The notes: generated by a model from the sequence alone, not told the origin. A DNA stretch of 63,916 nucleotides, filler included, from Octopus bimaculoides (GCF_001194135.2; 6 parts of 6 records of this genome joined end to end with filler, not necessarily neighbours in it); one strand, 5' to 3'. Shown: positions 1 to 63,916, counted from the whole stretch's first letter. A program made the numbers and translations.

Positions 1-14951: not shown

Positions 14952-15109
14952 GCTTCTCTTAGTTTTCATCTCACGTGGCCTTGGTCGACTCCACGCTGTA
15001 ATAGAAGACACCTGCCCAAGGTTGCAAGTAGTGAAACTGAACCTGGAGCCATCTTGTTGGGAACAAGCTTCTCACCAAACAGTGATATCAGCACCGTTAT
15101 ATGTATGTA

Positions 15110-15141
<32 letters not shown>

Positions 15142-15492
15142 TATACACAATACATACTTGTGTGTCTGACTTACAGCATTTTTTAGTATGTAGACATGTA
15201 TCTCTTCGTCTGAATTTGATTGTAAAGTAGGTAATTAAGTAATTAAGTAATTAAGTATGCACGCATATATGCATGTATGTGATTTATGCATTTGTGTAGA
15301 CATTCATGTATATATGTAAAAAAATGTATGTATGTGTATGCAAATGCGTGTCTGTGAGTGTGTTTGTGTGTCTACCTATTCATTCTGTTTCTCTGAATAT
15401 TGCCAACAAATTAAATGTATACAGATATGTGTGTGTGTATGTACATAAATGCAGAAAAACATGCAATTCATATATGTAGAAGTAATCATATG

Positions 15493-15549
<57 letters not shown>

Positions 15550-16099
15550 GTACAGGGAAACGTATTTATGTATGTATTAATATATATATATATATGTATA
15601 TGTATATAACTACATATTTATAATATATTATTTATATATATATGATTGATATATATATATAATATATATATANNNNNNNNNNNNNNNNNNNNNNNNNNNN
15701 NNNNNNNNNNNNNNNNTTAATTAATTAANNNNNNNNNNNNNNNNNNNNNNNNNNNNNNNNNNNNNNNNNNNNTATATATATATATATACACATTTGTGTG
15801 TGTGTGTGTGTGTAGCAAATAAGTAACAAGAATATCCAGGTATTAGTGCATTACTGCTGTTTCAGGCTGCTCCATTTAATCAATCAATGTAAGCATTACA
15901 TCAATTTGAAATATACCACCTACCTTGGATGTATAAGACCACATAGCTTTTCAACCCACAGGATACTCCCTTATAATTTTTTTAAGGAAATTTTTCATCA
16001 GAATTTGAGAATATAGGAATTACATGCCTGTTGCTATTATTGTAGCAGAAAGAAGACGGTGTATTTCAAGTTGATGTAATGCTTGCATTGATTGATTAA

Positions 16100-16923
16100 A
16101 TGGAGCCGCCTGAAACGGCCGTAATGCATTAATACCTGGACATCGATCCAGACACGTTTTCCACTATTCGAAGTAGTGCTGGAACTTTTGCGAAGTGATA
16201 CCTTTTAACGCCTCTGTCGTTTTTTTTCTTCACCTCTTCCACATTTGCAAATTCCATAGCACCAGGTTTCGTCACCAGTGATGACCTTCGAAAAAAGGTT
16301 CGGATCAACTTCCAACTGTTCTTTAAATTCATGACGCGCATTCAGTCGTGATTGCTTTTGAACTTTTGTGAGCAAGTGTGGCACAAATTTTGCTGCAAAT
16401 TTTTTTATTCGCAATTCTTCGCTCAAAATTCGTTATCAGGAACTCCAGGACACAGCATCAAATCAACAAGTTCGTCAGTTGATCGTGATGGTTCTCCAAG
16501 ATCAGTTCATGAATTTTTGTGATGCTTTCATTCGTTCGGGAGCCGTTCGGGTTGGTCTTCAAGCGTCGAGTGACCATTCCTAAAACGTGAAAACCACTCG
16601 TAAACTTGTGTTTTGCTCGTGGCAGCGTCCGTGTAAGCTGTTTGAAGCATGACAACTGTTTCGACCGCCATTTTCCTCATCAGAATACAGAATTTCACGA
16701 AAGCACGTTGATCCTTCGTTTAAGCCATTGCAAAAATCAATGAACAGGGAAGAATCACTGCAAAACAAATATGCACCACGTGGAAGAACAACCCTATTGG
16801 AAGACACCTGTCAGCAGATTGATGCCTGAGGGTTGCATCAAGGGACTTCTAGCGGCGGAAGCCTGAACTACCATGGGCTTGTCTCACAGAGAACGTTTCC
16901 GGTTACTTTTGGATACCTCCTTG
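16100..16923 (-). mobile_element. Mariner transposon, internally deleted and decayed
   Basis: KFVPHLLT...VITGDETWCYG motif, an N-terminal HTH-like segment, and a TIR-like end TA|CAAGGAGGTATCCAAAAGTAACCGG. Confidence 0.85.
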
Positions 16924-16989
16924 TATATGGCTGTCCATTCGTGACCGAGGAAGACCATATCACTGATCAATAAAATTACTGCGCACTCA

Positions 16990-17575
16990 GATAATATTCA
17001 ACTTTACCCTCGTGAATTCTGCTGGTGGTACTTGTGACCCCAGCTCTCGATAGACATACACGTTCGCAGTTACTGCAGATGGAACTCCCCCCCATTCACT
17101 ACACTGGCGCTTACGTTCAGCATGCAAAATACGTGTCTCTTCAATAATACCTACACCATTATTTCGTTTCCTCCATTGGTGGCGACGACAAGCATTGCTT
17201 TCCCAGTTGAGCTTCCATACCTCACATGCCTTCAACGAGGAATTTATATACAATCTTTAAACCGTAGTCTTGGTTTCTTCTGCAGGCACTTTCCAGAAAC
17301 AAGTTCAACATAGAGCATCTGTTTTTGAATCCCCGAATCATTCATCCGAACAAGGTGTCCAATCCAGTATAATCGGTGTTTCTGCACCATCGCCTCAATG
17401 CTCAAGATGGCGGCTCCTGTCAAGCCCTCCAGTCCAAAAGGACCAGCCAATACTCAGAATGTGTCTCAGACATCTCGGATGGAAATGTTGAAGAACGCTT
17501 ACATGAAACCTGTAAAGGGTCCATGACTCACATGAGTAAAGGAGCGACGTCAGAAAACACTCTTTTGTTCGGTTT
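16990..17575 (-). mobile_element. RTE-clade LINE, 3' end of the RT ORF (decayed)
   Basis: SIEAMVQKHRLYWIGHLVRMNDSGIQKQMLYVELVSGKCLQKKPRLRFKDCI and NWESNACRRHQWR match the RTE/BovB C-terminal pattern. Confidence 0.85.
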
Positions 17576-19555
17576 GTGACGCTATGTTGGGATCAGATAC
17601 GAGACTCAATAGTCCAGACGGAAACAGTTGTCCTCTGAACACGCGCGCACGCGCACGTACACATACAAACATATATATATATCTGTATATATATATATAT
17701 ATGTATATATATGTGTATATTCATACGCATACACATATGTATATATGTAGGTATATACTATCAATATGCATGCATATTGATAGATCGTTAGGTACGTCGC
17801 AAAGGCATAGACGTATATATACACATAAATATAGATGCGAAAACAGACACATCTATACTCCTTCATCTCGTGCGCATATCCAGACGTACATGGACTCACA
17901 TCCAACATACACACATAGACACACGCACTCAAATGTACGTACGTATGCATGTATGTACGTATGTATGTATGTATATATGTATGCATGTATATATATATAT
18001 ATAAGATAATAAGAGTGAAAAAACTACAGAAGGCTTGTGTTACATGGTTAAAGTATATATTTAAATTATGTCAGAAAAATGTTATAAAATCTTTTTGGTA
18101 TATAAACATTGTATTTTGAGAAATAACCGGTTTCGTGTTGTCTTTTCAAATTATGTATGTGTGTATTTTATATATATNNNNNNNNNNNNNNNNNNNNNNN
18201 NNNNNNNNNNNNNNNNNNNNNNNNNNNNNNNNNNNNNNNNNNNNNNNNNNNNNNNNNNNNNNNNNNNNNNNNNNNNNNNNNNNNNNNNNNNNNNNNNNNN
18301 NNNNNNNNNNNNNNNNNNNNNNNNNNNNNNNNNNNNNNNNNNNNNNNNNNNNNNNNNNNNNNNNNNNNNNNNNNNNNNNNNNNNNNNNNNNNNNNNNNNN
18401 NNNNNNNNNNNNNNNNNNNNNNATTTTATTGTCTGCTCACCAAAATGAACAATCTTATCGATAATGGCGAAATTATGATGATTGGTTGATGGCAACTGAC
18501 GAGGGATGAGCATAAGAACGCGTTACATATGTGTTTTTTCCTTGTGTTCCTTAGTCGTCCCTCTGTGCAATTTTTTCTCTTTTTCACTCTCTCTCTCACC
18601 CCCTCTCTCACTCCCAGCCACCCCCTCTCTCACTCCCAGCCACCCCCTCTTTCCCTATGTATATATATATATGTATGTATATATATGTATATGTATATAT
18701 ATATTTATATAACAAATGAGAGAAATAGAAAATGGAAATCACGAGATTTTTTATTAATTACATGTATGTATTTGTTTATATATATATATCTATATGTATG
18801 TATACACGTATATATATATGTGTATATATAGATGTATATATATACATATATGCATATATATATTTATATACATGTACAAACACACACACATGCACACTCA
18901 CCCCCCACCACACACATAAGATGTATTCAAAAGCTTATACATAATGGACCGTCCCGTCGATTTCGATGTTTTCCCTTTTGTTTTGTTTCAGTTCCGATGG
19001 CTATGTCTTTTATGAGACTGTAAACCAGCCACTGCCGAGGTCAACTTTGCCTTTCATCCTCTCGCGGTCGATAAAATATGTGCCAACTTAGCACTGGGGT
19101 CGATGTAATCGATTCGGTCTTCGCCACCCGCCAACATTACTAACCTTGTGCTAAAATTCGAAACCATTAATATAATGAAAGGCAACGAGATAGTAGACCC
19201 ATTACTGCATCGGACAAAATTCCTTGCAGTATTTCTACTGGGTATTTACGTTCTGAGTTCAAATGGCATCGAGGTCAGCTTTGCCTTTCATCCTTATGGT
19301 ATCGATAAAATCAAGCATCCGGCTAGTACTGGAGTTGATAATATCGACCAGTCCCCTCCCCTCAAAATTGATGGCTTTGTGTCTCAATCAGACGCCATCA
19401 ATATAATGAATGAGAGAAAGGAGAGAAAGAGGGAAGGAGAGGAAGAGGGGAGGGGAGGGCAGTAGGATGGAGGGAGGGAGAGAAAGATGGAGCGAGAGCG
19501 GAAGAGAAAGGAGATCGTACCTACATTAATGCCAATTATTTCGGCACGTTTATAT

Positions 19556-19609
<54 letters not shown>

Positions 19610-19770
19610 TAGTGAGATGGAGAGAGAAAGNNNNNNNNNNNNNNNNNNNNGAGAGAGAGAAGGGGAGAGGGAGAGAGAGAGAAGGTGAGAGAGGGAGAGA
19701 GAGAGAAAGAGAAGAGGATAGAAGGAGAGAGAGGGAGAGAGAGAGAGAAGGGGAGAGGGAGAGAGAGAAG

Positions 19771-19801
<31 letters not shown>

Positions 19802-20257
19802 TAGTGAGATGGAGAGAGAAAGGGACCGACAGAGGAGAAAGAGAGAGATAGAGAGAAAGAAACAGGAGAGAGAGAGAGAGAGACAGGAAGAGAGAGAGAC
19901 AGGAAGAGAGAGAGACAGGAAGAGAGAGAGAGGAGAGAAAAGGAGAGAGAACGAGAGAGAGCGAGAGTGAGTTTTGTGAATGGTGTCTGAATGATCTTTT
20001 ACTNNNNNNNNNNNNNNNNNNNNNNNNNNNNNNNNNNNNNNNNNNNNNNNNNNNNNNNNNNNNNNNNNNNNNNNNNNNNNNNNNNNNNNNNNNNNNNNNN
20101 NNNNNNNNNNNNNNNNNNNNNNNNNNNNNNNNNNNNNNNNNNNNNNNNNNNNNNNNNNNNNNNNNNNNNNNNNNNNNNNNNNNNNNNNNNNNNNNNNNNN
20201 NNNNNNNNNNNNNNNNNNNNNNNNNNNNNNNNNNNNGAGCCAACTGGCAGGATACTT

Positions 20258-20970
20258 AGGAACCGAGCAAGAAGGAGGTGGTTCAGTTGATCCAGCCGAA
20301 AAGAGTAATGACGATTGCTTTTGACAGGGTCCAGTGGAAGTGGCATGAAGACTCTATCCTCACGGCCCTCCCAGGAATAGTTGATGATGAAAATGGATGG
20401 GTGGATATATGAGTGCGTGTGCGTGTGTGTGCGTGTGTGTATGCGCGCGTGTGTGTGTGCGTGCGCGTAGGTGCGTGTGTGCGCAGGTGTGTGTGCGCAG
20501 GTGCGTGTGTGCGTATGTGTGTGTGTATGTGTGTGCGGGCTCGTGCCTGCATGTGAGTGTATGTGTGGGTGCGCAAGCGCGCGTGTGTTTGTGTGTGTGT
20601 ATGTGTGTGATTGTGCGTATGTGTATGTGTGTGAGTGAGGTAGGCCAAGAACGAGGTGGTTGGATATTATCCATAGTCTCAGACTATTCTTGGGAATCCA
20701 GCTCAGAAAGTGTAATGACACTGGCTTGTGTTAGGACCCCGTGGGGGAGGTACTTGAAGACTCTGCCTCCATGACTGGCAGGAGACCAAGGAGTAGACCA
20801 AGAACAAAGTGTTTGGACAATATTCATTGTCTGAGTAGGTCACAATAGAGGAATCCAGCCAGAAAGTGCAATAATGGTTGCTTCTGAGAGGACCCTATGG
20901 GGAAGGTGACAGGACTCTACCCCCACAACCCTCCCAGGAACAGGGGATGGAGATAATGGATGAATGAATG
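20258..20970. repeat. Three diverged copies of a roughly 140-190 bp GC-richer unit, split by a GT/GC microsatellite
   Basis: Recurring motifs actggcagga, atccagc..aaag.gt..aat, (g)actct and ccctcccaggaa near 20258-20400, 20640-20775 and 20775-20965. Confidence 0.6.
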
Positions 20971-21169
20971 GAAACCATACAACAAATACCGTAAAAACAC
21001 CCATAAATTATTTTAAAACAGCTTTTTTTTCTCGACTTTAAATCTGAAAATGTTTTAATTCCATTTCCAATATTTATCTCTTTATATTTTTCAGTTTTAT
21101 TTTTCTTTTGACAAAATTGTGAGAGGATTTAATCTGTTTTGTGTCATGGGCGACAATAAATATATCTTC

Positions 21170-21450
21170 ATAAGCTCTACTCACCTAAAAATTTCTTTTC
21201 CTCATGTCAACAGTTTTATAGATGAACAATTCACAGATTTGGCCTGACAAGCTCTCGCTTAAAATTCATGATGAATGTAGCAGTTTCAAAACGCAAATCC
21301 TTAATTTGTGTTCAATATAAGCCGTAGAAATTCTCAAACAATTTTCAAAATAAATTTTCTAAAACAATACAAGCATTTTGTATTAACGCATGTGTTGAGT
21401 TGATCTTAATAGCTTTTCCAGATTGTATTTTATTGCCACAGCTAGGGTCC
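21170..21450 (-). mobile_element. Possible highly decayed hAT transposase C-terminal remnant
   Basis: Minus-strand pieces such as KRELVRPNL and FIYKTVDMRKRNF* loosely fit the hAT dimerisation-domain end. Confidence 0.25.
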
Positions 21451-22283
21451 AATATTCAACAACAACAATTTCATTGACGCAATTGACTCCCCCATAGGTT
21501 ATCACATCTGATAACTTCAGCAGACCCAGTTAAGCGAATGCGCTTCTTAAAAATTATAAAATAAACCAGAGCTTTACCCATAGTATTCGTTATCACTTAA
21601 ACTTCCATAAGTGCGTTCATGCGGCTCTTGAGTCACTCTGATGCTTCTGCTAAAACACCGGTTTCAAATTTTGGCACAAGGCCAGCAATTTAGTGGGGAG
21701 GAGGTAAGTCGATTACATCGACGCCAGTGCTCGACTGGTACTTATTTTATCGACTCCGAAAGGATGAAAGGCAAAGTCGATCTCGGTGGAATTTGAACTC
21801 AGAATGTAAAGTTCCAACTACTAAATGCGTGCTAACGATTCTGCCAGCTCGCTACCTTCNNNNNNNNNNNNNNNNNNNNNNNNNNNNNNNNNNNNNNNNN
21901 NNNNNNNNNNNNNNNNNNNNNNNNNNNNNNNNNNNNNNNNNNNNNNNNNNNNNNNNNNNNNNNNNNNNNNNNNNNNNNNNNNNNNNNNNNNNNNNNNNNN
22001 NNNNNNNNNNNNNNNNNNNNNNNNNNNNNNNNNNNNNNNNNNNNNNNNNNNNNNNNNNNNNNNNNNNNNNNNNNNNNNNNNNNNNNNNNNNNNNNNNNNN
22101 NNNNNNNNNNNNNNNNNNNNNNNNNNNNNNNAAAAATGGGGAGGGCTGTTTTTTTTTAGTATATTTGCTACATTCTTCGTGTTTACATATAGTGAGAGAT
22201 GCGTGGCTTTGGAGAGCTTTAACTCTTCTTTCTAGCAAGCAGGTGCATATTGTACCCTGACTTTTAATAATACATACATACAT

Positions 22284-22324
<41 letters not shown>

Positions 22325-22354
22325 AGAAATATCAGGAAATATAAAAAAACTCCT

Positions 22355-22570
22355 TCCTGAGACTCACAGGGCCGGTTTTCCCCAATTCTATGACGTATAT
22401 TCAACGCCCCCACCCCAGACGGGTCACTAGTCCGTCACAGCAACACACATTTTTGCAACTGAGTGGCTTGGAGCCCCAGAATATAACGACTCACTTGGTC
22501 CAGTAATCGAAAACACAACCTTACAATCATGACTCCAATACCCTAACCACTAGGCCACGCGCCTCCACAG
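22355..22570 (-). mobile_element. tRNA-derived SINE family C
   Basis: Reverse complement head GGAGGCGCGTGGCCTAGTGGTTAGGG...TTCGATT. Confidence 0.7.
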
Positions 22571-22994
22571 AAAATATGACCAACATACAAAAACTGAAAT
22601 TAAAATTTCATCAAATTTCTTGGTGCTTATACGAAATGATGAAATGAATACTAATTTTTCCCGAAAGAAAAATATTTATTACTTTAAAAATGAAATTAAA
22701 TAAAGTAAATTTCTCTCTCATATATTTGCAATAAGAGTGATTTTTGTTTTTCTCGATTTTATCAACATAATCGCGATCTACTCTATCCACCTCTGCGAAA
22801 TTTTATTTAAAAATATGAATGTTTTTCAGAGTTACATAACACGCATCCTACACTTCTTATAAACTCTGTCGCTTAGTCTCTCTACTACTCTTTCTTCCTT
22901 CTCTTTTTATCTGATATAAGAAACGTCACAGGAGAAATCAACCAGCAAAACAGTCACCATTTATATTGACTATTATATATTTATCTTCTATCTT

Positions 22995-23415
22995 TCATCT
23001 TTTACTTGTTTCGGTCATTGGAATGCGGCCATGCTGGGGCAACGTCTTGAAGAAATTTTTTTTAGTCGAAGGAATCGATCCCGGTACTGATTATTTTGTT
23101 TGAAGCCTGGCACTTATTCTATCGTACTCTTTTACTGCACCGCTAGTTACCGGGTCGTAAACACACCGACAACGGTTGTCAGGCGGTGGTGGGGGACAAA
23201 CACAGGCACAGACACGTCCTCGCACACACGCACTAAGACACACATGTGCATGTACAATGGGATTCTTTCAGTTTTCATCTACTAAATCAACTCACAAGGC
23301 TTTGACCGATTCGAGGTTATAGTAGAAGACACTTGCCCAAGGTTCTACGCAGTGGGACTGAATCCGGAACCATGTAGTTGGGAACCAAGCTTCTTGCCAC
23401 ACAGCCACGCCTGCT
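22995..23415 (-). mobile_element. SINE family A, full length
   Basis: Head GGCGTGGCTGTGTGGCAAGAAG...CCGGATTCAGTCCC (A/B boxes) through tail ...CCAGCATGGCCGC...GAAACAAGTAAAAG. Confidence 0.88.
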
Positions 23416-24569
23416 TCCTATATAGAGAGATTTGCTTACATATTTTCAGCAGGTTGTATCATCTGACCTGTGTAGCTCTTGACCCTGAATCCTGATCAAG
23501 AGATCAGACACTCCAGCCTACACAGCCGAGAAACAAAACGGTGAGTCTTCGAATGACAGCCACCGTCGGCTAAGTGAGGAGGTGTTCATAACTAGCAATC
23601 CTTTGAATTTACCGATCATGACTTATCAGTCCAATTCCTTAGACCCCCACCCCTGTTTCATGATAAAATGTATCACTTCTTACTTTTCTTTGACCTCACC
23701 ACAAAATGGTGGCGAAGTAAAATGCTGTTTATTAGTCTTTAAATGTGCTGCCCCAAACCACGAGCAGTTAACTCCTTCACGAATCGAGGATTTTAGAAAA
23801 GAAGACCTAAACGACTCTTTTAATTCGTACATCTTTGCCGAAATCTCCGGATGATTTTCCTTATGTCTAACGTGGGTGACCCTTCCCCGCCTTTCATTCC
23901 CACATCTCACCTACGCAACATTTTGAAACAAGCTTAACACATTTTATTTAATTTTATTATCTTTACATATTTTCTTATATTTTGAAGATCACGAAGGCAC
24001 GATGCGGCACCTTCCAGAATGTGACGCTGTGGGCGACTGCCCGAGAGACCAGCATCTTCAGCCAGTCCTGCTATTGGGCAGAGAGACTCTGCAGTGATTA
24101 TGAGTCAATTTGATGGTTATGCAAGTTTAACAGAAACTTCGAACGGATGGAAGCTGTTCAAAACGAGTAATTTCCTGTGACGGCTGATGAGTTATATCAC
24201 GCATCTCCTGCACAACGTTATCATTAGCTGTTTCGGTATCTGAAATGTCTCAGTCAAGCATAGTTTACACTCTCGTGCTTCTTTCTTATATGAAGTGGCT
24301 CTGTTAAAAATGTCCCAGATTATTGGTGCACGATCAGATTTGCGATAGTGAAATGCCAGTTACATTGGTCTTTAAAGGTGCTTGCGTTTAGCTACGTTCA
24401 ACTTTTTAAATATAGCATAGTTGTTATAAATATCACCACCATAGAGAGACATGATCATGTAAGGGGTAAGATCGAAGGTTTCTACGGTTACAAATTGCAT
24501 TTATACTTTAGTGGTAAACGTTTCTCTTTCCTTCTTCGGTATAACAAATTCCTAAAGGAATATTGGTGA

Positions 24570-25270
24570 CTACATGCATACTGTACAGTGTGTTAGACTA
24601 AATTACTTTGGTCTTCCAAGTTCTGCACTGTGTTTCTTGGATAATTGTTTCTCACTAAAGCTACTCCGTGTTAGTATGTCTTTGTAATGACTGATGGTAG
24701 ATCTAATTATCCTATTTAGTAGATCCTTAATTATAGCTGTTGGTGATTGGAATTTTTATGTATGTGCATGGTTTCCTCGATTGACTTTCTGGAGGAGCAG
24801 TATTTTCCTGTGGTTAGATATATTGCCTAAATGCTATCTACTGTTAAGTTGGTGCTAATAGTAATGTTTAAGGGATTATCTAGAATATTGGCACCACGTC
24901 TTTTCTCAATGAATTTATGGCGTAGACATTAATGTTTTGAGTAATTGCTAAACCGTCGTCTCTGTACAAACCTACAGTTACGATGTGATTCACTTTCTGA
25001 TAGCGTCTAGTATGAACAATCCCAAAATGAATACTTCCACTCTATCATAGTTGTCTATAGAGACAGCACTCCTTTTTCAACCAATAAGAATCGTCATGAT
25101 ATAAGATCCACTTGTCAACAGTCATCCCCATTTTAATATCGAGGTCGTTAATAGTGATGATTATCTTCCGCATTCCAAGGATTTAACAACAAAAATGAGA
25201 AGTTTACGATGACAAATCAAGTGGATCTACACAGTGTTTTTTTAATATTGTCCAACCATTTAAAGACGGT
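24570..25270 (-). mobile_element. Penelope-like element RT fragment (decayed)
   Basis: VGLYRDDGLAI at about 24945-24977 and an upstream NYDRVEVFILGLFIL segment resembling the MGSYDGAE..ELVGL motif. Confidence 0.7.
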
Positions 25271-25721
25271 ATCGCTGTAGTTCCGTTGAGCTATTCTAGT
25301 TGTGTCTCTTATTCTAAAATTAATTACATCGAGAATATATGATGAGCATTTCATTTTCAAATGAGTTTAAGAATCATAATTGACCTTATGATTCTTAAGG
25401 GTGATGTAGACGGGTTTCTTTCAGTTCCCATTTACAAAATCCACTCACAAGGCTTTGGTCGGTTCGGCGCAATAGTAGAAACTCGAAGTGCTACGGCCCA
25501 AAATCATGTTGCTGGAAAACAAATCTCGCACTACAGAGCAACGCATGCACCTATACGAAACAATAATTGTTAATGAATTAAACGATACAACATGTTCTAA
25601 GTTTCTGGTAAATATCATGACCCAAGAAATACGAGAAATAACCCTATAACGCATACGACCATGGGACCAGGAGCGAAGGGACAGCTGAGATGAAAGCAGA
25701 CGATCGCGTGGATCGTCTCAT

Positions 25722-25784
<63 letters not shown>

Positions 25785-26376
25785 AACCACTACTACAACA
25801 ACTAGCACTAATGCAATCACCAAGATCATCCATCACATTCGTTGTCGTTACCTACCTACCTACCTACCCACCTACCTACCTACCTACCNNNNNNNNNNNN
25901 NNNNNNNNNNNNNNNNNNNNNNNNNNNNNNNNNNNNNNNNNNNNNNNNNNNNNNNNNNNNNNNNNNNNNNNNNNNNNNNNNNNNNNNNNNNNNNNNNNNN
26001 NNNNNNNNNNNNNNNNNNNNNNNNNNNNNNNNNNNNNNNNNNNNNNNNNNNNNNNNNNNNNNNNNNNNNNNNNNNNNNNNNNNNNNNNNNNNNNNNNNNN
26101 NNNNNNNNNNNNNNNNNNNNNNNNNNNNNNNNNNNNNNNNNNNNNNNNNNNNNNNNNNNNNNNNNNNNNNNNNNNNNNNNNNNNNNNNNNNNNNNNNNNN
26201 NNNNNNNNNNNNNNNNNNNNNNNNNNNNNNNNNNNNNTACCTACCTACCTACCTACCTACCTACCTACCTACCTACCTACCTACCTACATACATACCTAC
26301 CTACCTACCAACCTACCTACCTACCTACCTACCTACATACCTACCTACCTACCAACCTACCAACCTACCTACCTAC

Positions 26377-26408
<32 letters not shown>

Positions 26409-28689
26409 ATATCTATCTATTTATCTATCTATCTTTCTATCATCTTATTACCACCACCACCATCACCACCACCAGGATGACAGCGACCTTCTCGCACGAC
26501 CACGCCGACCACGCCGACCACGACCACCACACTACCACTGCCACTACTATCACCACTACAACCAGTACTACTCTATAAACAACACTGTTACCACCTCCAC
26601 CACCACTACCACCATCACCACCATCATTACTGACATCGCCGNNNNNNNNNNNNNNNNNNNNNNNNNNNNNNNNNNNNNNNNNNNNTTAATTAATTAANNN
26701 NNNNNNNNNNNNNNNNNNNNNNNNNNNNNNNNNNNNNNNNNATATATATCGATAGATAGATAGATAAGTTGATAGGTTGATGGATAGATAAGTAGGTAGG
26801 TAGGTAGGTAGATAGATAGATGGGTAGAGAGAATCAAACGGACGGATAGATGGATAGACAGAAAGCTAGATAAACAGATAGATAGATAGATTGATAGAGA
26901 GAGGGAGAGGCAGACAGAGATATATATATATAGAGAGAGAGATGGACAGATAGATAGAAAGATAAATCGATAGACAGAGAGGGACCTAGATACATAGAGA
27001 GGGAGAGAGATAGACAGACAGACAGATAGATAGATAGATAGATATAGATAGACAGATAGATAGTGAGAAGAGATGCGGGGAAGGAATAAAAAAAGAAAAG
27101 AAATATGTCTGTTAGTAAATTTCTTTGATCGTGTAAGCAATGGAGAGACGTGGAACTACACGTCGTGACGAACGGAAACGTATTGCATTCAAACAGATGT
27201 GTGTATGTGTGTGTACGTATGCGTGTGTAGGTATTTATGTATGTATGTGTATATGTGTGTGTATGTATGTATATGTATGTGTGTGTGTATGTGCGTGTGT
27301 ATGTATGCATGTAATTAATCATTAATGATTTGTGCGTATGTGTATATATAAATAAATATATATTCTTCAATTTTTTACTGGTTTTAGTCATTTAACTGCG
27401 ACCGTGCTGGAGCATCATCTTTAGTCGAGTAAATCGACCCCAGGACTTATTCTTTGCAGGCCTGGTACTTATTCTATCGTTTTGTTTTGCCGAACCGCTA
27501 AGTTACGATGACGTAAACACACCAGCATCNNNNNNNNNNNNNNNNNNNNNNNNNNNNNNNNNNNNNNNNNNNNNNNNNNNNNNNNNNNNNNNNNNNNNNN
27601 NNNNNNNNNNNNNNNNNNNNNNNNNNNNNNNNNNNNNNNNNNNNNNNNNNNNNNNNNNNNNNNNNNNNNNNNNNNNNNNNNNNNNNNNNNNNNNNNNNNN
27701 NNNNNNNNNNNNNNNNNNNNNNNNNNNNNNNNNNNNNNNNNNNNNNNNNNNNNNNNNNNNNNNNNNNNNNNNNNNNNNNNNNNNNNNNNNNNNNNNNNNN
27801 NNNNNNNNNNNNNNNNNNNNNNNNNNNNNNNNNNNNNNNNNNNNNNNNNNNNNNNNNNNNNNNNNNNNNNNNNNNNNNNNNNNNNNNNNNNNNNNNNNNN
27901 NNNNNNNNNNNNNNNNNNNNNNNNNNNNNNNNNNNNNNNNNNNNNNNNNNNNNNNNNNNNNNNNNNNNNNNNNNNNNNNNNNNNNNNNNNNNNNNNNNNN
28001 NNNNNNNNNNNNNNNNNNNNNNNNNNNNNNNNNNNNNNNNNNNNNNNNNNNNNNNNNNNNNNNNNNNNNNNNNNNNNNNNNNNNNNNNNNNNNNNNNNNN
28101 NNNNNNNNNNNNNNNNNNNNNNNNNNNNNNNNNNNNNNNNNNNNNNNNNNNNNNNNNNNNNNNNNNNNNNNNNNNNNNNNNNNNNNNNNNNNNNNNNNNN
28201 NNNNNNNNNNNNNNNNNNNNNNNNTATATATATAAGCAATGTTAATTCTCTAAATGAAGTATTAACAGTAACTGCACGACAAAGTGAAGTATATTGCCAC
28301 TTAAGTGTGACTGACCCCTAAGGGTGGATGTTACTGTTGCTTTTAGCCCCAGGAGGACATCTCCTCCAGCTGGCTTATCGACAGACTACTATATATATAT
28401 CGCAGAGTTCCCTGTTCCCCATTTTTGGCCTATATAATCCCTCCTGGCCGATCCGGATCTTTTTTTGTTTTTTTTTTTGCTTTACAACTAATTAACTGAT
28501 CGTAACAGTTTTACACCTCCGATGTTGAAGAGCTATATGGTGTTCGGCTTTAGAGTCTTGACGAGTTGTCCATGGCGCTATGCTCTTTGTGGGTGCGAAA
28601 TCATTGGTCACGCTATGACATAACCTAAACTTGACTACAAGCTGCAAATCTCTTTCTGTTGCATTTGCGGTATTCTTTTGTTCTTTAAT

Positions 28690-28850
28690 TTGTTTTAGTG
28701 ATTTGACTGTGGCCATGATGGAGCACCGACGTTAGTCAAGGAAGTCGACACCAGGACTTACTTATTCTTTTGTAAGCCTAAGTTACGGGGACGTAAACAC
28801 ACTAGCATCGGTTGTGTAGCGATGGTGGGGAACAAACACAAACATACACA

Positions 28851-28933
<83 letters not shown>

Positions 28934-29085
28934 GTATATATATATATATATACACATACATACACGACGGGCTTCTTTCAGTTTCCATCTACCAAATCCA
29001 CTCAAGGATTTGGTCGGCCCGAGGCTACAGCAGAAGACACTTTCCCAAGGTACCACGCATTGGGACTGAACCCGGAACCATAAGG
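28690..29085 (-). mobile_element. SINE family A
   Basis: Matches the consensus, with an expanded internal (CA)n. Confidence 0.85.
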
Positions 29086-29793
29086 TTGTTAAGTTATTCT
29101 TTTTCTCCTGTTGTATATAGCCGTAAGGCTTCGCGCTGTTATATATACATAATTCTTTCTCTGTTGCATTTATGTATGTTTTCTATATTTCTGTCTTAGT
29201 AAACAATCGTACGCTTTTCCCCAAAAGCTTAATAACAGCTCTGGCGCCTCCAAAATTGAGTGTTCTGAATGGTAAATGGTGCGAAACGATTATGATATTT
29301 TTGATTATTGACCAACGAGGAAAAATCAACTGCGAATATTCTGTGTATCGTGTCTTTGCCTAAATTTCTCGTCAGTTAAGTTTTCATCTAGTTTTCTGCA
29401 GAAAAGTCATTATACAACCACAAACTCAAATATGAATTGACATACAGATAAATACATACATGTATACACAAAAATCTCTCTCTCACAAACACACGCACGC
29501 ACACACACATACACACACACATACGCACACATACATTCTCTCTTTCTCTCTCTCTCCCCCTCTCTCATGCACCTACGCATGTTTGTCTGTGTGTGTCGAT
29601 GTGCGCATATGTGCGTAGCCCAAACATACAGCCGAATATAAAATCACACACACAAATACTTAATGTAAAGCCTCAGTTTCCCAATCAACACTTCGGCTTC
29701 TCCCCCCGGCTTATATATTTGCCTTTACACTGTTCTACAAATCTACAAGGGGGTTTCTACTCAGAATTTTGAATATAGCATACGATAGAGAAT

Positions 29794-29864
<71 letters not shown>

Positions 29865-30208
29865 TGTGTATGTGTGTGTATGATATTGCAAGCACTCCTA
29901 TATACATACATAGATTCAGACTGACGTACACACATATATATGTGTATAGGTAGAGACAGATATGCTTATGGCTATGCAAGCACACATGTACGCATAAACA
30001 TAAATATACACTTTATACATATATATATATATATCTATATATATATATGTATACATTCAATTACATACACCTTTACTATCAACACGTAAGTCTGTAGAAT
30101 GTTACTTCGTACTCTAATCAGTCTCATATCAAACATAGGGCAGTCGGTATGTGTGTGTGAACATATGTATGTGTGTGTGAACATATGTATGTGTGTGTGT
30201 GTGTGTGT

Positions 30209-30249
<41 letters not shown>

Positions 30250-30857
30250 NNNNNNNNNNNNNNNNNNNNNNNNNNNNNNNNNNNNNNNNNNNNNNNNNNN
30301 NNNNNNNNNNNNNNNNNNNNNNNNNNNNNNNNNNNNNNNNNNNNNNNNNNNNNNNNNNNNNNNNNNNNNNNNNNNNNNNNNNNNNNNNNNNNNNNNNNNN
30401 NNNNNNNNNNNNNNNNNNNNNNNNNNNNNNNNNNNNNNNNNNNNNNNNNNNNNNNNNNNNNNNNNNNNNNNNNNNNNNNNNNNNNNNNNNNNNNNNNNNN
30501 NNNNNNNNNNNNNNNNNNNNNNNNNNNNNNNNNNNNNNNNNNNNNNNNNNNNNNNNNNNNNNNNNNNNNNNNNNNNNNNNNNNNNNNNNNNNNNNNNNNN
30601 NNNNNNNNNNNNNNNNNNNNNNNNNNNNNNNNNNNNNNNNNNNNNNNNNNAGTACATGAACGCATACGTGTTACCATTTGCATGTGTGTATACCCACACC
30701 CACACAAACATGCACACGCTCACATGTGTGTGCGCGTGTGTGACACAACGGTGATGTTATCACGAAATCTGTTGATGCTGTCTGACGCTTATACCAAAAT
30801 GCAAATGTCTCGTATCTCATACAGGACAGCATAAGTATGTATGAATGTATGTATGTA

Positions 30858-30903
<46 letters not shown>

Positions 30904-31101
30904 CACACACTCACTCACTCTTTCTCTCCCTCTCTCTCAGTCTCTCCCTCTCTCTCAGTCTCTCCCAGCCTCTCTCTCTCACACACATATATATAATACA
31001 CATAGAAACGGACATGTATACTTAAGAACCCTTGCATTGCTTTCTGCTTACTATACGAACCCTATCTATTGATCTGTATAATGATATGTATATATAAATA
31101 T

Positions 31102-31135
<34 letters not shown>

Positions 31136-31481
31136 GCGTACGTATATATACAGATTTACACATGCATATATGCAAAGTCATATATGCATGTGTGCATATA
31201 TGCATGTGTGCATACACATACACAGACACACATGCACGCTTGTTTATGCATATATATATATATATATANNNNNNNNNNNNNNNNNNNNNNNNNNNNNNNN
31301 NNNNNNNNNNNNNNNNNNNNNNNNNNNNNNNNNNNNNNNNNNNNNNNNNNNNNNNNNNNNNNNNNNNNNNNNNNNNNNNNNNNNNNNNNNNNNNNNNNNN
31401 NNNNNNNNNNNNNNNNNNNNNNNNNNNNNNNNNNNNNNNNNNNNNNNNNNNNNNNNNNNNNNNNNNNNNCGCCCCCCACAC

Positions 31482-31518
<37 letters not shown>

Positions 31519-31556
31519 TACATACACACGCATACAGAGGCAGAGACGTACATACG

Positions 31557-31591
<35 letters not shown>

Positions 31592-32026
31592 TCGTACATT
31601 CGTAGGTACATATATATGCATCGAAAAATGAATATATACATATTTAATTAGTGCGAAGATATTCATTTCGCGTTGCAGACAACAGTATAATTTGTACCTT
31701 TCTCTCTCTTTGTCCCTTTCTCTCTCTTTCTCCCTTTCTCTCTCTCTCTCTTACCCATCTGAACTCTCTGTCTCACTATCTATGATATATATATATATTA
31801 TATATAATGTGTGTGTGTGTGTGTGTGTCGTTGTGTATACGGATATCTATATTATTATCTCTATATAAGTCGATGTATGTCCAGATATACGAGTATCTAT
31901 TTGTATAAATGTGTGTGTATGCGTGTGTATATATCGTTGTCTACGTGTATATATGAATATATGTATGTCCGGTCCTTAGTCATATCACTTTTGGTTATCC
32001 ATCATGTGAATGGGACAGAAGTTCAT

Positions 32027-32067
<41 letters not shown>

Positions 32068-32814
32068 GATATCTGTGTGTGTGTTGTGGGGTTGATATAT
32101 ATATATAGACGTTCGTGTATAGGTGTATATATATATATTTGTGTAAGTGTACATCGATACATATTCATCGAACATTTGAGTTAAGAGAAACAAAAAAAAA
32201 TAACACCTTGTATATATATTCATTATTTATTATCATTGGAAGATATTCCTTTTTTCACGACTGTACTTCGTCGTTGCAAACCACTAAATAAATAACAGGA
32301 ACTCGGCGCAAGGCGGGAGGGAACTTCAGAGGATGAAATCCCACCCGACAAGTGTTTTGGCCCTTATGCCTGACACTGTACGGGAGCTAGGCCCAACCAG
32401 TTTGTCCAATTTGTCTTCCTGCAGCTTTCCAAAATCCTGTCTCCAACGGGATTTGAACCTGGGTCGTTCTTTTGTTCCCGAGTCTGTGTTTCATCTCACC
32501 GGGCCACAACTACTGACGAAGGAATCAGTTCTCTTCTTTCTTATACTCCTGTAAATAACCAATGGAATCCATATCTAGGTCCATTGGTCATTCCTCATCA
32601 CCCATCTATACATTGAGCTCTGTTCAGCGACATCAGACAAGCGTTTAATTTGTGGCAGTTCTGCGACCTTTGACACGCATCTGCCCAATTAGTCATATAT
32701 ATATATATATATATATATAAAACTAAGTTACGGGGACATAAACACACCAGCATGGTTGCCAAGTGATGTTGGGAGGGCAAACACACATATATATAAGTAT
32801 GTATGTATGCATGT

Positions 32815-32975
32815 ATAGGGAGAATTCACAAAAAAACAAAACACGAAGACAGGTGGTGTAGAAAACAAACAGATGTATTAGTATAACGCATGGGAATTGA
32901 AAAAGTCTTTAACGTTTTGAGCCTACGCTCTTCCACAGAAAGGAACACAGAAAGAAACAAGGGGAGAAAAAAAAT
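32815..32975 (-). repeat. Dispersed repeat carrying a hammerhead-like motif, copy 2
   Basis: Core CTGTGGAA-GAG cgtagg CTC-AAAAC-GTT-AAAGA. Confidence 0.7.
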
Positions 32976-33404
32976 GTGTGTAGTGGTTAGCGATCAGTTT
33001 CCGTCTACTACATCCACTCATAAGGCTCTGGTCGGCCCGGGGCTATATNNNNNNNNNNNNNNNNNNNNNNNNNNNNNNNNNNTATATATAACGGGTTTCT
33101 TTCAGTTTCCGTCTACCAAATTCACTCACAAGGCTTTGCTCTGTCTGAGGCTGTAGTAGAAGACACTTGTCCAAGGTGCCATGCAGTGAGACTGAACCCG
33201 GAACCACGTGCTTGGAAAGCAAACTCCTTATCATACAGCCACGTGGCATATGTAGGTCGGTCGGTTTTTCCCCCCCTCCTTGTGGCCTGTGTCAGTATTG
33301 TCCTCCCGCGCAGTGCCTTATGTATGTAAGTAGTGAAGTTCTGTTTGAATATGGCCGCAAGCTGTGATTTTAGTATGTAATATTCCACATTTGTTTTTAT
33401 GAGA

Positions 33405-33800
33405 TCATAAGTTATTGCCACAATGTCCGTGAATTGGTGGTGGTTTGTTATTACTGTTGTGTTCGATTTGGCCGCGTTTCTTGTCTCTTTGCAAGAAAAA
33501 AACCATCCAGTTCACTGTGTTATTTAGATAAGTATTTTCATTTGTGCGTTTTGGTTGAGTGATTTTGTTCGGTAAAGTGACATATTTCTTTCTAACAAAT
33601 GTCACTAGCTGCCGTAATTGTTCTGCTGAAAAGCTTGAGAATGTTGGGCATTTATTACCTGAATATTCTCTCAATCTTTTTATGTAACATATCAAGGTAT
33701 CTTTCCTGGAGTCTTTCTGTTCAAAAGTCCCTTGGAATTTTTCTCGATATTTCCGCAATCTACGATTGTTGACTTCCAGTTCTTTCTTCGTCGCTAAGAA
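33405..33800 (-). other. Unexplained open frame of about 130 codons, possibly the N-terminal part of a retroelement ORF
   Basis: Non-repetitive stop-free frame RRLRKYREKFQGTF...QLRQLVTFVRKKY...; its first codons overlap a SINE. Confidence 0.3.
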
Positions 33801-34315
33801 TTTTGCCTGACGTGCTAACGATCTTGCCAGCACGCCATCTTCATACCTGAGAGTTGGCAGAAACGTTAGCACGCTTGGCGAAATGCTTAGCGGTATTTCG
33901 TCTGTCTTTACGTTCTGAGTTCAAATTCCGCCACATTTGTTAATTTCTTGAAAATGGGGTCATAACCCCGAAATATTGAATACAAGGTAAGTCTATATTA
34001 ATTCTTATATTTATTTTCTTGTTATTTGCTTTGCATTTACTTCGCATTGTTCTNNNNNNNNNNNNNNNNNNNNNNNNNNNNNNNNNNNNNNNNNNNNTTA
34101 ATTAATTAANNNNNNNNNNNNNNNNNNNNNNNNNNNNNNNNNNNNNNNNNNNNTATATATATAGATAGATAGATAGATAGATAGATATAGATATATACAT
34201 ACATATGTGTATGTATAAATATGTATATATATATGCATGTATATATATGTGTTATTTATTATATTATATTATTTATTATATAATAAATTATATTATATAT
34301 ATATATAATACATAC

Positions 34316-34362
<47 letters not shown>

Positions 34363-34780
34363 TACATATACAAGGTGGCAGGGTATATATATATTTTCTA
34401 ACTTTTGCAAATGGACGCAGGCCTTTCGCGATCCTTTTGAAACCATGAATTTTTCAGTAACCCCTCGTATATATTTTAAACAATATGGAGACACCCATAT
34501 TATCAATATTTTTACAGTTGGTCACACAGTATAATTATTTGGATATTCGGTCATTGTAAGCAGATCACTGCTGTATGACCAACTGTAAAATTGAATGAAA
34601 AAACTTTGATGATGTACCTGTCGCCTTATTCCTTTTAATTACTTGAAATCTACAATCCTGATATTATTCATGAAGCAGAGAAACGAACTGGAAGTTATCG
34701 ATCGGAAGAATTACAGCGAAGTTGTTAATACTTCGCTATCATTGACACTTAGTACTACCTGATGTGTATGTGTGTGTATA

Positions 34781-35170
34781 CAGTAATCCTTCGACTACCG
34801 CAGGGGTTTCGTTCCAAAACTCATCGCGGAAAGGGAGAATCCGCGATGTAGAAACATTACTGTACTGTATATTTATTATTATTATTTTTATAATTTGTAT
34901 ATATTTATTTTAGTATAAATGCAAAACAACTCCACACACTCGCCTACAGTTTCATTTTCCATACAGTATGTACAATTCTTTGTTTACTGATTTATGGTAC
35001 ACTACGGATTTTCTTTTAATATATCTTAATTATTGTGCTTAATATATTTTAATTCATACAGTGCAGTATTGTACAGTATCTTCATTTATTAATTTATTAA
35101 TTATTTGGCGCGAAAATGCTTATTTTGCCACAGAAATAATTAAAATCTAAAAGAACGTAAATACCTATCG
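34781..35170 (+). mobile_element. Tigger/pogo-like MITE fragment
   Basis: TA|CAGTAATCCTTCGACTACCGCAGGGGTTTCGTTCCAAAA terminal sequence typical of pogo/Tigger non-autonomous elements. Confidence 0.55.
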
Positions 35171-35246
35171 GCTGCACAAACCTGCGCTACAATGAGGACG
35201 TGATAGGTGAACTGCAATATGGCACATGACTCCTCTGTGTGTGTGT

Positions 35247-35294
<48 letters not shown>

Positions 35295-35834
35295 NNNNNN
35301 NNNNNNNNNNNNNNNNNNNNNNNNNNNNNNNNNNNNNNNNNNNNNNNNNNNNNNNNNNNNNNNNNNNNNNNNNNNNNNNNNNNNNNNNNNNNNNNNNNNN
35401 NNNNNNNNNNNNNNNNNNNNNNNNNNNNNNNNNNNNNNNNNNNNNNNNNNNNNNNNNNNNNNNNNNNNNTATATATATATATATATGTATATATATGTTT
35501 ATATGTGTTTATATATATATCTATACGCACACACATACACACAGACACAAGTATATGTATATGTGTATGTATTTATATTTTTCAATGTTCCACATGGTGT
35601 TTGAACTCAGTATACTTATGCTTCAGAAAAAGCGTCAGTTGAGTACTGAGCGTTTAATGAAATTAAACAAATGACAAAGGAACAGGAAATTATGGACTCA
35701 GCTCTGAGTGTATTGCATCACAAAGCAGAAACAGCTGTAAGCTACAGAGATTCATTGCATAATTTCCAGTTTCTTTGTCATTTATTTAACATACACTGAT
35801 ATATTTGTTCCGTTGTTAATGGATATAGTCTTGC

Positions 35835-37960
35835 GCTGTTTAATATTTTTACAATGATTTAGTTTGCATTTTGCTTTTGATAATTTTGTGTGAATCTAAA
35901 ATTTTGTTCATTGTTTTATCTCCTGTGAGGATGGGTAGATTTTGGATGATAATGTTGAAGGCTTCATTCTTTCTTGGGTTATGTGTGGAGATGTATGGGA
36001 ATATTTTAAAGTCTGGTGTAGTATTTCGGTTGACTTCCCTTAATATTCGTATATCTATTTCCATTGCTCGTTTAATGCCATCATTTATTAATGATATTGA
36101 GTAATGTCTTTTAATTAGTATTGATCTGAGTTCAAGGAGTCTTCGTTCACGAGTATAGGTGTCCGAAACTATGGTACAGATTCTTTTCGCTAGATTATAA
36201 GGTTTATTAATTTTTATGTGTTTGGGGTGCATGAGTTGAATAATAGGTATTGTTTTGAATCTGTGGGTTTATAGAAGATGTCTGTTTCGATGTGGTTATT
36301 GACTATTTCAATTAAGATGTCAAGAAAAGGGAGTTGTTTATTGTTGAACTCCATGGTGAATTGTATGTTGCTATTAATATTGTTAAGCATTATTTTGAAA
36401 TCGAGTAGTTTGTCCATGCTATCTTTCCAAAGTATAAAGCAATCGTCCAAATATCTCTTCCAGTTCTCCTTTATATGGCTATGAAATGAAGTGCCATATT
36501 TTGGTTGTAATGTTTGGTATATTTTAAGCTCTAGGTAGCCCATTACAAGGTTTGCAATTATTGAGACAGCTCGGGCTTCCATTGCAATTCCACATTTTTG
36601 TCGACAGTAAACTGTATCGAACATGAAATAGTTGTGCAGTAGGATGAATTTGAGTGCTGCGATTATGAATCTGTGGTTGATGCGTCATGGGATCTCTTCT
36701 GGGTATTTTTCTAGCCAGAAGGTGATTGTTTCTATACCATAATCGTGTGGGATATTGGTGTACAAATTCACCACATCGAATGATACTAACAGGGTTCCTT
36801 CATTTATTGTCTTCGGGAGGTGGTTAAGCATGTCTAAGCCATCCCTGATGAAGCTTTTCACATATTTTATAAACGGTTTGAGTAATATGTCGAGGAAGTT
36901 TCTCAAACGGTGGGTTTCACATGCAGGGCCAGCAATGATGGGTCTCAGTTTGAGGTCAGTAGGGGGGTGGAACATTAATGCATAGGTTTGGAGAAACTTT
37001 GCAAGCTTTACAAATACGTAGATTTATGTGTATTTTAGGTAATCCGTAGAATAAACTAGGTCTGTATTCAAAATTGGATAGTCAATTTCATGTTTAGTGA
37101 GGCCCTTTCCATGTATTTGAAGTAAAGAGGATAAGTTTTTACGTGTCTTCTGTGGATTGTATTGTACTATCTTCTCATAGTAAATATTATTTTCCAACAT
37201 GGAGAGTATTAAATTTTTGTAGTACTCTGTGTCCATCACCACTACCGCACTTCCTTTGTCGGCTTCTTTAATGGTGAGGTTTACATAATTTTTTAACTCG
37301 ATTAGGTTTTTCCATTCATTTGCGTTAAGGTTGGATTTAATTCGTTGGTTTATGTAGGGCATTAAAAGGAAAATTGGTAAAGTGTTCATAAAAAAGATCA
37401 ATTGCTTTATTTCTACCTTTTGTTGAACAGTATTCGCTTTTGTTTTTTTTTACTATTGAGTCATCTTCGCTGGTATAGTTGTGAAGTGCTTCTGTGAGGC
37501 GTAATTTTCGGCAGAAATCCATTGTGTTATCCTTAATTTCATTCGGGTTCGATCTGCGAGGGGTTGGTGTAAACTTTAAACCTCTTGCTAGAATTTTAGT
37601 TTGTGTAATACTTAGGATTTTCTTTGATAAGTTGATTATTTTCGGTTGTTCTTGTACCTTTTGTTTCATTTCACATCTCTGTTTCTCTGTTTTAGGTATT
37701 AAAAAATGGTTGTAGTAGGTGGATTGTTGTGGAAAGTCTGTATTGTGCTTGGTTTGCTGAGGATAAAATGGGTGTAAAGTGTGTCTGTGATAGCATGTTT
37801 GTGGTGGAGTGACTGTGTAGCGGACTAGATTATGGTTGTACTGAGGGTTGTTATATTGTCTATGGTTGATGTGGTTAGGGTTAAATTTATTTTTAATATT
37901 GTAATGTGGGTGGAGGGAGAAGTTATGTTGTGTCTAGTTGAATGCTTGAAGTGAACATGT
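35835..37960 (-). mobile_element. Penelope-like retroelement, long frameshifted RT ORF
   Basis: Consecutive fragments IINLS..LARGLKFTPTP, IKEADKGSAVVVMD, LRPIIAG, LVSFDVVNLYTNIPH, GIAM, WKRYLDDCFILW, FTME..LPFLDI, YKPTDSKQYLLFNSC/HPKH. Confidence 0.92.
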
Positions 37961-37973
37961 ATATATATATGTG

Positions 37974-39974
37974 CAGAGGTGGGCACCGTTAATCGAAAAG
38001 TTTACTTCATTAATCGTTAATCCATTACTTTGAAAATGGAACAGAAGTTAACGTGAATCTGTTAACGTTAACTTTTATTGAAAAAAGTATATCTACGGTT
38101 TAGTACTCCACCGAATTTGTTGCCTTATAACTCCCCCCACCAAGGGATACTTTNNNNNNNNNNNNNNNNNNNNNNNNNNNNNNNNNNNNNNNNNNNNNNN
38201 NNNNNNNNNNNNNNNNNNNNNNNNNNNNNNNNNNNNNNNNNNNNNNNNNNNNNNNNNNNNNNNNNNNNNNNNNNNNNNNNNNNNNNNNNNNNNNNNNNNN
38301 NNNNNNNNNNNNNNNNNNNNNNNNNNNNNNNNNNNNNNNNNNNNNNNNNNNNNNNNNNNNNNNNNNNNNNNNNNNNNNNNNNNNNNNNNNNNNNNNNNNN
38401 NNNNNNNNNNNNNNNNNNNNNNNNNNNNNNNNNNNNNNNNNNNNNNNNNNNNNNNNNNNNNNNNNNNNNNNNNNNNNNNNNNNNNNNNNNNNNNNNNNNN
38501 NNNNNNNNNNNNNNNNNNNNNNNNNNNNNNNNNNNNNNNNNNNNNNNNNNNNNNNNNNNNNNNNNNNNNNNNNNNNNNNNNNNNNNNNNNNNNNNNNNNN
38601 NNNNNNNNNNNNNNNNNNNNNNNNNNNNNNNNNNNNNNNNNNNNNNNNNNNNNNNNNNNNNNNNNNNNNNNNNNNNNNNNNNNNNNNTCCCGCCACACCT
38701 TCACCATCGTAGTCCGAAACGATTTTGGCTTTTTTTTTTTTCACTACGTACTTAAAACCCGCGAGAGAAACATTTTCGGTTTAAAAAACATTGCTAATTA
38801 TTTCAGAGGAAAATGTGTCATTTAAGGGAGATCTGGCTGTTGTTTCTAGTACATCCCCAAACCTCCCTCCTCGTTTCTTTCTCACTCACACATCTATTGA
38901 TATTTTTCAATATTTTTCTCCCTATAAACAAATTTTATGGAATGATGATGTCAAAGTAACACACGTGTAGTCCCAACCGAGCGAGGCAGTGTTTTGCGTA
39001 AGAAAAAAAAAAAAGAAGACACCTAAAAACGTCTGTAGTGTTCATATTAATCTGTCAAATGTAATGTTTATTTGTTCACGTTTTGTTGAATTATTCAGGT
39101 TCTAGAGGAGTGTCGACAATATTTGCTTGTAACTTTTTAAATTTTTTACACATAGATTTGAAATTTTGTCAGTGGGGACTTTAGATATGAATGATTTACG
39201 GTCATGTAATTTTAGCTGATCCTGCTGAGTGAATAATTTTTAACCAGTTTTTTCGGGTGCATTCAACGTATCTGACCTCCAAACCCGCCGGAAGCCACAC
39301 TTTTCTGGAAAAAGAGGTGGGAAGGGTGGTGGGGACCTCGAAGTTTCCCATCAAGGGCGTTTTGTTAAGCGGATCTTTTTCCTTTTTCAGGTTATTGTGC
39401 ATGCTTTCGCGCGTAAACGACTCCTTTTTCCAGAAAAGGAAGCATTTGGCTGCTATTTCTAGCATGCTATGCTACCACGTAACAGCTGTTTGCGTTCACA
39501 CCGAAATATTTACCAACTTTTTTCCTTCCATTTATTTTTCTATTTTATTTTCTTAGTTGACATCCGCCTCAGCGGGGTCACGGATCAAGTGGAAGCACAT
39601 CAATCATTTTTCTTTCTTGACAGGACAAAGAAATTTCCCGCTGTCTTTGCAAGCAACCAGCGGGGGGGGGGGAGGTTTGGTTTCAAATACAGGCAAGGCC
39701 AAACGAGGTTCTACAAGTTATTTATGATAATAAATGGCATTATATTGGGGTTGGAAAATGACGCATACAATATGAAATATGCTAAGACAATCTGAAAACA
39801 TTAGAAACTTTTAAACGTTTACCGGATTTTATATAATTTTTGGGTTAACGGAATTGAGTTAACGGAAGCTAAATATAAGGATTTTCAAAGTTAACAAAAA
39901 ACTTAAATCACTAACGAAAATGTCATCTTCGTTAATTAACCATGAACGTATTAACGGACTTACACCCAGCTCTG
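37974..39974. mobile_element. Non-autonomous hAT-like DNA transposon with 8-bp TSD
   Basis: Imperfect TIRs CAGAGGTGGGCACCGTTAATC and (reverse complement) CAGAGCTGGGTGTAAGTCCGTTAATAC; subterminal GTTAAC arrays at both ends; flanks TATATGTG and TATATGTA (7/8 match). Confidence 0.7.
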
Positions 39975-40029
39975 TATATGTACGTATGTATGTATGTATG
40001 TATGTATGTATGTATGTATGTATGTATGT

Positions 40030-40370
40030 ACGTAACACCCATCAACGGGCGAAGGAACATACTATCCACTGCAATTATGAAGAAAAGAGAGGATGAAACC
40101 AATAAACTGACCACAGTCTGTCTACCCTATGTGAAAGGCCTCTCCGAAAAGATACAAAAGATATGCGGCCCATATGACATCAGGACAGTATTCAAGAGTA
40201 ATACAGCACTTCGCAAATATCTCCTTCGAGTAAAACCACCTATAGAAGAGAATATGATCATGTATGGAAAAATGGAGAGCACCTCCCCTTGTGGGATGAA
40301 GTTAAAATAATAGACAGAGAACACCACTGGAAATTACGGAAACTAAAAGAAGCAGCATATATGCTAGAAC
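40030..40370 (+). mobile_element. Penelope-like element, GIY-YIG-region fragment with internal deletion
   Basis: VCLPYVKGLSEKIQKIC..IRTVFKSNTALRKYL and, in another frame, WDEVKIIDREHHWKLRKLKEAAYM. Confidence 0.85.
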
Positions 40371-41254
40371 TCAATCTCTTTATTTATGTATGAATGTATG
40401 CATGTATGTATGTATTTATGTGTACATGCAAAAACTGAAGATTTTCAGACGATGAATATTAAAGTATAAATATATAGATATTTATATTAATAGAAAAAAA
40501 TTTGCATTGAATACAAAGGGGAAGAGGTAAGGTGTTACATGTCCAACAACCGTTTCTGGAGCCATGATGTTGGTAAATGTAATTCACCACAATTTCAGGA
40601 CGTAATGGAAACAAATTAACATTGAATAAATCGACCCTCCGTCATCAGGGTAGAAAAAAACTTACATTTCAGATCTGATGCACAGAAGTTTAAAAGTTGA
40701 ATGTTTAAATGTATAAGCAGAAACAATTGTTGAAATTATTACCCCTTACCCCTTCCCCTTTAATTTTTTTCTGTCGTTTGTATTCTGTGTAAGTTTGATT
40801 TATTAATATAAAATATCTATGTATTTTACTTAAATATTCATTGTCTGAAAATCTTCAGTGTTTGCTTTATATCTCTTTGCATGTTTAATCATATATTTAT
40901 TTGTATATTACATCAAAGCTCTCTCTCCCTTTCTCTCTTTCTGTACACACACGCGCGTGCACCCTACACATATATACATATATAAACGCAAGTTGTGTGT
41001 TTGGATGTCTGTTTGTATCAAGTTGTCGTCTACACCCGTTAACGAACTTTCGTGAAACTTAGCAAACATGTTTAAGTAACATCCAATTTGTTACTAGACT
41101 CATTGAAGTGTAATAAAAATCTATAATTGGATGGCTAAGGCACCTAGAAGAGGTCTATAGATATAATCAATATATTTTCCTTTAACAACCTTTAACCCAT
41201 TCATTTTCCTAGCGAAGGGAAATAACCCATTCATTTTCCTTTGATCACCCTAAA

Positions 41255-41520
41255 CACTACCAAGCTCAAAGTAAACTTTCAGAGTATGGAAATTGACAAC
41301 AGGTGGATCGTGCACTACAACCCATTGCTGTCTAAAACATTACAGACCCATATTAATGTTGAGTCATGCAAATCTATAAAAGGTATTAAATATGTATGTA
41401 AATACATGAATAAGAGCTCAGATATAGCGGCTTGGGGACTTGAACAGGAGAGCAGGCTGGCGGATGAAATTCCGAAATATAAGTTGGGCAGGTATATTTC
41501 CTCTAACAATGGCTTCGAAA
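41255..41520 (+). mobile_element. Helitron Rep/helicase fragment
   Basis: IDNRWIVHYNPLLSKTLQTHINVESCKSIKGIKYVCKYMNK...DEIPKYKLGRYISSN matches the conserved Helitron motif DNRWVVPYNP...HINVE...IKYI.KY..KG. Confidence 0.88.
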
Positions 41521-41869
41521 ATCACGATCGGTATCCAACAGATACAAGACAATATGTTTCGCAATTCTTCAGTCTCTCTGTGTCTCTCTGTGTCTCTCTG
41601 TCTGTCTGTTCCTTTCTCTCCCTTACTCTCTCTCCCTCACACTCCCTCTGTCTGTCTGTCTCTGAGCTTTGGTTTCCACCGAGTATTATGCTTGCTTGAG
41701 CTGGTTTTACTTCGATTTTGCAATGCCAGTATGAGTTTAGAGACCTTGCTTCCCAAAACATTAATCCCTTCAGCCGGTTTAGTGACTGAAGCTGCTACCG
41801 TCTGCGATCCAATGATTTGCCCTCTTTGGAAATGAAACAAATCAAGGATTCTAACGTATTCAAATATAT

Positions 41870-42325
41870 CTTTTGTCTTTTACGTTTTACTTGTTCCAGT
41901 CATAAGACGGTATCCAGTCATGCTACGGCACCGCCTTGAAGAAATTTTAGTCTAATGAATCAAACCCAGTGTTTATTTATTTGTTAAACCTGGTACTTAT
42001 TCTATCGGTTCGTTTTTGCCAGAATGCAAAGTTACGGGGACGCAAACACACCTACACCGGTTGTAATGCAGTAGTAGCGGGAAAACACGGACACACACAT
42101 ACGCACACGCACACACACGCACGCAAAGACATGCACACGCACACACGCATGCACACGCACACACATATATACGGCTGGCTTCTTTGAGTCTCCGTCCGAC
42201 AAATTCACTCACAAGGTTTTGGTCGGTCGGTAGTTATAGAAATTAATTGCCCAAGGAGCCATGGAGTGTGTCTGAACCAGGAACGATGTCGTTGGGGAGG
42301 AAGCTTCTTATCACAGCCACACTAA
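41870..42325 (-). mobile_element. SINE family A, full length
   Basis: Head, body and tail all recognisable. Confidence 0.85.
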
Positions 42326-42764
42326 TGCGTACATAATACATTTAAAAACACTTACTCCTATATCTACAGACGAGAAGAGTTTTGAATTTGTCATGTTGCC
42401 GACAGGAAAAAAAAAAAAAAATAGAGTTGAATAAAACGTAGTTTCTGTAAGGTTGTCAAACACTTTCCTTAATGTGTCAATGCATCGGTCCAGAAGCGTT
42501 TTCGACTATTCTTAGCTATATTATCTTTAATGTGCCAATCCTTAACTATATTACCTTTCCTTAAACACAGTCAACTGATTATGAAGACAAATTTTATCCG
42601 TTCAAACTGTGCCATGTTGCCAGTTATACTTCCTTATTGTAATATGCCTTAGAAATATGCATGTTTCCTCTAAATCGAACTACACATACCAGTAATTAAT
42701 ACCATTCAGAAGTTTGGATCTTCGCTTCTATATACACAGTTTTGTTGCCTTAGCTATGAAATAA

Positions 42765-43489
42765 TAGCTTATTCAAAGTAGTCGCCCTCAGTTTCCACCA
42801 CGGTCCCAAGACGACTCCGGAACCTAACACATGCGTTTCTCACTGTGTCCGTGGGAAGATCTTCAAGCACTTTCTTGGTCTTGGTCACTAGCCCGGCCAT
42901 GGTGCTGCAAGCAGTGCAGATGGTATCTTTCTCAACCGCTCCCCACACATAATAATCCATAGGATTAAAATCGAGGGAATTAGAAGTCCAGAGACTGGAG
43001 CTGGTGAAGTCGTAAAGTTTCTCCGATTTCAGACTTTCCAGAGATGTGGCAAAGAATCGAATTCGGTGGGCCACACATATGGCATTTCAGCAGAACCCTC
43101 TTCAGCCAGTTTTTGACTACAGTTTCCAGCAGCTTCATATAACCGTCTGAATTGAGCCTAAAACCCTCTTCTGGCGTGCTGGCGTAGCTAGAACGCATGT
43201 TGTGTTGTCCACGTCTTTGTATCTCCGTTACAGTTGTCCGTCACATCTTATAGCCTTTGTAATGTTCACAGAGCATTGAGCAGGAGTCATGATGTCAGTA
43301 TTTTGATACCCGACACGAATGGTTATTATAAGGGAACACTTCTCTAATATTCAGATGGCTTCCAGTCCTCCGTATCAGTAAACTTCTTCTCAATATGCTC
43401 ACCAACGCCGTTGACTGTTCACTACTACATTAAGTTGTTCATGAAAAACAGAAGACATAAAAATCGTGAAATTTATCCCGAACACCCTG
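42765..43489 (-). mobile_element. Tc1/mariner (maT/DD37D-like) element, decayed, just upstream of the first identified STC-like exon
   Basis: WTSNSLDFNPMDYYVWGAVE...NACVRFRSRLGTVVETEGDYFE*; 5' TIR TA|CAGGGTGTTCGGGATAAA. Confidence 0.85.
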
Positions 43490-43599
43490 TATGTTTGATC
43501 AGCGCTGTTTTAGGAGTAACCTATAATACAACAGCAATAGCAAAAACAACAACATCCTATATAAAGTTTTTGCATTTTTCTCTTTTCTCCATTTTTCAG

Positions 43600-43757
43600 A
43601 AATCACTGACAAATGCCTTCAATACAGTAAGGATTATGACTGCAGGTTCTATGATTGTTTAAACCAAAGGTTTCCCTGTGGTGAAAGCTCGCGAAAGGGT
43701 AAAGCGCGTGCTCATTGTGTGAAATCCAAGGAAAGAGCACATAAATTGACTGATGTG
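43600..43757 (+). CDS. Stanniocalcin-like protein, internal exon (equivalent to STC1 exon 2)
   Basis: Strong acceptor (ttttgcatttttctcttttctccatttttcag), donor GTG|gtaggt, 158 nt, phase 1 to phase 0. Translates xITDKCLQYSKDYDCRFYDCLNQRFPCGESSRKGKARAHCVKSKERAHKLTDV. Cys spacing C-8-C-4-C-6-C-12-C-13-(G) versus recalled human STC1 C-8-C-4-C-5-C-8-C-13-G. Confidence 0.85.
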
Positions 43758-43804
43758 GTAGGTCAAACTTCTGATTAGAAACGCGCGTGAGAAATAGTAA
43801 GAGA

Positions 43805-43860
<56 letters not shown>

Positions 43861-43979
43861 AGAGAAAGAGCGAGAGAAAGTGGGAAAGTGAAAGTGCGAG
43901 AGGGAGAGGGAGGATGAGAGTATGGAGAGAGAGTTAAGAGGAATGAGGATATCATGTTTCATTATCGTTATTATATCGT

Positions 43980-44250
43980 AAAGCGGCGAGCTGGCAGATA
44001 CGTTAGCACACCGGACGAAATGCTAAGCGGTATTTTGTCTGTCTTTACGTTCTGAGTTCAAATTCCGCTGAGGTCGACTTTGCCTTTCATCCTTTCGGGG
44101 TCGATAAATTAAGTACCAGTTGCGTACTGGTGTCGATCTAATCGACTGGTCCCCTCCCCCCAAATTTCCGGTCTTGTGCCTAGAGTAGAAAAAAAATCGT
44201 TAGCATGCCGGGCGAAATGCTTAGTGGTATTTCGTCTGCCGCTACATTCG
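43980..44250 (+). mobile_element. SINE family B, full length plus a partial second head, in the STC-like intron (other copies near 2320, 11114, 19025, 19230, 21660, 33810, 44500 and 48665)
   Basis: GGCGAGCTGGCAGA..GTTCTGAGTTCAAATTCC head and gaggtcgactttgcctttcatcctttcggggtcgataaattaagtaccag central module. Confidence 0.88.
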
Positions 44251-45063
44251 TAAGGCTGGCAGCACCATTTTCACCCTAGCCCTAACCCTAACACCCCCCA
44301 TACATACATACATACATACATACATCTACATAACAGTCCACTAACTATTCTACTCTACCTGTATAAACTGTGAGTATGGGGGTATGATATCTACTACGTA
44401 TATTTCCTATTTAGTACTGGGGAAGTTTCATTTATGAGGACGTACTCCTGTATTTGTCTGAGTGTTGGGTCCTTTGGGTGCGCATTTCGTCCGTCTTTCC
44501 ATTCTGCCGAGGTTGACTTTGCCTTTCATCCTTTCAGAGTGGATAAAATAAGCTCCAGCTGATCATTAGGGTCGACTAGTTTTCTCCCCCAATATTTCAG
44601 GCAATGCACCTGCAAAAGAAACGATTATTATTCATTTTGTTTTACTCAATAAATAATTAATTCTACTTCAGTTTTCTAATATTCCATACATTAAGTATAT
44701 TGACAGCCAAATTATCTTTTATTTAATAATGAGGTGGCAACCCTAACCATGCAGGACACGGTCATCAACACTGAGAGGCAAATTTCTAATTGCAATTCCA
44801 TGGTCGTTTATGACCGAAGGGGGTCTTTTTACCCTTCTTTCTCCTACACGCCAATCTTAACTTGTTATCTATTTCTTCCTCCGTGAGATTAGAGAGACCA
44901 ATTACTGGGGTCTTTGTTATCTACTTGGCATTCATTCCTCTCGAAATTACTGGTCTTGTGTTAAAATTAGACAGAATTATTATTCACTCCCACCAAATAA
45001 ATAAATAAATAATCCCTAAAACGTCAATTTTTGTTTTCACTAACCACTGTCTAATATTCACAG

Positions 45064-45290
45064 GGTAAGATCTGGATTAATAATATCATAAAATGTTTCG
45101 TGAAAGAGATGACAGAAGTTTACAAACGTCCGTCATTGGATTGTACAAAAGGCAACGCAATGGTCATGGGCATACAACAAAGGTGTTACACATCCAATGA
45201 TTTTTGTAATGTTGGTTGGGAGCACCGCAAGGAGCTGTGGAATATATTCAATGAACCCATAACCTCGTCCAAATCACATTTCTATAAAAT
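45064..45290 (+). CDS. Stanniocalcin-like protein, internal exon (equivalent to STC1 exon 3)
   Basis: Acceptor tttttgttttcactaaccactgtctaatattcacag with branch-like ctaac/ctaat, donor AT|gtaagt, 227 nt, phase 0 to phase 2. Translates GKIWINNIIKCFVKEMTEVYKRPSLDCTKGNAMVMGIQQRCYTSNDFCNVGWEHRKELWNIFNEPITSSKSHFYK. Aligns without gaps (G-9-C-15-C-13-C-6-C) to recalled STC1 GKAFVKESLKC...RRC...VQEECYSKLNVC and joins the previous exon in frame. Confidence 0.88.
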
Positions 45291-45612
45291 GTAAGTATTT
45301 GTTATTTTTGTTGTTGTTGGTGGTGGTGATAGTAATAGAGGAGGTGGTGGTGGTAGTCGTAATGATGGTTGCATTGATCGAGTGAGGGACATCTTGGTGT
45401 TGTGGAGGAACTTGTAATTATTGGTGGAGACTCCATTCAAATCCACCTGATTCTCATAGTCTGAGATTTGATGCAAAATAGAAAGCAGTTTTCCTACAGT
45501 TGCTTTCGCTTTATTTTTGCTTCTGGAATTGATATTTTCCCACCTATTGCAGAGTTGAATTTGCCTCCTGATTCAAACTGAGTTAGCACTAGACAATAAG
45601 AACAAACTCTGT

Positions 45613-45646
<34 letters not shown>

Positions 45647-46830
45647 NNNNNNNNNNNNNNNNNNNNNNNNNNNNNNNNNNNNNNNNNNNNNNNNNNNNNN
45701 NNNNNNNNNNNNNNNNNNNNNNNNNNNNNNNNNNNNNNNNNNNNNNNNNNNNNNNNNNNNNNNNNNNNNNNNNNNNNNNNNNNNNNNNNNNNNNNNNNNN
45801 NNNNNNNNNNNNNNNNNNNNNNNNNNNNNNNNNNNNNNNNNNNNNNNNNNNNNNNNNNNNNNNNNNNNNNNNNNNNNNNNNNNNNNNNNNNNNNNNNNNN
45901 NNNNNNNNNNNNNNNNNNNNNNNNNNNNNNNNNNNNNNNNNNNNNNNNNNNNNNNNNNNNNNNNNNNNNNNNNNNNNNNNNNNNNNNNNNNNNNNNNNNN
46001 NNNNNNNNNNNNNNNNNNNNNNNNNNNNNNNNNNNNNNNNNNNNNNNNNNNNNNNNNNNNNNNNNNNNNNNNNNNNNNNNNNNNNNNNNNNNNNNNNNNN
46101 NNNNNNNNNNNNNNNNNNNNNNNNNNNNNNNNNNNNNNNNNNNNNNNNNNNNNNNNNNNNNNNNNNNNNNNNNNNNNNNNNNNNNNNNNNNNNNNNNNNN
46201 NNNNNNNNNNNNNNNNNNNNNNNNNNNNNNNNNNNNNNNNNNNNNNNNNNNNNNNNNNNNNNNNNNNNNNNNNNNNNNNNNNNNNNNNNNNNNNNNNNNN
46301 NNNNNNNNNNNNNNNNNNNNNNNNNNNNNNNNNNNNNNNNNNNNNNNNNNNNNNNNNNNNNNNNNNNNNNNNNNNNNNNNNNNNNNNNNNNNNNNNNNNN
46401 NNNNNNNNNNNNNNNNNNNNNNNNNNNNNNNNNNNNNNNNNNNNNNNNNNNNNNNNNNNNNNNNNNNNNNNNNNNNNNNNNNNNNNNNNNNNNNNNNNNN
46501 NNNNNNNNNNNNNNNNNNNNNNNNNNNNNNNNNNNNNNNNNNNNNNNNNNNNNNNNNNNNNNNNNNNNNNNNNNNATATATACATATATATATATATATA
46601 TCTATATATACATAACATACATACACTTATATATATATATGCATGTATGTATGCATGTATATTGGTCTATCCAAGCAGGGAGGAACATGCAGATAAGGAA
46701 AGTAATTTAACTATCTGTAATTAAAAAAGATTAACCAATTAATAATTATGAGAAATAAAGTTTGATGCCACTTCTGCTAGATTATTGCTGTTTTTATTGT
46801 TATTGTCTGCGTTTCCTTGTTTAACCCCAG

Positions 46831-46864
46831 GGCAGCCTCGAAACGGTGCAGCTGTATTAACTGA
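46831..46864 (+). CDS. Candidate terminal coding exon of the stanniocalcin-like gene
   Basis: Acceptor gtctgcgtttccttgtttaaccccag. Phase 2 join gives (M)AASKRCSCIN*, supplying the expected tenth Cys. The N gap at 45647-46575 could hide the true exon. Confidence 0.35.
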
Positions 46865-47075
46865 TGTTCCAACCGTAACCACCACGAAATGTTTTCTCTT
46901 CAAATAGATTTTCTTAAAGTTAACAAACATTACTTGATTTGGAAATTCATCCATATTTATTTCGAAGTGTTTATTTGAATAACATAAAGAGAGGACAATC
47001 ATTGAAATAAAAAAACAAAAATTATGAACATAATAGTTAAAGCAACAATAAAATAACTACAACAAAACAACAGCA

Positions 47076-47128
<53 letters not shown>

Positions 47129-47148
47129 CATCACTGCTGCTGCTGCTG

Positions 47149-47190
<42 letters not shown>

Positions 47191-47199
47191 CGTTCAAGG

Positions 47200-47690
47200 G
47201 GAATGTTGGCCTGCCTATCAAGCCAGTGAGGTAGCATTTTTCAAAATTTAGAGCAATGCGAAACGCATCGTGACCAGCGGTGTACAATAACATCCGATAA
47301 TCTGGTCGATACCTCGATACCGTGATATATAAACATATAAAAACATAAATATAGCAAGCCTTAAACTTGTAAGCTGTGCCTTCTTTGGTGAAGAAACTTT
47401 TCATTAGACCATGGACAAGTATAACCAACCACTCTCCCTTTGCTATTAAAAAATGTCATAAATCTCATCCATCAGAACCAATACACATATCTTTTAGAAG
47501 AATATGATCTGGTTCAACCCACCGTTTAACAAAAGCGTTAAAATGTTTGTCACCAAAGCAATTCTTGTATTTAATTCACAGTCATTCCACAAACACTCCG
47601 AGCTTCATAAATAATTTACCAAGAAGCAGTTATTCCACAACTTTTGCAGCAGGAATCTTAATTTCGATAAATAGCTACAAGCGCCATCGT
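47200..47690 (-). mobile_element. Possible decayed P-element/THAP9-like transposase remnant
   Basis: Frameshifted pieces VLMDEIY, KGRVVGY, LAIFMF and DQIIGCYCT fit the order of P-type transposase motifs. Confidence 0.35.
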
Positions 47691-49840
47691 CTTAAAGGGA
47701 ATTGTGATTTTCTTTAATATTATTCANNNNNNNNNNNNNNNNNNNNNNNNNNNNNNNNNNNNNNNNNNNNNNNNNNNNNNNNNNNNNNNNNNNNNNNNNN
47801 NNNNNNNNNNNNNNNNNNNNNNNNNNNNNNNNNNNNNNNNNNNNNNNNNNNNNNNNNNNNNNNNNNNNNNNNNNNNNNNNNNNNNNNNNNNNNNNNNNNN
47901 NNNNNNNNNNNNNNNNNNNNNNNNNNNNNNNNNNNNNNNNNNNNNNNNNNNNNNNNNNNNNNNNNNNNNNNNNNNNNNNNNNNNNNNNNNNNNNNNNNNN
48001 NNNNNNNNNNNNNNNNNNNNNNNNNNNNNNNNNNNNNNNNNNNNNNNNNNNNNNNNNNNNNNNNNNNNNNNNNNNNNNNNNNNNNNNNNNNNNNNNNNNN
48101 NNNNNNNNNNNNNNNNNNNNNNNNNNNNNNNNNNNNNNNNNNNNNNNNNNNNNNNNNNNNNNNNNNNNNNNNNNNNNNNNNNNNNNNNNNNNNNNNNNNN
48201 NNNNNNNNNNNNNNNNNNNNNNNNNNNNNNNNNNNNNNNNNNNNNNNNNNNNNNNNNNNNNNNNNNNNNNNNNNNNNNNNNNNNNNNNNNNNNNNNNNNN
48301 NNNNNNNNNNNNNNNNNNNNNNNNNNNNNNNNNNNNNNNNNNNNNNNNNNNNNNNNNNNNNNNNNNNNNNNNNNNNNNNNNNNNNNNNNNNNNNNNNNNN
48401 NNNNNNNNNNNNNNNNNNNNNNNNNNNNNNNNNNNNNNNNNNNNNNNNNNNNNNNNNNNNNNNNNNNNACAAACAAACAATCATGAAGCTTATGTTTCTT
48501 ATTGATAACATTGTTGAGCTTGGCAGGATTTGACCTGAAAGTGGAGGGAACTGAAACGAATTTTGCGAATCATTCAACTCGATGCTTTATCAATTCTGCC
48601 GGTCTTCTACCTTATGAAAGATGTATCCGCTGTCAAAATTAAGAGCGTAGGCCAGACATTTATACTAATCTCAAATTTTGATTCAAAAGCAGCTATTTTG
48701 GTGGATGGTGGCCAGTCGATTACATCCAGATCCAGCGTTCAACTGGTACTTATTTTATCGACTTCTAAAAGATGAAAGGCTAAGTTGACCCCGGTGGAAT
48801 TTGAACTGAGAACGTAAAGGGATATGAAATACTACAAAGCATAAAGTCTGGCGTGCTGACGGTTCTGTCAGGTCACGAGATTAAGGTATATTTATACTAA
48901 AATATGATTTAAGCTTTAAATAACTATATAATTTGAGCACTGATTGAAGAATAATGATTTTATTTTACTTAAATTTAATCATTAGAAGCATCTCTGCTAG
49001 TGATACTCATAGAATGACTGTGTGTAAAGAGGCACTATACTTACACGTACACATACACACACACACACACACACATACACACAAACATATTCATACATAA
49101 ACCCACACATATTTAATGCACAATATACGTATTTATATAATCCGGTGGTAATCACAGAAAAATCTCCTTTAGTGGACCAGACCAAAAACTACGTAGTAAA
49201 TCAATACGTACAAGTGTAATGTAGAGTCTTTAGCAGTTGCAATGCCGTCAGTCTAATCAGGGAGGGTTATTTCATGAAGAGTATATTAACTATAAGGAAA
49301 GTCATGAGGTATGAGATGAATATATTTATTTCACCAATTGATATCCATTGGATGATAGTCATCTCGCAGCCAGCATCATTCAAAAATAATTTATTTAGTG
49401 TATAATATATTACTTTACGTGCCTGCATTAGTATGGACGCTTTAAAAGAACTATTGTACACTTTATAAAGAAACCAATGCAGATATAGAAGGCTAGCTCA
49501 TCAGATCAACAAAATATCATGATTAATCNNNNNNNNNNNNNNNNNNNNNNNNNNNNNNNNNNNNNNNNNNNNNNNNNNNNNNNNNNNNNNNNNNNNNNNN
49601 NNNNNNNNNNNNNNNNNNNNNNNNNNNNNNNNNNNNNNNNNNNNNNNNNNNNNNNNNNNNNNNNNNNNNNNNNNNNNNNNNNNNNNNNNNNNNNNNNNNN
49701 NNNNNNNNNNNNNNNNNNNNNNNNNNNNNNNNNNNNNNNNNNNNNNNNNNNNNNNNNNNNNNNNNNNNNNNNNNNNNNNNNNNNNNNNNNNNNNNNNNNN
49801 NNNNNNNNNNNNNNNNNNNNNNNATATATATATATATGTA

Positions 49841-49872
<32 letters not shown>

Positions 49873-50089
49873 TGTATGTATATACATGCATGCATTATGT
49901 GTTTTGTTCTTATTTGGATATATGCATATTATTGTGAGGTTTCACATTTTTGGACGCCAAACTTGGTCCATTGGTCCATGGGTTAGAAATTCCTCATAAA
50001 AAACTTATTTAGGTTAGAGGGATAAGAAAGTGCGTGGGAGTAATGCTTGAAATTTCGAAGTATGAATTGTTGCTTGTGCGTTAGAAGGG

Positions 50090-51850
50090 AGAAAGTTTTT
50101 CTCCCTAATATTTAAAACATTCACTGATGATGTTAGGAGATTTAGATTTTCAGTAACACAGAGCTCGCCTCTGCTGCTCCGTCCCTTGTATTTGCTGGCC
50201 TTAGCTTTAATGCTTCAGTTTATATGCGACTTCGCAAGTCTCTCTCTTTAAGTGTCTATACAATATTGGATAAAAAATGTCTTTGGTTTTACCTCTGAAC
50301 GAATCCAAATGCTGCTTACATCTTACTTTGAAGGTGTTTCCCGTCATACCAATGTAAATTTTTGCTGTTCGGTACAAATCCGTGACGCTGTACACTAATT
50401 CTTTTATCTGGCATCTATTGTGAAATTACAGGACCTTGTGGGTATGTTCCTAACGTTGTTATTTTTATTGTGGTTGAAAATAATTCACTCTTTATAGGGA
50501 AAACAACTATGGGTAACTTTGACTGTATTTCTATTGAAGATCTTATAGTGCTTATGTAACAGAGGACAGGGGTTGTCTTACGAATTTTCTAGCTGTATTC
50601 GTAGCTACATTCATGCTACCATTATACCATAAAATGTTTCATCTTCCTACCCCTTTTTGGTCTATCTACATTTGGTTCAATATAACTTACGTTACTCTTA
50701 AAACGTTGGAAGAACCTTACTGATGATATTAAGTAATTGCTTGATGTCTGACGGTGTGTCGTTAGTATCCTCATTTGATTTATGCTAGGGTTTAAATTGG
50801 TTCATATTAATGGGAGGAAATTAACTTCTTTAAAGTTAGTGTTATTTGTGGTTTTTAGGTTTGCATAACTTCTTTCTTATTTTATCCATATCGTGTTCAT
50901 ATTTGGTATATGCCACTCCAAGACCGTCGTCCCTATATATCTCCATGTCAATTTTTTTTATCTCTTTTATTAAAGAATATCTAGAATGTGAAGGCTAACC
51001 TGATTTGGTATGTCTGCACCATCGTAGCTCTTCTTAGTGACCTCAAATAACTCGTCCCCATTCTTTTTCCACAACAAAAATTATTTAAAAAATAATCACT
51101 TCCTTGCATTCATTATTATGGATATATCAGTATTAGTGACGGTCAAATGTGCTTTTGGAGCAGGTTTTGGAGATCGATGAGTCAACTCCACGATGACGAA
51201 CTGAATAAATTTGTATTTGGACTTCAATTTTATTGAAACATTCAATTTCTTTAGCCTTTTCATCTTATCTTCAATTTTCCTGATCATATCCATTGAGTAA
51301 GGTCTGAGGAACTCTTATGTGTCGTATGATCTCTAATATAGATTTGCTAATAAAGAATAATTCGCTTTTCGTGGGATTTGTCTATCTACAGCTAAGGTCT
51401 TGCTTAAAGGTTTTTGCCTTTGTGGTCTTTCAAGGTTATAAAATGTTTACGTGGAGTGGTATCTTCTACTCTATCTTTGATTTTACTTTTCATGACTAGG
51501 TTTTTTTTGCTTCAACATTGATTGAATGATAAGTGGTAGGGTTCATGTTCTTATATGCTTTGGTTATGTTATTGACTAGCAGTTTGTTATGTGTATGGTT
51601 ATTTGCCTCATAAACAACTTTTTGTTTTATCTGCTTTTATAAATGTGTTTGGGGATTTTTTAGAAAGATTCAAGTTATGTTTGTAATTTGTGTTGGAAGC
51701 TGTGAGATCTATGGTTGAATTTGACATATTAAACTAATTTTATGAGGTGGTGGGTTTTTGTAAGGTCTAAAACCCTAACTGTCCTCCGAACGAAGACTGG
51801 ACTTTATAATAAAAACTAGGCCTTCCATTTCATTCTTCGTTGGACGTTTC
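50090..51850 (-). mobile_element. Penelope-like element, decayed RT plus GIY-YIG
   Basis: EIYRDDGLGV at about 50915-50945; YIGMTGNTFKVRCKQHLDSF GIY-YIG motif at 50207-50395. Confidence 0.8.
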
Positions 51851-52844
51851 TTTTGCTTTATCAATAACATGCTTGACGTAGAAACTTGCCTGCCTGTATG
51901 CCTGTCCGCCTGATTGCCTGTCTGCTTGTCTGCTTGTATATTTGTCTGTCTCTCTATCTGACTATGTATCTTCCTTCATGTTATTGTTCTTGCAGCAGAT
52001 GCAACAGCAGCAACAGTATTATTAGTGCTAAATCTCGTCAGCAGCTGGGTACCACCTGAAATCCAACTAGCCAGCAATTACCTCACAGTCAACCACCGTG
52101 ACTTGTTTATCTCTCATGGTGGATTCTTCATGCATTTAACTCTACGAAGTAACTGACCAGCATTTGCTGACAAGTGCCACAGCATAAGCACGATTTTGGG
52201 CCCGTAAATAGTATATCTAGGGTCCATAGATGCTAGGAGGTTCCCTGCTAATTACAAGCATGGCTTTCCTTACAGTATGTGTCCACAAGAGTTCTTCGAA
52301 GGATTCTTGTTGAGAGAGATGGTGTGAATAAGCAGATGTTTTTGACTAGTTTGCCACATACTTCTAGCAGCGGTAAGAAAGTTGCAGCAGGCGGAAATCA
52401 GCGAAGACAGCGAGAACGCCAACTGTGCATTATTGTGTAAAGCTCATAATATAAGAGATTCATATATGAGCGACCCGCACTCAATATACAGAAACACAGC
52501 ATGCCAAACGTACATATATACGCTCTTATACATCCATCCTTTCACAAAAGTGTGTGCATATATATATATATATATAATAAAGACAAGTGCAGCGTGGACG
52601 AAGTTTATAAGTCATTTAAGAACACAGAAAAAAACCGTTAGATTCACTTCGACGTTTAAATGTTTTCGTGTCTTTATAAATATATACATACGCATAAACT
52701 ATTATGCCAAAGCACTATCTGTTTTTTCTGGCGAACTATACAACCCAAATTCATGACACTCACCTCTAGATTGGAAATTAAAGAAGACATTGCAATATTC
52801 AAATTTATTGAAATCCAAAAATGAATTTGATAATAATTTTAAAA

Positions 52845-53490
52845 AATCCTGGGTCCATCACTATGATCCTGAAACTAAAGTCCAGTCGAAGCAATGGAAG
52901 CATAATAACTCACCACCTTCAAAGAAGGCTCGGGACCAAGCATAAGCAGGCAAAGTGATGCTCACAGTCTTAACGGACCTGCATGGAGTAGTGATGATGG
53001 ATTTTCTAGCGAAGGGCATCACAATTAACTGGGCATATTATGCTTCTCTGCTGCAGAAATTGCGGGACAGCATCAAAGCAAAGGCGTGGCATGCTGACCA
53101 TAACATTCCGCCTCCTGTAAGACAATGTCCTGGTTCACAATGTGCATGTTGCTCAGATAAAAGCACACTGCTGCAGCTATGAAATCCTTCCTCATCCCCC
53201 TTACTCTCCCGACCTCGCACCATCGGACTTCCACCACTTTCCAATCACTAAATCTTTTTTGAAGGGGAAGCATTTTTCGGATGATGAACTTATTTTCGAT
53301 GTAAAGTCTTAGTTCCAGACGCAACCTACCGATTTCTACAGACGACGTTTTCACAGCTGCATAAAGCGATGGGAGAGGTGTGTCACCATAGGTGGTGGCC
53401 ATGTAGAGAAGGACTAATAATTATGCCAAGTTTCGTTTATCCAACTCTTTGAGATGTGAGTCGGGGGAAATCTTTAATGAACACTCTCCG
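52845..53490 (+). mobile_element. Mariner transposase 3' half with terminal TIR
   Basis: WVHHYDPETKVQSKQWKH, GKVMLTV, YYASLLQKLR, HPPYSPDLAPSDFHHF, IKRWERCVTIGGGHVEKD*; ends in ...CCG|TA. Confidence 0.9.
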
Positions 53491-53544
53491 TATATATTAT
53501 ACTATATGCGTGTGTGTGTAGAACAAAACTAATAAAGATATGTA

Positions 53545-53609
<65 letters not shown>

Positions 53610-54027
53610 CACACACAGACATACACAGAAGCGCAGGCATAATTAAGTGGTAAGTAGCATGCTTTCCAAACTCATGGTTTCGAGTTCAGTCTTACTGCGT
53701 AGCACATCGGGCATGTGTGTTCTACTATAGCCTCGAGCCTCCCAAAGGCTTGTGAGTAGATTTGGTAGGAAGAAACTGAAACAGCCCACTGTACATACAT
53801 ACATACATACATACATACATACATACATACATACATACATACATACATAAACACACCTACATACATGTCAGTACATAGACTTGTGCTTCTTTGCAGCTAA
53901 GAGGGTTTTTGCCTTATATTTTATCAATGTAGGTGCTGCCCTGCTTCGCCAGTCACAATTAGACAATTAAATTATTCCGTTTTGGTTTTATATTGCTTAA
54001 AACCGACTTCGTTATTTTATATACATA

Positions 54028-54400
54028 TTAGGTTATCCGGAATATTCTGAGTGTTTTTTAATATGCCAAATGGGCTATAAATGTTTGACCTTTCAATAAA
54101 TGTTATTCAATGAAATAATTTCCATTATCAATGACAATATTCGTCTGTGGTTGCTGTTTTGGGGGATCATTACGCAAACTCCAGGATCTTTTCTGCACTA
54201 AGTTTTCGTACACAATCCATTTTTCATCTCCCGTCACAAGTTGTTTAAAAAAAGGTATGCTTTTATTCCGTTTCAAAAGCATATCACAAACGGAATACCG
54301 GTCCAAGCAATTCTTTTCTGAGAGTTTGTAAGGGACCTGTAGCAAAATCATAAGAGGCGGAGAGAGAACGTAAGTTCGTTTGCCCGAACATTAGAAATTA
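54028..54400 (-). mobile_element. Mariner fragment
   Basis: LLKRNKSIPFFKQLVTGDEKWIVYEN motif; TIR-like TTAGGTTATCCGGAA at the left end. Confidence 0.8.

Positions 54401-63916: not shown

What the first reader, a model, noticed from the sequence alone, without database searches (positions are those of the whole stretch)
43600..45290. Hidden spliced stanniocalcin-like gene in a probable cephalopod
Seen: two exons with canonical splice signals join in frame into a Cys-rich domain of about 128 aa. The ORF track misses the first exon and shows only part of the second. Established: vertebrate stanniocalcins are secreted disulfide-rich glycoproteins that regulate Ca/phosphate handling and inhibit the PAPP-A protease, and divergent STC-like proteins exist in invertebrates. 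Nine Cys match recalled STC1 spacing, exactly so in the second exon (G-9-C-15-C-13-C-6-C, including the Q..CY motif). Inference: a divergent, probably uncharacterised STC-like signalling or secreted protein in a cephalopod.
Basis: partly seen in the sequence, partly recalled or inferred. Interest (0 to 1): 0.85.

Follow-up and report, generated by a model that had tools for sequence, protein, structure and literature searches.

The report
Octopus stanniocalcin-like gene, tandem copy
The two exons are real and encode the core of a stanniocalcin-family secreted protein in Octopus bimaculoides. The gene is already in the databases as an unnamed, badly modelled protein, and it is one of several fast-evolving tandem copies that may be salivary or venom proteins rather than hormones.

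Summary
Exon 43600-43757 and exon 45064-45290 have canonical splice sites and join in frame to 128 aa with 9 Cys. The peptide hits Pfam Stanniocalcin above threshold (E 4.9e-9). It folds confidently (pLDDT 90.8), and human STC2 is its only credible PDB match. Its Cys spacing matches STC2 except in two loops.

The window is O. bimaculoides chromosome CM046625.1. The gene is not hidden. UniProt A0A0L8GL32 and RefSeq XP_052832787 both contain these exons, both labelled "uncharacterized", and both are mis-modelled.

These are exons 2 and 3 of a four-exon gene. Exon 4, which carries the 10th Cys, is predicted about 115 nt inside the assembly gap 45647-46575. Exon 1 (signal peptide) is not assembled.

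The gene is the middle of three tandem copies within an octopod-specific cluster. Mean pairwise dN/dS across the domain is about 1, yet all nine Cys are invariant. In O. vulgaris and O. sinensis paralogues the signal-peptide exon is far more conserved than the mature exons. That is a toxin-like pattern, and a 2026 preprint reports stanniocalcin-mimic toxins in the O. bimaculoides venom gland. Expression of this copy was not testable.

Verdict: a new member of a known kind, of moderate interest.

The parts
43600..43757 (+). Coding exon 2 of the STC-like gene (158 nt). It starts in phase 1 and encodes (x)ITDKC...KLTDV, holding Cys 1-5 of the stanniocalcin framework.
   Evidence: sequence, frame, AG/GT sites. 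(Pfam). (100% match to P0001 and P0095). (same boundaries in O. vulgaris, chiton and annelid).
43758..45063 (+). Intron of 1306 nt. It holds a (GA)n microsatellite (~43800-43860) and two pairs of SINE-like direct repeats (44001-44136; 44198-44249 and 44501-44575).
   Evidence: The first ~100 nt and last ~70 nt are 82-89% identical to the O. vulgaris intron.
45064..45290 (+). Coding exon 3 (227 nt). It encodes GKIWINN...SKSHFYK plus AT, holds Cys 6-9, and ends in phase 2.
   Evidence: The donor AT|GTAAGT is identical in copies A and C and in O. vulgaris.
45291..46575 (+). Start of intron 3 (45291-45646, ending in a (GT)n run) followed by a 929-N assembly gap (45647-46575). The gap is predicted to hide exon 4 (10th Cys, stop codon) about 115 nt inside it.
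   Evidence: gap; copy C 55423-55623 aligns to window 45433-45634 at 96%, and its exon 4 acceptor lies 125 nt further on. Exon 4 was not found in the readable sequence.
34519..34964 (+). Two short 'linker' exons (34519-34572 and 34914-34964). RefSeq model XP_052832787.1 uses them to fuse the upstream copy A to this gene. They are probably not real coding sequence of this gene.
   Evidence: The homologous stretch lies inside intron 1 of the O. vulgaris gene and is not coding there.
51995..52147 (+). Predicted first exon of the next tandem copy (copy C, XP_014780115.1 / LOC106876189). It is not homologous to the conserved signal-peptide exon of the family, so it is doubtful.

Best explanation
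Shown: the two exons are coding exons 2 and 3 of a four-exon gene on O. bimaculoides chromosome CM046625.1. They encode the Cys-rich helical core of a stanniocalcin-family (PF03298) protein. The gene is the middle one (B) of three tandem copies (A, B, C), about 20 kb apart. These copies sit in a larger cluster of STC-like genes seen so far only in octopods (Octopus, Argonauta). Inferred: the complete product has a signal peptide (exon 1, unassembled) and a 10th Cys (exon 4, in the assembly gap). It would be secreted as a five-disulfide helical protein. Inferred mechanism, and the least certain step: this clade is not the conserved endogenous STC-like gene. It is a duplicated, diversifying offshoot that works outside the cell on a changing target, most plausibly as a salivary/venom-gland 'stanniocalcin mimic'. 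The conserved disulfide scaffold would present fast-changing surface residues to the prey's stanniocalcin-binding partners. My confidence by step: STC-family membership ~0.95; fast-evolving octopod tandem subfamily ~0.85; exocrine/venom role of this particular copy ~0.4.
For: Family membership: Pfam Stanniocalcin E 4.9e-9, above cut-off. phmmer hits to STC2 chains in the PDB. AF2 with a 74-sequence alignment gives pLDDT 90.8 and pTM 0.83, all-helical. Foldseek's top four hits are all STC2 (TM 0.53-0.61, prob 0.99-1.00), and the next hits have prob <=0.04. Ten Cys columns are >=90% conserved over 74 relatives, and the window supplies C1-C9. Intron positions are shared with chiton and annelid homologues.

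Locus: the window piece is 100% identical to L003:23479-47304. Three exon-2/3 pairs lie in 45 kb. Further paralogues lie on the same chromosome (LOC106876190, LOC128250786/800/809), and parallel clusters exist in O. vulgaris and O. sinensis. The cephalopod clade is separate from the conserved type P0007/P0011 in an NJ tree.

Exon 4 in the gap.

Mode of evolution: pairwise dN/dS of exons 2+3 among six copies has mean 1.0 and median 0.93; C vs P0098 gives 1.99 (CI 1.01-4.5). There is no stop or frameshift, and all 9 Cys are invariant (P=3.6e-4). Exon 1 is 95-98% identical between O. vulgaris/sinensis paralogues, against 84-85% in its own flanks and 77-84% in exons 2+3.

Venom lead: bioRxiv 10.64898/2026.02.02.703354 reports stanniocalcin 'doppelganger toxins' (SF5) in posterior salivary glands of O. 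bimaculoides and H. maculosa.
Against: No expression evidence for this copy could be obtained. The protein clusters holding copies A, B and C contain only genome-annotation models and no transcript-derived (Logan) members. The conserved-type gene does have transcript-derived members. The preprint's SF5 sequences are not held, so its O. bimaculoides toxin may be another paralogue. Most pairwise dN/dS intervals include 1, and the two comparisons closest to this copy are below 1 (B-C 0.54, B-P0003 0.68). High exon-1 identity could also come from gene conversion. Exons 1 and 4 of this copy are not visible, so intactness is unproven.
Confidence: 0.6

Rival explanations
1. It is an endogenous stanniocalcin-like hormone or paracrine factor of the octopus. 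It would regulate ion/mineral handling or inhibit an invertebrate pappalysin, as vertebrate STC1/2 do.
For: Same family and fold as STC2. STC homologues with unknown endogenous roles are widespread in invertebrates, including molluscs (PMC5654410). Invertebrate pappalysins exist (PMC11925022).
Against: Octopods keep a separate, more conventional STC-like gene. This is the P0007/P0096 type, which has the hydrophobic GYxxxxGxxYC motif between C4 and C5; this clade has replaced that motif with a basic loop. Triplication within 45 kb and domain-wide dN/dS near 1 are unusual for a hormone. The STC2 Cys120 needed for covalent PAPP-A inhibition is Arg here. Kjeldsen & Oxvig judge an invertebrate STC-pappalysin interaction unlikely.
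Confidence: 0.25
2. Copy B is a non-functional duplicate: a gene fragment or young pseudogene that lacks its own exon 1 and/or exon 4 and is not expressed.
For: Neither exon 1 nor exon 4 is visible in the piece or in 66 kb of the chromosome assembly. There are no transcript-derived proteins for this copy. dN/dS confidence intervals include 1.
Against: Both exons are open, all four splice sites are canonical and identical to those of copies A and C and of O. vulgaris, and all nine Cys are kept. The missing exon 4 is explained by a gap that begins in a (GT)n run exactly where copy C is collinear at 96%. Copy A has a gap at the same place. About 22% of the locus is N.
Confidence: 0.12
3. Chance open frames with splice-like dinucleotides; not a gene.
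For: None beyond the short length of the exons.
Against: Pfam E 4.9e-9, 67% identity to an O. vulgaris protein with the same exon boundaries, and a confident STC2-like fold.
Confidence: 0.01

Closest known systems
Vertebrate stanniocalcins STC1/STC2 (Pfam PF03298; PDB 8a7e, 8a7d, 7y5q, 8hgh)
   Same: Profile match above threshold. Same helical fold (TM 0.53-0.61). Same order of conserved Cys, with identical spacing from C5 to C9. A four-coding-exon layout is what I recall for the vertebrate genes; this was not tested here.
   Different: Only 23% identity to human STC2. The C3-C4 loop is 1 residue longer and the C4-C5 loop 4 residues longer. Arg replaces STC2 Cys120. There is no N-glycosylation sequon in the 128 aa. 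Relatives have no 11th (dimerising) Cys (P0003 has 10 Cys). Vertebrate STCs were not among the 83 phmmer hits of the octopus protein: no hit exceeds 33% identity to human STC2.
Invertebrate STC homologues (Roch & Sherwood 2011, PMC5654410; 'Mollusc STC', amphioxus STCc type)
   Same: Ten-Cys framework, size of 150-250 aa, signal peptide in full-length relatives, and a long C4-C5 loop. Intron positions are shared with chiton and annelid genes.
   Different: The hydrophobic six-residue motif between C4 and C5 that marks this type (GYxxxxGxxYC in P0007/P0011) is replaced by a basic stretch (SSRKGKARAH). The clade is tandemly expanded and evolves much faster.
Cephalopod venom-gland 'stanniocalcin doppelganger toxins', superfamily SF5 (bioRxiv 10.64898/2026.02.02.703354)
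   Same: Same species (O. bimaculoides), same protein family, and a predicted STC2-like fold. The conserved signal exon with a hypervariable mature domain fits a toxin superfamily.
   Different: Identity with the published SF5 sequences and salivary-gland expression of this copy could not be checked. The preprint does not describe the genomic cluster for SF5.
Cone-snail conotoxin gene superfamilies (an analogy for evolutionary mode only; from my own knowledge)
   Same: Conserved signal sequence, hypervariable mature region on a fixed Cys framework, and tandem gene expansion.
   Different: Unrelated fold and size, and no homology. This is not a membership claim.

Membership tests
Stanniocalcin family (Pfam PF03298; criteria of Roch & Sherwood 2011) | Profile-HMM match above the curated threshold | tested here: met
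   E 4.9e-9, 36.3 bits against cut-off 23; profile positions 38-138 of 200. 47 of 74 relatives also match.
Stanniocalcin family (Pfam PF03298; criteria of Roch & Sherwood 2011) | Conserved Cys 1-9 in the canonical order and spacing | tested here: met
   Cys at 5, 14, 19, 26, 39, 63, 79, 93 and 100 fall in nine of the ten Cys columns conserved at >=90% in 74 sequences. Spacing equals that of STC2 from C5 to C9.
Stanniocalcin family (Pfam PF03298; criteria of Roch & Sherwood 2011) | Tenth conserved Cys (partner of C9 by the published STC1 disulfide map, recalled from memory) | tested here: inconclusive
   Not in the readable window. Exon 4 is predicted inside gap 45647-46575. It is present in copy C (SSKC), in O. 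vulgaris P0003 (SSEC) and in an unannotated exon of P0098.
Stanniocalcin family (Pfam PF03298; criteria of Roch & Sherwood 2011) | N-terminal signal peptide (secreted protein) | not testable with these tools
   Exon 1 of this copy was not found in the piece or in L003. Relatives start with a hydrophobic MLKLFSIILLQWALTSQG. No signal-peptide predictor was available.
Stanniocalcin family (Pfam PF03298; criteria of Roch & Sherwood 2011) | Stanniocalcin fold | tested here: met
   AF2 pLDDT 90.8. The Foldseek PDB top four hits are all STC2 chains, prob 0.99-1.00, TMq 0.53-0.61; all other hits have prob <=0.04.
Invertebrate-type STC (STCc-like) | Hydrophobic six-residue region between Cys 4 and Cys 5 | tested here: not met
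   The window has PCGESSRKGKARAHC. The conserved-type proteins P0007 and P0011 have PCGRKGYAHNIGMFYC and PCGRDGYASRFGRYYC.
STC2-type covalent PAPP-A inhibitor | Free Cys at the position of human STC2 Cys120 | tested here: not met
   The aligned residue is Arg (..VYKRPSLDC.. against ..RFGCISRKC..). This agrees with PMC11925022, which finds that invertebrate STCs lack C120.
Cephalopod venom superfamily SF5 (stanniocalcin doppelganger toxins) | High expression in the anterior or posterior salivary gland | not testable with these tools
   No read data were available. No transcript-derived members occur in the clusters of copies A-C.
Cephalopod venom superfamily SF5 (stanniocalcin doppelganger toxins) | Sequence similarity to the published SF5 precursors | not testable with these tools
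   The supplementary sequence files are not held.

The most novel reading that the evidence does not exclude
The window gene is one of the stanniocalcin-mimic venom proteins of octopus. The locus would then show how they arose: an endogenous invertebrate-type STC-like gene was duplicated in tandem in octopods. The copies kept the signal-peptide exon and the ten-Cys scaffold nearly frozen while the mature surface diversified (domain-wide dN/dS about 1, some pairs above 1). The result would be a hormone-derived toxin family aimed at prey that have a stanniocalcin system (fish, molluscs).
Probability: 0.35. Interest if true: 0.55.

Novelty: new member of a known kind. Interest (0 to 1): 0.33.

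Why it matters
Stanniocalcins have no established receptor, and almost nothing is known of their role outside vertebrates. A lineage-specific, rapidly diversifying tandem family on the STC scaffold is a natural experiment. It shows which parts of the fold are structural (invariant Cys and the DCRF, RFPC, GKIW and NDFCNVGW motifs) and which are interaction surface. If the copies are salivary or venom proteins, they document recruitment of a hormone into venom and give probes for the stanniocalcin target in prey. Practically, the locus shows that current O. bimaculoides and O. vulgaris annotations of this family are wrong in several ways: fused genes, repeat-derived first exons, read-through stops and missed last exons. 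That would distort any paralogue count or expression analysis.

Tried and rejected
1. Search for exon 1 and exon 4 in the piece. I used tblastn with full proteins and with exon peptides of six relatives, a motif scan, and blastn with O. vulgaris exons. Only chance or microsatellite hits came back. An 'LWRNL' at 45400 is followed at once by a stop and was rejected.
2. Search for exon 1 in the 66-kb chromosome locus L003: nothing.
3. Single-sequence AF2 of the O. vulgaris homologue gave pLDDT 51.6 and was unusable. It was replaced by the alignment-based model.
4. Exact look-ups of P0001 and P0002 in the contig index returned 'not on record'.
5. The profile search of the 5.8-billion-protein set with alignment A3 returned only 8 proteins because of the word index, so it does not serve as a paralogue census.
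6. The supplementary sequences of the venom preprint are not held.
7. A literature search for vertebrate STC intron positions found nothing usable. The vertebrate four-exon comparison therefore rests on memory and is not used as evidence.
8. Rfam found no RNA family anywhere in the piece.
9. The ORF at 42769-43074 (-) reminded me of a Tc1/mariner transposase tail but has no Pfam hit at E<=1.
10. I considered that copies A, B and C might be alternative exon cassettes sharing one exon 1 and one exon 4. I rejected this for three reasons: splicing exon 3 directly to the next exon 2 is out of frame; O. vulgaris paralogues each have their own exon 1 and exon 4; and copies A and B both have assembly gaps where exon 4 should be.

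Full report
**1. What is in the sequence**

- Exon A runs 43600-43757, preceded by ...ctccatttttcAG and followed by GTAGGT.
- Exon B runs 45064-45290, preceded by ...atattcacAG and followed by GTAAGT.
- Each exon is open in one frame. Together they give ITDKCLQY...SKSHFYK plus a split Met codon (AT|G), about 128 aa with nine Cys.
- The mechanical ORF list shows only a 64-aa piece of exon B and nothing for exon A in the right frame.

**2. Family**

- The peptide matches Pfam Stanniocalcin (PF03298) at E 4.9e-9, 36.3 bits against a gathering score of 23, over profile positions 38-138 of 200.
- By plain phmmer it matches the human STC2 chains of the PAPP-A·STC2 cryo-EM entries (E 5e-4).
- In that alignment the Cys-to-Cys spacing is 9,5,7,13,24,16,14,7 for the octopus peptide and 9,5,6,9,24,16,14,7 for STC2.
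- The STC2-specific Cys120, which makes the covalent bond to PAPP-A, aligns with Arg.
- An exhaustive phmmer search with the full-length O. vulgaris relative found 83 cluster representatives at E<=1e-3.
- In a 74-sequence alignment, ten Cys columns are conserved at >=90%, and the window peptide fills the first nine. 47 of the 74 sequences hit PF03298 on their own.
- AlphaFold2 with that alignment gave a confident all-helical model (pLDDT 90.8, pTM 0.83).
- The Foldseek search of the PDB returned four STC2 chains as its top four matches (TM 0.53-0.61 on the query, probability 0.99-1.00, E 0.05-0.3). Everything else had probability <=0.04.
- Family membership is therefore well supported. The E-values of the fold search are modest; the specificity of the hit list is what carries weight.

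**3. Whose genome, and is the gene hidden?**

- The peptide is 100% identical to UniProt A0A0L8GL32_OCTBM (163 aa, 'Uncharacterized protein', PF03298 precomputed).
- It is also 100% identical to residues 170-297 of RefSeq XP_052832787.1 (LOC106876188, 333 aa).
- The window piece is 100% identical, gaps included, to positions 23479-47304 of locus L003. That locus comes from O. bimaculoides chromosome CM046625.1 in GCA_001194135.2.
- So the gene is not hidden. It is unnamed and mis-modelled in both sources.
  - The UniProt model starts with an exon that lies outside the piece. In O. vulgaris, that exon's homologues occur twice, in both orientations, each with an in-frame stop, so it is repeat-derived.
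  - The UniProt model ends by reading through the exon-B donor into a TAA.
  - The RefSeq model fuses the upstream paralogue, two short 'linker' exons (window 34519-34572 and 34914-34964), this gene's two exons, and the last exon of the downstream paralogue.

**4. Gene structure**

- The O. vulgaris relative P0003 (67% identical) has four coding exons. Exon 1 is the signal peptide. Exons 2 and 3 correspond exactly to the window's two exons, with the same splice-site sequences. Exon 4 carries the tenth Cys.
- A chiton homologue and an annelid homologue have introns at the same alignment positions: before [EA]-x-[TS]-D-x-C, and before G-[KR]-x-W. This layout is therefore old in Lophotrochozoa.
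- Neither exon 1 nor exon 4 of the window gene is in the readable sequence.
- For exon 4 there is a specific explanation. The downstream copy C is collinear with the window at 96% identity up to window 45634, where both enter a (GT)n run. In copy C the exon-4 acceptor follows 125 nt later. In the window the 929-N gap begins at 45647. The upstream copy A has a gap at the same relative place.
- Exon 1 was not found anywhere in the 66-kb locus, of which 22% is N.
- I did not complete the coding sequence with exons from other copies (see referred steps).

**5. Genomic context**

- L003 holds three exon-2/3 pairs in the same orientation: A (LOC106876188), B (the window) and C (LOC106876189). They start about 22 and 18 kb apart, with duplicated intronic and intergenic sequence.
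- B is 85% identical to C and 71% identical to A in protein.
- Further STC-like loci lie on the same chromosome: LOC106876190 and LOC128250786, -800 and -809.
- O. vulgaris and O. sinensis have a parallel cluster (LOC118767942, -948, -949, -950, LOC115224535), and Argonauta has members too.
- In a distance tree these form one cephalopod clade. It is separate from a more conventional octopod gene (P0007/P0096 type) that groups with other molluscs.
- That conventional type keeps the hydrophobic GYxxxxGxxYC stretch between Cys 4 and Cys 5, which Roch & Sherwood noted as typical of invertebrate STCs. The window clade has a basic loop there instead (SSRKGKARAH).
- All named members of the clade come from octopods. 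No squid or cuttlefish name appeared, but many representatives carry no name, so the restriction to octopods is provisional.

**6. Mode of evolution**

- I compared exons 2+3 of six copies: O. bimaculoides A, B and C, O. vulgaris P0003 and P0098, and O. sinensis P0097. Pairwise Nei-Gojobori dN/dS has mean 1.0 and median 0.93.
- Values involving the window copy range from 0.54 (B-C) to 1.13. One pair, C-P0098, reaches 1.99 with a bootstrap interval of 1.01-4.5. Most intervals include 1.
- No copy has a stop or frameshift.
- 55 of 127 columns are invariant, and they include all nine Cys (hypergeometric P=3.6e-4).
- A domain-wide ratio near 1 with a frozen scaffold means the non-scaffold positions change at least as fast as silent sites.
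- In O. vulgaris and O. sinensis each paralogue has its own exon 1. That exon is 95-98% identical between paralogues, while its own flanks are 84-85% identical and exons 2+3 are 77-84% identical.
- A conserved signal exon with a hypervariable mature domain on a fixed Cys framework is the classic signature of toxin gene superfamilies (my own knowledge). It is also seen in some immune and reproductive proteins. Gene conversion of exon 1 is an alternative explanation.

**7. Function**

- A February 2026 preprint classifies highly expressed secreted proteins of cephalopod salivary (venom) glands. It reports 'stanniocalcin doppelganger toxins' (superfamily SF5) from the posterior salivary glands of O. 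bimaculoides and H. maculosa, with an AlphaFold overlay on human STC2.
I cannot say whether copy B, a neighbour, or a more distant paralogue is the SF5 protein.
- Against a venom role for this copy: the protein clusters holding copies A-C contain only genome-annotation models and no transcript-derived sequences. The conventional type does have transcript-derived members.
- My best reading is that the product is a secreted five-disulfide helical protein of a diversifying exocrine family, probably salivary or venom. I give the venom role of this particular copy about 0.4.
- The endogenous-hormone reading (0.25) is weakened by four things: the existence of a separate conserved gene, the tandem expansion, the high dN/dS, and the lack of Cys120. 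Kjeldsen & Oxvig (PMC11925022) consider an invertebrate STC-pappalysin interaction unlikely.
- A dead duplicate (0.12) cannot be excluded until the gap is closed and reads are mapped.

**8. Novelty and score**

- Invertebrate stanniocalcins have been known since 2011 (PMC5654410).
- This very protein is in UniProt and RefSeq with the Pfam domain.
- Cephalopod STC-like venom proteins were reported in 2026.
- What is added here:
  - the identification of the unnamed gene;
  - the correction of its models;
  - the location of its missing exon;
  - the tandem-cluster context;
  - the toxin-like evolutionary signature.
- That makes it a new member of a known kind. It is of moderate interest to venom and hormone-evolution specialists and of low surprise otherwise.

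Noticed in passing
window 45618-45646 and the gap 45647-46575; L003:15048-15762: Copies A and B both have an assembly gap at the same relative position. Copy B's gap begins in a (GT)n microsatellite. This is exactly where copy C has exon 4, so the last exon of two of the three copies is missing from both the 2015 and the chromosome-level assemblies.
   Followed up: yes
L003:10001-55860 (RefSeq XP_052832787.1); UniProt A0A0L8GL32: The RefSeq model fuses copy A, two doubtful linker exons, copy B and the last exon of copy C into one 333-aa protein, skipping exons 2-3 of copy C. The UniProt model has a repeat-derived first exon and a read-through stop.
   Followed up: yes
L006:23868-23975 (O. vulgaris OX597838.1): The annotated O. 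vulgaris paralogue P0098 uses a last exon at L006:31312-31383. An unannotated exon with the family's W-x-N-L...C motif (MWDNLGDISSKC...) lies 3.4 kb after its exon 3, so that model is probably wrong as well.
   Followed up: partly
L001:10001-10105, L006:3001-3105, L007:3001-3105: The signal-peptide exon is 95-98% identical between paralogues whose mature-domain exons are only 77-84% identical, and it is more conserved than its own flanks (84-85%). This could reflect selection on the signal/pro-region or gene conversion.
   Followed up: partly
proteins P0009, P0010, P0013 (Branchiostoma floridae): In amphioxus proteins of 466-699 aa, two stanniocalcin domains are combined in one chain with other secreted-enzyme domains. 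P0009 also has a secretory phospholipase A2 domain; P0013 also has a peptidase M15 domain. This architecture looks like a defence or attack protein rather than a hormone.
   Followed up: partly
window 44001-44136, 44198-44249, 44501-44575: The intron between the two exons carries two pairs of direct repeats (79-81% identical) that look like copies of a short interspersed element. There is no tRNA or other Rfam match.
   Followed up: partly
window 42769-43074 (-): A 101-aa ORF with a ...DFNPMDYYVWG... stretch reminded me of the C-terminus of Tc1/mariner transposases, but it has no Pfam hit at E<=1. It is possibly a decayed transposon remnant just upstream of exon 2.
   Followed up: partly
window 34519-34572 and 34914-34964; L001:19861-19914 and 20244-20276: The two 'linker' exons of the fused RefSeq model are conserved (82-89% at protein level) inside intron 1 of the O. 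vulgaris gene, where they are not annotated as coding. They may be a conserved non-coding element or an alternative 5' exon.
   Followed up: no
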